NCBI GenBank assembly: GCA_029571985.1
Contig: JAKQVC010000130.1
Location: forward strand, 53,741-117,740
Length of the DNA stretch: 64,000 bases
From: Bacteroidota bacterium
GTDB lineage: Bacteria > Bacteroidota > Bacteroidia > Chitinophagales > BACL12
Direction: 5' to 3'
The notes under the pieces are model-generated. The model was not told where the DNA came from. It saw only the letters and a list, made by a program, of their open reading frames with translations, and searched no databases. The translations under genes were made by a program, and so were the position numbers. Shown here in pieces: positions 1 through 64,000 of this stretch (the first letter of the stretch is position 1; every line of letters starts with the position of its first letter).

Positions 1-753
1 TTTGATGCCTATTGCGCCTTACATCCCTTAGATAAAGCTGATGCCGAATCAAATGAAGAAGTAGGACTTTTTCCTTTCGAATTAAATGCAGTAAATCAAA
101 GTAAGTTTGTTATAGGTGCACGGGGTGTTTATGCGTTTAGTGACTATGGCAATCAATTAGCTATTGTAGACACAAGTGAAACAGATAAGTTTACAGGCGC
201 TGTTGATTATGGCCATGCAGACAATGCTGACATTTTGTATTTTGCTAAAAGCTTTGATTCTCTCATACATGTGCGCCAAGGTGTTGATGACCCGGTTATT
301 ACCAGAGAAGTGCTTAGCAATCCGCGATCAATACGTAGTATTGCTATTGACGTTGATAATGCTGATGATATTTATTTTGTGGCCAAGGATAGTTTGTTCC
401 TAGTTCAAGGGTTTTCGACAGACAATCCAATAATAACCAATTTGCAATTTGACCCATACGATGATGATCAATCGCCACTGGGACTTAGCACCGTGCAGTC
501 GCTCGAAATTGAAGTTGATGGCGAAACTGAAAGTGTGTTATTGGTAGCTTGTTTAGGAGGTGTTTACATCCGCAATAACCAATTTGGTAATCAGCAATGG
601 TTGCCGGTAGCAACTAATTTCCCATACACCTTAGTTTCAGATTTCGTTTATAACAAAGAAGACGACATACTGGTAGTAGGCACCCTTGGCAGAGGCGTTT
701 GGACCCTCGAACATTTTAGTGAGCATATACCGAGATTGAGGTTGTCGTTTTGA
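1..753 (+). CDS. Partial CDS (5' end outside window): C-terminus of a BNR/VPS10-like beta-propeller or glycosyl-hydrolase-like protein
   Basis: Frame 1 is open from base 1 to TGA at 753. Ends with 'LVVGTLGRGVW', a typical last-blade motif of BNR/sortilin-type propeller proteins. Confidence 0.6.
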   Translation, partial: FDAYCALHPLDKADAESNEEVGLFPFELNAVNQSKFVIGARGVYAFSDYGNQLAIVDTSETDKFTGAVDYGHADNADILYFAKSFDSLIHVRQGVDDPVITREVLSNPRSIRSIAIDVDNADDIYFVAKDSLFLVQGFSTDNPIITNLQFDPYDDDQSPLGLSTVQSLEIEVDGETESVLLVACLGGVYIRNNQFGNQQWLPVATNFPYTLVSDFVYNKEDDILVVGTLGRGVWTLEHFSEHIPRLRLSF

Positions 754-897
754 TGTGCGGGCGAAATAGTTGGTTTAGAAGTGGTGATTTTAATTAGGCT
801 ATTGCTTTCCTCTTTTCAGTTGAGTTAATAGGCTAAATATCCTGCATTTAATCCTAATTGCTTTTTTAAATGCACAAGGCCACGCCGAGAGGCGCGC

Positions 898-925
898 AGG
901 CGGGAAGATGGTAAGACGGTAAGTA
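898..925. repeat. Degenerate copy of the octamer-based repeat (GGCGGGAA/GACGGTAA) that also flanks the GxxExxY gene
   Basis: aggcgggaagatggtaagacggtaagta; its reverse complement shares tacttaccgtctt and cttcccgcct with 43957-43987. Confidence 0.6.
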
Positions 926-962
926 GGGGAGAAGAAATGCATTATTCCTCATTCCTCATTCC

Positions 963-1352
963 TTATTCCTCAAAAACGGCATCTACTTCAATTTCAATTA
1001 AATATTCAGGGGCGATTAGTTTTGACACTTCAACCATCGTTGTGCATGGTTTTATGTTGCTGAATACTTCTCCATGTGCGCGACCATATTCTTCCCAGCG
1101 CGCAATGTCGGTGACGAATAATCGGGTGCGAACTACATCGGATAAGGATGCGCCTGCCTGATGTAAAACACCTGCTATTTTTTCGAGGATGAATTTGGTT
1201 TGTAAATAAGCGTCGTCGCCTCCTACTAATTGATTGTTTGCATCAACGGCAACAGTGCCGGTTACAAACACCATGTTGCCCACTTTTACAGCACGGGAGT
1301 AACCAACGATGTCTTCCCATTTGGCTCCGGAGGAGTAGTTTGTTCGTTTCAT
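963..1352 (-). CDS. RidA/YjgF/UK114 family protein
   Basis: 'WEDIVGYSRAVKVG', 'DVVRTRLFVTDI', 'LIEIEVDA' motifs; 129 aa. Confidence 0.9.
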   Translation of the reverse strand: MKRTNYSSGAKWEDIVGYSRAVKVGNMVFVTGTVAVDANNQLVGGDDAYLQTKFILEKIAGVLHQAGASLSDVVRTRLFVTDIARWEEYGRAHGEVFSNIKPCTTMVEVSKLIAPEYLIEIEVDAVFEE

Positions 1353-1393
1353 CTTTTAATTTGTTGATTTGGATTTGGTGCTTCGGGTGGGGA

Positions 1394-1891
1394 GGTAGTG
1401 GGTAGTGGGTAGTGAGTAGTGGGACAATGCAAATCGACTTCGTCGAGGGGATGTTGGTGGAAATGATATGAGATTGTCTGGTATAATTATTTTTTAGTAG
1501 TGAGTGGTGGGACAATGCAAATCGACTTCGTCGAGGGGAATGCATTTAAATTATTTATAGATTCTTCTGAGGCCTTTATCATTGTTGGATTCTAGTAGAA
1601 GGATTCACTATTCTCGCATTTGGAAAAGCAAATTATCTGCAAACAAAATATCCAAATAAAAAAAATAATCCGCTCTCAAATAGGCCAAAGGCCACCTTGC
1701 ATTTGTCTCACTACTCTATGAAGTAGAAGCTTTTCTCCGCTACGCTGCAAAAACCTTCACTTCATAGCAGGCACTACTCACAACCTGCCAATAAAAATCA
1801 TAAATCTCAATTCCACAACCAACCCACACTCTCAAATAGGCCAAAGGCCACCCTGCATTTGTCTCACTACTCACTACCCACTACCCACTAC
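1394..1891. repeat. Intergenic cluster of heptamer tandem repeats (GTGAGTA/GTGGGTA) with duplicated arms in inverted orientation and one embedded 57-bp hairpin element
   Basis: Two copies of gtgggacaatgcaaatcgacttcgtcgagggg (~1418, ~1507). Two copies of ctctcaaataggccaaaggccacc(t/c)tgcatttgtctcactactc (~1673, ~1829). Hairpin element at 1716-1772. Confidence 0.8.
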
Positions 1892-1950
1892 CTGCCAATT
1901 AGCAACAAAACCTCCCATCCCCAGAATCATACTCTAAAGAACAAAACATC

Positions 1951-2886
1951 TCACCCATTCTTCATCTTCTCCCAAATTTCCAGCATATTATTTGAAGCTG
2001 CCATTTGTTTCCAGCGTTTGCGCGCTTCGCCGGCGGGAGAGCCGAAATATATTTTGCCTGATTCTAAATCTTTGTCGACACCACTTTGTGCAAGAACCGT
2101 AACATTATTGCCGATGGTAAGGGTTTTTGAAACACCTACTTGTCCCCATAAGGTAACCTGATCGCCGATAATTGTTTTTCCACCAATCATGACACCGGCG
2201 GCGAATAAACACATTTCGCCAATTACTACACCGTGACCAATATGAATATGATTATCAAATTTGGTTGATCTGCCGATAATAGTATCTCCACTTACACCTT
2301 TATCGATCGTGCAATTGGCACCTATTTCAACATCATCAGCAATAATTACGCGACCACAACTTACCAGTTTATCCCAATACGTTGCGCGTTTTTTGAAATA
2401 AAAGGCATCAGAACCAATTGTAGTATTGGCATGAACAATTACATTGTCGCCAATAATGGTATTATCATAAATCACCACGTTGGGATGAAACACACAATTT
2501 TTTCCAATTATAACATTATTGCCAATATATACACCCGGAAAAAGAATCGTGCCTTCACCAACAACCGCATTATCAGCTCTGTTTATTAATGATGGATTAA
2601 ATGGAGAAAAATGTTTTACCAAAGCCACATAATCGCGAAAGGGATCATCGCTGAGTAAAAGACCTTTTCCGGGGGGACAGTCAACTTCTTTATTAATAAT
2701 AACAAATGTAGCAGCCGAGTTAAGGGCTTTTTCGTAGTATTTCGGGTGGTCGACAAATGAAATGTCGCCAGGTGTTACTTTATGAATTTCGTTGATGCCG
2801 GTAACCGAAACGCCCGGATCTGCTAAAATTTGTGCGCCAATAAGGGCAGCAATATCACTGAGGGTATGTGCTTGTGCTAACTGCAT
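1951..2886 (-). CDS. lpxD: UDP-3-O-(3-hydroxymyristoyl)glucosamine N-acyltransferase (LpxD family)
   Basis: N-terminal LpxD domain ([11 protein letters not shown]), hexapeptide repeats, '[19 protein letters not shown]', '[10 protein letters not shown]'. Start moved to ATG at 2886. Confidence 0.88.
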
Positions 2887-2982
2887 GGTGCAAAGGTCTG
2901 AAACAAAATGCATACTGCCCCAAAAGACAGGGTAAATCCTTTGGCAAAGCGTATCTTTGCGCTCGCTTTAAGCAAAAATAAG

Positions 2983-4074
2983 ATGAAGCAAACAGCACTA
3001 ACCAACCTCCACAAACAACTCGGCGCTAAAATGGCTGAGTTTGCCGGATATGAAATGCCGATTAACTACAGCTCTCAGGTAGAAGAACACCATACCGTGC
3101 GCAATGGCGTGGGTGTTTTTGATGTGAGTCACATGGGTGAATTCGTGCTCAAAGGCCCTGGTGCTGCGGCTTTGATTCAGAAGGTGACCAGCAACGATGT
3201 GTATGCCCTGAGCCCGGGAAAGGCCCAATATAGCTGCATGCCAAACGAAAACGGCGGTATTGTTGACGATTTGCTGGTGTATCACCTCGAAGATGGTAAT
3301 TATATGCTGGTGGTAAACGCGTCGAACATTGAAAAAGACTGGAACCACATTCAGCGATACAATACAGAAGGGGTGGAGATGGTGAATATCTCCGACAAAA
3401 CCAGTCTGCTTGCGGTTCAGGGACCAAAGGCGGCTGATGCCCTGCAGCCCTTGACTGATGCGGATTTGAAGGCAATTCCATATTACAATTTCACCAAACA
3501 TACCTTTGCCGGCGTGGGCAATGTGATTATTTCAGCTACGGGTTATACCGGTGCTGGTGGATTTGAGATTTATTTCCCTTCAGAACATTCCATAGACATC
3601 TGGAACAGAATTTTTGAAGCCGGTGCACCATTTGGCATCAAACCTATCGGGTTAGCGGCCCGTGATACTTTGCGTCTGGAGATGGGATTTTGTCTTTATG
3701 GCAATGATATCGACGACACCACATCCCCATTGGAAGCGGGTTTGGGGTGGATAACCAAGTTGAAAGCGGCAAACAACGACTTCGTAGGGAAGGATAAAAT
3801 AGTTGCCGGAAAAGAGGCCGGATTAACCCGCAAACTGGTGGGTTTTGAGATGATCGACCGCGGAATTCCCCGTCACGATTACCCGATTGTGAATGCAGAG
3901 GGCAGAATAATTGGCAAGGTAACCAGCGGCACACAGAGTCCGAGTTTGAATAAGGCGATTGGATTGGGGTATGTAGAAAATGCCTATAGCACCGCAGATT
4001 CAGAAATTTTTATAGATATTCGCCAGAAGCCCGTGAAAGCCAAAGTGGTTAAGATCCCGTTCCTGCAAGTGTAA
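2983..4074 (+). CDS. gcvT: Glycine cleavage system aminomethyltransferase T
   Basis: '[11 protein letters not shown]', '[12 protein letters not shown]', '[13 protein letters not shown]'. TATCTTTG promoter element at 2952-2959. Confidence 0.96.
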
Positions 4075-4098
4075 GGAGCGCAGAACCCGGCTAGCGAT

Positions 4099-4824
4099 AT
4101 GACAAACACACAAGACAACAGACCTATTATAGAAGTATGCCTCACACCGGCGCTTTGGTATCAGCATGATCCAAAGGGCAAAAATGTGGTGGTTATCGAT
4201 ATTATTCGCGCAACATCTACCATTACTTCAGCACTGCACCATGGTGTTGCCAAAATGATTCCGGTGCAAACGGTTGAAGAAGCAAATGCCTATCTCGAAA
4301 AAGGATATTTAGTTGCCGGTGAACGAGATGGAATTAAAATTCCACATTTTCAATTCGGAAATTCCCCTTTCGAATTTATGGGTGAGGATGTGAAAGGTAA
4401 AACAATCATTCATACTACTACTAACGGCACGCGTTGTGTGCTGATGAGCAAAGGCGCACATCAAATTGTTGCAGGATCTTTTTTAAATCAGGAAGCTATA
4501 TTTAATTGGATTCGCCAGGAAAATCGCGACACCATTTTATTTTGTGCAGGATGGAAAGATCACTATGTAATGGATGATGCACTTTTTGCAGGCGCCGTTG
4601 TGCGTGAATTAGCGGATGATTTTCGCATTATAGACGATAGTACACTCAGCGCTAAATTATTATACCGATATGTGCGCGAAAATATGCTGCGCAGCATAAA
4701 ACAGGCAACACACTTCAAACGCCTCCAACGCCTCGGCATTGAACAGGATATCAAATTCTGCATGAGCAATCCGCACTTTGATGTAGTTCCGGTTTTTGAT
4801 GGAGAAGGATTTGTGAAGGGGTGA
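4099..4824 (+). CDS. comB: 2-phosphosulfolactate phosphatase family protein
   Basis: 'VVIDIIRATSTI', 'AGERDG', 'GNSP', 'TTTNGT', 'DD.LFAG' motifs. Confidence 0.88.
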   Translation: MTNTQDNRPIIEVCLTPALWYQHDPKGKNVVVIDIIRATSTITSALHHGVAKMIPVQTVEEANAYLEKGYLVAGERDGIKIPHFQFGNSPFEFMGEDVKGKTIIHTTTNGTRCVLMSKGAHQIVAGSFLNQEAIFNWIRQENRDTILFCAGWKDHYVMDDALFAGAVVRELADDFRIIDDSTLSAKLLYRYVRENMLRSIKQATHFKRLQRLGIEQDIKFCMSNPHFDVVPVFDGEGFVKG

Positions 4825-4849
4825 GTGGTGATTGAATTTCTTACCGCAA

Positions 4850-4879
4850 CTTACCGCCTTCCCGCCTTCCCGGCCTCGT
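4850..4879. repeat. Solo copy of the GxxExxY-flanking repeat
   Basis: cttaccgccttcccgccttcccggcctcgt matches 43959-43988 at 29/30 positions; lies between convergent genes. Confidence 0.85.
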
Positions 4880-4907
4880 GCATTCACCTGCAATATTTGA
4901 CCACATT

Positions 4908-5636
4908 TCAATGACTAGAATTAAACTCAATACCGAGTCGTTCTAATACGAGTGCGCGATACACCTTACCTATCGGAATTTTTATTTCACCCAGTTCAAG
5001 CATGTTTCCGTTTATGGCTTTGATACGCGAAATGTTTACAATATAGGATTTATGCACCCGTAAGAATAGATCCTCAGGTAATTGCACCTCCATATTTTTC
5101 ATGGTTTCTAACGTAATGATTCTTTTTCCCGCTGCATAGATACTTACATATTCGCGCAACCCTTCTACATGTGTAACATCTGCATAATTAATCCGCACTT
5201 GCTTGTAATCAGACTTCACAAAAAAATATTCTGGCCGTGCAATAGGCATGTGTTGGTTCACTGTGGTTTGTCGACGCAAATCAACCCATTCGGTTGCTTT
5301 TCGCAGAGATTGTAAAAAGCGGTCCAGAGCTATGGGCTTCAGTAGGTAATCAACAACATCCAGCTGATATCCTTCCAAAGCATAATCGGCATATGCGGTT
5401 GTTAAAATGATTGCCGGTTTGTTTTTTAGAATTTTAATTAATTCGATACCGGTTAAATCTGGCATTTGGATATCAAGAAAAACAATATCTATAGCTTCAC
5501 TTTGCAGGATTTGTAATGCCTGAAGTGCGTGTTGACATTTTCCCGCAATTTCTAAATCCGGCACTTTGCTGATATGGTCTTCCAACAGACGCAAAGCCAG
5601 CGATTCATCATCTACTATCAGGCATTTATATTTCAT
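4908..5636 (-). CDS. LytTR-family DNA-binding response regulator
   Basis: Receiver domain (IVDDE, FLDIQMP, DYLLKP) plus LytTR domain (FLRVHKSYIVN). Confidence 0.93.
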   Translation of the reverse strand: MKYKCLIVDDESLALRLLEDHISKVPDLEIAGKCQHALQALQILQSEAIDIVFLDIQMPDLTGIELIKILKNKPAIILTTAYADYALEGYQLDVVDYLLKPIALDRFLQSLRKATEWVDLRRQTTVNQHMPIARPEYFFVKSDYKQVRINYADVTHVEGLREYVSIYAAGKRIITLETMKNMEVQLPEDLFLRVHKSYIVNISRIKAINGNMLELGEIKIPIGKVYRALVLERLGIEFNSSH

Positions 5637-6655
5637 ATCAGCCGAAGTGTTAACTGCACGGTAAAAGTATCTTGCGTTCCTGAAATGTTTAACATATGTT
5701 TATTGGGATACAATATCTGTAAACGCTTGCGAACATTTTCGAGTCCAACCCCGCCAACAGCGTCTTTTTTAGTAGCAGCTGCATCAATACTATTTTCGAG
5801 ATGAAAAATCAGGGTGTCGTTTTCGGCCTTGAGTTTTCCATGTATATATCCGGATGTGTTGTCGAGTGCATTACCATGTTTAAATGCGTTTTCAATAAAA
5901 GGAATGAGTATTAATGGCGCAATCAGTATACCGTCGCTCACACCCTCCACATCCCAAAGCACACGATCAGTCTTTCCGTTTTTTAATTGTTGTAATTGCA
6001 GATAATCCTGAATGTAACCTAATTCTTTCGATAAGGGCACCAGATGTTCGTCACTTTCATATAACATATATCGCATGAGGCCGCTTAATTGCAGGATGTG
6101 CGGGGCGGCAGTTTTGCCTTCCAGATAGGTGAGTGTATAAATATTATTCAGGGTATTAAATAAAAAATGCGGATTTATCTGTGCCTTCAGAAAACGCAAT
6201 TCTGCTTCTAATTGTAATCGCTCATAATTAATCGCCAATTGTGTTTTTGCATACCAGTCTTGAAACAATCTCAGGGTAGTAGTAACAGCAAGCATAACCA
6301 GGGATGAAAAAACAATAGTGGCATAATGTGCCGGACTGTTTAATACCAGCGGGTTATAGGCATTAAAGGCAAAGCGTTGATCCAGCCAGGCGCGCAGGGG
6401 AGAACTGATTAACAACAGTATTAAGATACTACCCGCATAGGCGCTAAAGCGTTTGGTAAAAAGAAGATTGGGCACGAAGACATATAGGTTCAGATATACC
6501 ATAGGTGCCAGCACTAAACCTGTTATGGTATTGCGCAGCAAGGCTTGTTCCAAGGGCAGAAAACGCGCGAATACCATCGTAAGCAACACCAGATAGGCCA
6601 TCCAGAACACTACATGTAAGAGCCATTGTTGCTTATACCACGACACCTTTGTCAT
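5633..6655 (-). CDS. LytS/YehU-type sensor histidine kinase
   Basis: Three to four N-terminal TM helices, 'LKAQINPHFLFNTLN', 'IPFIENAFKHG', 'GGVGLENVRKRL'. ATGA overlap with the regulator. Confidence 0.93.
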   Translation of the reverse strand: MTKVSWYKQQWLLHVVFWMAYLVLLTMVFARFLPLEQALLRNTITGLVLAPMVYLNLYVFVPNLLFTKRFSAYAGSILILLLISSPLRAWLDQRFAFNAYNPLVLNSPAHYATIVFSSLVMLAVTTTLRLFQDWYAKTQLAINYERLQLEAELRFLKAQINPHFLFNTLNNIYTLTYLEGKTAAPHILQLSGLMRYMLYESDEHLVPLSKELGYIQDYLQLQQLKNGKTDRVLWDVEGVSDGILIAPLILIPFIENAFKHGNALDNTSGYIHGKLKAENDTLIFHLENSIDAAATKKDAVGGVGLENVRKRLQILYPNKHMLNISGTQDTFTVQLTLRLI

Positions 6656-6691
6656 AATACAAATGTAGAACTAAAGCACTTGCGATGAAAC

Positions 6692-6806
6692 ATTTATCTA
6701 CCAACATATTGAATTTACCTACGAACTGCATTCATGCCACATAAATACCCCCATGTGGATTGGTAGAAGACGCTTGTAGATAATACCTGCCTGTCTGTAG
6801 AATTAA
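6692..6806. promoter_or_regulatory. Two pairs of putative LytTR-binding direct repeats serving divergent promoters
   Basis: atttatctaccaac (6692) / atttacctacgaac (6713), and tgtaga at 6775 / 6796. Both pairs have a 21-bp period and opposite orientation. Confidence 0.6.
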
Positions 6807-6859
6807 TTATTTACCGGGTCAGAATCCCCGCATTTTTGACCCATCAAACAAAATAAACT

Positions 6860-7687
6860 ATGAAAAAATTTCCCATTTTATCCATGAGCATGATTTTGGC
6901 AGTTGCCATTTCTTCATGCGACCGCGCGGAGGAACCCCTGCTGACAGATGCTGACCCATCATCCGCAAAAACTACTGCAGAGGCTACTAAAACTTTTGAT
7001 GATGTGGCTGTAATGACAGAAGAAGCCGTTATACAATACATCGAAAATCCGGAGTATGACACATACACCTTTGGCGAATGCGTTACATTGATTGTCGATT
7101 CTGTAAACACAAAAATCACGTTCGACTTAGGTAATGCAGGTTGTACCGGTTTAGATGGCATTACACGTAAAGGAAAAATTATTGCTGATTATAACGGGAT
7201 GCCAAGAGAAGCCGGTTCTACCCTGAGTATCACATTAGAGAATTTTTCTGTTGATGGTTATCGGGTATCAGGTAACTTCACCTATAACGCTATAGCTGAA
7301 AACGCAAGTGGTGACTTAGAATTGGCGTACTCCGTTTCTGATGGCGAGTACATCGAACCGGATGGAGATGTGCTTACATTTAGTTGCTTCCGCACCTTCA
7401 CATGGACTGCAGGTATGGCATCAGAAAATCTGTATGACGATGTATTTACTACTTCAGGAGGTTTTACCGCCGGTTTAAATGGCGATATCTATACCGGAGA
7501 AACAAAAGAAGAGATTGTGTTAGCCAGCACTTGTTGGGCCGATGGTATTTATTACCCGACATCCGGCACCTGGGAATTAATTTTTCCTGATGGTATTTAT
7601 CGGGCTATTGATTATGGAAGCGGCGATTGTGATAAAACAGTTGTTGTTACCATTGGCAGTCGTGATTATACTTATCAATTACCTTAA
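6860..7687 (+). CDS. Uncharacterised Bacteroidota lipoprotein
   Basis: Lipobox 'ISSC'; 'C..LDGITRKGKII' and C-terminal 'IDYGSGDCDK' motifs. Confidence 0.75.
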   Translation: MKKFPILSMSMILAVAISSCDRAEEPLLTDADPSSAKTTAEATKTFDDVAVMTEEAVIQYIENPEYDTYTFGECVTLIVDSVNTKITFDLGNAGCTGLDGITRKGKIIADYNGMPREAGSTLSITLENFSVDGYRVSGNFTYNAIAENASGDLELAYSVSDGEYIEPDGDVLTFSCFRTFTWTAGMASENLYDDVFTTSGGFTAGLNGDIYTGETKEEIVLASTCWADGIYYPTSGTWELIFPDGIYRAIDYGSGDCDKTVVVTIGSRDYTYQLP

Positions 7688-7699
7688 AAAAGTACAACA

Positions 7700-8500
7700 G
7701 TGATTGAGGTTACACAAATCGATTTTTACGTCGTGTGGTTAATATCGTTTTGTGGGCTGGCTCTGCGATATGCTTTATTCGCGGGGCTGGCTTTTTATAT
7801 GCTGTATTATGCAACACGCCTCGCCTATTCAGGAAAGCGACTGCGATCAGATTCCATTAACATGCGGCATGTGGTTCAGGATATAGGCTGGTCAGCAATT
7901 TCATTTATCATATTCGGCGTCATGATTGCCGGAATCATGCACCTGAGCGGAGCCGGCTATACCAAATTATATACTGATGTGCATCAATTTGGTATAGGTT
8001 TTGTGGTCATTGGTTTGGTTGTTCTCTTGCTGGCACATGACGCCTATTTTTATTGGATGCACCGATTGTTGCATACCAGATGGTTTTACAGGCATGTTCA
8101 TTTCAGACATCACCGGCCATCACCACCCACACCTTTCACCAGTTTCGCCTTTCATCCGATTGAAGCTGTGTTGGAATTTGCGTTTATCATTCCGATGGTT
8201 TTTTTATTTCCCTTTCATCCGATTACCTTATTTCTGTTCGCGAATATGATGACAGCTATGAATGTGTGGGGACATTTAGGTGTAGAGTTGATGCCGCAGC
8301 GCTTTCTCCGGAAGTGGTATGGCAGTTTCTTTAATTCAACAACCCACCATGATATGCATCACCAATATAATAAAGGCAACTACGGATTATATTTTTCGTT
8401 GTGGGATCATGTTATGAAAACGCATCACCCAAAATATCTCGACAAAAGAAATCAGTATAATGTAAAGCTGAAGACTAAAGCAGGTGATGACCAATGTTAA
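7700..8500 (+). CDS. Sterol desaturase / fatty acid hydroxylase family membrane enzyme
   Basis: His boxes 'YWMHRLLH', 'HFRHH', 'HHDMHH', plus 'GNYGLYF.LWD'. Confidence 0.9.
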   Translation: MIEVTQIDFYVVWLISFCGLALRYALFAGLAFYMLYYATRLAYSGKRLRSDSINMRHVVQDIGWSAISFIIFGVMIAGIMHLSGAGYTKLYTDVHQFGIGFVVIGLVVLLLAHDAYFYWMHRLLHTRWFYRHVHFRHHRPSPPTPFTSFAFHPIEAVLEFAFIIPMVFLFPFHPITLFLFANMMTAMNVWGHLGVELMPQRFLRKWYGSFFNSTTHHDMHHQYNKGNYGLYFSLWDHVMKTHHPKYLDKRNQYNVKLKTKAGDDQC

Positions 8501-8509
8501 TGTACGGGC

Positions 8510-9814
8510 TTAATCATAATGAAAAGCCTTTAACGTTTTCGCTTTCCATGCGGTGAAGCCGACAATGGCGAGGGTAATAGATCCGCCGAAGATAACAGAA
8601 GGTACAATGCCCAGTAGTTTGGCAGCTAATCCGCTTTCGAAAGCGCCCAACTCATTGCTACTTCCAATGAACATGGTATTTACGGCACTTACGCGACCAC
8701 GCATATGGTCGGGTGTAAGAATTTGAATAATATTTCCGCGAATGACAACGCTCACACTGTCGAAGGCGCCATTGAGGAACAGTAAAAACATGGACAAATA
8801 AAAATTGGTGCTGAGTCCGAATAAAATAATGGTAACACCAAATCCGGTTACCGCCCATAACAAAGTAACACCTACACGGCCCGGAATTTTTTTCCAGGAA
8901 ATATAACTCATGGTTAATACGGCACCGAGTGAAGGCATGGCCCTTAACATACCTAATCCCTGTGGACCACATGCCAAAATTTCATCCGCAAAAACCGGTA
9001 ATAGGGCTACTGCACCTCCAAATAATACAGAGAACATATCGAGGCTGAGTGCGTTGAGAATAATTTTATGATTAAACACAAAACGAATACCTGCTTTAAG
9101 CCTTTCCAGTACCGGTTCATCGTGTACAGGTTGTGGTGGTGTAGATGGCACTCGACTCATCATCAAAATACCCATCACAATACAAGCGAGCACCGTAATC
9201 ATTGAACCGGTCATGCCAATCCAACCATATAAAAATCCACCCAATGCCGGACCGATAATGGCGCTCATCTGCCACACAGTAGAATTCATGGTAGATGCTT
9301 TAATTAAAGTGCGATTTTGAATTTTAGCACTTTCGCCATCCAGCATATCATCTTCATCAATACTGTCTAACACATGATTGAGTGCCGCATTATTTTTTTT
9401 AGGAAGCACAATTTGTGCAATGATAGATGTAGCTGTTGGTCCATAAAATCCGCGCGCAAATCCGGTGGAAAAAATACAGGCATACATCAACCATACGGTA
9501 GTTGTATCGCTGTTAATGGCGCGCATGTAATCGGAAGTAAAAATGGTAAGTCCTAACGCAGAAATAAACATCCCCGCCAAACTCATCAATAACAAATTGC
9601 GCTTGTTGCTAATATCCGCCAAATGACCGGCATACAATGCAATACTAATAGCTGGAATCGCCTCAGCAAGTCCGATTAACCCGAGACTAAAAGCATCTTT
9701 AGTAATCGAATAAATTTCCCATCCTGCCACTACATATTGAATCAAAAATGCAAATGTGATAAACACCCGCATGCTGAGGAAGTATCTGAATGGGCGGTTG
9801 TCGAGAGGGGACAT
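8510..9814 (-). CDS. MFS transporter (EntS/H+ antiporter-like)
   Basis: About 12 TM segments; 'LDMFSVLFGGAVALLP', 'MRGRVSAVN.MFIGSSNELGAFESG'. Confidence 0.88.
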   Translation of the reverse strand: MSPLDNRPFRYFLSMRVFITFAFLIQYVVAGWEIYSITKDAFSLGLIGLAEAIPAISIALYAGHLADISNKRNLLLMSLAGMFISALGLTIFTSDYMRAINSDTTTVWLMYACIFSTGFARGFYGPTATSIIAQIVLPKKNNAALNHVLDSIDEDDMLDGESAKIQNRTLIKASTMNSTVWQMSAIIGPALGGFLYGWIGMTGSMITVLACIVMGILMMSRVPSTPPQPVHDEPVLERLKAGIRFVFNHKIILNALSLDMFSVLFGGAVALLPVFADEILACGPQGLGMLRAMPSLGAVLTMSYISWKKIPGRVGVTLLWAVTGFGVTIILFGLSTNFYLSMFLLFLNGAFDSVSVVIRGNIIQILTPDHMRGRVSAVNTMFIGSSNELGAFESGLAAKLLGIVPSVIFGGSITLAIVGFTAWKAKTLKAFHYD

Positions 9815-9879
9815 GCGGTAAAATTAGGTCGGATGTGGCATTAGTTGAGCATCGGTGAGTGGAAAAGTGTGTTCCCCAC

Positions 9880-10665
9880 TGTGGTTGCCTTGCAACCACC
9901 TGGTTTACATGCGCACCCGTCATTGCAAGCCGCAACCCAAGGAGCGGCGAAGCAATCCAGCCGATCGCAAGAGCAGTATGCCATTAAGCCTTATTCCTTC
10001 ATAAAAAGGTAGTGAGTAGTGCCTGCTATGAAGTGAAGGTTTTTGCAGCGCAGCGGAGAAAAGCTTCTACTTCATAGGGTAGTGAGTAGTGAGATGAATG
10101 CAGGTCGACTTCGTCGAGGGTGTGTGTGGCGAACAAACTGGCTGAGCGCAAGAGCAGAATTCCTTTAAAAAATCCTACAAATCAAAAGTTAACTAACTAT
10201 CAGCAAGATTGCTTCGCTGCGCCTGCCTCTGCTGCGCGCCGTCAGGCTTGCTCGCAATGACGACTTTCATCAGCAAGAGGTGGTTGCAAAGCAACCACGT
10301 AAATTAAACGCATTACTGTCATTGCGAGCCGCGACCCAAGGAGCGGCGAAGCAATCTAGCCGATCGCAAGAGCATCATTCCTATAAAAAATCCTTCGAAT
10401 TTAAAGTTAATTAACCATCAGCAAGATTGCTTCGCAGCGCCTGCCTCTGCTGCGCGCCGTCAGGCTTGCTCGCAATGACGGGAAACTTAACCGAGAGGTG
10501 GTTGCTTCGCAACCACATAAGTTAAACGCATCATCGTCATAGCGAGCCGCGACCCAAGGAGCGGCGAAGCAATCTCGCCGAGCACAAGAGCAGAATTCAA
10601 TTCAGCATCATTCCTTATTCCTCACTCCTCATTCCTCATTCCTTTTTCCTTATTCCTCATTCCTT
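9880..10665. repeat. Nested palindromic repeat cluster (GTCATTGCGAG...GAAGCAATC elements, GTGGTTGC-n-GCAACCAC hairpins, heptamer repeats)
   Basis: Three forward elements (~9918, ~10317, ~10536) and two complementary elements (~10206, ~10424). Hairpins at ~9881, ~10280, ~10498. 57-bp element at 10021-10077. ATTCCTC tract at ~10609-10663. Confidence 0.85.
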
Positions 10666-10718
10666 TCCAAATCCCAAATGAACTTTTTACCCACTAAGCC
10701 TGTTTCACACACAAATGC

Positions 10719-10737
10719 ATGTATATACATACATTTG
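10719..10737 (+). promoter_or_regulatory. Palindromic operator ATGTATATACAT overlapping the -7 promoter element TACATTTG of pirin-yceI
   Basis: Perfect 12-bp palindrome at 10719-10730; TAnnTTTG at 10730-10737. Confidence 0.55.
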
Positions 10738-10747
10738 CATCAAGGAT

Positions 10748-11461
10748 ATGAAAACGATTTTACATACAGCAGATTCGCGCGGTCACGCCAATCATGGTTG
10801 GCTGGATAGCTGGCATACGTTCAGTTTTGGCCATTATTATGACCCGTCGAGAGTGCGTTTTGGTGTGTTGCGTGTTTTAAATGATGATACCGTAGCCGGG
10901 GGTATGGGTTTCGGCCGACACCCGCATGATAACATGGAAATCATCAGCATCCCCTTAGAGGGTGATTTAAAACATCAGGACAGCATGGGCAATGTAGCTG
11001 TAATTAAACATGGCGATATACAGGTGATGAGCGCCGGAACCGGTATTCAACACAGTGAACAAAATGCACATACCGACAGGCCGGTTAAATTCCTGCAAAT
11101 CTGGGTGATGCCCAATAAACAAAATGTGACACCACGTTATGATCAAATAACATTGAATAGCGCCGACAGCAAAAATACTTTGCAACAAGTGCTTTCACCG
11201 AATGCAGATGATGCCGGTGTTTGGATTCATCAGCATGCGTGGTTTCACCTGGGTACATTCGATGCCGGAATGCGAGCAACATACACCCAAAAAGTAGCCG
11301 AAAACGGCACCTATTTTTTTGTGCTCGAAGGCAGCTTTATCATCAACAACCAACAACTCAATCGACGTGACGGATTGGGCGTGGAAGAAAATTCAATTCA
11401 CTCCATAGAAGCACTTTCATCGGATAGCAAAATATTAGTAATAGAAGTGCCAATGGGGTGA
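10748..11461 (+). CDS. Pirin family protein (YhhW-like)
   Basis: 'RGHANHGWLDSWHTFSF', 'GFGRHPHDNMEI', 'MSAGTGIQHSE', 'FLQIW'. Confidence 0.93.
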   Translation: MKTILHTADSRGHANHGWLDSWHTFSFGHYYDPSRVRFGVLRVLNDDTVAGGMGFGRHPHDNMEIISIPLEGDLKHQDSMGNVAVIKHGDIQVMSAGTGIQHSEQNAHTDRPVKFLQIWVMPNKQNVTPRYDQITLNSADSKNTLQQVLSPNADDAGVWIHQHAWFHLGTFDAGMRATYTQKVAENGTYFFVLEGSFIINNQQLNRRDGLGVEENSIHSIEALSSDSKILVIEVPMG

Positions 11462-11566
11462 GTGGTGAGTAGTGAGTGGTGAATAGTGAGTGGTGAGTGG
11501 TGAGTAGTGAGTGGTGAATAGTGAGTGGTGAGTGGTGAATAGTGAGTGGTGAATGGTGAGTGGTGA
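11458..11566. repeat. Heptamer tandem repeat (GTGAGTG/GTGAATA/GTGAGTA), about 15 units
   Basis: Directly visible between pirin and yceI; followed by a partial cttaccgccttcccggc repeat at 11610-11626. Confidence 0.9.
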
Positions 11567-11670
11567 AGTTGGGCGTGCCCGGAAGTGAATTTTTGCGGCT
11601 TCTTCCCGGCTTACCGCCTTCCCGGCTCCTGAATTTTGGACTTGAACACAATTTTAAAACAATCATAAAA

Positions 11671-12219
11671 ATGGAAGCAACAGCAACAAGAACAAAATGG
11701 ATCGTTGATCCTACGCATTCCTCAATTGGATTTAGCGTGAAGCACATGATGATGACAACAGTACGTGGCGAATTTGAACGCTATACCGTTGAAGCAGAAA
11801 CCATTGGCGAAGATTTTTTAACGGCAAACATTACTTTTTCCGCCGAAACTGCAAGCGTGAACACCCGTAACGAACAGCGAGATGGTCACTTGAAAAGTGA
11901 TGATTTTTTCAATGCAGAAAAATTTCCAACCATTACATTTAAGCCGACAAAATTGGAGCGTGTAGATAACGACGATATGTACACCATGTACGGCGATCTT
12001 ACTATACGCGACATTACCAAAAACATCAAATTAGATGTTGAATTTGGTGGCGTATTAAAAAACCCTTGGGGAAGCACCGTTGCCGGTTTTATCATCAACG
12101 GAAAAATCAACCGCAAAGAATGGAATCTGAACTGGAATGCCGCGTTGGAAGCAGGTGGTGTTTTAGTGAGTGAAGAAGTACGTATTCACGCAGAAATTCA
12201 ATTGGTGGAAGCGCAGTAA
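11671..12219 (+). CDS. yceI: YceI family polyisoprenoid-binding protein
   Basis: 'WIVDPTHSSIGFSVKHMM', 'RDGHLKSDDFF', 'GDLTIRDITK', 'INRKEW'. Confidence 0.92.
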   Translation: MEATATRTKWIVDPTHSSIGFSVKHMMMTTVRGEFERYTVEAETIGEDFLTANITFSAETASVNTRNEQRDGHLKSDDFFNAEKFPTITFKPTKLERVDNDDMYTMYGDLTIRDITKNIKLDVEFGGVLKNPWGSTVAGFIINGKINRKEWNLNWNAALEAGGVLVSEEVRIHAEIQLVEAQ

Positions 12220-12222
12220 GCA
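12086..12222 (+). repeat. 137-bp direct repeat, copy 1 (3' end of yceI)
   Basis: Matches 14816-14952 with 4 substitutions. Confidence 0.95.
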
Positions 12223-12235
12223 GCTGCGCATCTTT

Positions 12236-12274
12236 GCAACAATAAGCCACTTATTCGTAGTGGTTTATTGTTGC
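12236..12274. terminator. Hairpin between convergent yceI and T9SS gene (probable terminator)
   Basis: gcaacaataagccac...gtggtttattgttgc long stem. Confidence 0.6.
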
Positions 12275-12331
12275 TTCTTTATTGCTGAATGAATGGTTTT
12301 GTTGATAAAACAACCATGCAACGGAAAAGCC

Positions 12332-14287
12332 TTATTGTTTAATAAAATAGCACTGCATTATACCTTCCGGATATAGAATTCGGACGCAATATAATGCTGC
12401 AGGCAAACTGTCGATTGCCAAAATTTCGCCACTCCAATTTTTTATCTCAAATACCTGTTCGCCTGATGGGTTGAACACCTGTAACGTTCCCCCGGTAGGC
12501 ATTTCAGTTTCAATCCGTATATAATCTGCTGCCGGCACCGGATATACTTGTAGCACACCTGCACCGTAACCATCAACCACCAGGCCTTCATCATTTAATC
12601 CATCGCAATCATCATCAATGCCATTGAGTAACTCAATTGCTTCCGGATAAATGTCCGGATTATTGTCGTTGCAGTCTAACGAGTCTGATACATAACCTGC
12701 TAAACCCGGACAACCTAATGAGTCTGCTTCCTGGTTTCCATAAGAATCACCATCGGCATCTGCATATTGCAGCACATACACAAAACCTTCGTCCACCACA
12801 CCATCGCAATTATCGTCAATGCCATTGCATTGTTCTGGTAGTTCCGGATGAATCAAGGCATTTGTATCTATACAATCTGTATTATCTAAAACATAACCAA
12901 GTGTATCTGTGCAGGAATAAACATATACATCTGGGTTGCCATATCCATCAAAATCGGTATCAGCGTAGTATTGAACCGGGGTGCAATTCAAAGAAAGTTT
13001 TACAACCCAAGCATCATACATATAGGGAGGGCCACCATGGATACCAATTACATCACCATCGTTGGACGAAGTATATCCTGCGATTGTAATTTCACTTCCA
13101 TCAACAATTGCTTCAGATGCTTGATCGTGGCCTGTTCCACCCAAACATCTTTGCCATTGGATTATACTTGAACTGTCAACACCTAGCACCCACATATCTC
13201 CAACCGGACCACCCCCATGAAACCCATCGACATCACCATTATTAGGCGAGGTTGTTGCACCAGAAATAATAAATGTATTAATGTTATACATAGTTAGTTC
13301 AAATCCGTAATCTGCACCAGATCCACCATAAGATCTTGACCAAACCAATTCACCCGAACCATCCAATAATAAAGTCCAGGCATCTCTGCTACCGTGTGCA
13401 CCATATACATCACCATCTGAAGAATAAGCCTCTCCTGATACTAAGTATCTTCCGGGAGATATTTCAACTATTGTATAGGCTTGATCAAAATCAGAACCAC
13501 CATAGGTTTGTTCCCAAATAATATCACCGGTTAATGAAATTTTAGTGATATAATACTGGCTTTCTAAATCAAATCCTCCCCATTTATTACCTGCTATTAT
13601 GAAGTTTCCATCAGTTGTTTCTATTACCTGCCGGCCAGCATCGTCACGATTTGAACCAAAGCTTTTCGACCACTCCACAACACCGAGTGAATTTAACTTC
13701 ACAACCACCATATCACCATATTCCGTGCTACCAATATGATCTATAAAAAGTCCGTCGTTAGAGTGACTGACTCCGGTAATAATAAAACCCTTGTCGCTGG
13801 TTTGCAAAATTTTATAGGCGCGCTCATCTTGTGAGCCATTAATTACGGTTTGCCACAGGATATTGCCCAAAGTATCAAGCTTAATAACGACTATATCACC
13901 TAAACCAAAATTGGTATCAATAAGACCATCACTAGAACTTGAATGCCCACAAAAAACAATACACGAATCTATAGTGCGAATTATAGACTCTGGGTAATCT
14001 TCACCGGATCCGCCAATGGACTTTTGCCAAAGCAAATCACCGGCATCGCTTAAACGTGTTACCCACATATCAAAAACACCAAAAGTCTCAGTGAGGTCAC
14101 CGTCATCAGATGTCGTGGTTGAGACAATATAATAATCCGAACTAAAGCCGCGACAAATAGCTTCACCATACTCCGTTTCCATACCCCCTAAGCACCTTTG
14201 CCAAGCCAGATTTACTATCTGAGCTCGAACACTTATTTTGATTCCGGATAAAAGCAAAACAAACAACCATATATGTAACTTGGTCAT
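12332..14287 (-). CDS. T9SS type A-sorted surface protein with beta-propeller-like repeats and MopE-related Cys/Asp motifs
   Basis: Signal peptide; repeated 'WQKSIGGSGED'-type blades; 'YYADTDFDGYG...DCIDTN...CNGIDDNCDG' repeats; C-terminal 'VYPVPA...YFIKQ'. Confidence 0.85.
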   Translation of the reverse strand: MTKLHIWLFVLLLSGIKISVRAQIVNLAWQRCLGGMETEYGEAICRGFSSDYYIVSTTTSDDGDLTETFGVFDMWVTRLSDAGDLLWQKSIGGSGEDYPESIIRTIDSCIVFCGHSSSSDGLIDTNFGLGDIVVIKLDTLGNILWQTVINGSQDERAYKILQTSDKGFIITGVSHSNDGLFIDHIGSTEYGDMVVVKLNSLGVVEWSKSFGSNRDDAGRQVIETTDGNFIIAGNKWGGFDLESQYYITKISLTGDIIWEQTYGGSDFDQAYTIVEISPGRYLVSGEAYSSDGDVYGAHGSRDAWTLLLDGSGELVWSRSYGGSGADYGFELTMYNINTFIISGATTSPNNGDVDGFHGGGPVGDMWVLGVDSSSIIQWQRCLGGTGHDQASEAIVDGSEITIAGYTSSNDGDVIGIHGGPPYMYDAWVVKLSLNCTPVQYYADTDFDGYGNPDVYVYSCTDTLGYVLDNTDCIDTNALIHPELPEQCNGIDDNCDGVVDEGFVYVLQYADADGDSYGNQEADSLGCPGLAGYVSDSLDCNDNNPDIYPEAIELLNGIDDDCDGLNDEGLVVDGYGAGVLQVYPVPAADYIRIETEMPTGGTLQVFNPSGEQVFEIKNWSGEILAIDSLPAALYCVRILYPEGIMQCYFIKQ

Positions 14288-14400
14288 AACAGTAAGTTTG
14301 CCATAATGAATTATTTATTTTGAAATTTCTACTAGCATAATGATTAGCTTTATTATTGATGTGCTAAAATAGGTATATTTGATAACCGAAATATACAACC

Positions 14401-14733
14401 ATGAAAACACAAAACCAAATGTTGAGCTATGAAAATAGACAATCTGGTAATAAACCTCAACCTCTATTTTTACTTTTTGCAGTCCTCGCATTTACTTTAA
14501 CTGCATTTATTCGGCCGGTAGTCTATAGTTCTACATGCCATTTCAGTACTTGAACCGAATTGATTCAAATACGAGTACAAGTTTTCAATTTCTCTGGCAT
14601 GGTTGTTAAAGATGTTCAAGTAGTAGAAGGCGAAAGAATTAAAATAGATGATTTGCCTTCTGGGATGTATAGCGTATTCATTTCTGGCGACACCACTTTG
14701 CCTGAAATGCATAGCTTAATAAAAATTGAATAG
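14401..14733 (+). pseudogene. Remnant of a T9SS cargo gene: signal-peptide-like N-terminus plus in-frame CTD fragment, interrupted by TGA
   Basis: Manual translation: MKTQNQ...PLFLLFAVLAFTLTAFIRPVVYSSTCHFST*(14551-14553)TELIQIRVQVFNFSGMVVKDVQVVEGERIKIDDLPSGMYSVFISGDTTLPEMHSLIKIE*. Confidence 0.6.
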
Positions 14734-14815
14734 TATCTATGGGATTCCAGTTGAACTGTTTCGCATTTATTAATAAGATAAAATAATAATACCCACTTTC
14801 ATCGCACCATACTCA

Positions 14816-14952
14816 GTTTTATCATCAACGGAAAAATCAACCGCAAAGAATGGAATCTGAACTGGAATGCGGCGTTGGAAGCAGGTGGTGTTTTAGTGAG
14901 TGAGGAAGTACGCATTCACGCAGAAATTCAATTGGTAGAAGCGCAGTAAGCA
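14816..14952 (+). repeat. 137-bp direct repeat, copy 2 (orphan yceI 3' end including stop codon)
   Basis: Encodes the same C-terminal peptide IINGKINRKEW...IQLVEAQ* as yceI. Confidence 0.95.
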
Positions 14953-14969
14953 ATTAGTTACGTACAATT

Positions 14970-15001
14970 AAAAGGCCCCTTTCACCGAAGGGGTCTTTTT
15001 T
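14970..15001 (+). terminator. Intrinsic terminator after the orphan yceI 3' copy
   Basis: aaaaggcccctt-tcaccg-aaggggtctttttt. Confidence 0.8.
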
Positions 15002-15078
15002 GTTGCCCTTACAAACAACAATCAGTTGTGGTCGGCATCAACCCTTTCCAAGCCTTTTTCCTTATTTTTGCTCCCATC

Positions 15079-15846
15079 ATGCACATGCATCGCCCTATCC
15101 TGAACCAAATGACTGCCGATATGCGCAGCGGATTGAAGAAATTCGCCGTGCTCATCGACCCGGATGAGGTAGGGCCTGTTGAGCTCAAACGCTTGGTGGA
15201 ATTGGGTTTGGAGAGTCATGTCGACTATTTTTTTGTGGGTGGAAGCCTTGTGATTGGGGATGCCATGGATATGACCATCCGCAACCTGAAAGAGCATAGC
15301 CCTATCCCGGTGGTTATTTTTCCGGGCAGTATTATGCAGGTCAACCCACATGCCGATGCACTCCTGTTTTTAAGCCTGATTAGTGGTCGCAACCCCGAAT
15401 TATTGATCGGTAATCAGGTTTTGGCAGCTCCGTATGTGAAAAAATCCGGTATTGAAGCGATTCCAACCGGTTATATACTCGTTGATGGAGGTGCACCCAC
15501 AACAGTAAGTTATATTTCGAATACTACGCCTATACCATCCGACAAGCCTGAAATAGCCGCTTGTACGGCCATGGCCGGCGAATTGCTTGGCATGCAACTC
15601 ATGTATATGGATGCCGGCAGTGGCGCAAAAAGGCCTATACCCACCGAAGTCATCCATGCCGTGCGCAAGCATACGGATGTGCCCATCATTGTGGGCGGAG
15701 GTATAAAAACACCTGAAAAAGCCTACGAAAATTGCAATGCCGGTGCCGACATCATTGTGGTTGGCAATGCTATCGAAAAAGACACTTCGCTGATTCAGGA
15801 AATTGCATTCGCGATCCATTCTGCCTCCGTGGCATCACCGCGTTGA
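15079..15846 (+). CDS. pcrB: Geranylgeranylglyceryl/heptaprenylglyceryl phosphate synthase (PcrB/GGGPS family)
   Basis: 'AVLIDPD', 'FFVGGS', 'SLISGRNPELLIG', 'YMDAGSGA', 'IVGGGI'. Confidence 0.9.
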   Translation: MHMHRPILNQMTADMRSGLKKFAVLIDPDEVGPVELKRLVELGLESHVDYFFVGGSLVIGDAMDMTIRNLKEHSPIPVVIFPGSIMQVNPHADALLFLSLISGRNPELLIGNQVLAAPYVKKSGIEAIPTGYILVDGGAPTTVSYISNTTPIPSDKPEIAACTAMAGELLGMQLMYMDAGSGAKRPIPTEVIHAVRKHTDVPIIVGGGIKTPEKAYENCNAGADIIVVGNAIEKDTSLIQEIAFAIHSASVASPR

Positions 15847-15859
15847 TCAACTGCGATCT

Positions 15860-16783
15860 ATGACGGGTACAGTAATTCAAAGCACAGGTAGTTTTTATGA
15901 TGTGAAAACCGAAACAGGCGAGATTATTGTTTGTCGCCTGAAAGGTCGCATGCGCCTCGAGGATAAAAAACAAACAAATCCGGTTGCCGTTGGCGATTTA
16001 GTGGATGTAGAGCAGGATGATAAAGAGAATTATGTAATCGCATCAGTACAACAACGCAGAAATTATATCGTACGCAGCGATACACACAAAAAGCATGTTA
16101 AACAGGTAATAGCAGCCAATATTGATCAAACAGTTGTGGTGGCCACACTCAAACAGCCTCGCACTGCTTATGGATTTATTGATCGAGTTCTACTTACCAG
16201 TGAAGTATATGATATTCCGGCCGTTGTCATTTTTAATAAGCATGACATTTATGATGCTGCCGACAATGCATTATTGCAGGAATTAATCATCAGTTATACA
16301 GATGCCGGTTATGGTGCATTCAGCACTTCTGTAACCAATCGCGAACATGAACAGAAATTGTTTGAAGTGTTTCACAACAAAACTTCCTTAATCACAGGGC
16401 CATCCGGTGTTGGAAAATCATCCCTCGTAAATATGATTGAACCTGAGCTGCAGCTGCGTGTAAATGAAATTTCAAAATATTCGGAAAAAGGTCAGCACAC
16501 AACCACTTTTGCCCGCATGCACCAATTACCACATGGTGGATATATTATCGATACACCGGGCATTAAAGAATTTGGATTGGTAGATATTGATGCAGAAGAA
16601 GTAGGCCATTTTTTTCCTGAAATCAGAAAGTATATTGGCCAATGCAAGTTCAACAATTGCCTGCATATCAATGAAGATGGTTGTGTCATTCGCGAACAAT
16701 TGGAGGCTGGCACCTTTTCACCTTCACGGTATACAAGCTATCTGACTTTTTATCACGAAATTAAGGACACAAAAAAATGGTAA
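15860..16783 (+). CDS. rsgA: Ribosome small subunit-dependent GTPase A
   Basis: OB fold, NKHD, GPSGVGKSS, HTTT, DTPG, C-terminal CKFNNCLH..EDGC zinc finger. Confidence 0.95.
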   Translation: MTGTVIQSTGSFYDVKTETGEIIVCRLKGRMRLEDKKQTNPVAVGDLVDVEQDDKENYVIASVQQRRNYIVRSDTHKKHVKQVIAANIDQTVVVATLKQPRTAYGFIDRVLLTSEVYDIPAVVIFNKHDIYDAADNALLQELIISYTDAGYGAFSTSVTNREHEQKLFEVFHNKTSLITGPSGVGKSSLVNMIEPELQLRVNEISKYSEKGQHTTTFARMHQLPHGGYIIDTPGIKEFGLVDIDAEEVGHFFPEIRKYIGQCKFNNCLHINEDGCVIREQLEAGTFSPSRYTSYLTFYHEIKDTKKW

Positions 16784-16787
16784 TGCG

Positions 16788-17240
16788 ATGCGGGCAGTAA
16801 TTCAGAGAGTACAATCAGCAGTAGTTATCATTGATGGAAAAACACATGCTTCCATTCAAAAGGGTTTTGTTATTCTATTGGGTATAGAAGAAGCAGATAA
16901 TAGAGAAGACATACAATGGTTAACACAAAAAATTGTCGGATTGCGGGTGTTTGCCGATGCTGACGGATTGATGAATATCAACATTGCAGATGCAGGAGGT
17001 GAATTTTTAGTAGTGAGTCAGTTTACTTTATTCGCCTCAACAAAAAAAGGCAACCGTCCGTCATTTATTCGAAGTGCCAAACCGGATGTGGCCATTCCGC
17101 TTTATGAAGCGTTTGTGCAGGATTTGGAAAGTATCAGTGGCAAAGCCGTTCGAACAGGTATCTTTGGTGCAGATATGCAGGTGCAATTGGTCAACGACGG
17201 ACCTGTTACCATTATCATAGACACAAAAAATAAAGAGTAG
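16788..17240 (+). CDS. dtd: D-aminoacyl-tRNA deacylase
   Basis: 'MRAVIQRV', 'VSQFTL', 'FGADMQV.LVNDGPVT'. Confidence 0.96.
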   Translation: MRAVIQRVQSAVVIIDGKTHASIQKGFVILLGIEEADNREDIQWLTQKIVGLRVFADADGLMNINIADAGGEFLVVSQFTLFASTKKGNRPSFIRSAKPDVAIPLYEAFVQDLESISGKAVRTGIFGADMQVQLVNDGPVTIIIDTKNKE

Positions 17241-17242
17241 GT

Positions 17243-17875
17243 ATGAACGATAAGTGGAGAAAGTTTTTTTCAAGATATTTTGAGCTGATCTTACTGGCAT
17301 TCACGATTTTGTTTTTATTGATAAAACCCAATATGCGCAGCTATGGCGAACGCATTAGTATTTTATTTTTCGGGATGCTATCGTTTTACTACCTCGCCAG
17401 TGGCATTTTAGTATTCTTAGATAAAAATCGGATTGGTCGCATTATGCGATTGATGTATTTATTTGGCTTGTGGTCTGTTTCCGTCATGGTCATCGCCATT
17501 ATGACCAGAATTATGTTGTTACAATCCGACAAAGCCTTGTTGATTATTGCTATTTGCTCCACCATTGGCTTGCTCGGGTATATTATTTTATACTACCGCC
17601 GATTAGGTGATGAAGACCGCAAAGCATTATTGTATTTAATTCAGCCTCTATTTATCCGTGCTGTATTTGCCATGCTGGTAGGTATTGCTTTTTTAGTGGG
17701 CAGTAATTACAGTATTTACCGCATGTTCGGCACTTATCGTCGGGATCCGGTGTATATTGAAAAAATAGTACAGGCATACGAAAATCCGAAGGATAGTGTA
17801 ATGCTCAATAATTACAAAACATACGACGACTCAATTCGCACTCAAAAAAACGAAGTTGAAACGGAAACACCATAA
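17243..17875 (+). CDS. Hypothetical membrane protein
   Basis: About 5 hydrophobic segments; operonic between dtd and the MazG-like gene. Confidence 0.7.
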   Translation: MNDKWRKFFSRYFELILLAFTILFLLIKPNMRSYGERISILFFGMLSFYYLASGILVFLDKNRIGRIMRLMYLFGLWSVSVMVIAIMTRIMLLQSDKALLIIAICSTIGLLGYIILYYRRLGDEDRKALLYLIQPLFIRAVFAMLVGIAFLVGSNYSIYRMFGTYRRDPVYIEKIVQAYENPKDSVMLNNYKTYDDSIRTQKNEVETETP

Positions 17876-17893
17876 AGTATTCCATCAAATTAA

Positions 17894-18238
17894 ATGATAC
17901 CTGGCATGACCATCGCTGAAGCACAAAAAACTGTCGACACCTGGATACAAACCACCGGTGTCCGTTATTTTAATGAGCTCACCAATATGGCAATGCTCAC
18001 TGAGGAGGTGGGAGAAGTAGCCCGCATAATCGCGCGCAAATACGGTGAACAATCCTTCAAAGAAAGCGATAAAAACAAAGAACTTTCCGACGAGTTGGCA
18101 GATGTACTATTCGTACTCATCTGCCTCGCCAACCAAACCGGCATAGACCTAACCACCGCCCTCAAAAAAAACCTCGAAAAGAAAACAAACCGGGATAGTG
18201 AAAGGCATAAGGGGAATGAGAAGTTGGGGAGGGGGTGA
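17894..18238 (+). CDS. MazG-like nucleotide pyrophosphohydrolase (YpjD-like); start may be 17906
   Basis: 'LTEEVGEVAR', 'ELADVLFVLICLANQTGIDL'. Confidence 0.9.
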   Translation: MIPGMTIAEAQKTVDTWIQTTGVRYFNELTNMAMLTEEVGEVARIIARKYGEQSFKESDKNKELSDELADVLFVLICLANQTGIDLTTALKKNLEKKTNRDSERHKGNEKLGRG

Positions 18239-18245
18239 GGGGGTC

Positions 18246-19045
18246 AGTGGTGAATGGTGAGCGGTGAGTGAGATAATGTAATACGGCCTACGGCCTCAAA
18301 ATACAGCTTTCACTTATGATAATTGTAACCGAATAAACAATTTCATGCTCCTCCAAAATCCCTGCATTGTCTCACTACTCACTACCCACTACTCACTACC
18401 TTTTAATTGAGGAATGAGGAAAAGGGAATGCTCGTTAATTACGTTCCGCTCTTGCGATCGGATAGATTGCTTCGCCGCTCCTTGGGTCGCGGCTCGCAAT
18501 GACAGTAATGCGTTTAATTTAAGTGGTTGCTTTGCAACCACCTCTTGCTGATGATTAGTTTACTTTTAATTCGAAGGATTTTCTAAAGGAATTCCCCTCG
18601 CTACTTTACTGCATTCTAATGCATAAACCCCAACACACAAATCCGCCGTACGGCGGACACACTTGCATTTCCCATTGGTTAATCCCAAGCACTCGCGACT
18701 CCATTGTATTTCATCGGCTAATCCCGAGTACTCGGGACTCCGCTACGCTACGTCGGCTATCGATCAATTCTGCATTCATCGGCTAATTTTTCCTGCATTT
18801 CATTTCCACACTTCCACACGCAAATCCGCCGTACGGCGGACCTCACTTGCACACCTGCATTCATCCCGAGTACTCGGGACTCCGCTTCGCTGCGTCGGCT
18901 ATCGATCAATTCTGCATTCATCGGCACATCGGCTAATTGGCACATCGGCTAATCCCGAGTGCTCGGGACTCCGCTTCGTTGCGTCGGCTATCGATCAATT
19001 CTGCATTCATCGGCACATCGGCTAATTGGCTAATCGGCTAATTTT
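18246..19045. repeat. Nested intergenic repeat cluster (heptamers, GTCATTGCGAG element, CCCGAGTACTCGGG units, ATCGGCTA octamers)
   Basis: 18448-18553 is the reverse complement of ~10268-10373. Three atcccgagt(a/g)ctcgggactccgct...ggctatcgatcaattctgcattcatcggc units (~18722, ~18863, ~18952). Two tccgccgtacggcgga hairpins. Confidence 0.85.
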
Positions 19046-19491
19046 TTACTTCCACATTCGTACTTCCAATCCCCTTCTCCCCAATTTCTTCAACCATCAT
19101 TAAATATTATTTGACAATCATTTAAGAGCATGGATACATAGTTCTTTCCGGTTTTTTAGTATTGAGGTTCATCTCACTTATTCTCTTTAAAAGTTTCTTG
19201 CAAGTTTTTTGGCAGAATTTTTTCCCCATTTTATATGTTTATTTCAACACCAGGGTGGACATTCGGAGCGCGCCACACATTAATAAAAAATATATGTGAA
19301 CAACCCGACGCCCACGGTACAAGACTCTTTTCATCTTACCCACAGGGGGGTGGAAAAGTGTTACTTGTTTGTAAACAGTTTCATTCCCTACTTTCGTGAA
19401 ACCTCTCGAGAGAACCGGGAGGTTTTTTCGTCAGTACCAGAACCTACTTTCGAAAACCCATTTCATACAAACCAAAACGACTTTAACCAGC

Positions 19492-22400
19492 ATGGCCAGC
19501 AAAAAGAAACCAACAACGGGCGGCTTATCATTCCCGCGCTACTTCACCCGGGATGGTGTAAATCCGTACGACCAGTTCGAATATGAACTGCGCTCATCTG
19601 TTATCCGCAACACTACCGGTGATGCAGTATTTGAAATGCACAATGTAGAAGTGCCTAAAGACTGGAGCCAGGTAGCAACCGATATCCTCGCACAAAAATA
19701 TTTCCGCAAGGCAGGCGTGCCTCAACCGGATGGCTCAACAGGTAGCGAAACCTCTATTAAGCAGGTTGCGCATCGCCTGGCCGATTGCTGGCGCCAATGG
19801 GGCGAACAATATGGCTATTTTGCAACAACACAGGATGCCCAAATCTTCTATGAGGAATTGGCTTATATGATCCTCGCGCAAATGGCTGCACCAAACTCAC
19901 CACAATGGTTTAATACTGGTTTATTTACCGCATACGGAATTAAAGGAAAACCACAGGGTCACTATTTTGTGGATCCGGATTCCGGAGAATTGAAAAAATC
20001 AACGTCAGCTTACGAGCGCCCTCAGCCACATGCTTGTTTCATTTTAAGCGTGGATGATGATTTGGTGAACAGTGGTGGTATCATGGACCTCTGGACACGC
20101 GAAGCCCGTATCTTTAAATATGGTTCCGGTGTGGGTACGAATTATTCAAAAATTCGTGGTGAAGGTGAAAAATTATCCGGCGGTGGAACCTCTTCTGGCT
20201 TGTTGAGTTTCCTCAAAATTGGTGACGCTGCTGCAGGTGCTATTAAATCAGGTGGAACTACTCGTCGCGCAGCTAAAATGGTTTGTCTCGACCTCGATCA
20301 CCCTGAAATTGAATCGTTTGTTGAATGGAAAGTAAAAGAAGAAGATAAAGTTGCTGCTTTAATTGCTGCAGGTTATTCTTCTGATTATGAAGGTGAAGCA
20401 TATCGTACCGTTGCCGGTCAGAATTCAAATAATTCTGTACGCATTCCAAATACATTCTTTAAAGCACTTGAGCAGGAAGGTGATTGGGAATTAATCGGAC
20501 GCACAAACGGTAAAGTATTTAAAACAGTTTCTGCACGTAAACTCTGGGAAAAAATTGCCTACGCAGCATGGCGTTGTGCCGACCCGGGCGTGCAATTTGA
20601 TACAACTATTAACGAGTGGCATACTTGTCCTAAATCAGGACGCATCAATGCATCTAACCCATGCAGCGAATATATGTTCCTCGATAATACAGCATGTAAC
20701 CTCGCTTCTATCAACCTGCGTAAATTCTACGATGATGATAAACTCGTATTTAACGTAGAAGCATTTGAACATGCTTGTCGCTTGTGGACAGTTGTGTTGG
20801 AAATTTCTGTGTTGATGGCGCAGTTTCCAAGTCCTGAGGTTGCGCAACTTTCTTATGAGTTCCGCACGCTCGGTTTAGGATTTGCAAACCTCGGCTCATT
20901 ATTGATGGTGAGTGGTATACCTTATGATAGTGATAAAGCCCGCGCTATTGCCGGTTCTATTTCCGCTATCATGACCGGTATCTCTTATAAAACATCTGCC
21001 GAAATGGCTCGTGCACTCGGACCATTTAAAGGTTATGCATTAAATAAAGAAGATATGATGCGTGTTATGCGTAACCATCGCTACGCTGCATACAATGCTT
21101 CCGAGAATTATGAAAACCTTGAAATTAAACCAATGGGTATCGATCAGGCATTATGTCCTGAGTACTTATTGAAAGCGGCATGCGATGCCTGGGATGAAGC
21201 CTTACAATTAGGTGATACTTATGGATATCGCAACGCACAGGCAACTGTAATTGCACCAACCGGTACCATCGGTTTATTAATGGATTGCGATACCACAGGT
21301 GTTGAACCGGATTTCGCTTTAGTGAAATTCAAAAAATTATCCGGCGGTGGTTACTTTAAAATTATTAACCAGTCAATTCCGCTTGCATTAAAAAATCTCG
21401 GCTACAAAGATGAAAGCATCGAGTCGATTGTAAATTATGCAAAAGGAACCGGTACATTAAAAGATGCTCCTTATATCAACTACGAAACACTCATGCTCAA
21501 AGGATTTACTGAGCAGGAAGTGTTGCATGTAGATAAAGTAATGAGTTCTGCATTCGAAATCAGTTTTGTATTTAATGTATTTACATTGGGTGCCGAAACA
21601 CTCGAACGTTTAGGATTCAGTGCTGAACATTATAGCGAACCCGGATTTAATTTATTGCGCGCATTAGGCTTCACAAAAGAAGAAATTGAAGCGGCCAATG
21701 ATCATATCTGCGGAACCATGACCATCGAAGGTGCTCCAGCCCTTCAGGAAAAACATTATAATGTATTTGATTGCGCAAACAAATGCGGAAAAATTGGTGA
21801 GCGTTACATTCATCAGCATGGTCACGTGCGTATGATGGGTGCCGTTCAGCCTTTTATCAGCGGCGCGATTTCAAAAACAATTAACCTGCCTCACGAAGCA
21901 ACCGTTGAAGAAATGGAAGATTGCTATATGCTGAGCTGGCAATTAGGTTTGAAAGCAAATGCGTTATATCGCGATGGTTCTAAATTATCGCAACCACTTT
22001 CTACCAAAAGCGATAGCAAAGAAGGTGTTGATGAAAAAGTAAAACACGAATGGACCAGCGAAGAAGTGTTGGAAGCTGCACGTAATATTATCATGCAATC
22101 TACCGACACGATTTTCAAACGTCAGTTAAGTCGCGTGGTTGAACGCAAGAAATTGCCGGCTAAACGCGATGGATTTACACAAAAATCTAAAATTGGTGGT
22201 CAAACCATATTTGTGCGCACCGGTGAATATGAAGATGGCACGTTAGGTGAAATCTTTATCGATATGCACAAAGAAGGTGCTTCTTATCGCTCGTTGCTCA
22301 ACTGTTTTGCTATTGCAGTTTCAATCGGCTTGCAATATGGTGTGCCGCTGGAAGAATTTACAGATAAGTTTACCTTCACACGCTTCGAACCAAGCGGTCC

Positions 22401-22785
22401 GGTTGATCACGCAAATATTAAATTCAGTACGTCTATTGTCGACTATGTGTTCCGACTCCTGGCGTTTGAATATTTGAACCGCACAGATTTAGTGCATGTG
22501 GCACCGGAAGATATCAGCATGTTTGAAAAATCAACACAAGATATCTCAACCGAAACGACAGGTAATTATCCCGTTGGTGAGCCGATTGCAGAACGCCCTG
22601 CGAAATCAGACGCTGCAACACGCAAAGCATCAGCCGAAAAATATAAAATGGCCAGTGCACAAGATGCTGCAAACCAATCGTTAATGGGTGATGCGCCTCC
22701 ATGTCCTAAATGTGGTCACACCACCATCCGCAACGGCACTTGCTACAAATGTTTGAATTGTGGCGAAAGTCTCGGATGCAGTTGA
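19492..22785 (+). CDS. nrdJ: Class II (adenosylcobalamin-dependent) ribonucleoside-diphosphate reductase
   Basis: 'AAPNSPQWFN', 'QPHACFI', 'ASNPCSEY', 'NTACNLAS', 'IAPTGTIG', TSCPD domain and C-terminal CxxC...CxxC...GCS. Confidence 0.95.
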   Translation: MASKKKPTTGGLSFPRYFTRDGVNPYDQFEYELRSSVIRNTTGDAVFEMHNVEVPKDWSQVATDILAQKYFRKAGVPQPDGSTGSETSIKQVAHRLADCWRQWGEQYGYFATTQDAQIFYEELAYMILAQMAAPNSPQWFNTGLFTAYGIKGKPQGHYFVDPDSGELKKSTSAYERPQPHACFILSVDDDLVNSGGIMDLWTREARIFKYGSGVGTNYSKIRGEGEKLSGGGTSSGLLSFLKIGDAAAGAIKSGGTTRRAAKMVCLDLDHPEIESFVEWKVKEEDKVAALIAAGYSSDYEGEAYRTVAGQNSNNSVRIPNTFFKALEQEGDWELIGRTNGKVFKTVSARKLWEKIAYAAWRCADPGVQFDTTINEWHTCPKSGRINASNPCSEYMFLDNTACNLASINLRKFYDDDKLVFNVEAFEHACRLWTVVLEISVLMAQFPSPEVAQLSYEFRTLGLGFANLGSLLMVSGIPYDSDKARAIAGSISAIMTGISYKTSAEMARALGPFKGYALNKEDMMRVMRNHRYAAYNASENYENLEIKPMGIDQALCPEYLLKAACDAWDEALQLGDTYGYRNAQATVIAPTGTIGLLMDCDTTGVEPDFALVKFKKLSGGGYFKIINQSIPLALKNLGYKDESIESIVNYAKGTGTLKDAPYINYETLMLKGFTEQEVLHVDKVMSSAFEISFVFNVFTLGAETLERLGFSAEHYSEPGFNLLRALGFTKEEIEAANDHICGTMTIEGAPALQEKHYNVFDCANKCGKIGERYIHQHGHVRMMGAVQPFISGAISKTINLPHEATVEEMEDCYMLSWQLGLKANALYRDGSKLSQPLSTKSDSKEGVDEKVKHEWTSEEVLEAARNIIMQSTDTIFKRQLSRVVERKKLPAKRDGFTQKSKIGGQTIFVRTGEYEDGTLGEIFIDMHKEGASYRSLLNCFAIAVSIGLQYGVPLEEFTDKFTFTRFEPSGPVDHANIKFSTSIVDYVFRLLAFEYLNRTDLVHVAPEDISMFEKSTQDISTETTGNYPVGEPIAERPAKSDAATRKASAEKYKMASAQDAANQSLMGDAPPCPKCGHTTIRNGTCYKCLNCGESLGCS

Positions 22786-22807
22786 TGAAATGTCAATGAG
22801 AAAAAAT

Positions 22808-22842
22808 AAAAAAACCGCTTCACATGAGGCGGTTTTTTATTT
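22808..22842. terminator. Bidirectional intrinsic terminator
   Basis: aaaaaaccgcttca-ca-tgaggcggtttttt. Confidence 0.85.
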
Positions 22843-22915
22843 CATGTATGACGTGTAAAATCAACTATGTGCCTGTAAGAAAATTAAAATGCAGGTGTAG
22901 GGAGAATGACCAGCG

Positions 22916-23404
22916 TTAGTGCCTGGCCGTGTCTGCTGCAACGCCGGGAATAAAAACAGTAGCCTGCTCTGCCTCAATCACCTGTTTCGTTAAGGCTTCC
23001 GCAGTAGCTGTTGGTTTACTGTAAGTAAAATCGATACGCCACTTTTCAGCTTCTTTAATAAGGAGAGTTTCCATTGTTGAGTCGTCAACAGAACTCCATA
23101 CATACACAAAAGCAGAATCTCCCTGCATGCGTGTTTGCGCATACTCAACTTTGAATTCAAATTCTTTCTCCCGGCCATCCGCTAATAAACCTAATGCACC
23201 TTCAATGTATTTAAAATCCGCATGCAATTTCGTGCGACTGGCGTTTGTTACCAATAATTCGGCTTTTTCTAAATTGTGATCGTTGTAGAGGTGTTCGAAA
23301 AATTGCAGTGCCACATCTTCAGGAGTGGGTTCGGGTTTGCATGCAGGTACCAAGGGCAAAAGCAGTGCGAATACTAAAAGATGGCGTTGAAGGAGAACGC
23401 GCAT
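22916..23404 (-). CDS. DUF4878-like lipoprotein
   Basis: Lipobox 'VPAC', 'PEDVALQFFEHL', 'LIKEAEKWRID'. Confidence 0.65.
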   Translation of the reverse strand: MRVLLQRHLLVFALLLPLVPACKPEPTPEDVALQFFEHLYNDHNLEKAELLVTNASRTKLHADFKYIEGALGLLADGREKEFEFKVEYAQTRMQGDSAFVYVWSSVDDSTMETLLIKEAEKWRIDFTYSKPTATAEALTKQVIEAEQATVFIPGVAADTARH

Positions 23405-23577
23405 GAGTTTGGGTTGTTGACACAAAATAAGAGAAAGATTATGGGTTCTGTTAAATAATACGGTCATTTTAGTAATCTTTAACAGTTTACCCGTATAACC
23501 AGCCAACATCAGGCAGTATCCGTAACCTGGAGCAGCAGGTAGTCGGGCTGAAACAAAACACGTAATTTTACGGATTC

Positions 23578-24699
23578 ATGAGTATAGACCCGAATATACC
23601 CATACGGAAACGTGCCGTGCATTTCGACCTGGTCAGGTTTATTGCCACTTTTGCAGTTGTACAGTTACATATCGCCACCCCCTGGCTGTGGCGCGAGTCG
23701 GATACGGAATCCGGATTTTGGATAGTATGCCTCCTTTTTGATACCATTGGCAGGGCAGGGGTGCCCATTTTTTTAATGATTAGCGGCGCCTTGCTGCTCA
23801 GTCATGATGAGCCCTATGGCAAATTTTTCAAAAAACGCTTTACCCGAGTTTTTATTCCCTTGTTTTTCTGGACGCTCGTGTATGAAGTGCATATGGTATT
23901 TCAACATTTCTTTCATCAGGAAGGCACGGCTTACACGTCTATATGGCCATATCTCCGCGATACTTCGGCCTGGTGGAGTGTGATTAAAAACCCAATGGCA
24001 GGCGCCGTGTATGATCATCTTTGGTTTCTGTACATGATTATTGGTATGTATCTGGTAACGCCCTTATTGCGCAAGTTGGTGCCGGTATTAAACAGAACAG
24101 ATCAATGGTATTTATTAGCGCTTTGGGTTTTTGCAGATATTCTATTACCGCTCGCTTATAATTATTGGGATTTTTCGCTCGGTTTTAATATTCCGATTGT
24201 AACACCTTATTTAGGATTTTACATGATGGGTTATTACCTGATGCACTATCAATTCTCCGCCAAACAAATTCGCAACACCTGGATAATTTTTATTGCCAGT
24301 TATATCGTGAACGTCATCATTACATGGTACGATAGTACAGTGCATGGTCAAATGCAGGTATTCTGGTTATCGCATCATCGTCCCGGTGTATTTATCATGG
24401 CTGCTTCTGCATTTATATTATTAGAGCATTATGCCATGCAGGCCTTCCACAATTTTTCAGAAAAGAAATACAAGCTCCTCGCTTATATGGGCGGAACTAC
24501 ATTTGGTATTTATTTACTGCACCCATTAATTATCGAAGCCTTTGAGGGCATATTTATGGGCGCATTCGGCATCTACGGTCCGGCAATGCACACAGTTCCA
24601 TTTATCACCATTCCAATAGCAGCTATCCTGGTAACAGCGATAACGATGGGGATTGTTACTTTAATGCAACGTATACCAGTTCTCAAGAAATTTGTCTGA
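23578..24699 (+). CDS. Acyltransferase family 3 (surface polysaccharide O-acyltransferase-like)
   Basis: 'DLVRFIA...VVQLH', 'GVPIFLMISGALLL', 'KRFTRVFIP', 'HLWFLY', 'TFGIYLLH'. Confidence 0.9.
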   Translation: MSIDPNIPIRKRAVHFDLVRFIATFAVVQLHIATPWLWRESDTESGFWIVCLLFDTIGRAGVPIFLMISGALLLSHDEPYGKFFKKRFTRVFIPLFFWTLVYEVHMVFQHFFHQEGTAYTSIWPYLRDTSAWWSVIKNPMAGAVYDHLWFLYMIIGMYLVTPLLRKLVPVLNRTDQWYLLALWVFADILLPLAYNYWDFSLGFNIPIVTPYLGFYMMGYYLMHYQFSAKQIRNTWIIFIASYIVNVIITWYDSTVHGQMQVFWLSHHRPGVFIMAASAFILLEHYAMQAFHNFSEKKYKLLAYMGGTTFGIYLLHPLIIEAFEGIFMGAFGIYGPAMHTVPFITIPIAAILVTAITMGIVTLMQRIPVLKKFV

Positions 24700-24713
24700 A
24701 AAGCGAAAGAAAA

Positions 24714-24943
24714 AATTAGCCGATTAGCCGATGTGCCGATTAGCCGATGAATGCAGAATTGATCGATAGCCGACGCAGCGTAGCGGAGTCCCGAGTACTC
24801 GGGATGGGAAATGCAAGTGTGTCCGCCGTACGGCGGATTTGTGTGTGGGAGTGTGGAAATGAAATGCCGGAAAAATTAGCCGATTAGCCGATGTGCCGAT
24901 TAGCCGATGAATGCAGAATTGATCGATAGCCGACGCAGCGTAG
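24714..24943. repeat. Reverse-complement copy of the 18.7-19.0 kb CCCGAGTACTCGGG/ATCGGCTA repeat module
   Basis: gccgatgaatgcagaattgatcgatagccgacgcagcgtagc occurs twice; tcccgagtactcgggat and tccgccgtacggcgga are present. Confidence 0.85.
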
Positions 24944-24951
24944 CCCACTAA

Positions 24952-25022
24952 CAGCCCCATCGGGGCGACACACCCACTAACTAGCCAGCAGTGCCCAAAA
25001 CAAGCCCCATCGGGGCGACACA
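24952..25022. repeat. Two REP-like hairpins agccccatcggggcgacaca
   Basis: Direct copies at ~24953 and ~25003. Confidence 0.7.
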
Positions 25023-25080
25023 ACGGCCCATCCACGAAGCCCCAACACCATACTTAGTAACAACTCAAAAAAAGTACTCA

Positions 25081-25374
25081 CCCCTGAAGTAGAAATTTTC
25101 CTCCGCTGCGCTACGTAAAATTTCACTTCGGGGCAGGCCCTCACCACTCACCCCGGAAGTAGAAATTTTCCTCCGCTTTGCTGCGTAAAATTTCACTTCG
25201 GGGCAGGCCTTCACCACTCACCCCGGAAGTAGAAATTTTCCTCCGCTGCGCTACGTAAAATTTCACTTCAGGGCAGGCCCACACCACTTATTACTCACCA
25301 CTCACCCCTGAAGTAGAAATTTTCCTCCGCTTTGCTGCGTAAAATTTCACTTCAGGGCAGGCCCTCACCACTCA
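25081..25374. repeat. Tandem array of four 70-bp hairpin-containing units
   Basis: Units start at 25081, 25151, 25221, 25305: ccc(t/g)gaagtagaaattttcctccgct..gct.cgtaaaatttcacttc(g/a)gggcaggc joined by CACCACT heptamers. Confidence 0.9.
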
Positions 25375-25392
25375 CTCCTCACCACTCACCAT

Positions 25393-26742
25393 TCACGAAA
25401 GAGGTTTTGTAGTTGTTGCTTGAATATCTCCTTCTTCATGCACATATAAAACTGATATCGCAGCGCAGAACATAAATACACCACTCATAATAATCGCATA
25501 AATTGCATTATCATTATAAATCGCATGCACAATTGGTCCGCCTAAGATTCCGTTTATGATTTGCGGGAAGGTGATGAAGAAATTAAAAATACCCATATAC
25601 ACACCCATCTTTCCTGCAGGAATACTGCCGGCTAAAATTGCATAAGGCATAGCCAGAATACTTGCCCATGCAATACCCACTCCGATCATGCTGAATAACA
25701 AGCCTTCAGGACTTTTCGCAAAAAACATGGATATCAATCCCACACCACCACAGATCAATGAAAATGCATGTGTCGATTTTCTTCCGAATTTTTTTGCAAT
25801 AGAAGGAAGAAAAATAGCATACACCGCACTGATGGCATTATACGCACCGAAAATAATCCCTACCCAGTTTCCTGCTTTGCGATACGTGTCGCTGGAGGTA
25901 TCATCGATAGGTAAATGATAAATATGATGAGCAATAGCAGGCGTGGTAAATACCCACATACCAAACAAAGCAAACCAGCTAAAGAACTGCACTAATCCCA
26001 GTTGTCGCATCGTGCGGGGCATGCGATTAAAATCACGAAAAATTTCAGATAGGCCTGTTTTATGTTTCGATGGTTTGCCATGATATAAAGCATACGTATC
26101 AGGTGGATATTCTTTCGCAAAAAATATCGTCACCAGAATGGCACCTAAGAAAACAACAGCGCCAATGTAAAAAGAGAAGATTACGTTATCCGCAACTTCA
26201 CCAGCAGGTGCTGAGGCTGATACACCCATCCATTCGTTTAAAATAAAAGGTAAAAACGATCCTACAACAGCACCAATACCAATGAGAAATGTTTGTATGG
26301 AAAAACCGAGTGTGCGTTGTTTATCAGGTAAATTATCAGCCACTAATGCACGGAAAGGCTCCATGGCAACGTTAATACTGGCATCCATAATCATCAGAAA
26401 CCCGGCCCCAATAAACAGGGCACTTTTGCCGGCTACGAATGCCGCTGAGTTAGGCAGAGCAATTAAGGCGATACAGCAAATCAATGTACCAATCAGAAAG
26501 TAAGGTTTTCTTCGTCCCATGCGGGTCCATGTTTGATCGCTATAATGACCAATGATGGGTTGGATAATCATGCCCGTCAACGGAGCAACCAGCCAAAACC
26601 AGCTTAAATGCTTTACATCCGCCCCAAAGTTTTGCAAAATTGCTGAGGCATTGCTGTTTTGTAGGGCGAATCCAAATTGGATACCTAAAAATCCAAAACT
26701 CATGTTCCAGATTTGCCAAAAGCTCATACGAGGTTTTTCCAT
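25393..26742 (-). CDS. SLC45/MalT-like sugar (maltose) MFS transporter
   Basis: 'WQIWNMSFGFLGIQFGFALQ', 'GRRKPY', 'DASINVAMEPFRA', 'MGVYMGIFNFFI'. Confidence 0.88.
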   Translation of the reverse strand: MEKPRMSFWQIWNMSFGFLGIQFGFALQNSNASAILQNFGADVKHLSWFWLVAPLTGMIIQPIIGHYSDQTWTRMGRRKPYFLIGTLICCIALIALPNSAAFVAGKSALFIGAGFLMIMDASINVAMEPFRALVADNLPDKQRTLGFSIQTFLIGIGAVVGSFLPFILNEWMGVSASAPAGEVADNVIFSFYIGAVVFLGAILVTIFFAKEYPPDTYALYHGKPSKHKTGLSEIFRDFNRMPRTMRQLGLVQFFSWFALFGMWVFTTPAIAHHIYHLPIDDTSSDTYRKAGNWVGIIFGAYNAISAVYAIFLPSIAKKFGRKSTHAFSLICGGVGLISMFFAKSPEGLLFSMIGVGIAWASILAMPYAILAGSIPAGKMGVYMGIFNFFITFPQIINGILGGPIVHAIYNDNAIYAIIMSGVFMFCAAISVLYVHEEGDIQATTTKPLS

Positions 26743-26837
26743 AGTCGATTACGTCAATTCGAGGGCAATTTAATACTTTTATGAGATTGAATTTTAACCA
26801 TCCGACCGAAGCGCATCCGTTTAATTAAATCTTCTAC

Positions 26838-28154
26838 ATGCTCAATATTCAAAAACGACTCAGTAATGCTTTCTATCTGATTTTAGGTATGCCGGCAACA
26901 GCCATGGGCTTCGCCTTATGTGTACAAATCAGCGCACTCAGCTGGATTCTGTCTACAAAGTATGACCTCAAAATTGAAGAAATCGGTATTGTGTGGGCAA
27001 GCGGACCATTAGCGGGACTTATCATGCAGTTGCTCGTTGGGTTACTATCAGATAATACCTGGTTTTGGGGAGGCAGACGCAGACCGTTTATTTTAATAGG
27101 TGGCACCATTGCAGCACTTATGCTTTTGTGTTTACCAAACCTCGATAATATCCAAAAGTTGTTCGGTGCCGATAGTCTTGTGCCGGTTGCTTTGGCTGTT
27201 GCGATGACGCTCGACCTCGCCATTAATCTGGGATTTAATCCTACACGCAGTATCATCACCGATGTAACACCCGATGGCAAAGCGCGAACAAAGGGATATA
27301 CCTATATGCAGACTATTTCCGGCACCATGGGCGTACTGGCCTATTTTATCGGAGCCTGGTTTAATAATTATACATTGATTTATGTAGGGGTGTTTATTGT
27401 TTTGGCATTTAGTATCATTCCGGTTTTCTTTATTGAAGAACCTAAAACATTACAGGCAGATACAACAGATGCAGAAATAAATGCTTTAGACGTTACAGCA
27501 CATACACAAAAGGCAGAAATAAATGAATTGATTAAAATATATCTGGCAAATGCATTTTCGTGGATTGGCGTGCAAACCATGTTTGTTTTTATGTTTGCTT
27601 ATGCTGTTCAGATATTATTTCATACAAATGATTCTTCCACACTTACCGATGCCCAAAATGATGAAACCGGAAAGATTATTAATTATTCTTTTTTAATCCT
27701 GAATGCAGTGGGTGCTATTTTTCCTGCTTTTGTTTTAGAACCACTGACCAAGAAATTCGGTCGCATCAATGTACAATCTACAGCCATCCTAATTATGAGT
27801 GTTGGGTATGCCTGCATCGTGTTTTTTGGTAAAAATGTGGTGTCCTTATATATGTGCATGGCCATTTGCGGCATCGGCTGGGCAGCTATTGTCAGCCTCC
27901 CGTTTGCCATCATGAGCGAAAAAGTAAATAAGCAACGTATGGGTTTATTTATGGGCATATTTAATATGAGTATAGTAATTCCGCAGCTGTTGGTGAGTTT
28001 GCTCATCGCACAATTTATCAGCGATGCTGAAAATAAAAATATCATTTTTGAAATCAGTGCCGCAAGTTTATTTATCAGCTTTCTGTTTTGGCGTTGGGTA
28101 AAGGAACCAAAACAAAAATCTGATTCTGCTCAAATTCCTCACGCATCACATTAA
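26838..28154 (+). CDS. SLC45/MalT-like sugar MFS transporter (divergent paralog)
   Basis: 'GGRRRPFI', 'DLAINLGFNPTRS', 'MGLFMGIFNMSIVIPQ'. Confidence 0.82.
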   Translation: MLNIQKRLSNAFYLILGMPATAMGFALCVQISALSWILSTKYDLKIEEIGIVWASGPLAGLIMQLLVGLLSDNTWFWGGRRRPFILIGGTIAALMLLCLPNLDNIQKLFGADSLVPVALAVAMTLDLAINLGFNPTRSIITDVTPDGKARTKGYTYMQTISGTMGVLAYFIGAWFNNYTLIYVGVFIVLAFSIIPVFFIEEPKTLQADTTDAEINALDVTAHTQKAEINELIKIYLANAFSWIGVQTMFVFMFAYAVQILFHTNDSSTLTDAQNDETGKIINYSFLILNAVGAIFPAFVLEPLTKKFGRINVQSTAILIMSVGYACIVFFGKNVVSLYMCMAICGIGWAAIVSLPFAIMSEKVNKQRMGLFMGIFNMSIVIPQLLVSLLIAQFISDAENKNIIFEISAASLFISFLFWRWVKEPKQKSDSAQIPHASH

Positions 28155-28161
28155 TCCTGTT

Positions 28162-28788
28162 ATGCAAGCTAAATGGTTATTGTTTTATCTGGTGTTCGCT
28201 TCAAGCCGGTTATTTGGTCAGGATGCACCGAAGGCAATTAAGTATGAATTCTTTTCACCTGTAACCGGATGTTTGGGTTTTTCATTGGAACAATCAAAAA
28301 CGAATTTTATTTCAATGGATTATGAACTCGGATTTATCGGCGTAAAATTGGGTGATTATTTTGCTGACGAAGCATTTTATGGTGGATATGCCTCTATCGG
28401 ACCACGGCTGTATATGGACAAGGACGAAACACCCTTTAATAATTTGCGTGGTTCTTATCTGAAACCTGCGCTTTTAGTTAATGCCTTTTATTATAAAAAT
28501 CAGGACACCTATATTGCCCAAAACGGATTGCCATTAACAGATCAATTAGATGGCATGGATGTCACGATAAATTTACTGTTGGTAGTCGGTGCACAGGAAA
28601 TTATTTATGACATTGCATCAGTTGAGTTGTGGCTTGGCTTAGGGTATGGTGGAGGTTGGCGTACTGTAAATTCGAAGTACAGGCCAGGCCTGGAAGCCGA
28701 GAACCCTTCATTTAAATATAGTTATAACCGAATTGGCCAGTCTCCGCTGATTTTTGATATCGGGCTCAATCTGGGCTTAGTATATTAG
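28162..28788 (+). CDS. Putative small outer-membrane beta-barrel protein (paralog of the next gene)
   Basis: Signal peptide, alternating beta-strand pattern, C-terminal aromatic residue (GLVY). Confidence 0.6.
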   Translation: MQAKWLLFYLVFASSRLFGQDAPKAIKYEFFSPVTGCLGFSLEQSKTNFISMDYELGFIGVKLGDYFADEAFYGGYASIGPRLYMDKDETPFNNLRGSYLKPALLVNAFYYKNQDTYIAQNGLPLTDQLDGMDVTINLLLVVGAQEIIYDIASVELWLGLGYGGGWRTVNSKYRPGLEAENPSFKYSYNRIGQSPLIFDIGLNLGLVY

Positions 28789-28909
28789 CCGAAATGCCTT
28801 GCCGGGTTGCAATAGCCTCATCTGCAACGAGGTCAAATTTGTTGCACAAGGGTGACCTAAGTATGCTTATTATTGCTTTTTTTTAAACTACATTTGTAAA
28901 AACGAGGCT

Positions 28910-29548
28910 ATGAAAACAACACTTACCGCATGCTTCATTTGTATGCTGAGTATCTCATCTCTGTTTGCGCAAACAGATGAAAAATCTTTAAAGTATGATT
29001 TTTTCACACCAGTTGGCGGATGTATGGGTTTTTCTTTAGAAAAGCCTAAAAATGATTTCATATCGTACGATTATGATTTGGGTATGATTGGTTTACGGTT
29101 GGGCGACTATTTTGATTACGATGCGTTTTTTGGCGGTTATGCAGCTTTTGGACCACGCATGTATTTTAAGCGTGATGATGCTGCACAGAATGATATGAGA
29201 GGTTTGTATTTTAAGCCCATCCTCATGTTGAATTATTTTGTTTGGTCCGACAGTTCTACCTATTACGATTATCTGACAGGCGCTTACTTTGCAGATGAAG
29301 TGAGCGGCACTGATTTTACAATCAACCTCTTAGCCTCAATGGGCTCACAATGGATATTATCCGATTTGATTGTGTTTGATCTTTGGTTCGGTCTCGGTTA
29401 TGGTGGTGGATGGAATACTTATGAATCTGACCTGATTCCGGAATCCTATTTCGGCACGGTTGACAGGCCCTTTAAATACAGTTATACCCGCTTTGGGTAT
29501 TCACCCCTCATTTTCGACGGGGGATTGTCGATTGGATTTAAGTTTTAA
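28910..29548 (+). CDS. Putative small outer-membrane beta-barrel protein
   Basis: Signal peptide; 'KYDFFTPVGGCMGFSLE' and 'GLGYGGGW' shared with the previous gene; ends GFKF. Confidence 0.62.
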   Translation: MKTTLTACFICMLSISSLFAQTDEKSLKYDFFTPVGGCMGFSLEKPKNDFISYDYDLGMIGLRLGDYFDYDAFFGGYAAFGPRMYFKRDDAAQNDMRGLYFKPILMLNYFVWSDSSTYYDYLTGAYFADEVSGTDFTINLLASMGSQWILSDLIVFDLWFGLGYGGGWNTYESDLIPESYFGTVDRPFKYSYTRFGYSPLIFDGGLSIGFKF

Positions 29549-29695
29549 TCAACTGTAAATCGGCGATTTACGGCATTTCCCAACGTCAGGCCCACTTTTT
29601 GCGTGTAGTTTACTATTGGAGACATCCACCCGGTCTTTGTGTGCGCTTACCGGGCGGCTTCTCAATTTTAAGTCCGAACTTTGCGTTTCGTGAAT

Positions 29696-31474
29696 ATGGG
29701 TCTGATGTATAGGTTTTTCGCTTTAGTAGTTGTTTCCGGCATGTTCATGTTTGGAAAAGTAATGGCCCAGGCAACCATCCCGGCGCAACTCCTATGTGCC
29801 CAAACCCTCATAAATGGGGATGTTCAGCTTACCTGGGGAACGTCTGCCGAGGGATGTGGCCCTTTTACGGAATATCAGATTTATGTGAGCTCAACCGGCC
29901 TGCCCGGCTCTTTCAGCTTACTGGGCACTGTACCGCTTTTTGCGACTACCTCCTATACACATGTGGGTGCTGATGGTGCCTTAAATACCTGGTATTACTA
30001 CATTGTAGCCATTTATGACTGTCCTGGATTTACTCAAACCAGCAGCGATACCCTCGATAATATCGACCCTGTGGCTGCTGAACTGGATTATGTAACCGTG
30101 GTTGGTGGCCTGTCGGAAATTCATTGGATTCCTTCCGTTTCGCCTGAAACAAATTCCTATATCATTTATCGGGATAATGGCGGTTTTACACCCGTTGCTA
30201 CCGTTTATGGCAGATTTACCACTACATATACAGATGTAACCGGTGTGCCAACAGCAGGTATAGAAACATATACAATAGCCGCAAGAGATAGCTGCGGAAC
30301 CATTGGCCCTTTTAATAATGATGCGCATCACACCATTTTTTTGGAGGTCCAACAAGTTGATTGCTCGGCCGATTTACAATTAAGTTGGAATGCATATGAT
30401 ACCTGGACTGCAGGTGTTGATGAATATCAAATATGGGTGGATCGAAATTTTGCCGGAGCCGTATTGGTGGATGATGTTGATGCTGCCACCACCGGTTATA
30501 CCTTAACCGGAATAAATGATGGCGATCATGTATGCATCACTATTCAGGCGTTAAGAGCTGATGGAACTGCTATTTCCGTTTCTAATGAAGTGTGTCTGGA
30601 TCTGAATATCGTGCAACCCGCAGCTTACACTGTTATCCGGAACGCAACGGTTTCCAGTCCGACGCAAATTAGTATTGAATGGTATCCGGATAATGCAGCA
30701 GATCTGGAAAAAAAATCTATTCGCCGCAGTTTAGATAATATTACTTATAACAACCTCGGCACTACACCTGTAGATATACCGATTCCTGTTGTGGATGCCT
30801 ATAACGATAATAGTATGGCAACCGTTTCAGTGCCTTTTTATTATCAGATTATTACTATCGATAGTTGTGGCATCGAAATGCCCTCCGGCATCGTAAAAAC
30901 TATTCTGTTGAAAGGAAATGATAATGCCAACTTTACAAATAATATTAACTGGAATGCCTTTGAAATTACCAATGGTGTAATAAATAATTATCGCATATAT
31001 AGAGATGATGGCGCGGGATTTAATATGATTGCAACAGTTCCGTCTGCTACACTCACGTATCTGGATGATGTTTCTGCATTTGTAAATCTGGTTGATCAAT
31101 TCTGCTATCGTATTGAATGTGAGTATCGCCTCAATGCGCCTGAAAATGGTGTAGATGAAATACTACTTTCAAACTCTAACATACTTTGTCTCGAGCAGGG
31201 ACCGCGTATTTATGTGCCAAACGCCATTGTGCCGGGCGGCGTGAATTCGGTTTTTAAACCGGTCATCATTTATGGAATGGAAGAAGGCTACAGCATGCAG
31301 ATTTTCAATCGATATGGTGAAATCATCTTTGAAACACAAGATATATCAGGCGGTTGGGATGGCACGTTTAATGGAAGCATTGTGCCTGTAGGCACCTACG
31401 GTTATGTGATCGTGTTTACCGCCAACAATGGTTCTGTAATTACCAAAAAGGGTAATGTTACCGTTATACGGTAA
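29696..31474 (+). CDS. T9SS type B (gliding-motility-associated CTD) protein with FN3-like repeats
   Basis: C-terminal 'IYVPNAIVPGGVNSVFKP...IFNRYGEIIF...GWDGT...GTYGYVI...KGNVTVIR'. Confidence 0.85.
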   Translation: MGLMYRFFALVVVSGMFMFGKVMAQATIPAQLLCAQTLINGDVQLTWGTSAEGCGPFTEYQIYVSSTGLPGSFSLLGTVPLFATTSYTHVGADGALNTWYYYIVAIYDCPGFTQTSSDTLDNIDPVAAELDYVTVVGGLSEIHWIPSVSPETNSYIIYRDNGGFTPVATVYGRFTTTYTDVTGVPTAGIETYTIAARDSCGTIGPFNNDAHHTIFLEVQQVDCSADLQLSWNAYDTWTAGVDEYQIWVDRNFAGAVLVDDVDAATTGYTLTGINDGDHVCITIQALRADGTAISVSNEVCLDLNIVQPAAYTVIRNATVSSPTQISIEWYPDNAADLEKKSIRRSLDNITYNNLGTTPVDIPIPVVDAYNDNSMATVSVPFYYQIITIDSCGIEMPSGIVKTILLKGNDNANFTNNINWNAFEITNGVINNYRIYRDDGAGFNMIATVPSATLTYLDDVSAFVNLVDQFCYRIECEYRLNAPENGVDEILLSNSNILCLEQGPRIYVPNAIVPGGVNSVFKPVIIYGMEEGYSMQIFNRYGEIIFETQDISGGWDGTFNGSIVPVGTYGYVIVFTANNGSVITKKGNVTVIR

Positions 31475-31494
31475 TTTTGACAGCTATTAACGTT

Positions 31495-32070
31495 ATGCAT
31501 CAGATTTTTCATTTAACAGGCGTTCGGGAAACAGCCAGTGGCATCACACTGTATGCCGATCATACATTTGATTTTTACCTGAGTTTTGGTGCCATCGACC
31601 GACATGGGTATGGTACCTGGACAAAAGAAAATGATACGGTGATACTCACCAGTAATTATGCCGACAAGAAAGGATTTGCCATTGTCGCGCAACAAAAGGA
31701 TGCACTGGAGGGATATCAGGTAAGTCTCCAAAACCCCGATCCATTTTTTGCCGGTATGATGCGAGGCTATGCAATCGTGCAGGCAACATCTGAAGAACAA
31801 AAGGCAGATGATCAGGGTGTAATACAATTTGCTATGGAGCATCCTGATAAACTGATGTTGATGAATGCGTTATTCCCGGACCAGATAGTAACTTTTATTC
31901 CGGAGCCGGATACCAATCATATGATTGTTCAACCTAATCACGATATATTTCTGTTGCATTTTCCTGAGGTGAGGTGCACGCAGGAAGAGCAAACACTTTT
32001 AGTTAAACTTCCCTTACTCAGTATGTATTTTGGTGAGCGTACATTTGTTTATGAACAGCAAATGCAATGA
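31495..32070 (+). CDS. Hypothetical protein
   Basis: ORF of ~190 aa in operon context; no recognised family. Start could be 31477. Confidence 0.6.
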   Translation: MHQIFHLTGVRETASGITLYADHTFDFYLSFGAIDRHGYGTWTKENDTVILTSNYADKKGFAIVAQQKDALEGYQVSLQNPDPFFAGMMRGYAIVQATSEEQKADDQGVIQFAMEHPDKLMLMNALFPDQIVTFIPEPDTNHMIVQPNHDIFLLHFPEVRCTQEEQTLLVKLPLLSMYFGERTFVYEQQMQ

Positions 32071-32588
32071 CAATGTCATTTACTGAATTACACAAACCCA
32101 TTATTGGTACTGACGAACTGCTATCTGTTTTGTCGCAATTAAATGCAGATATGCATAATGCAGGCTTATATTTCCAGTGGGATAAAGCAGATGAGATTGG
32201 ATTTACTTCTTACCCCGATTTGCCGGAACATTGCATAATGATTTTGGCAAGTTTTGATTTCACTTATTATCATCAACTGGAATTGTGTTTTCATCAGGTT
32301 CGGGCTCATACCTTAATAGACAATAACCAATGGCCGGATCACTGGAATAAAAATCAACTTGAATTATTGCAGGGTGTTGAACGTAGTCATGTACTAATGA
32401 ACTGCGCTGTTCCTGAAGATGAAACAATTCATGTATTTGCGTTTAACGTTGGAAGTTTTTCTGATCGTCAATTATATATTATTGCCGAAGGATTCAGTTT
32501 TGTAAGTGGAACTGTATTTCATTATAACCGATTGGCGCAACAAAATCTCGACCCCGGCGAACGAATTGCATGGTGGGTTACGCGTTAA
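32067..32588 (+). CDS. Hypothetical protein
   Basis: 173-aa ORF, ATGA-coupled to the previous gene. Confidence 0.6.
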   Translation: MTMSFTELHKPIIGTDELLSVLSQLNADMHNAGLYFQWDKADEIGFTSYPDLPEHCIMILASFDFTYYHQLELCFHQVRAHTLIDNNQWPDHWNKNQLELLQGVERSHVLMNCAVPEDETIHVFAFNVGSFSDRQLYIIAEGFSFVSGTVFHYNRLAQQNLDPGERIAWWVTR

Positions 32589-32666
32589 AACCAAATTTGT
32601 TTTAAAAGGACTTCCGCATCGGTTACTGATTCACAATCACGTATTCAAAATATTTTTTTACAAATT

Positions 32667-32695
32667 TTTGATTTCTTGAAATTAGTGTATATTTG
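32667..32695 (+). promoter_or_regulatory. Bacteroidota primary-sigma promoter for the rtcB leader
   Basis: TTTG at 32667-32670 and TATATTTG at 32688-32695. Confidence 0.6.
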
Positions 32696-32714
32696 CGTTG
32701 AAATTAATTAAGAC

Positions 32715-32789
32715 ATGCGTCTGCTAAACAAAAACATATTTGAACGCTATCAGCAGGATGAACATCCTGGCCGAGGTTTTTTTTATTGA
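32715..32789 (+). CDS. Putative leader peptide MRLLNKNIFERYQQDEHPGRGFFY (24 aa) upstream of rtcB
   Basis: ATG 19 nt after the -7 element in A-rich context; TGA at 32787-32789; its 3' end is complementary to the downstream terminator arm. Confidence 0.65.
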   Translation: MRLLNKNIFERYQQDEHPGRGFFY

Positions 32790-32816
32790 CTTGAAACAAT
32801 TCATTCAATGATATGT

Positions 32817-32848
32817 AAACCCTGGCCTTGAGTCAGGGTTTTTTATTT
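32817..32848 (+). terminator. Intrinsic terminator (attenuator) inside the rtcB 5' leader
   Basis: aaaccctggc-cttga-gtcagggtttttt-attt. Confidence 0.75.
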
Positions 32849-32991
32849 CCCTGATCTTCCGGCTGTGCTGTTTTGTGCAGGAGTACTGCATATTTACATA
32901 TGTTATAACATATGTGAAAAGGCCACTCTATGCTTATTAGCATACGATTGACAGCTTAAAATGCATAATGTTATTTAAACATGAAAACGAG

Positions 32992-34392
32992 ATGAGAAAA
33001 TTAAATTTAAAAGGAAAAGACCTTAGAAAAATCGGGTATCCTGAAAGTATTGTTATTGGTGTAGCCATTCAGGTAATGCATCAGTATCATAAACATACGA
33101 CTAAAGAAGAAGCACTGCGCATATTAAAGAATGTTGCAGCGAATCCGGATGCATTTGTACAGGATGAAGTGCTTGGAAAAATTGCTCAGGCATTTATGCA
33201 GCATTTACATCCGCAGTCAGATACACTGACTTTGCGTGCCAATCGATTAGCCTATGCAACCTATGGTGCTGAACATATTGAACAGGGTGCAGTACATCAA
33301 ATGGAGGTTGCCATGAAATTACCTGTGTCGGTTGCCGGTGCATTAATGCCGGATGCACACCAGGGATATGGTTTGCCAATTGGCGGTGTACTCGCTACAG
33401 ATAATGCAGTTATTCCTTATGGTGTTGGTGTTGATATTGGTTGCAGAATGTGCATGACAATTTTTGATGTGCCTGCACAGTATGCCTTGCAACAAGTGGA
33501 TGCCTTAACTGGTTATCTGACAAGAAATACCACCTTTGGTTCAGGGGCAACAATTAAAAATCCGGGTGAACATCCTGTTTTGGATGACCCTGCTTTTACA
33601 TCAACACCCTTATTAAGGAGTTTGCATGATAAAGCGGTAAAACAATTAGGAACATCCGGAAGCGGAAATCACTTTGTTGAATTTGGTATTGTTGATATTA
33701 CTGCTGAACATAATGCATTGCATGTAACGCCCGGCAGTTACCTCGCATTATTATCGCATAGTGGTTCACGTGGATTAGGTGCTTCTGTTGCCAGTTATTA
33801 TACCAGATTAGCGAAGGAATTATGTAAGCTGCCTGATTCCGCAAAACATCTTGCGTATTTATCGCTCGATTCTGAAGAAGGAATGGCGTACTGGATCGCC
33901 ATGCAATTAAGTGGCGATTATGCATCTGCATGTCATCATAAAATTCATGAAAAAGTGCATCGTTCTCTCGGTGGTACAATTCTGGCAAGAGTTGAAAATC
34001 ATCACAATTTCGCCTGGAAAGAAATGCATCAGGGCAGAGAGGTAATAGTACATCGTAAAGGTGCAACACCGGCGGGAAAAGGAGTGCTCGGCATTATTCC
34101 GGGTAGTATGACCGCTCCGGGATTTATTGTGGAAGGTAGAGGAGAAGACAATGCATTGCATTCTGCTGCTCATGGTGCCGGAAGACTTATGTCGAGAACG
34201 GCAGCAAAATCACAATTTACCAAAGCCATGATGCGAAGTGTACTGAACGACGCCGGGGTAACCTTAATTGGCGGTGATATTGATGAATCGCCAATGGCTT
34301 ACAAAGACATACAAACCGTAATGCGTAATCAGGAAGACCTGGTGAACATTATCGGCATTTTTAAACCAAAAGTGGTTCGAATGGATGGTTGA
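32992..34392 (+). CDS. rtcB: RtcB family RNA 2',3'-cyclic phosphate/3'-phosphate ligase
   Basis: 'MPDAHQGYGLPIGG', 'VGVDIGC', 'GSGNHFVE', 'HSGSRG', 'HHN', 'HRKGA', 'IPGSM', 'SAAHGAGR', 'DESPMAYK'. Confidence 0.95.
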   Translation: MRKLNLKGKDLRKIGYPESIVIGVAIQVMHQYHKHTTKEEALRILKNVAANPDAFVQDEVLGKIAQAFMQHLHPQSDTLTLRANRLAYATYGAEHIEQGAVHQMEVAMKLPVSVAGALMPDAHQGYGLPIGGVLATDNAVIPYGVGVDIGCRMCMTIFDVPAQYALQQVDALTGYLTRNTTFGSGATIKNPGEHPVLDDPAFTSTPLLRSLHDKAVKQLGTSGSGNHFVEFGIVDITAEHNALHVTPGSYLALLSHSGSRGLGASVASYYTRLAKELCKLPDSAKHLAYLSLDSEEGMAYWIAMQLSGDYASACHHKIHEKVHRSLGGTILARVENHHNFAWKEMHQGREVIVHRKGATPAGKGVLGIIPGSMTAPGFIVEGRGEDNALHSAAHGAGRLMSRTAAKSQFTKAMMRSVLNDAGVTLIGGDIDESPMAYKDIQTVMRNQEDLVNIIGIFKPKVVRMDG

Positions 34393-34457
34393 GATGTAGC
34401 GCAATTAAACCGCACTTCTTCTTCCAGTCATCGACCATAAAAATAACACGCATAATT

Positions 34458-34958
34458 ATGGAAATCTTATATGATTTGGAAGAGAAATTATTGCGCATGC
34501 AACAATTATTGCAAGCTGGAAAAGCAATCAAGGCGAAGCGACTTGCAGAAGAATTATTAGAAGAAGAACCAGGACTTGCTGAAGCTCACATGACCCTGGG
34601 CACGATCTATGAAAATCACTTGCAGGATTTTGCGCGGGCAGCGACCTGTTATGCACTCGCTGTCCGTTTCGATGAGTCTATCGCTATAGCCTGGTATGCT
34701 TTAATACGCATGCAATATTATCTCAGCGATTATGTTGCTTTAGAGCACACCTGCGAACGCGCATTAGTACATGTGCATGTATACAAGTTTATTGTATATC
34801 AATTTCATGCACTTGCACAAGAAGAACAATTGCATTTTAAACGGGCTATCCGATTATTTGAATTGGCCCAATTATATGCAATGCAAGATGGCGATCTGGA
34901 TACCGCTAAAAAACATATCCAGCGCGTAAAAGTAAAAATGGATATTAAACGCGATTGA
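34458..34958 (+). CDS. TPR-repeat protein
   Basis: 'EEEPGLAEAHMTLGTIY', 'A..CYALAVRFD' helical repeats. Confidence 0.7.
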   Translation: MEILYDLEEKLLRMQQLLQAGKAIKAKRLAEELLEEEPGLAEAHMTLGTIYENHLQDFARAATCYALAVRFDESIAIAWYALIRMQYYLSDYVALEHTCERALVHVHVYKFIVYQFHALAQEEQLHFKRAIRLFELAQLYAMQDGDLDTAKKHIQRVKVKMDIKRD

Positions 34959-35162
34959 TCAACATTGCGACCGCCGGGGCACATTAATTCGGATGTGCCC
35001 CTCCCGAAAGGGATGCATGTGTATACATGTATGCAGGGGCAATAATTTCCATAAAAAATTCGCTCTCCTGACCGAAAATTTTGAGGTGCTTTCTGAAACT
35101 TTTACAAGGTTCAGTTTGTTTGCGTTCTATCTGATATATGTCATTGGGTGTGAACTATTTGA

Positions 35163-37430
<2,268 letters not shown>

Positions 37431-37448
37431 AACGCATTGCAATCCTAT

Positions 37449-37481
37449 AAAAAGGCTGCCCATTTTGGCAGTCTTTTTTTT
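37449..37481 (+). terminator. Intrinsic terminator after katG
   Basis: aaaaaggctgcc-catttt-ggcagtctttttttt. Confidence 0.85.
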
Positions 37482-37518
37482 GTACCATGGTGGGTCATCT
37501 GTTGTCACACCCTGCTGA

Positions 37519-39081
<1,563 letters not shown>

Positions 39082-39197
39082 GCAGATTCGTTTAAGGTGG
39101 TTTGTGCAAGTGGTGCCTTAAATCACCATTTGTAGGATATAATATCATTGCCTGACCTCAACAGGTACAGGAATTTTGTGGTATTAAATTGAATACT

Positions 39198-39581
39198 ATG
39201 AAAAAGTTACTCACCATCATATTCCTGCTCACCATTGCAACTGCACTGCAGGCACAGAACCGCGGATTACAAGGAAAAAGAGGTCAACAAACTTATAAAA
39301 CTACAAGTGAGTGCGGTGTTCCTCAAGGAATTTTTGTTGATGAAATCACTGCCAATACAGTTACTATTCACTGGATGACTAACGGAGCAGCATTTTATCA
39401 GGTGCAATACTACAACACACGGAACCCACAAGAAAAAGGAACCTTAATGACCAACTTGGGCAGCGTGGCTATTGATAATTTGCAACCTTGCGCTACCTAT
39501 AAATTTGTCATTATCGCAAAATGCCCTGATGGTTTAGCTAAATCAAGAAACCAGGTATTTTTTACTCAGGGATGTAAATAA
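39198..39581 (+). CDS. Small secreted fibronectin type III domain protein
   Basis: Signal peptide; 'ITANTVTIHW...YQVQY...IDNLQPCATYKF'. Confidence 0.7.
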   Translation: MKKLLTIIFLLTIATALQAQNRGLQGKRGQQTYKTTSECGVPQGIFVDEITANTVTIHWMTNGAAFYQVQYYNTRNPQEKGTLMTNLGSVAIDNLQPCATYKFVIIAKCPDGLAKSRNQVFFTQGCK

Positions 39582-39635
39582 AAAGTAAGTGAATGTCAAC
39601 TCTCGACATTCGAAATAGAGATGTAATGCTTGTTC

Positions 39636-39669
39636 AAAAAAAGGGAGCGCTTAGTTGAGCGCTCCCTTT
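39636..39669 (-). terminator. Intrinsic terminator of the GH13 operon (probably bidirectional)
   Basis: aaaaaaagggagcgct-tagttg-agcgctcccttt. Confidence 0.8.
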
Positions 39670-39696
39670 GCTTATATGTATTGTAAGTGATACAGG

Positions 39697-41025
39697 TTAC
39701 ATGACTAATACTTTTACTTCCCATGGCATCAAACTTACTTTACCATTGGCTTTAATTTTTTGTTTTTTGCCGGTTAATCCATTTACATATTTTCCGGCTT
39801 CATTGGAAATATATACCTGTTTCAAATCTTCACTTAAATTGGCAATTACCATCACTTTATTTCCCTCTTTCTCCCGCACAAATACGTAGGTGTCTTTGTC
39901 TTCACAGGCAACGCGGCGATAACTTCCGCCCTCTGAACCATTCCATAAAGCAGGATTAGCAGTTTTAATCTCAATGAGCTTGCTATAAAAAGGTGTAAAC
40001 TGTTTATCATCCACCCAACTGATGCTGTCTTTATCGAAAAACTTTAGTCTGCGATCCAGTCCTACTTCTTGTCCGCTATACATTAATAGCATACCCGGCA
40101 AGGTTGCAGAAAGCGTTGCGAATGCGCGGGCGCCATCACCCATGCGTTCAAATTCGGTACCGTTCCAGCTATTTTCATCGTGATTGCTGGTAAAATTCAT
40201 CCAGACAGAACCGGCAGGATATCCTGCAATATCTTTCATGATCAAACTATCTAAATGATCAATTGTTCCTTTTTTCTGTGCAATTTTATTCATGGCATGA
40301 TGACGGTCCCAGCCATACACCATATTAAATCCATCTTTAATAAATCCCGGACCTTCTGCTTCTGCGAGCATAAATAATTCGGGTTTGATTTCACGCATTT
40401 CGTTGAAAGCATATTGCCAGAAAGCATCGGGCACCATCATGGCTACATCACATCGAAACCCATCGATATTGCCTTCTTTAATCCAATACGCCATATCATG
40501 AATCATAGCTTTACGCATGTTCATGTTGTCGTAGTTTAAATCGGCAACATCAGTCCAGTCGGCAACAGGCGGAATAATTTTTCCATTTTTATCTGTCGTG
40601 TAATATTCCGGATGGTCGGTTATCCAGGCATGATCCCAGCTGGTGTGGTTGCCCACCCAATCCAGAATCACATACATGCCCAATTTATGCGCTTCATCAA
40701 CCATTTTTTTAAAATCTTTCATTGTCCCAAACTCGGGATTAGTTGCTGTATAGTTTTGGATGGAATAATAACTACCCAAAGACCCTTTACGATTTAGCTC
40801 ACCAATAGGCTGAACGGGCATTAACCATAAAATATCTACACCCATCTCCTTCAGTCGCGGTAAATGTGCGGTGAATGCGTTAAAGGTGCCTTCCGGCGTG
40901 TATTGACGGATATTTACTTCGTAAATGACGGCACTCTTCGCCCAATCCGGCATCTGTGTTTGTGCCTGCAGGTTGGATTGTAACACAAGTAAAAGGCTGA
41001 AAATGAAAATTTGTAATCGATTCAT
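39697..41025 (-). CDS. GH13 alpha-amylase family glycoside hydrolase (secreted)
   Basis: Conserved regions DWVGNH, GFRCDVA, LAE, FTSNHD; signal peptide. Confidence 0.92.
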   Translation of the reverse strand: MNRLQIFIFSLLLVLQSNLQAQTQMPDWAKSAVIYEVNIRQYTPEGTFNAFTAHLPRLKEMGVDILWLMPVQPIGELNRKGSLGSYYSIQNYTATNPEFGTMKDFKKMVDEAHKLGMYVILDWVGNHTSWDHAWITDHPEYYTTDKNGKIIPPVADWTDVADLNYDNMNMRKAMIHDMAYWIKEGNIDGFRCDVAMMVPDAFWQYAFNEMREIKPELFMLAEAEGPGFIKDGFNMVYGWDRHHAMNKIAQKKGTIDHLDSLIMKDIAGYPAGSVWMNFTSNHDENSWNGTEFERMGDGARAFATLSATLPGMLLMYSGQEVGLDRRLKFFDKDSISWVDDKQFTPFYSKLIEIKTANPALWNGSEGGSYRRVACEDKDTYVFVREKEGNKVMVIANLSEDLKQVYISNEAGKYVNGLTGKKQKIKANGKVSLMPWEVKVLVM

Positions 41026-41040
41026 GTAAAGACTGTTTTT

Positions 41041-43464
41041 TTATCGCGCATCAAAAGTAATTATTTCAAAGCAATTGCCTTCGGGATTCGAAACAAACAA
41101 TTGATTGTCTTCGACACGTACCGTAGAACCAAATTGTGCATGCGGAATCAATCCGGATACGCTAACCGGCAATGATATTATCACCTCAAGCGGCGCATTT
41201 CCCTTGTGCATGATTGTCACAACTTTATCTTCAAAGTAATTTCTGAGGTAAGCAAATTCAGTTTCGGCGCCATTTTTTATCGGTAATTCAATATAATCGC
41301 CATACAGTAAGGCCATATGATGGCTTCTGAGTTGAGTAAGTTGTTGTACGGTGTTGTATACCTGCTGTTCATAGGTATTCCAGCCGGCGAAATACATCAT
41401 ACGCCTGTTATCCGGATCGTTTGCGCCCGGCATACCAATTTCATCACCGTAATAAATAATCGGAATACCGGGAATGGTCATGTTAAATGCATGTAACATC
41501 ATCAAACGTTTGTAGCCTACCGGATCGGTTACCCGGATAGTCCGGTTCCATCCCGCCTCTTTGTCGTTTTCATTCCATTTTAAATCGCCGCTCGCATAAC
41601 TAATAAAACGAGCCATATCGTGATTGCCGGTTAAGTTGCCCATAACGTGATGCCAGCCGAAATAATTGAACGACTCATTTAAAGAAGCCGAAAGTCTGCT
41701 GAAAGGAATATCCTGTTGTGCAAAAACTGAACGTGCATCAAAATATAAATTGAAATCAAATTGTGCATCCAGTAATCCCGAACCCAAATAACTGCCGATG
41801 AGTTCGCGACTGCCAAATGTTTCACCGATCTGGTAAACGGGTTTTTGCTTTGGAATGCTAACTTCAGTTTTTATTTTATAAGTGAGCAATCTCCAGAAAT
41901 CTGTTTCGATATGTTTGGTTGCATCATGTCTGAATCCATCAATTCCATATGTTTTTAACCAAAACATCGCACTGTCGGCACATGCTTCAGCCACTTGTGG
42001 TTGCGCATGATCGAAGCTGGGCATATAAGGTTCAAACCAGGTGGTGAGTCTGTACTCATCCCATAGACGCAAATTTTTTCTGCCATTACCTAAATCCAGT
42101 TGACTAAACCATTCGGGATGTTGTGTCCATAAAGGATGTTCTGCATGTATATGATTGGCCACATAGTCGAGATAAATTTGCATATCATGTGCATGCAAAC
42201 TATCAACCAGTGCAGCAAACTCTTGTTGTTTGCCAAAGCGCACATCCACCTTACTTAAAGAAATAGGCCAATAACCATGATATCCACTAAACCAGCGATG
42301 TGGCGCAGGATATTCCTGATACGCAATCATGGGATTTTGAAAAACAGGCGAAATCCATAAAGTATTTACACCGAGTTGTTCGAAATAACCACTTTCAATT
42401 TTTGTTTGTATCCCGGCAAAATCTCCACCCATATAATTTGCTACATCTGCAACGCGGTCATCTTTCACAGGCTGATCGTTTGTAGTATCGCCATTGCAGA
42501 ATCGATCTACCATTAAAAAGTACATGATATTTTTCCGGAAATCATTCTTGTCGAGCAATGAAGGGTCCTTTATTACTTCTTTGCCTCGCAACGGAATAAG
42601 TATATCATTAATTTCCCGGTTGTTTACAGACCCATAAATGCGTATAAATGACCTGTCGGTTAACTCCGCTTTGTTTGGGACGCTTACAATTAATACCATT
42701 TCCTCTTCATAAGTCTCTTCACTTAAACTCCAAAGGGTATCTATGGGAATTTGGTAATTGTTCCAGAATGCGATGAGTTTTAATTCGGGTGTTTTTATAT
42801 TGTCATGCAGAACGATGTGCGTTTGTTGTTTTTGATCGTCATCAAATTTGAAAAAATCACTTGTTGTCATAAATGGCTTTGGCGATTGATTGTTATTTCC
42901 GACAACCAATAATGAATTATACCCGCCTATACCATTATCAATGCTGTCGCGATTATTTGGATCGAGGAACCATTGGCCGTCGGCTACAATTTGGTATTGA
43001 TATCTGCCGGGGTTGAGTTGCAATTCAATTACCCATTCCGCTCCCTGCTGCTGCATGAATAATAGATTCGGATTCCAGTTGGTGAGGTCGCCTACGATGG
43101 AAACGGCGTTATATTGTTTATTTCCGGGTTTGAAACGGAAGGTGATACTTTCTTTGCGTGTGCGTTTAACAATGATGTCGTAGGTGTCTTGTGTGGTTTT
43201 GATGCACAGTGTGCTCAGCGCAGGAAGTTCGGTTTTGGTACGAATGAGGAGCAGGCTGTCTTTATCTGCACTCAGCTTGCATTGCAGATGTGTTGCACTG
43301 GCTTGCAGTATGTGAGTTGGGTCAACAATGTAGTCGCGCGTGAGGATGACAGTTGTGTCCTGTTCAATCACCACCCCCTGCATCAACCCAAACGTTTCAA
43401 CCTGCCCAAAAACCTCCCCGGCCAAACACACCATCAACCCAAATAATCCCATTACCTTTTGCAT
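41041..43464 (-). CDS. GH13 glycoside hydrolase with N-terminal CBM48-like domain
   Basis: 'VSIVGDLTNW...LNPGRYQYQIVADGQWFLDPNN'; DYVANH, GFRHDATKH, IGE, LTGNHD. Confidence 0.9.
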   Translation of the reverse strand: MQKVMGLFGLMVCLAGEVFGQVETFGLMQGVVIEQDTTVILTRDYIVDPTHILQASATHLQCKLSADKDSLLLIRTKTELPALSTLCIKTTQDTYDIIVKRTRKESITFRFKPGNKQYNAVSIVGDLTNWNPNLLFMQQQGAEWVIELQLNPGRYQYQIVADGQWFLDPNNRDSIDNGIGGYNSLLVVGNNNQSPKPFMTTSDFFKFDDDQKQQTHIVLHDNIKTPELKLIAFWNNYQIPIDTLWSLSEETYEEEMVLIVSVPNKAELTDRSFIRIYGSVNNREINDILIPLRGKEVIKDPSLLDKNDFRKNIMYFLMVDRFCNGDTTNDQPVKDDRVADVANYMGGDFAGIQTKIESGYFEQLGVNTLWISPVFQNPMIAYQEYPAPHRWFSGYHGYWPISLSKVDVRFGKQQEFAALVDSLHAHDMQIYLDYVANHIHAEHPLWTQHPEWFSQLDLGNGRKNLRLWDEYRLTTWFEPYMPSFDHAQPQVAEACADSAMFWLKTYGIDGFRHDATKHIETDFWRLLTYKIKTEVSIPKQKPVYQIGETFGSRELIGSYLGSGLLDAQFDFNLYFDARSVFAQQDIPFSRLSASLNESFNYFGWHHVMGNLTGNHDMARFISYASGDLKWNENDKEAGWNRTIRVTDPVGYKRLMMLHAFNMTIPGIPIIYYGDEIGMPGANDPDNRRMMYFAGWNTYEQQVYNTVQQLTQLRSHHMALLYGDYIELPIKNGAETEFAYLRNYFEDKVVTIMHKGNAPLEVIISLPVSVSGLIPHAQFGSTVRVEDNQLFVSNPEGNCFEIITFDAR

Positions 43465-43512
43465 AGACTTAGTTTGTTATGCAAAAGTAATATTAATGTG
43501 GCACCAGTTTTT

Positions 43513-43987
43513 CGAGGCCGGGAAGACTTGGAGGCGGTAAGGTTATAGGGTGAATCGACGGATGCCTTGTTTCATGATAGGCACATTGAAGTTTAGTAAA
43601 AATCCTATATGTAAATGGGAGAGTTTTAGTTGGCTTAGAACTTGTGCTGTCCAAACCGGATTTACCAATTCAACTGCTTTTACCTCGCATAATATACTTT
43701 TTTCAACCAAAATATCTAAGCGAAGTCCCTCTTCAAAAGTTTGGTTTTTATAATGCACAGGATAGGTAACCTGTCGTTCAACATGGAATCCCAAATTTTT
43801 TAATTCCTCTGCCAGACACAACTCATAAATTTTTTCTAATAATCCAGGACCAAGTTCTTTGTGCACTGTTATTGATGCATGCACAATTGCCTGACATATG
43901 GTCTCTTCCTCACGCGATAAGATATATCTCTCACTCACCATCATCAAAAGTTTTTTTACTTACCGTCTTCCCGCCTTCCCGGCCTCG
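43513..43987. mobile_element. Candidate minimal element: GxxExxY gene bounded by 29-bp imperfect inverted repeats
   Basis: Left arm 43513-43541 vs reverse complement of right arm 43959-43987: 24/29 identity. Mobility is inferred, not shown. Confidence 0.5.
43543..43944 (-). CDS. GxxExxY protein (PD-(D/E)XK nuclease-like)
   Basis: 'VHKELGPGLLEKIYELCL', 'RLDILVE..ILCEVKAV', 'AQVLSQLK', 'GFLLNFN'. Confidence 0.92.
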   Translation of the reverse strand: MMVSERYILSREEETICQAIVHASITVHKELGPGLLEKIYELCLAEELKNLGFHVERQVTYPVHYKNQTFEEGLRLDILVEKSILCEVKAVELVNPVWTAQVLSQLKLSHLHIGFLLNFNVPIMKQGIRRFTL

Positions 43988-44112
43988 TCACCCACAAGCA
44001 GAGAAACACCTATTTAACCATAAATATCATCATAATACGGCAAGAAAAAAATGACAGATGCAGTCTAAAAATTAAATTGTCGGTGTCGCAAGGTAATAAG
44101 CGCTTACAAATT

Positions 44113-45492
44113 TCAATGCACCACACAGCGTGCTATGCCGTATTGTGATTGGGTGTTGTAGTAGAGCATGTAGCTGCCGGGTGCAACGGCTTGCATCGAA
44201 ATGGTTGTGGAGGCAGAACCTTGTTGAACAAGCTTACCCATCATATCAAATAACTGATATTGCACAACAGCATCACCCTGAAAATGAAATTGCTGCATCA
44301 CACTATCATATCGCACCAAGCTCAACGGCTGCAACGCATCAGCACTCAAGGGCTCAATATTTTCAAACAACCACAACAACGCCTCATCCAACTCCCGTTT
44401 CCAAAACCATTCGCTATGCGCACCATCCGCTCTGATAACGGAAATGTATTCAGCAGGAGTGAACCCAACCGCCTCCATTTCATCATAAATCAATTCCATA
44501 TCCGGCACCATATCCACATCTTCATATAAACCTGCCATGAAATACAATTTCGAAGCATCATTTTTTTCAAACTGATTCGTAAATGCGTTCACCGAATCTG
44601 AATACCAAAAACTGGGTGAAAAAATAAATGCCTTTCCAAAAACAGAATCATATTGCAGCGCTGCATAATAAGAAATCAACCCACCTAAACTACTGCCGCC
44701 TATTACAGTATTTTCTCTTTCAGGAAGTGTTCTGTAATGCGCGTCGATATAAGGCTTAAGTGTTTCCACTAAAAAATCAGCATAGCGTTCGCCATCACCA
44801 CCACCATATGACGGATGCGCCCAGGGCGTATATTCATCAATGCGGTCAACTTCGCCATTTGCAATGCCAACAATAATCGCTTTGGTATGTCCGCCGCTGA
44901 TTAAGGTTTGCATGGTGCCATCGGCATCCCATTCACCGGCAAAGCTACTTGCCTGATCAAATACATTCTGACCATCGTGCATATACACAACCGGATAATG
45001 TTCAGTTGAAGTGAAATAATCAGGAGGCAAATACATCCAGATACGACGAACACGATTGTATTGCGGAATGAAAAAATTATAATCTAATTCAAACACATTT
45101 CCTGCTATAGTATGCGAACCATTTGTATCATCCCAATCGGCAATCACACAATCAACAGTTGAACCTGTATTATAAATAGAAACACGGTTGGATAAGAAAC
45201 TGCCATCAGATTGTGTTTCAACTCTTGCCCAATCGCCCCTTGTAAATTTATATTCAAGTGTATCACCATCACTACCGCTCAGCGCAATGGTATACGACCC
45301 GTCAGGTTGTGGCGTCAGTTGATAGGCGGCATCACCGGCTGCCCAACTGTTAAAATTACCGGCAATGTAAAGCGTATCTAATAGCGGTGTAAAATATTGA
45401 GGCACTTCAGTAACGCGAATCGTCATTTGTGTAAGTCCTTGCTTAAACAAAACAGTGAACAACAACATCCCTAAGAGTCGAAAGTGCATCAT
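44113..45492 (-). CDS. CBM20-like starch-binding domain plus alpha/beta-hydrolase esterase with T9SS CTD
   Basis: 'LYIAGNFNSW...EYKFTRGDW' (CBM20-like); 'YMHDGQN', 'GSSLGG', 'GAHSEWFW'; C-terminal 'FDMMGKLV...PGSYML'. Confidence 0.82.
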   Translation of the reverse strand: MMHFRLLGMLLFTVLFKQGLTQMTIRVTEVPQYFTPLLDTLYIAGNFNSWAAGDAAYQLTPQPDGSYTIALSGSDGDTLEYKFTRGDWARVETQSDGSFLSNRVSIYNTGSTVDCVIADWDDTNGSHTIAGNVFELDYNFFIPQYNRVRRIWMYLPPDYFTSTEHYPVVYMHDGQNVFDQASSFAGEWDADGTMQTLISGGHTKAIIVGIANGEVDRIDEYTPWAHPSYGGGDGERYADFLVETLKPYIDAHYRTLPERENTVIGGSSLGGLISYYAALQYDSVFGKAFIFSPSFWYSDSVNAFTNQFEKNDASKLYFMAGLYEDVDMVPDMELIYDEMEAVGFTPAEYISVIRADGAHSEWFWKRELDEALLWLFENIEPLSADALQPLSLVRYDSVMQQFHFQGDAVVQYQLFDMMGKLVQQGSASTTISMQAVAPGSYMLYYNTQSQYGIARCVVH

Positions 45493-45572
45493 AGTAGGTT
45501 TTCTTACCAAAGGTATCAAATGACATTGCATTAATAGGTATTTTTGTCGTCAGGCATAAAATTACATAACAC

Positions 45573-47819
45573 ATGCGCATGATGAGAAATGTTGTTTTAA
45601 GTTTAGTTGCATGTGCGATATCAGGCACATTTCACCGCGCTGATGCGCAATCGCCGGAGTTTATGATGCAGGGTTGGAATTGGAACTATCCCTATTTCTA
45701 TGCCGGCATCGGTAATCAGATTGATTATCTCGCCGCTGAAGGTCCGGCATTAAAGGAAGCCGGCTTTACACATATCTGGCTGCCGCCTCTGGCTAAGTCA
45801 AGAGCAGGTTCTACCAGCATGGGCTATAATGTTTGGGATTATTATGATATCGGCGATTATGGTCCTGCCAGATGGGGCGATCGCGAAGGATTTGAGAATT
45901 TGAAATCTGTTTACTCGGATTTAGGATTATACATGGTTGCGGATATGATTTACAATCATCGCGATGGAGGTAATTGGGAAGATAATGGCGCAGTTGAAGG
46001 ATGGATCGAAAATATGAATTACACCAAAGTGGCATCGGGTGATCAGCCATTTCCATCTGACAGATATCAATGTTATCTCCCACTGGGTGGCGCATCCGGA
46101 AATGGCGCAGGTACTTACTATTTTAAAATTCACTCAGCCAGCGCACATCCTAATTTTTATGATAAACCTTATCAGGTGCAATTTTGGACAAATGCGGTAG
46201 CACAGGATAACGTTACTGCACCAAGTGATGAAGTTGAACCAAACGGTGGAGCAGATTGTGGCGAAGGCAATAACAGTATCCTGCTTGGAAAAAGAAAAAA
46301 TGCCGTAATTGATAATGGTTGTGGTACTGATGAGTTTGCCTTAACGTTATCAGCCGCAGATTTTTTAGCATCTGGCGATACATTATGGTTCAGAATGACA
46401 AATACAGGTGCCGGCGGACTCGGTGATATGTCTGATCATTTTGTTTATGGACTTTGGAGTGGCGCTGCAGCAGCAGATATTCAATCGCAGATCAGATATC
46501 AAACCATGACGGATTTTTCTAATGTGCCAAGTGGTGAAGGCGTGATGAATTACCTCAACTTTAAGCCAAACGGAAACCCAACACAATTATCCGGCGATTT
46601 AGACGCCATGTATTTTTATTATGATGTGGATCAAACAGTTACATCTACACAATCAACACTGATTGATTACACAAAATATATGTGGGCTGAGGAAGGCATT
46701 CGCGGATTTCGTATGGATGCTGTCAAACATTTTCCTGCCTGGTTTGTAGGCGATTTGTTAGATGCCTTACACGATGCAGGACAGGATCCAAATATGGTTG
46801 TTGGCGAGTCCTATGATTTTAGTCCATTTGTTTTGAAAGGATGGATAGATCAAGTTTATGCATCAATGGATGAAGATACACGCAATGCCATTAAACCCCG
46901 GGTATTTGATTTTGCGCTCCGCAATAGCCTCGAACAAGCCTGTGATGCATTTGGCTACGACGTGCGAAATGTATTTAACAGCAGTATTGTAGATGGAGCA
47001 GGTGGCAGCGGGTTTAATGTGGTGACATTTATTAATAACCACGATTTTCGTGATGCCGGACAACCGGTAGATAATGATCCGATATTAGCTTATGCCTATA
47101 TTCTTACCAATAATAAATTAGGTGTGCCCTGTGTGTATTTCACAGATTATTACGCTCCGGGTAATTTGAAATATGTGATTAACGGATTAATGGAAGCCCA
47201 TGACCGATATATTTATGGAGCTACATTTGTCGATTATTTAAGCCGGTTTTCATCACCTTATACAGCCAATTATATTTCCGGCGGCGCGAATACTTCTTTA
47301 ATCTATCAGCTGAGTTATTCAGAAAGCGATAGAGAAGTAATTGTCGCCATTAACTTTAGTGGCAACACACTGAAGGTTGACCAAACGATTAATACAGCTA
47401 ATATTTTTGCCGGAGATACATTAACCGATATTTTTTCACTTACACCCTATCCTACAATTACCGTTCAGGGTGATAATCAGGTGTATTTGGAAATACCACC
47501 TCGCAGTTTCGCTGTATATGTGCAAGGAGATTTACGCGATGAATTGATTGATATCACAACACCGGTATCTATTTCCGGTTTATCCGCTTCGCAAACATTT
47601 CAGCTATATCCGAATCCTACAGACGATATGTTGTTTTTTACCGCACAACCGGTAGATGCACAGGCTGAGATATATGATATGACCGGGAAATTAGTATATA
47701 CAACAACGGTATATGCCGGCAATAATTATCTCTCTGCAAACCAACTTCCGCAAGGACAGTATTTACTTAAAATGATCTGCCCAACATCTGTGCAGGTCGC
47801 AAAATTTATCAGGCAATAA
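45573..47819 (+). CDS. T9SS-sorted GH13 alpha-amylase
   Basis: 'MMQGWNW', 'DMIYNHR', 'GFRMDAVKH', 'VVGE', 'FINNHD'; CTD 'LYPNPT...KFIRQ'. Confidence 0.88.
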
Positions 47820-47821
47820 AC

Positions 47822-49450
47822 ATGACAACAACAGTACATCAATTCGAAAACATTTTTCCATCTTACGATGCCATTCCTGAAAACGCACAACTTCCCTTTC
47901 CGATTTTACAACATGCATATTTAGTAAACGGCACCATGCGCAAATGGGATGGTCCGTTTACACAAGTGGTATCTCCGATTTATGTACGTAAAGGCCAAAC
48001 AGCTGAACGTGTCGTGGTTGGTGAGATTCCGCATATCAGTGTAGATGCTGCCATGGAGGCATTGGAATCTGCAGTTCAGGCATATAATCTTGGCAGAGGT
48101 GAATGGCCAACCATGTCGGTTCGTAAGCGCATCGATTGTTTAATCAATTTCACCGAACAGATGAAAACAAAGCGTGAAGAAGTTGTGCGCTTATTAATGT
48201 GGGAAATTGGAAAATCACGAGGTGATTCAGAAAAAGAATTTGACAGAACGGTTCAATATATTTATGATACCATTGATGCTTTGAAAGAACTGGATCGCAC
48301 CTCTTCACGCATTCAGAAAGAAGAAGGTATTTACGCACAGATTCGACGCGGTCCACTTGGTGTGGTGCTATGCATGGGGCCATATAACTATCCGTTAAAT
48401 GAAACCTTCAGCACCTTAATTCCGGCATTGATTATGGGAAATACCATTTTATTTAAACCGGCAAAATATGGTGTATTGCTCATACATCCTTTGCAGGAAT
48501 GTTTCCGCAATGCCTTCCCCGCCGGTGTGGTGAATATGCTGTATGGCGAAGGCAAAGAAATCATAAATCCCATAATGGAATCTGGTAAAGTGGATGTCTT
48601 CGCTTTTATCGGAACCAGTCGTGTGGCTAATATTATACGGAGAGCCCATCCAAAACCAAATCGCCTGCGTGCATGCCTGGGTCTTGAGGCTAAGAATCCG
48701 GCAATTATTATGCCCGATGCTGATTTAGAAATTGCTGCATCGGAATGTATTACCGGCTCGTTATCATTTAATGGTCAGCGCTGCACAGCTTTAAAAATGA
48801 TTTTTGTGCATGAAAGCATTGCTGATGCATTTCTGGAAAAATATCTGGATAAACTCAGTAAGTTAAAATATGGCATGCCCTGGGATGATAAAGTGATGTT
48901 GACGCCCTTGCCTGAAGAAAACAAACCGCAGTATCTGAAAGAATTAATTGCTGATGCGCAGGCAAATGGTGCGCGTATACTCAATAACCTCGGTGGCGAA
49001 CAGCATTTAAGTTTTTGTTATCCGGCCGTTTTGTTCCCTGTAAACAATAAAATGCGCGTATGGCATGAAGAGCAATTCGGACCTGTAATTCCGATAGCCA
49101 CCTTTTCACATATTGACGAACCTATCCATTATATACAAAACAGCAATTACGGTCAGCAGGCATCTATTTTTGGCACCGATCATGATGCTATGGCAAACCT
49201 CATCGACCCGCTGGTAAATCAAGTGTGCCGGTTGAATATTAATTCGCAATGTCAACGCGGTCCGGATAAATATCCGTTTAATGGCCGAAAAGATTCTGCA
49301 GAAGGTACTTTAAGTGTAACAGACGCTTTGCGTGTGTTCAGCATCCGTACAACAGTTGCTTTTAAAGATTCCGGTATCAATCGTGAAATAGCGAACGATA
49401 TTCTGGATAACAGAAAAAGCAATTTTCTTTCAACAGATTACATCCTATAA
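47822..49450 (+). CDS. gapN: NADP-dependent non-phosphorylating glyceraldehyde-3-phosphate dehydrogenase-like aldehyde dehydrogenase
   Basis: 'GPYNYPLN', 'FIGTS', 'LEAKNPA', 'SFNGQRCTA', 'EEQFGPV', 'QRGPD.YPF.GRKDS'. Confidence 0.78.
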
Positions 49451-49458
49451 TGACCATC

Positions 49459-49492
49459 ATGACCCCTGTTGCCGACAGGGGTCATTTTATTT
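49459..49492 (+). terminator. Probable intrinsic terminator after the gapN-like gene
   Basis: atgacccctgt-tgccg-acaggggtcatttt. Confidence 0.65.
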
Positions 49493-49534
49493 CCTATCGG
49501 GATTCATTTATTTTGCAGCATAATTGTAACAAAC

Positions 49535-51016
49535 ATGCAGAAACGCGCTTCGGGAGTGCTGTTGCACCCCACATCATTACCGGGTAATCATGGCATTGGC
49601 GCATTAGGTGCCGCAGCGAGAAGTTTTATCGACTTTCTGGTGAAGGCGCGACAGACCTATTGGCAGATTTTGCCGCTTGGTCCTACGGGATATGGCGATT
49701 CGCCTTACCAGTGTTTCTCCAGCAATGCCGGAAACCCGTATCTGATTGACCTGGATCAATTGTGTGCAGATGGATTTTTGCAGGCACCAGATATTCCGGC
49801 CTGGCACGATGCTCATCCTAACGTGGTTGATTATGGTGCGGTTATCGATTTTAAAATGCAGGTGCTGCGCAAAGCATTTGAATCTTTTGATGCCGATGCA
49901 CATGCGGATTATGGCACTTTCATGCATACACAACAATCCTGGATAAACGATTATTGTTTATTCATGGCACTAAAAGATAAATTTGAAAAACGACCCTGGT
50001 ACGAATGGGAAGATGCTTACCGTTTGCGTGATGCGGATACGCTGGCCAATGAGCAGGAAGCACTGGCATCTGAAATGGGGTTCCACGCTTTTCTGCAATT
50101 CATGTTTTTTAAACAATGGAAAGTCATTAAACAATATGCTAATCAACATGGCGTGCAGATTATCGGCGATATTCCAATTTATGTAGCGATGGACAGCAGC
50201 GATACCTGGTGCAATCCCGAATTATTTCAATTTGATGCAAATAAAACGCCTCTGGTAGTGGGTGGATGCCCTCCGGATTATTTTAGTGAAACAGGTCAGC
50301 TTTGGGGAAATCCTATTTACGATTATGCGAAAATGGAGGAGGATAATTTTGCGTGGTGGATAGCGCGTATCCGCAGCAATCTGGAATTATATGATTTAAT
50401 TCGCGTTGATCATTTCCGTGGTTTTGCCGGTTATTGGAGCATACCTTATGGCGCACCTACAGCCGTTACGGGCGAGTGGGTTGATGGGCCCGGAAAAAAA
50501 TTATTTCAGGCTATTCAGGACGCACTCGGCGAAATTCCGATTATTGCGGAGGATTTAGGATTGATTACACCGGATGTAATTGAATTACGCGATCATTTTG
50601 GATTGCCGGGAATGAAAATATTGCAATTCGCATTCGATTCATCCGAGGCGAATGATTATATACCGCATAATTATACATCCAATTGTGTTGTATATACCGG
50701 CACACATGACAATGATACAGCGCTAGGTTGGTTTCAATCTGCAAAAGAGGATGATAAGCGATATATGATGTTATATCTGAATAGTGATGGCCGGGATATT
50801 TGCAAGGATTTGATTCGCGCTGCCTGGTCGTCGGTGGCACAAACAGCCATTGTTCCGATGCAGGATTTATTGCGATTAGGCACAGAGGCACGAATGAACC
50901 TCCCTGGCACAACAGTAAATAACTGGTTGTGGCGGATGTCTGCTTCTGATTTACGCACGGATTTAGCAGAGGAGCTTATGGGCTTAACCATGCTGTATGC
51001 GCGTGGCAGGAGTTAA
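49535..51016 (+). CDS. malQ: 4-alpha-glucanotransferase (amylomaltase, GH77)
   Basis: 'GVLLHPTSLP', 'WQILPL', 'PPDYFSETGQLWGNP', 'RVDHFRGF', 'IAEDLG', 'YTGTHDN'. Confidence 0.95.
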   Translation: MQKRASGVLLHPTSLPGNHGIGALGAAARSFIDFLVKARQTYWQILPLGPTGYGDSPYQCFSSNAGNPYLIDLDQLCADGFLQAPDIPAWHDAHPNVVDYGAVIDFKMQVLRKAFESFDADAHADYGTFMHTQQSWINDYCLFMALKDKFEKRPWYEWEDAYRLRDADTLANEQEALASEMGFHAFLQFMFFKQWKVIKQYANQHGVQIIGDIPIYVAMDSSDTWCNPELFQFDANKTPLVVGGCPPDYFSETGQLWGNPIYDYAKMEEDNFAWWIARIRSNLELYDLIRVDHFRGFAGYWSIPYGAPTAVTGEWVDGPGKKLFQAIQDALGEIPIIAEDLGLITPDVIELRDHFGLPGMKILQFAFDSSEANDYIPHNYTSNCVVYTGTHDNDTALGWFQSAKEDDKRYMMLYLNSDGRDICKDLIRAAWSSVAQTAIVPMQDLLRLGTEARMNLPGTTVNNWLWRMSASDLRTDLAEELMGLTMLYARGRS

Positions 51017-51070
51017 ATGCATCCTCGAAAAAGTAAGTAAGCGCAATCTGAAAACCTTCGTCTTAAAAAT

Positions 51071-51109
51071 AAATTGCCCTGTTTTTCTATGGAGAAACAG
51101 GGCAATTTT
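51071..51109. terminator. Bidirectional terminator between malQ and the tRNA
   Basis: aaattgccctgtttt-tctatgg-agaaacagggcaatttt. Confidence 0.75.
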
Positions 51110-51121
51110 ATCAAGGTGAAG

Positions 51122-51195
51122 TGGGCCCACCTGGAATCGAACCAGGCACCTACTGATTATGAGTCAGTTGCTCTAACCGAATGAGCTATAGGCCC
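51122..51195 (-). tRNA. tRNA-Ile2 (anticodon CAT, lysidine-modified); CCA not encoded
   Basis: Reverse complement GGGCCTATAGCTCATTCGGTTAGAGCAACTGACTCATAATCAGTAGGTGCCTGGTTCGATTCCAGGTGGGCCCA folds as a cloverleaf. Acceptor and anticodon arms resemble Ile2 rather than fMet or Met. Confidence 0.88.
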
Positions 51196-51260
51196 GAAAG
51201 AAGTTAATCAGCCAATGCATTAGCTGAAATATATAGGAACGAGGTGCAAAATTATAAAAA

Positions 51261-52181
51261 TCATTTGTATTTATCGCACCAGCCGAAATGCTGAAGCACC
51301 AGTCGATCCTTGTTTTGCTGCAGATATTGACTGTAAGCAGATGCCACGGGACTCAATTTTTTTTCGACCAGCCAAACCAGATTCCAGGTCGATTTAATTG
51401 GCAATCCACGATAGGGAATAATTTGCATTTGCCTGTTAACCAATTCATTGCGAATACCAATCAGCGGAACAATAGAACAGCCTAAACCAGCCATTACTGC
51501 CTGTTTCACGGCCTCGTTTGACGTCAGCTCAATTTTTTTTCTGATTTCCGGATTGTGTTTATCGAGGAATGTTTCCATAGCTGCGCGGGTGGCCGAACCC
51601 TTTTCCCGGAATATTAAAGGCAACTGTTCGAGTAGTTTTCTGCCTTTTAATGCACCTGCCGGATTTTCGGCACCTACCAGAAAGAGTTTATTGGGCATTA
51701 ATTCAATTTTATGCAAGCGCAACTGTTCCGGTAAAACAGAAACCAATGAAAAATCCACCTCGTTTTGCCAGAGATTTTCAACCACACGCGATTTGTTGGT
51801 TACGTCAAGCTCGAGTTCTACGGCTGGATTTTGTTTCAGAAATTCTGATAAAAAATAGGGAATCACATACTTACCGGTGCTCACCACACTTATGCGTAAC
51901 CTGCCCGACAGCTCACCTTTAAAAGCTTGTGTCCGGTATGCAATGGCATCCACTTCGTTTAAAATATTCTCGGCTGCCCGGGCAATCTCTTTACCGAAAT
52001 CAGTTATGTACAACTTTTTGTGCACCACTTCGGTAAGCGGAATATCAAACTGGTCCTGTAAATTTTTTAATTGAATGGAAACTGCAGGTTGCGTTAAATG
52101 CAAGGCTTCAGCCGCCTTGGTAATGCTGGCAGTTTCAACGACTTTGAGAAATATACGGAGTTGATGTAGGGTGTAGTTCAT
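51261..52181 (-). CDS. LysR-family regulator, CbbR/CmpR-like
   Basis: 'YTLHQLRIF...SITKAAEALHLTQPAVSIQLK', 'VVSTGKYVIP', 'REKGSATR', 'SNEAVKQAVMAGLG'. Confidence 0.88.
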   Translation of the reverse strand: MNYTLHQLRIFLKVVETASITKAAEALHLTQPAVSIQLKNLQDQFDIPLTEVVHKKLYITDFGKEIARAAENILNEVDAIAYRTQAFKGELSGRLRISVVSTGKYVIPYFLSEFLKQNPAVELELDVTNKSRVVENLWQNEVDFSLVSVLPEQLRLHKIELMPNKLFLVGAENPAGALKGRKLLEQLPLIFREKGSATRAAMETFLDKHNPEIRKKIELTSNEAVKQAVMAGLGCSIVPLIGIRNELVNRQMQIIPYRGLPIKSTWNLVWLVEKKLSPVASAYSQYLQQNKDRLVLQHFGWCDKYK

Positions 52182-52195
52182 AAAAATAATTTATG
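52179..52195. promoter_or_regulatory. LysR recognition site (T-N11-A) overlapping the lysR start codon
   Basis: CATAAA-aataa-TTTATG inverted repeat. Confidence 0.6.
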
Positions 52196-52274
52196 TATCC
52201 TATAACAAAGTTAAATAATAATATATGAACAAACCACCCCAAATTTGCGTCATCAAACTTAAACAACACCAAAA

Positions 52275-53711
52275 ATGACAAGAATCACTATTGCAAAAGG
52301 AGACGGTATAGGTCCGGAGATTATGGATGCTACACTGTCTATTATCAAGGCCGCCGGCGCTCAAATTGAAATCGACGAAATTGAGGTTGGCGAAAAGGTA
52401 TACTTAGCCGGCAACACCTCCGGAATAGCCAAAGAGGCCTGGGATATTATTCGTCGCAATAAAGTGTTTTTAAAAGCACCCATTACAACACCACAAGGTG
52501 GTGGTTATAAAAGTTTGAATGTAACTACGCGCAAATTCCTGGGGTTGTATGCCAACATCCGCCCTTGTATGTCGCTTCATCCCTTCGTTAAAACAAAGCA
52601 TCCCAACATGGATATTGTGATTGTGCGTGAAAATGAAGAAGATTTATACGCCGGCATCGAACATCAGCAAACAGATGAGGTGGTTCAATGCCTGAAGCTG
52701 ATCAGCAGACCGGGTTGCGAAAAAATTGTGCGTTACGCTTTTGAATATGCGCGTCAGTACGGACGAAAAAAAGTAACCTGTTTTACAAAAGATAATATCA
52801 TGAAGCAAACAGACGGTTTGTTTCATAAAGTGTTTGAAGAAATTGCCGCCGAATATCCGGATATTCAGAATGAACATTGGATTATCGACATCGGCGCAGC
52901 CAAAATGGCCGACACTCCGGAAGCATTTGATGTAATCGTGATGCCTAATTTGTATGGCGATGTTCTTTCTGATGTTGCCGCTCAAATTGCCGGTTCGGTT
53001 GGTCTGGCCGGGTCAGCAAATATTGGTACAGAATGCGCCATGTTCGAGGCTATTCACGGTTCTGCACCTCGCCGCGCAGGACAGGATATGGCAAACCCAT
53101 CCGGATTATTACAGGGGGCCATTATGATGCTGAATCATATCGGGCAAACGGAAGTTGCTGAACGTGTGCAAAATGCCTGGTTGAAAACAATCGAAGATGG
53201 AGTGCACACTTACGATATTTATAAAGAAGGTGTGAGTAAAGAAAAAGTTGGAACCAGCGGATTTGCAGAAGCGGTCATTGCCCGTCTCGGACAAAAACCT
53301 GAAATTCTGCATGCAGTGCACTATGAAAAAGCACACAGCATCCAACTGCCGAAATACACGCGCAAAAAACCTTCTAAAAAGGATTTAGTTGGTCTTGATG
53401 TGTTTGTACACTGGCCTGGTGAAAATCCGGATGAACTTGCACAAATCATGCAGCAGTTAAATACACCGGAAGTTTCTTTGTCCATGATTACCAATCGCGG
53501 AATCAAAGTGTGGCCGGAAGGATTTGAAGAAACATTCTGCACCGATCACTGGCGCTGCAGATTTAAACCGGATAATGGGGGCACGCTGGATAAACATATG
53601 ATTGTCAATATCCTGTCTGCTGCAGTCGCTAAAAATATCGACACCATTAAGACAGAAAATTTATATGCCTTTGATGGCAAACCCGCCTATTCATTAGGGC
53701 AGGGCCAATAA
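52275..53711 (+). CDS. icd: NADP-dependent isocitrate dehydrogenase (~480-aa Thermus/Rickettsia type)
   Basis: 'GDGIGPEI', 'KAPITTPQGGGYKSLNV', 'RENEEDLY', 'KDNIMK', 'NLYGDVLSD', 'EAIHGSAP', C-terminal 'ITNRG...DHWRCRF...YSLGQGQ'. Confidence 0.93.
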   Translation: MTRITIAKGDGIGPEIMDATLSIIKAAGAQIEIDEIEVGEKVYLAGNTSGIAKEAWDIIRRNKVFLKAPITTPQGGGYKSLNVTTRKFLGLYANIRPCMSLHPFVKTKHPNMDIVIVRENEEDLYAGIEHQQTDEVVQCLKLISRPGCEKIVRYAFEYARQYGRKKVTCFTKDNIMKQTDGLFHKVFEEIAAEYPDIQNEHWIIDIGAAKMADTPEAFDVIVMPNLYGDVLSDVAAQIAGSVGLAGSANIGTECAMFEAIHGSAPRRAGQDMANPSGLLQGAIMMLNHIGQTEVAERVQNAWLKTIEDGVHTYDIYKEGVSKEKVGTSGFAEAVIARLGQKPEILHAVHYEKAHSIQLPKYTRKKPSKKDLVGLDVFVHWPGENPDELAQIMQQLNTPEVSLSMITNRGIKVWPEGFEETFCTDHWRCRFKPDNGGTLDKHMIVNILSAAVAKNIDTIKTENLYAFDGKPAYSLGQGQ

Positions 53712-53875
53712 CCTGGCAACTGGGATGAACACCATCCTTGCTCATAGACCGCAAAGCACCACCACGACGCGATGTAAGGGGTCGCGTCGATGGTGAGTGC
53801 GCCTAAAGTAAACGTTCAGAAAATCTGCACTATTCCTGAAAATGGAACAGGAAGAAGTGTGTCAAAATCAAAACA

Positions 53876-54109
53876 ATGGAAACTATTCACAACACTGAAT
53901 CAACATCTCTGCAAACAAAAAAAGTCGCTAGAAAATGGCGCAAACAATTCTTAGCCTTCTGGTTTAATGTAATCGGCACGCTGACTTTTTTTATACTCTC
54001 ACTGGTAACCGACAGCTATATGCTGCAACCGTTTTATGTGTCTTTAGCCATTGTGGGCACCGTTTTACTTAGCATGAACATATCTCAATCAGCATTTAAA
54101 TCAAAATAA
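53876..54109 (+). CDS. Small hypothetical membrane protein (2 TM)
   Basis: 77 aa, A-rich upstream context, coupled to the next ORF. Confidence 0.55.
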   Translation: METIHNTESTSLQTKKVARKWRKQFLAFWFNVIGTLTFFILSLVTDSYMLQPFYVSLAIVGTVLLSMNISQSAFKSK

Positions 54110-54110
54110 T

Positions 54111-54392
54111 ATGTATCCACTTCAAACAATTAAACTTCTGGAAGGAAATTACACATCAGCTGAAGCACATGAGCTGGTTATCGGCATGATTAATTATCAG
54201 ATTAATGCCCTCAACATTCGCAATCTGAGCGCTGAAATTCGATTTGGCAAACCCGATCAGGAGGCCCGCGAACTGGTTGAGGAATTGAAAAAAGAACGCG
54301 CGCGCTTAATTCAGGTTTTTAAACAATCTGAAGCGAACGGTTCAACAATAAAAGTAAAATCAAACATACACATCAAACTCGAACATGCCTGA
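54111..54392 (+). CDS. Hypothetical protein
   Basis: 93 aa, 'IKLLEGNYTSAEAHELV..MINYQIN'; operonic. Confidence 0.65.
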   Translation: MYPLQTIKLLEGNYTSAEAHELVIGMINYQINALNIRNLSAEIRFGKPDQEARELVEELKKERARLIQVFKQSEANGSTIKVKSNIHIKLEHA

Positions 54393-55236
54393 ACAAATAT
54401 CTTTTGCCGGACGCACTATGGTGATTGTCGGCAAGCATAAAAAAGAAAGAGTTATTGCACCCATAATGGAAAAAGTATTGGGTGTTACCTGTATCACTGT
54501 TCCTGAAATAGATACAGATTTACTCGGCACCTTTTCCGGGGAGATTGAACGTACGAATGATGTCATCACTACATTGCGAAAAAAATGTGACCTGGCTGCT
54601 GAAAAATACCCTGGTCATTTAATTGTTGCCAGTGAAGGTTCATTTGGTATGCATCCTGTTGTGCCACTTGCACATGCTGATGATGAAGTGATGTTATGTG
54701 TTGATTACACAAACCAGTTAGAATTTTTTGCACGTAAACTCACCACGGTTACCAATTTTAATGCCCAGGAAATACATTCTGTAAAAAATCTCATGCACTT
54801 TGCTATAAAAGCACAATTTCCGCAGCACGCACTCATCCTGCGCAGAAGTAAGACCGATAATACCCATATCACAAAAGGTATTCAGGATGAAACTACATTG
54901 CGGGAGGTGTATCAACAGTTGCGTGCCAGATTTGGTCAGGCTTATATTGAAACAGATATGCGGGCTTTATTTAATCCCACGAGAATGAAGGTTATAGGTG
55001 AAGTGGCCGAAGAATTGGCAGGAAAAATGAACTCCAGATGCCCCGTTTGCACACACCCCGGATTCTCTGTACAGGACGCAGTTTCGGGCTTACCATGTGG
55101 TTTGTGCGGAACACCAACTCAAACCACACAACATTTGGTGTTGAGATGCACACATTGTGGTCATTCAGCACTGAAAGCGCCTTTGCATGGAAAAAAGGTA
55201 GAAGATCCGCAATTCTGCGATTTCTGTAATCCCTGA
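54385..55236 (+). CDS. DUF6671-like protein with C-terminal Cys clusters
   Basis: 'KHKKE.VIAP', 'DTDLLGTFSGEIER', 'ASEGSFGMHP', 'ETDMRA..NPTRM', three CxxC motifs and terminal 'CDFCNP'. Confidence 0.75.
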   Translation: MPEQISFAGRTMVIVGKHKKERVIAPIMEKVLGVTCITVPEIDTDLLGTFSGEIERTNDVITTLRKKCDLAAEKYPGHLIVASEGSFGMHPVVPLAHADDEVMLCVDYTNQLEFFARKLTTVTNFNAQEIHSVKNLMHFAIKAQFPQHALILRRSKTDNTHITKGIQDETTLREVYQQLRARFGQAYIETDMRALFNPTRMKVIGEVAEELAGKMNSRCPVCTHPGFSVQDAVSGLPCGLCGTPTQTTQHLVLRCTHCGHSALKAPLHGKKVEDPQFCDFCNP

Positions 55237-55329
55237 CCTGTAAGGGTTTGTAGCTGAATTTGGACTTCGGACTCATGTAATTTTTTTTCCGGTGCAGAAC
55301 TTTCTGCTTTCTTTACCAATTTTGCATCT

Positions 55330-56568
55330 ATGATTCATTATCAAAAGCGCAAATTGGCGAATGGTCTTACCGTCATCGTAAATGAAGACCATAGCACACA
55401 GTTATGTGCCGTAAATGTGCTCTATAAGGTTGGAGCCCGCGACGAAGTTTCCGCGAAAACCGGTTTCGCACATCTCTTCGAGCACCTGATGTTTGGCGGC
55501 TCGGTAAATGCACCTGATTTCGATACGGAATTGCAGTTAGCCGGCGGAACAAATAACGCCTATACCAGCAACGACCTTACCAATTATTACGATGTATTGC
55601 CGGTAAATAATATCGAAACCGCTCTTTGGCTGGAAAGCGACCGCATGTTGCAGCTCGATTTTAGCGAACGCTCATTGGAAGTGCAACGCAATGTGGTTTG
55701 TGAAGAGTTTAAAGAGCATTATATCAATCGCCCGTATGGAGATGTTTGGCATAAATTACGCGAATTGGTATACGAAAAACATCCCTACAGATGGCCCACG
55801 ATCGGACTGGAACTGGCGCATGTGCAAGACGCTGTGTTGGATGATGTGAAGCAATTTTTTTACAGGTATTATCGACCGAACAACGCTATTCTCACCATCA
55901 GTGGTGGCATAATTGCCGATAAAGCATTTGAACTGGCTGAAAAATGGTTTGGTGATATCCCCGCAGGTGAAGCTTTTGATCGAAGCTATCCCGAAGAACC
56001 CAAGCAGGTTCATCCCAAATTTTTAGCGGTGCAAAAAGATGTTCCGGTTAATGTGCTATACAAGGCATGGAAAATGCCCGGACGTGTTGAACCCGGTTAT
56101 TATGCTGCAAATATGCTCAGCGATGTATTGGGCACCGGTGAAGGCTCGCGATTACAGCACGCATTAAAAAAGGAAAAGAAATTATTTACAGATATTGCTG
56201 CCTTTGTTACCGGATCTATTAATACCGGTATGTTTATTATTTCAGGCCGATTGGCAGAAGGGGTTTCCTGGACTGACGCTGAAGCCGGTATTGCTGAAGA
56301 ACTGAAAAAGGTGCGCACAGAAGAAATTTCTGAAACTGAATTACAACGTATTAAAAATACAGTAGAGATGGACATCACCAGCAATAATACCGGTGTCCTC
56401 AATAAAGCAGAGTCGCTCGCTGCTGCCGAAATGTTGGAGAGCGCTGATTTAGTGAACACCGAAATGGATCGCTTTCTGGCTGTTACTACTCAGGATATTT
56501 TACTTACCGCACAACAATTACTTGACGAAAACAGCTGTAGCACAATGCACTACGGCAATGTGCAATAA
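55330..56568 (+). CDS. M16 family zinc peptidase (catalytic subunit)
   Basis: Inverted zinc motif 'AHLFEHLMF', 'NAYTSND.TNY', 'VVCEE'. Confidence 0.92.
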   Translation: MIHYQKRKLANGLTVIVNEDHSTQLCAVNVLYKVGARDEVSAKTGFAHLFEHLMFGGSVNAPDFDTELQLAGGTNNAYTSNDLTNYYDVLPVNNIETALWLESDRMLQLDFSERSLEVQRNVVCEEFKEHYINRPYGDVWHKLRELVYEKHPYRWPTIGLELAHVQDAVLDDVKQFFYRYYRPNNAILTISGGIIADKAFELAEKWFGDIPAGEAFDRSYPEEPKQVHPKFLAVQKDVPVNVLYKAWKMPGRVEPGYYAANMLSDVLGTGEGSRLQHALKKEKKLFTDIAAFVTGSINTGMFIISGRLAEGVSWTDAEAGIAEELKKVRTEEISETELQRIKNTVEMDITSNNTGVLNKAESLAAAEMLESADLVNTEMDRFLAVTTQDILLTAQQLLDENSCSTMHYGNVQ

Positions 56569-56577
56569 TATAACAGC

Positions 56578-57852
56578 ATGAACAGAACAGAAGCACCAGG
56601 TTTACAACAGATAGACAGACTTGATATTCGCAATTTTTCAGAACGCACCTTACAAAATGGTGCGAAGCTGGTTGTTGTGGGAGGCGTTGAACAGGAATTA
56701 ATTCGTGTTGAGTTACTCTTTCACGGCGGTAGATGGTACGAACCCAGCCAGGGCGTGAGCAGGACAGTTTGCAACCTGATGCGCAAAGGCACATCTACAA
56801 AAACTGCCAGACAAATTGCAGATAGTATCGATTATTACGGCGCACAATTAGAAATACATGCCGGTCAGGATTTTACCTCTATGACAATTTTTTGTCTGCG
56901 TAAATACCTCCCCGAAATTTTACCTATTGCTGAAGAAATTTTATTGGATGCGGCATTTTCTGATGATGAGCTCAGTTTGTTTGTAGCCCGGCAAAAACAG
57001 AAACTGCGTATCAATGCGCAGAATACAGATTTTCATGCAAACCGGAAATTTAATGCCGTGCTGTTTGGCGAAACGCATCCTTATGGATATGCAATGACCG
57101 AAGAAACCCTCAACAACCTGCAGCGGGAAACATTGCTCAATTATCATCGCACACACTATCAACCGGGTAGTGCCATGATTTTTGTAAGTGGAAATGTATT
57201 GGAACAGGATATTCAATTAATTGATGCCTGCTTTGGGAAATATGCCAGTGAGGGTAAACATGTTTCTGCAACAGATAAATCAATCCATACAGCTGCAGAA
57301 CACAAATTCTTTATTCCGAAAGACGATTCTGTGCAATCTTCAGTGCGCATCGGTACTTTAAGTATTGGTAAAACGCATCCGGATTTTCCGGATCTGAATG
57401 TGCTGAATACTTTGTTTGGCGGATATTTTGGTTCCAGGTTGATGACCAATATTCGGGAAGATAAAGGATATACCTATGGTATATATTCTTCCATTTCACA
57501 TTATCGCCATGCCAGCTATTTTTCTATTGATACGGAAGTAGGCAATGAAGTTTGTGCTTCTGCTTTGGAAGAGATTTACAAAGAAATGGATTTACTGAAG
57601 AAGGTGGCCGTAGAACAAGATGAATTATCCATTGTGCGTAATTATATGCTGGGTGGTTTGTTGCGTGCTACAGATGGTCCGTTTAACCGGATTAATGTAA
57701 TTAAAAACACTCTCCTCAGTGGATTAACGCTCGACTACTTTGACAGTCTCGAAAAAGCAATCAGAAATATAAACAGTGAGCGTATTATGGAGCTTGCTCA
57801 ACAATACTTCGACTACGAAACCATGAAAGAAGTGGTTTGTGGTAAACGGTAA
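56578..57852 (+). CDS. M16 family peptidase (non-catalytic partner subunit)
   Basis: No HxxEH; 'LFGGYFGSRLMTNIREDKGYTYG'. Confidence 0.88.
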   Translation: MNRTEAPGLQQIDRLDIRNFSERTLQNGAKLVVVGGVEQELIRVELLFHGGRWYEPSQGVSRTVCNLMRKGTSTKTARQIADSIDYYGAQLEIHAGQDFTSMTIFCLRKYLPEILPIAEEILLDAAFSDDELSLFVARQKQKLRINAQNTDFHANRKFNAVLFGETHPYGYAMTEETLNNLQRETLLNYHRTHYQPGSAMIFVSGNVLEQDIQLIDACFGKYASEGKHVSATDKSIHTAAEHKFFIPKDDSVQSSVRIGTLSIGKTHPDFPDLNVLNTLFGGYFGSRLMTNIREDKGYTYGIYSSISHYRHASYFSIDTEVGNEVCASALEEIYKEMDLLKKVAVEQDELSIVRNYMLGGLLRATDGPFNRINVIKNTLLSGLTLDYFDSLEKAIRNINSERIMELAQQYFDYETMKEVVCGKR

Positions 57853-57897
57853 TTCACTGTTTTAAGATGGCACGCAATGTTGTGCAGTTTATCTGAT

Positions 57898-60800
57898 TTA
57901 CAATTTTACGAAATTCAGAATAGTTTCAACGCTGTCTGCATAGCTGATTTTTACAAAATACAAACCGGCGTTCAGCGTTGCTATCGAAACCTGAGTAGTT
58001 AGTCCTTCGCTATCAATGATGCCCTTGTGTAATAAGTCTCCATTCACAGCATAAATTTCATATAAGGTTCCTATGCTTAAAGATGCCGGTGAATGGGCAA
58101 TAGTAATCACATTTTCTGCCGGTGACGGGTATATGGAAAAGGTGATAACAGAATCGATCGCCGGCGGTTCTACTTCTTTAAATACAGCAGTAAATGAAAC
58201 GAGTTCTTCATCTATGTTTGCAGTAAAGGATGCCTGCAGTGTGTCGGCAATATAACTTACCGGCACCCAGTTTACAAAGGTATATCCGGTGTCGGCTATT
58301 GCGGTAAGCGAAATGGGCACACCGTCAAAATAAATTCCTGTCCATGGGTATACCTGAGGTGTAATAGTGTTTACCTGAATAAAACCGGCCTGCTCCGGAA
58401 ATACAGAAAGTTCTATAGAAACCTCTTTATTTAATTCAAATGCTGAAATTAAATCTTCCCGAACCTTATCATTTCTGCAGGTAAGTTGTTGCCTGAATAC
58501 TTCATGCCGGTCGATAAAATCCACAACCTGTCCATCAATATTAAAAGGATCGCCCCATCGCGCATATTCGTTTGGCATTTCGGGAAGCATTTTATTGAAA
58601 AAGCGTTCTTCAGTGACTAATAAACTATCAGTCAGATAACTGGTATTCAGCAAATCGGCATAGCGGTTAATAAAGTAATTTTTATAAGCAGGGTTTTCAA
58701 TACTTTGCAACCAGATATTGATATACGGATTATCCGTGCCCTGGGAAAGCATGTAATCAATGTGATCGTAATTACAATTCGTCCACCCATTTGGGTTAAG
58801 CGCTAATTCTAAATCAATCAGGGCGAACCGCCAGCGATAGTTGGTTTTATCAGAGCGATAAATTTTAATATTATTATAAGGCCAGTCTGTATTGCCCATC
58901 CACGATTCGCCGATGATATAATCCGCATAATGATTCATGTCAAAATACACATCTGCCTGAGCAATATAATCAGTATCTGATGGGTTTAAGGCATTGAAAG
59001 CATTATATGAATTATAAAAGTTGTCTACATCACCTTCAAGTGCACGCAGGATTAAATTATAAAAATAGCTCAACGATAAAATTTCAGCATTGTCATCATC
59101 TATGTTTTCACGTTCATCGAAATATTCCAAATTAAATTTTTCACGCAATTCATACAATCCAAAATAGGAGCCGTTGATGTAAACAGATACGGGTTCCATT
59201 GCGGAATAATAATTGTTCGTGCCGGCGCTCATCATGCTTACCTGGCAAGCATCTTTTTGAGGAAACGTCAGCCATTGATTGCTGCCGTTACGCAAATAAA
59301 TATCACTGTATTTTGTGCGCCACGGTATTTCAGGTATGAGCGGCGCTTCTATGGTTTTTTCTCCAAGTGCGGCATGGTCAAATGTTAAGCGAAAGGAGTG
59401 TTGTGGATTAGAGCGACTTCCACCTGCACCACCATCCATACGCATCGCAGTGCGTGTTTCAAAAAGAAGTGGATGTCCGTCTTCGCTGGTCAGGAATGTT
59501 AAATGAGCTGCTTTTATCCAGTCGGAATTATAATTGTCGAAAATACCCTCAGCACCATATAAGTTATTTTCATCTGTTGTAACAAGGAGGATGGGCGTAG
59601 TGTGATCAACGTCAAATAAATAGGTGGCAACAGCATCATAACTGGGCAAATAATCTGATCCCGGTGGAGGTAATACTTTTGCTCTGATTACAGTTGATGC
59701 ATTAACAGAGATAGGAGCACCGGTATATACAGTTGAAAATATTGTTGGCGTACTTCCATCAGTTGTATACACCAAAGTGCTTCCGGCTACATCTGTATTT
59801 GGATTTGAAATACTCACTGTAAAAGCCTCACTTACTATACCGGTCGGAACTGAAATAATGGGTGTGATGAGGGTGTCAGCAAATACAGTTGTTGTGTTGT
59901 TGGTTGCATTCGGCGATGGTTCCATCCACACAATCGCAGCATCACCATCCGGATATCGGCCTGTCGTAACATCCGCAACCGGTGATGCAACGGATAATTC
60001 ACTGACTATTTCTCCTGCATTATTAAACAAGTAAATGATCTCTCCCTCGCCCGCAATTTTGAAACTGGTGTGGTTGCTAAATCCGTCGAGTGGTGTCATC
60101 ACGGAAGTCAATGCATCTGCATCTGTACCCAACAAAGCCAAATCGATATAGGAATAATAATCAATATTGGTTGATGCAACCTGAAAAGCGATAGAAGAAA
60201 TTTCTCCGGGCGTTAGACCTGCAGCGAGCATCTCTTCTGCGCGAATGAGTATTTGATGTCGGGAACTCCAGTACCAGTTTCCATATGGTGCAGGATAATC
60301 GTATGGCGAATTTTCTATCACACCGGTGCCAATCGTAAAACCATTTATCTGCATATTTGGCCGTTGATAGTAACTATTGCCTATCACATTACTGCAGGAA
60401 GCATCACTGCCATCGTTAAAAGTGGCTGTTGTAGAAATATACGCGGTTGCCGTTTGCAGAAATACTGAATTTTCTGTGTAGCCGGTATTATTATAGGCAC
60501 AGATATTCAGGATAATATTTTGAACACCATCCCAAACAAAAGGTATATCTAAAGCATGCGTGTTCCAGCCTGTTGTTGGTACATAATCAGTAATATAGCC
60601 GGCAGGTTCAAAAGGCGGTGAACTATAGCGGTTTTTTTCACTGCAATAAATCTGCATATATCCTCCAGCTTCAATCTCCTGGTCGGGCAGTGCCCACATG
60701 GTTGGTTCTGATACCTTGTCACTCAGGTAATAACCCGAAAGATTGATATCTGTTGCACCCGCGTTATAAAGCTCTATCCAGTCTTCAGCTTCTCCATCTT

Positions 60801-60915
60801 CATCTATCCCCGTCAGGTAACTTTTATTTGTTCCCTCATTCAAAAACAATTGCGCCTGCAGAGGTCTAAACATAAAAAAGGCAAGTGCATACACCAGTGT
60901 AATCTTTAATCGCAT
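57898..60915 (-). CDS. CotH-kinase family protein with lamin-tail domain, FN3-associated repeat and T9SS CTD
   Basis: 'EDWIELYN...LSGYYLSD' (LTD), 'YTTDGSTPT', 'VYINGSYFGLYELRE', 'NTDWPYNN', 'WRFALIDL', CTD 'IYPSPA...FVKL'. Confidence 0.85.
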   Translation of the reverse strand: MRLKITLVYALAFFMFRPLQAQLFLNEGTNKSYLTGIDEDGEAEDWIELYNAGATDINLSGYYLSDKVSEPTMWALPDQEIEAGGYMQIYCSEKNRYSSPPFEPAGYITDYVPTTGWNTHALDIPFVWDGVQNIILNICAYNNTGYTENSVFLQTATAYISTTATFNDGSDASCSNVIGNSYYQRPNMQINGFTIGTGVIENSPYDYPAPYGNWYWSSRHQILIRAEEMLAAGLTPGEISSIAFQVASTNIDYYSYIDLALLGTDADALTSVMTPLDGFSNHTSFKIAGEGEIIYLFNNAGEIVSELSVASPVADVTTGRYPDGDAAIVWMEPSPNATNNTTTVFADTLITPIISVPTGIVSEAFTVSISNPNTDVAGSTLVYTTDGSTPTIFSTVYTGAPISVNASTVIRAKVLPPPGSDYLPSYDAVATYLFDVDHTTPILLVTTDENNLYGAEGIFDNYNSDWIKAAHLTFLTSEDGHPLLFETRTAMRMDGGAGGSRSNPQHSFRLTFDHAALGEKTIEAPLIPEIPWRTKYSDIYLRNGSNQWLTFPQKDACQVSMMSAGTNNYYSAMEPVSVYINGSYFGLYELREKFNLEYFDERENIDDDNAEILSLSYFYNLILRALEGDVDNFYNSYNAFNALNPSDTDYIAQADVYFDMNHYADYIIGESWMGNTDWPYNNIKIYRSDKTNYRWRFALIDLELALNPNGWTNCNYDHIDYMLSQGTDNPYINIWLQSIENPAYKNYFINRYADLLNTSYLTDSLLVTEERFFNKMLPEMPNEYARWGDPFNIDGQVVDFIDRHEVFRQQLTCRNDKVREDLISAFELNKEVSIELSVFPEQAGFIQVNTITPQVYPWTGIYFDGVPISLTAIADTGYTFVNWVPVSYIADTLQASFTANIDEELVSFTAVFKEVEPPAIDSVITFSIYPSPAENVITIAHSPASLSIGTLYEIYAVNGDLLHKGIIDSEGLTTQVSIATLNAGLYFVKISYADSVETILNFVKL

Positions 60916-61171
60916 ATGGAGCTTGTATAAATGAATAGTAATAGTTTGAAGGAGATGTATTATAAAAGTTTTCCGAAGTGGCGGGTTGACGTTGGAGAGG
61001 TTCTGCCACCAAAAGTAGGTATTTTATACGGAGCTTGTTATCGGTATAGCTGCCGGGATTGTCATAATACCGTTATTATTTATCCGGTTTATCAGGCATA
61101 CTGGTAAAAACTTTGTTTCATGTATGCTTAAACAGCATCTATCTGTTTGCATAAGATATTACCTTTGTATC

Positions 61172-62440
61172 ATGCCAGAAACGTATAGCACCGACAAGTC
61201 TTTTGCACTTCAACTGGATGCAACCGATCCATTAAAGCATTTTCGTGAACGCTTTCATATTCCCACACAAAATAATCAGGAGTTGATTTATTTCTGCGGC
61301 AACTCTCTCGGCCTGCAACCTAAGTCAACCAGAGCTTATATTGAACAAGAATTAACTGATTGGCAACATCTCGGCGTTGAAGGCCATTTACACGGTAAGA
61401 ATCCCTGGTTTTATTATCATCATTTTTTAACTGAAAGCGCGGCCCGTTTAGTAGGTGCGTTGCCCAAAGAGGTGGTGGTGATGAATGCACTCACGGTGAA
61501 CCTGAATTTATTGATGATTAGTTTTTATCGCCCGACACCAAAGCGATATAAAGTGATTATGGAATACATGGCTTTTCCTTCAGATCAATATGCAGTTGAA
61601 AATCAGGTAAAGTTTCATGGATACGACCCGTTTGATGCTATCATAGAACTTACACCTCGCGAAGGCGAAGCAACTCTGCGCACAGAAGATATTCAGGCTG
61701 TCATCGCACAGCACCAAAATGAAGTAGCACTTATTATGCTGGGTGGTGTAAATTATTATACCGGTCAGCTATTTGATATGGAGGCTATTACCCGTTTTGC
61801 AAAACAATGTAGTAATGATATTGTGGTGGGTTTTGATTTAGCGCATGCCGCCGGAAATGTAACGATGCAATTACATGATTGGGATGTTGATTTTGCCTGT
61901 TGGTGTAGTTATAAATATTTAAATAGTGGACCAGGTGGAACAAGTGGTGTGTTTATACATGAAAAGCATGCGCAAAACCAGTCACTGCCCCGTTTAAGTG
62001 GATGGTGGGGTAACGATGAGAAGACAAGGTTTAAAATGCAAAAAGGGTTTATTCCGCAGGAAGGAGCAGCAGGCTGGCAAATGAGTAACGCTCAAATTTT
62101 ACCGATGGCTGCTCACCGTGCATCATTGGCCATTTTTGATGAAGCCGGAATGGAAGCACTTGTGCATAAAAGTAAATTGCTGACCGGCTATCTGGAATTC
62201 CTGCTCTTAAATGGGAAAAGAAAAGATTTCAGCATCATCACACCTGCTGATCCTGCTCAAAGAGGTTGTCAGCTTTCAATCGTCATGCAACAAAATGGCA
62301 AAGCTGTTTTTGATACACTTACACAACAAGGTATCATAGCCGATTGGAGAGAACCTGACGTTATTCGCGTAGCACCGGTGCCACTTTATAATACGTTTGA
62401 AGAAGTATGGCACTTTGCAGACAGATTTCACTCTGCCTGA
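61172..62440 (+). CDS. kynU: Kynureninase
   Basis: 'YFCGNSLGLQP', 'AFPSDQYA', 'DLAHAAGN', 'WCSYKYLNSGPG', 'APVPLYN'. Confidence 0.95.
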   Translation: MPETYSTDKSFALQLDATDPLKHFRERFHIPTQNNQELIYFCGNSLGLQPKSTRAYIEQELTDWQHLGVEGHLHGKNPWFYYHHFLTESAARLVGALPKEVVVMNALTVNLNLLMISFYRPTPKRYKVIMEYMAFPSDQYAVENQVKFHGYDPFDAIIELTPREGEATLRTEDIQAVIAQHQNEVALIMLGGVNYYTGQLFDMEAITRFAKQCSNDIVVGFDLAHAAGNVTMQLHDWDVDFACWCSYKYLNSGPGGTSGVFIHEKHAQNQSLPRLSGWWGNDEKTRFKMQKGFIPQEGAAGWQMSNAQILPMAAHRASLAIFDEAGMEALVHKSKLLTGYLEFLLLNGKRKDFSIITPADPAQRGCQLSIVMQQNGKAVFDTLTQQGIIADWREPDVIRVAPVPLYNTFEEVWHFADRFHSA

Positions 62441-62484
62441 ATAATGGTGTGGCCTGCAATAAAATCACAGGCCACACGCATCGC

Positions 62485-63051
62485 TTAATGTGCTGCCGGA
62501 GCAAAAGCCGGAACCAGATTGTCTACAGCCGGAATCGTTTGCAAATAAGCAAACATGGCTTTTAAATCTTCATCTGTCATCTTGCTTATTTCCTGCCAAG
62601 GCATTGGTGGCATAATCGGGCGGGTATTGTCCAGACCCATATGCTTGCCTTCTCTGATAGCTTTCATAAATCGCTCTTCAGTCCAGCCTTTCATACCGCT
62701 TTCACTAGGTGTTAGGTTGGCGGCATAGGTTACACCCCAAGGGCCAACTGCTGCAGTAAGTCCGGGTGCAAGTAATACCCATGGACCAACAGTCGCTGGA
62801 TCGTAAGGTGCAATGGGTTCATTAACCGGGTGACCTGAAAGCAGGCGAGTCATGTCGGGAACCGGTCCATGATCTGTCATTGTTTTCGGTGTGTGGCAAT
62901 CGTTACATCCTGAAGTAGCTACAATGTAAGCACCACGGGTAACAGCGTCAACAGTCTGCGTTTCCGGCTCGGGACAATCAGCTGCTTTTTGGCATGAGCC
63001 CAGCGCTAAAAGGCCGGCACATACCCATGTTAGGGTTATTCTGGTATGCAT
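62485..63051 (-). CDS. c-type cytochrome lipoprotein (cytochrome c-553-like, one CxxCH)
   Basis: Lipobox 'LGSC', 'GCNDCHTPK', 'GPWG..YAANLTP', 'MPPMPW'. Confidence 0.82.
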   Translation of the reverse strand: MHTRITLTWVCAGLLALGSCQKAADCPEPETQTVDAVTRGAYIVATSGCNDCHTPKTMTDHGPVPDMTRLLSGHPVNEPIAPYDPATVGPWVLLAPGLTAAVGPWGVTYAANLTPSESGMKGWTEERFMKAIREGKHMGLDNTRPIMPPMPWQEISKMTDEDLKAMFAYLQTIPAVDNLVPAFAPAAH

Positions 63052-63220
63052 GAAATTGGGTTTTGTGGCTGCAATATACAAGAACTACTATAAATGAGTC
63101 GTGTTAATCACAATTGCAGTATTAAAAATCATAAGGACTATCCGATAGATACCTTTTGACGAAAATCACCTTCGTCTCAAACCATTTCACTTTACCTTTG
63201 TCTGCTAAGTTGAACATTGT

Positions 63221-64000
63221 ATGCAGGTGAAAAACATTGCCATTATGGGAGCCGGACTGGTTGGGTCTTTGCTCAGCATGTATTTGAAAAAGCACGGTTA
63301 TCAGGTTACCGTATATGAACGCAGGCCTGATTTCAGGAAAACAGGTAATTATGGTGGCAGATCTATCAATTTAGCCATTAGTGAAAGAGGCTGGAAAGGC
63401 CTTCAGGGTGTAGGTCTGGAGCAGGCGGTTCGCGATATTGCCATTCCAATGCCCGGCCGTATGGTGCATGATGTTCAGGGAAACCTGATGTTTCAACCTT
63501 ATGGTAAACCCGGTGAGGCAATCAACTCAGTATCACGGGGTGGTTTGAATATTTTAATGATTGACGCTGCCGAAGAGGCGGGGGTTACCTATAAATTTAA
63601 TCAGCGCATCAATGAAATTAATCCGGCCGGAACTGCTGCCTCCATGGAAGATATGGAAACCGGCACCACCTATACCCTGGAACCGGATTTGATTATTGGG
63701 GCTGATGGTGCATACAGTTTAGTACGCTATGCGATGCTTAAAACAGACAGGTTTGACTATAGTCAGGCCTATGAAAACCACGGCTATAAGGAATTGACGA
63801 TACCTGCAGGGCCAAATGGCACTTTCCTGATCGATCGCGATGCACTGCATATCTGGCCCAGAAAGCAATTCATGTTAATTGCCCTGCCAAATATCGATGG
63901 AAGTTTCACCTGCACGCTGTTTTTTGCCCTTGAAGGCCGCGAATCGTTTGAAGCCATTAAAACACATGCCGACCTGGATGCGTTTTTTGATACCTATTTC
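63221..64000 (+). CDS. kmo: Kynurenine 3-monooxygenase (partial, runs off window)
   Basis: Manual translation MQVKNIAIMGAGLVGSLL...YERRPD...GGRSINLAISERG...IIGADGAYS...GYKELTIP...ALHIWPR...MLIALPN.DGSFTCTLF. Missing from the ORF track because it has no stop in the window. Confidence 0.9.
   Translation, partial: MQVKNIAIMGAGLVGSLLSMYLKKHGYQVTVYERRPDFRKTGNYGGRSINLAISERGWKGLQGVGLEQAVRDIAIPMPGRMVHDVQGNLMFQPYGKPGEAINSVSRGGLNILMIDAAEEAGVTYKFNQRINEINPAGTAASMEDMETGTTYTLEPDLIIGADGAYSLVRYAMLKTDRFDYSQAYENHGYKELTIPAGPNGTFLIDRDALHIWPRKQFMLIALPNIDGSFTCTLFFALEGRESFEAIKTHADLDAFFDTYF

Follow-up and report, generated by a model that had tools for sequence, protein, structure and literature searches.

In Escherichia coli, rtcBA is controlled by RtcR and sigma54, and RtcB is induced upon RNA damage. 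Other rtcB operons are regulated by WYL/WCX proteins, according to the accessible part of the report that describes them (PMC12606134). Attenuation of an RtcB-like gene has been proposed in Pseudomonas aeruginosa, where the accessible text of three papers (PMC12057347, PMC3516279, and PMC3575510) describes transcriptional attenuation of armZ (PA5471) by the leader peptide PA5471.1, relieved by ribosome stalling. Leader-peptide attenuators also serve amino-acid operons of Flavobacterium psychrophilum (PMC9723704), and the Bacteroid-trp leader has been described (PMC2864571), with no mention of rtcB in the accessible portions of either paper. TPR genes are mentioned together with prfH-rtcB in the accessible text of PMC6514570, and the corresponding portions of PMC9304027, PMC4833913, and PMC8297930 contain nothing on such a leader. 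The initial annotation of the locus studied here had taken attenuation through an open reading frame located upstream (uORF) to be undescribed for rtcB. For Bacteroidota we likewise found no description of an rtcB attenuator in the literature searched, which lay outside subscription journals and bioRxiv supplements; but attenuation of an RtcB-like gene has already been proposed for PA5471.1/armZ, on the accessible text of those papers, and the principle is not new.

We analyzed a 64-kb stretch of DNA (the window) in which a short uORF and a terminator precede rtcB. The conserved leader at 32688-32854 is probably a ribosome-dependent transcription attenuator that switches rtcB on when translation fails. 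The parts of the leader and the genes that follow it are listed here.

32667..32670, + strand: candidate -33 element TTTG, recognized by sequence and similarly spaced in relatives; presumed function
32688..32695, + strand: Bacteroidota -7 promoter element TAnnTTTG, here TATATTTG, recognized by sequence
32715..32789, + strand: leader uORF of 24 codons, without a run of any amino acid
32734..32739, + strand: region 1, an ACATAT motif predicted to be able to pair with ATATGT at 32811-32816
32754..32769, + strand: hairpin P1 (CAGGAT/ATCCTG), directly 5' of the antiterminator strand
32769..32779, + strand: strand B, the 5' strand of the antiterminator (GGCCGAGGTTT), with the core GCCGAGG at 32770-32776 (codons 19-22)
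32817..32827, + strand: strand C, common to antiterminator (B:C) and terminator (C:D)
32832..32844, + strand: strand D and U-tract, intrinsic terminator assigned from sequence and pairing only
32849..32854, + strand: strand E (CCCTGA), the predicted partner of D after read-through
32992..34392, + strand: rtcB, encoding a long, Bacteroidota-type RNA ligase other than RtcB2 (PF01139, E 8e-80)
34458..34958, + strand: TPR protein, with weak TPR matches

The coordinates that had been assigned to the promoter, the 24-aa uORF, P1, B, C, and the terminator all hold in the sequence, as does the pairing of B (32769-32779) with C (32817-32827) at 10 of 11 positions. The TTTG at 32667-32670 lies 17 nt 5' of the -7 element, and transcription is predicted to start near 32700. 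Terminator C:D spans 32817-32841, with T6 at 32839-32844. Alignment with homologues places the rtcB ATG at 32992, 144 nt past 32848, and the window sequence between terminator and rtcB contains no TAnnTTTG. Pairing of region 1 with ATATGT at 32811-32816 would form a candidate anti-antiterminator, P1 is a possible RNA polymerase pause site, and it is a candidate reading that the polymerase may pause at the ACATATCG motif. A perfect 20-bp palindrome (ACATATGTTA/TAACATATGT, window 32896-32915) also lies between terminator and rtcB; it contains two further ACATAT copies and was not seen in relatives.

Judging from its domain score and from its metal-binding and guanylylated residues, the downstream ligase appears to be a genuine member of PF01139, and its motifs DIGC, GNHF, HSGSRG, HHNF, and HGAGR align with RtcB of P. 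horikoshii. It is not RtcB2, because its score against TIGR03073 is 136 bits and the cut-off is 272. The TPR gene at 34458-34958 is likely co-transcribed with rtcB. This conserved TPR family travels with rtcB: it follows the ligase gene on the 3' side in five family relatives and in L127 and L129, and in L285 a homologue sits under its own leader.

Under the proposed mechanism, strand B would be covered by a ribosome whose A site has reached codon 17 or any later codon; C would then be left for D to pair with, and RNA polymerase would stop near 32844. With the ribosome held at codons 2-15, or with none on the uORF, B would instead take up C ahead of the synthesis of D, and transcription would continue into rtcB-TPR. 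We modeled this in nascent RNA, folded before D appears and with a 28-nt ribosome footprint. For the window, C was sequestered at 0.8 with the ribosome at codons 2-15 and at 0.2-0.4 from codon 17 to the stop, and four of five amino-acid controls switched after their sensing codons, as expected. All 39 repair-type leaders in the set, from which L255 was left out for having no terminator by rule, sequestered C early. A clear late drop followed in 25 of them, B:C formed with no ribosome in 37, and a ribosome at the stop left C free (<0.3) in only 6. Masking of B is predicted over the last ~10 codons. The initial annotation had assumed that the antiterminator is blocked once a ribosome reaches the stop, which fits the genome of the window but fails for eight family-level leaders, where B precedes the stop by 17-29 nt and a ribosome that has arrived at the stop is predicted to leave B exposed again. 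An equilibrium model, in which the full terminator was folded, failed on the five amino-acid attenuators that served as a positive control, so its results were not used as support; in the no-ribosome state of the window it gave a terminator at 0.96, versus an antiterminator at 0.81 in the nascent model. Because of that failure we chose the direction in which translation that passes normally through the last ten codons leads to termination and an earlier stall leads to read-through.

Judged from this one sequence alone, the leader appears only modestly above chance. Its fold beats 199 of 200 shuffles (z -3.2) and the minimum-free-energy structure contains B:C, a duplex of -10 kcal/mol with one mismatch that is among the weaker ones of the leaders scanned. 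Without a promoter requirement, the genome of the window holds 423 terminator-like sites and 226 small-ORF/terminator pairings of similar geometry; the scan that demanded a TAnnTTTG promoter gave 13 matches, of which the window locus has the strongest duplex. Three scans found no second leader of the same kind in that genome. RNA data came from four runs in four studies, all as assembled contigs in which DNA may be present. In run X11, from sludge, a 213-nt contig identical to 32714-32926 spans the uORF and runs through the terminator, with no 3' end visible at 32844, although such contigs show cover and bridging only and cannot show starts, ends, or level. Other RNA contig pieces lie in rtcB, and none lies on the gene upstream of the leader, a lack of cover that is not evidence by itself.

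Among 28 genomes of the same family, eight carry an rtcB of the window's type. The full layout of promoter, uORF, B, C, D, and U-tract is intact in all seven that have a complete rtcB upstream region, with uORFs of 24-30 codons in the family leaders; in the eighth the contig ends 177 nt upstream, and the terminator is kept. A pattern derived from the relatives matched seven of the 28 genomes once each, six times before rtcB and once in a genome, G020, that is taken up below. Across eight aligned family leaders, B:C was paired in 92% of cells, with one C-G/U-A change, and C:D in 100%; shuffles reached as high a pairing in 3 of 500 and 45 of 500 cases, respectively, counts that are not probabilities because the sequences are related. 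These patterns suggest covariation at both helices, in few, related sequences with one clean change. Strand B looks like an antiterminator strand: the B:C helix would be mutually exclusive with the terminator, it overlaps the ORF, and a compensatory change is present. Hairpins of unrelated sequence are predicted at the position of P1 in many relatives.

The layout recurs well beyond the family. Of 251 genomes in family f34, 70 carry a window-type rtcB, and 19 of the 71 places examined (84 listed) have a uORF-terminator leader within 500 nt. From 29 leaders we set a scan rule: a promoter, an ATG, 13-33 codons, a stop 15-33 nt before the terminator, and a duplex of <= -7 kcal/mol. Across 345 kb of sense upstream DNA, this rule found a leader upstream of 41 of 184 nonredundant Bacteroidota rtcB loci, often at operon heads 1-2.8 kb away, with 15 of the 41 outside the rule-setting leaders; it found 0 matches in 1.02 Mb of control DNA (345 kb antisense plus 2 x 339 kb downstream). 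It is because of this comparison that we regard the leader as real, and the expectation in the initial annotation that a uORF-coupled antiterminator/terminator would be conserved is borne out. The 143 loci at which the rule found no match include many with only 0.9-1.5 kb of upstream sequence. A metagenome scan yielded three loci only, all of one near-identical type. None of the conclusions draws on the unpublished genome G561.

In all 29 leaders, C starts 19-29 nt past the stop, and nascent folds of 24 of them pair C with a segment located 5-29 nt ahead of the stop. The first ATG past the promoter opens the uORF in 29 of 29 tested, and a TAnnTTTG-type element lies 5' of the uORF in 28. A stop in place has a chance of ~10% each in shuffles, a figure to be read with the fact that the leaders had been chosen on this geometry. 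B is read in all three frames, and the conserved 'YQQDExPG' peptide that had been anticipated was not found in the family or in the wider leaders. The ATG lies 4 nt past the promoter in 7 of the 29, which, given the usual offset from promoter to start site, suggests leaderless translation. Apparently leaderless leader peptides, with the ATG 4 nt past TAnnTTTG, were noted at L127, L129, L168, L169, L171, L177, L188, L190, L194, and L196. At L063 the terminator is present and a uORF was not found. Cultured organisms that carry the leader include Chitinophaga ginsengisegetis (L037), Flavobacterium suzhouense (L070), and Flexithrix dorotheae (L090). In L090 and L202 a further terminator-like hairpin comes after the first one; that of L090 has a 5' arm similar to C, through which D could relay antitermination. 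Up to 420 nt upstream of rtcB, L041, L044, L047, L086, L103, L113, L117, and L133 carry repeated units of GTAG...TACTTCG followed by a tRNA-like T-arm, which are probably Y-RNA-like partners of TROVE proteins.

Comparison establishes how the leader is built, that it recurs, and that it is akin to amino-acid attenuators. Searches with models of the rtcB leaders also return leaders that carry runs of Trp, Phe/Tyr, Cys/Met, or Val/Ala, and these precede trpE- (anthranilate synthase), pheA- (prephenate dehydratase), sulfite-reductase-, and aminotransferase-like genes. Most of the weak model matches, with E values around 0.002-0.01, were terminators of the ordinary kind at gene ends. Leaders with Phe/Tyr, Cys/Met, and Val/Ala runs stand before pheA-like, sulfite reductase, and aminotransferase genes at L222, L230, L240, and L258, and the three of these tested (L222, L230, and L258) have no Rfam match at cut-off. 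The ACATAT(C) motif, ~17-24 nt into the ORF, is common to rtcB-type and amino-acid-run leaders; ATAT occurs at nt 9-33 in 19 of 22 nonredundant rtcB-type uORFs, in all three frames, versus 18% of 2,000 gene starts. The Rfam consensus of Bacteroid-trp has UACAUAU before the Trp codons, pairing with AUAUGUA before the terminator arm, and ACAUAU at 32734-39 of the window is predicted to pair in the same manner with AUAUGU at 32811-16. The window uORF has no Trp codon and hence no tandem Trp codons, and the gene downstream is rtcB, not trp. Since the window does not score with RF01692 (Bacteroid-trp), either at the 49-bit gathering cut-off or at E 10, the leader lies outside that family, and by its sequence it is built like the Bacteroidota amino-acid attenuators. 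Rfam at cut-off returned nothing except a tRNA elsewhere.

Leaders without a run head a different set of operons: prfH-like, TPR, AAA-SPFH-rtcB, and TROVE-rtcB operons, as well as five tRNA arrays, three of which are followed by SPFH and rtcB. These arrays (L278, L279, L280, L281, and L282) contain tRNA genes for Glu, Gln, Tyr, Asp, His, Lys, Asn, Ile, Met, and Phe and continue into SPFH, rtcB, or TPR genes. At L287 (G564, 300-1078), the same leader type precedes a MarR/ArsR-like regulator rather than a repair gene.

Because there is no amino-acid run and no conserved peptide, and because of the genes controlled, we infer that the signal would be whatever keeps the ribosome from arriving at the last ten codons in time, whether cut tRNA or rRNA, antibiotics, or starvation. 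More tentatively, and with the balance of our judgment against it, an amino-acid attenuator may have become a general sensor of tRNA integrity, with a many-codon sampler replacing the one-codon run so that almost any tRNA loss turns repair genes on. Loss of tRNA, for example through an anticodon nuclease, would then stall the leader ribosome and bring on the RNA ligase together with Ro60/PrfH helpers and, in a subset of genomes, extra tRNA genes. Residue diversity in repair-gene leaders exceeded that of same-length proteome windows in 29 of 33 and that of the leaders' own shuffles in 26 of 33, although kin are not independent; one such leader uses all 20 amino acids in 31 codons, and the peptide of the window has average diversity (z 0.2). 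It is rather improbable that the same attenuator is tuned to one tRNA or amino acid, or to a C-terminal arrest motif RG[MF][YF]. The family leaders and that of L202 do end in RG[MF], and early codons show a 1.7-2.6-fold excess of His, Cys, Arg, and Gln. However, one CCGG-type strand, read in different frames, gives the endings RG, PW/PR/SR, and TG alike, the excess of His derives largely from the CATATC motif, and residue runs are lacking.

We give still less credence to a protein or ligand that binds the leader and throws the switch (autoregulation by RtcB or the TPR protein, or an L10-like mimic), with the uORF incidental. The conserved P1 hairpin and the ACATAT motif, otherwise unexplained, would suit such a switch, and the best Rfam match in the region is L10_leader (RF00557). 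That match, at 24.3 bits, is far under the 44-bit cut-off, leaves model positions 1-25 unmatched, and is not upstream of rplJ; relatives have no L10 leader match at the gathering score, and the ATG, the open frame, and the stop position are kept while the sequence drifts. Just as little weight goes to an unregulated, leaky terminator that does no more than damp rtcB, or whose released product, a small RNA or peptide, has a function of its own. Chance alone often places small ORFs ahead of terminators, the sludge RNA includes a contig that bridges the terminator, and G020 (L137 1410-2100) has kept its leader intact at a locus that lacks rtcB and continues with two small ORFs and guaB, in what looks like the loss of rtcB-TPR with the switch retained. 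Yet B changes together with C and D, the controls gave no matches, and homologous Trp- and Phe-run leaders precede the matching biosynthetic genes. Control mainly of rtcB translation or mRNA stability, through D:E and downstream hairpins, has next to no likelihood even though an equivalent of strand E recurs past the U-tract in many relatives, for the U-tract is invariant among the leaders compared, many loci have a first gene far downstream or a leader heading tRNA genes, and there only transcription control makes sense.

The absence of rtcR noted for the window extends to the whole genome, 97% complete, in which RtcR (PF06956), WYL (PF13280), RtcA, and TROVE were not found and prfH was found below cut-off only. 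Among the 184 rtcB loci, a WYL/WCX-like gene lies upstream in 19, a leader in 41, and both in 1, so that the two may be mutually exclusive, which is no more than suggested because the flanks are short. The WYL/WCX gene is divergent and upstream of the rtcB operon at L066 (1788-2804, - strand) and 18 other loci. An inverted repeat, CGC[AG]-N6-8-TGCG[TC], occurs upstream in 13 of the 19 WYL loci versus 1 of the 41 leader loci and is a candidate binding box.

If the attenuator operates as proposed, a large phylum without RtcR runs RNA repair by a protein-free sensor of ribosome progress, an alternative to WYL-type regulators. The leader would be a compact reporter of translation damage for Bacteroidota, it would name a regulon (rtcB, TPR, SPFH, AAA, TROVE, prfH-like genes, and tRNA arrays), and it would exemplify the reuse of an amino-acid attenuator for another purpose. 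It is also relevant to attenuation in bacteria whose translation initiation does not use Shine-Dalgarno pairing and, in some of them, takes place on uORFs that seem to be leaderless. The surprise is limited because the principle itself is known.

Set beside the known systems, the locus resembles PA5471.1-armZ-PA5470 (prfH), as far as the accessible text describes it, in having a short leader ORF 5' of an RtcB-like gene. It differs in phylum, in promoter type, and in leader length (13 aa there, 15-31 aa in Bacteroidota). ArmZ is a MexZ anti-repressor encoded beside prfH, whereas the RtcB of the window is long, motif-complete, and below the RtcB2 cut-off, has a TPR partner, and is not an RtcB2-type gene linked to prfH. 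RtcR/sigma54 and WYL/WCX systems have the same output as the leader but use protein sensors. With the attenuators of whiB7/wblC and vmlR, on the accessible accounts, the proposed switch shares stalling on a uORF that leads to read-through into a translation-protection gene. An antibiotic-sensing uORF attenuator of the same kind controls hflXr. Those systems belong to Actinobacteria and Firmicutes, and their outputs are a regulator, an ABCF ATPase, and a ribosome splitter rather than an RNA ligase. Bacteroid-trp (RF01692) and the ilvE/hisG leaders of F. psychrophilum, in what is accessible of their descriptions, have the same order of parts, the ACAUAU region 1, and the AAG/ACCCGG-type terminator arm. 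Unlike them, the rtcB-type leaders have no Trp or other run and control RNA-repair genes, rescue genes, and tRNA arrays.
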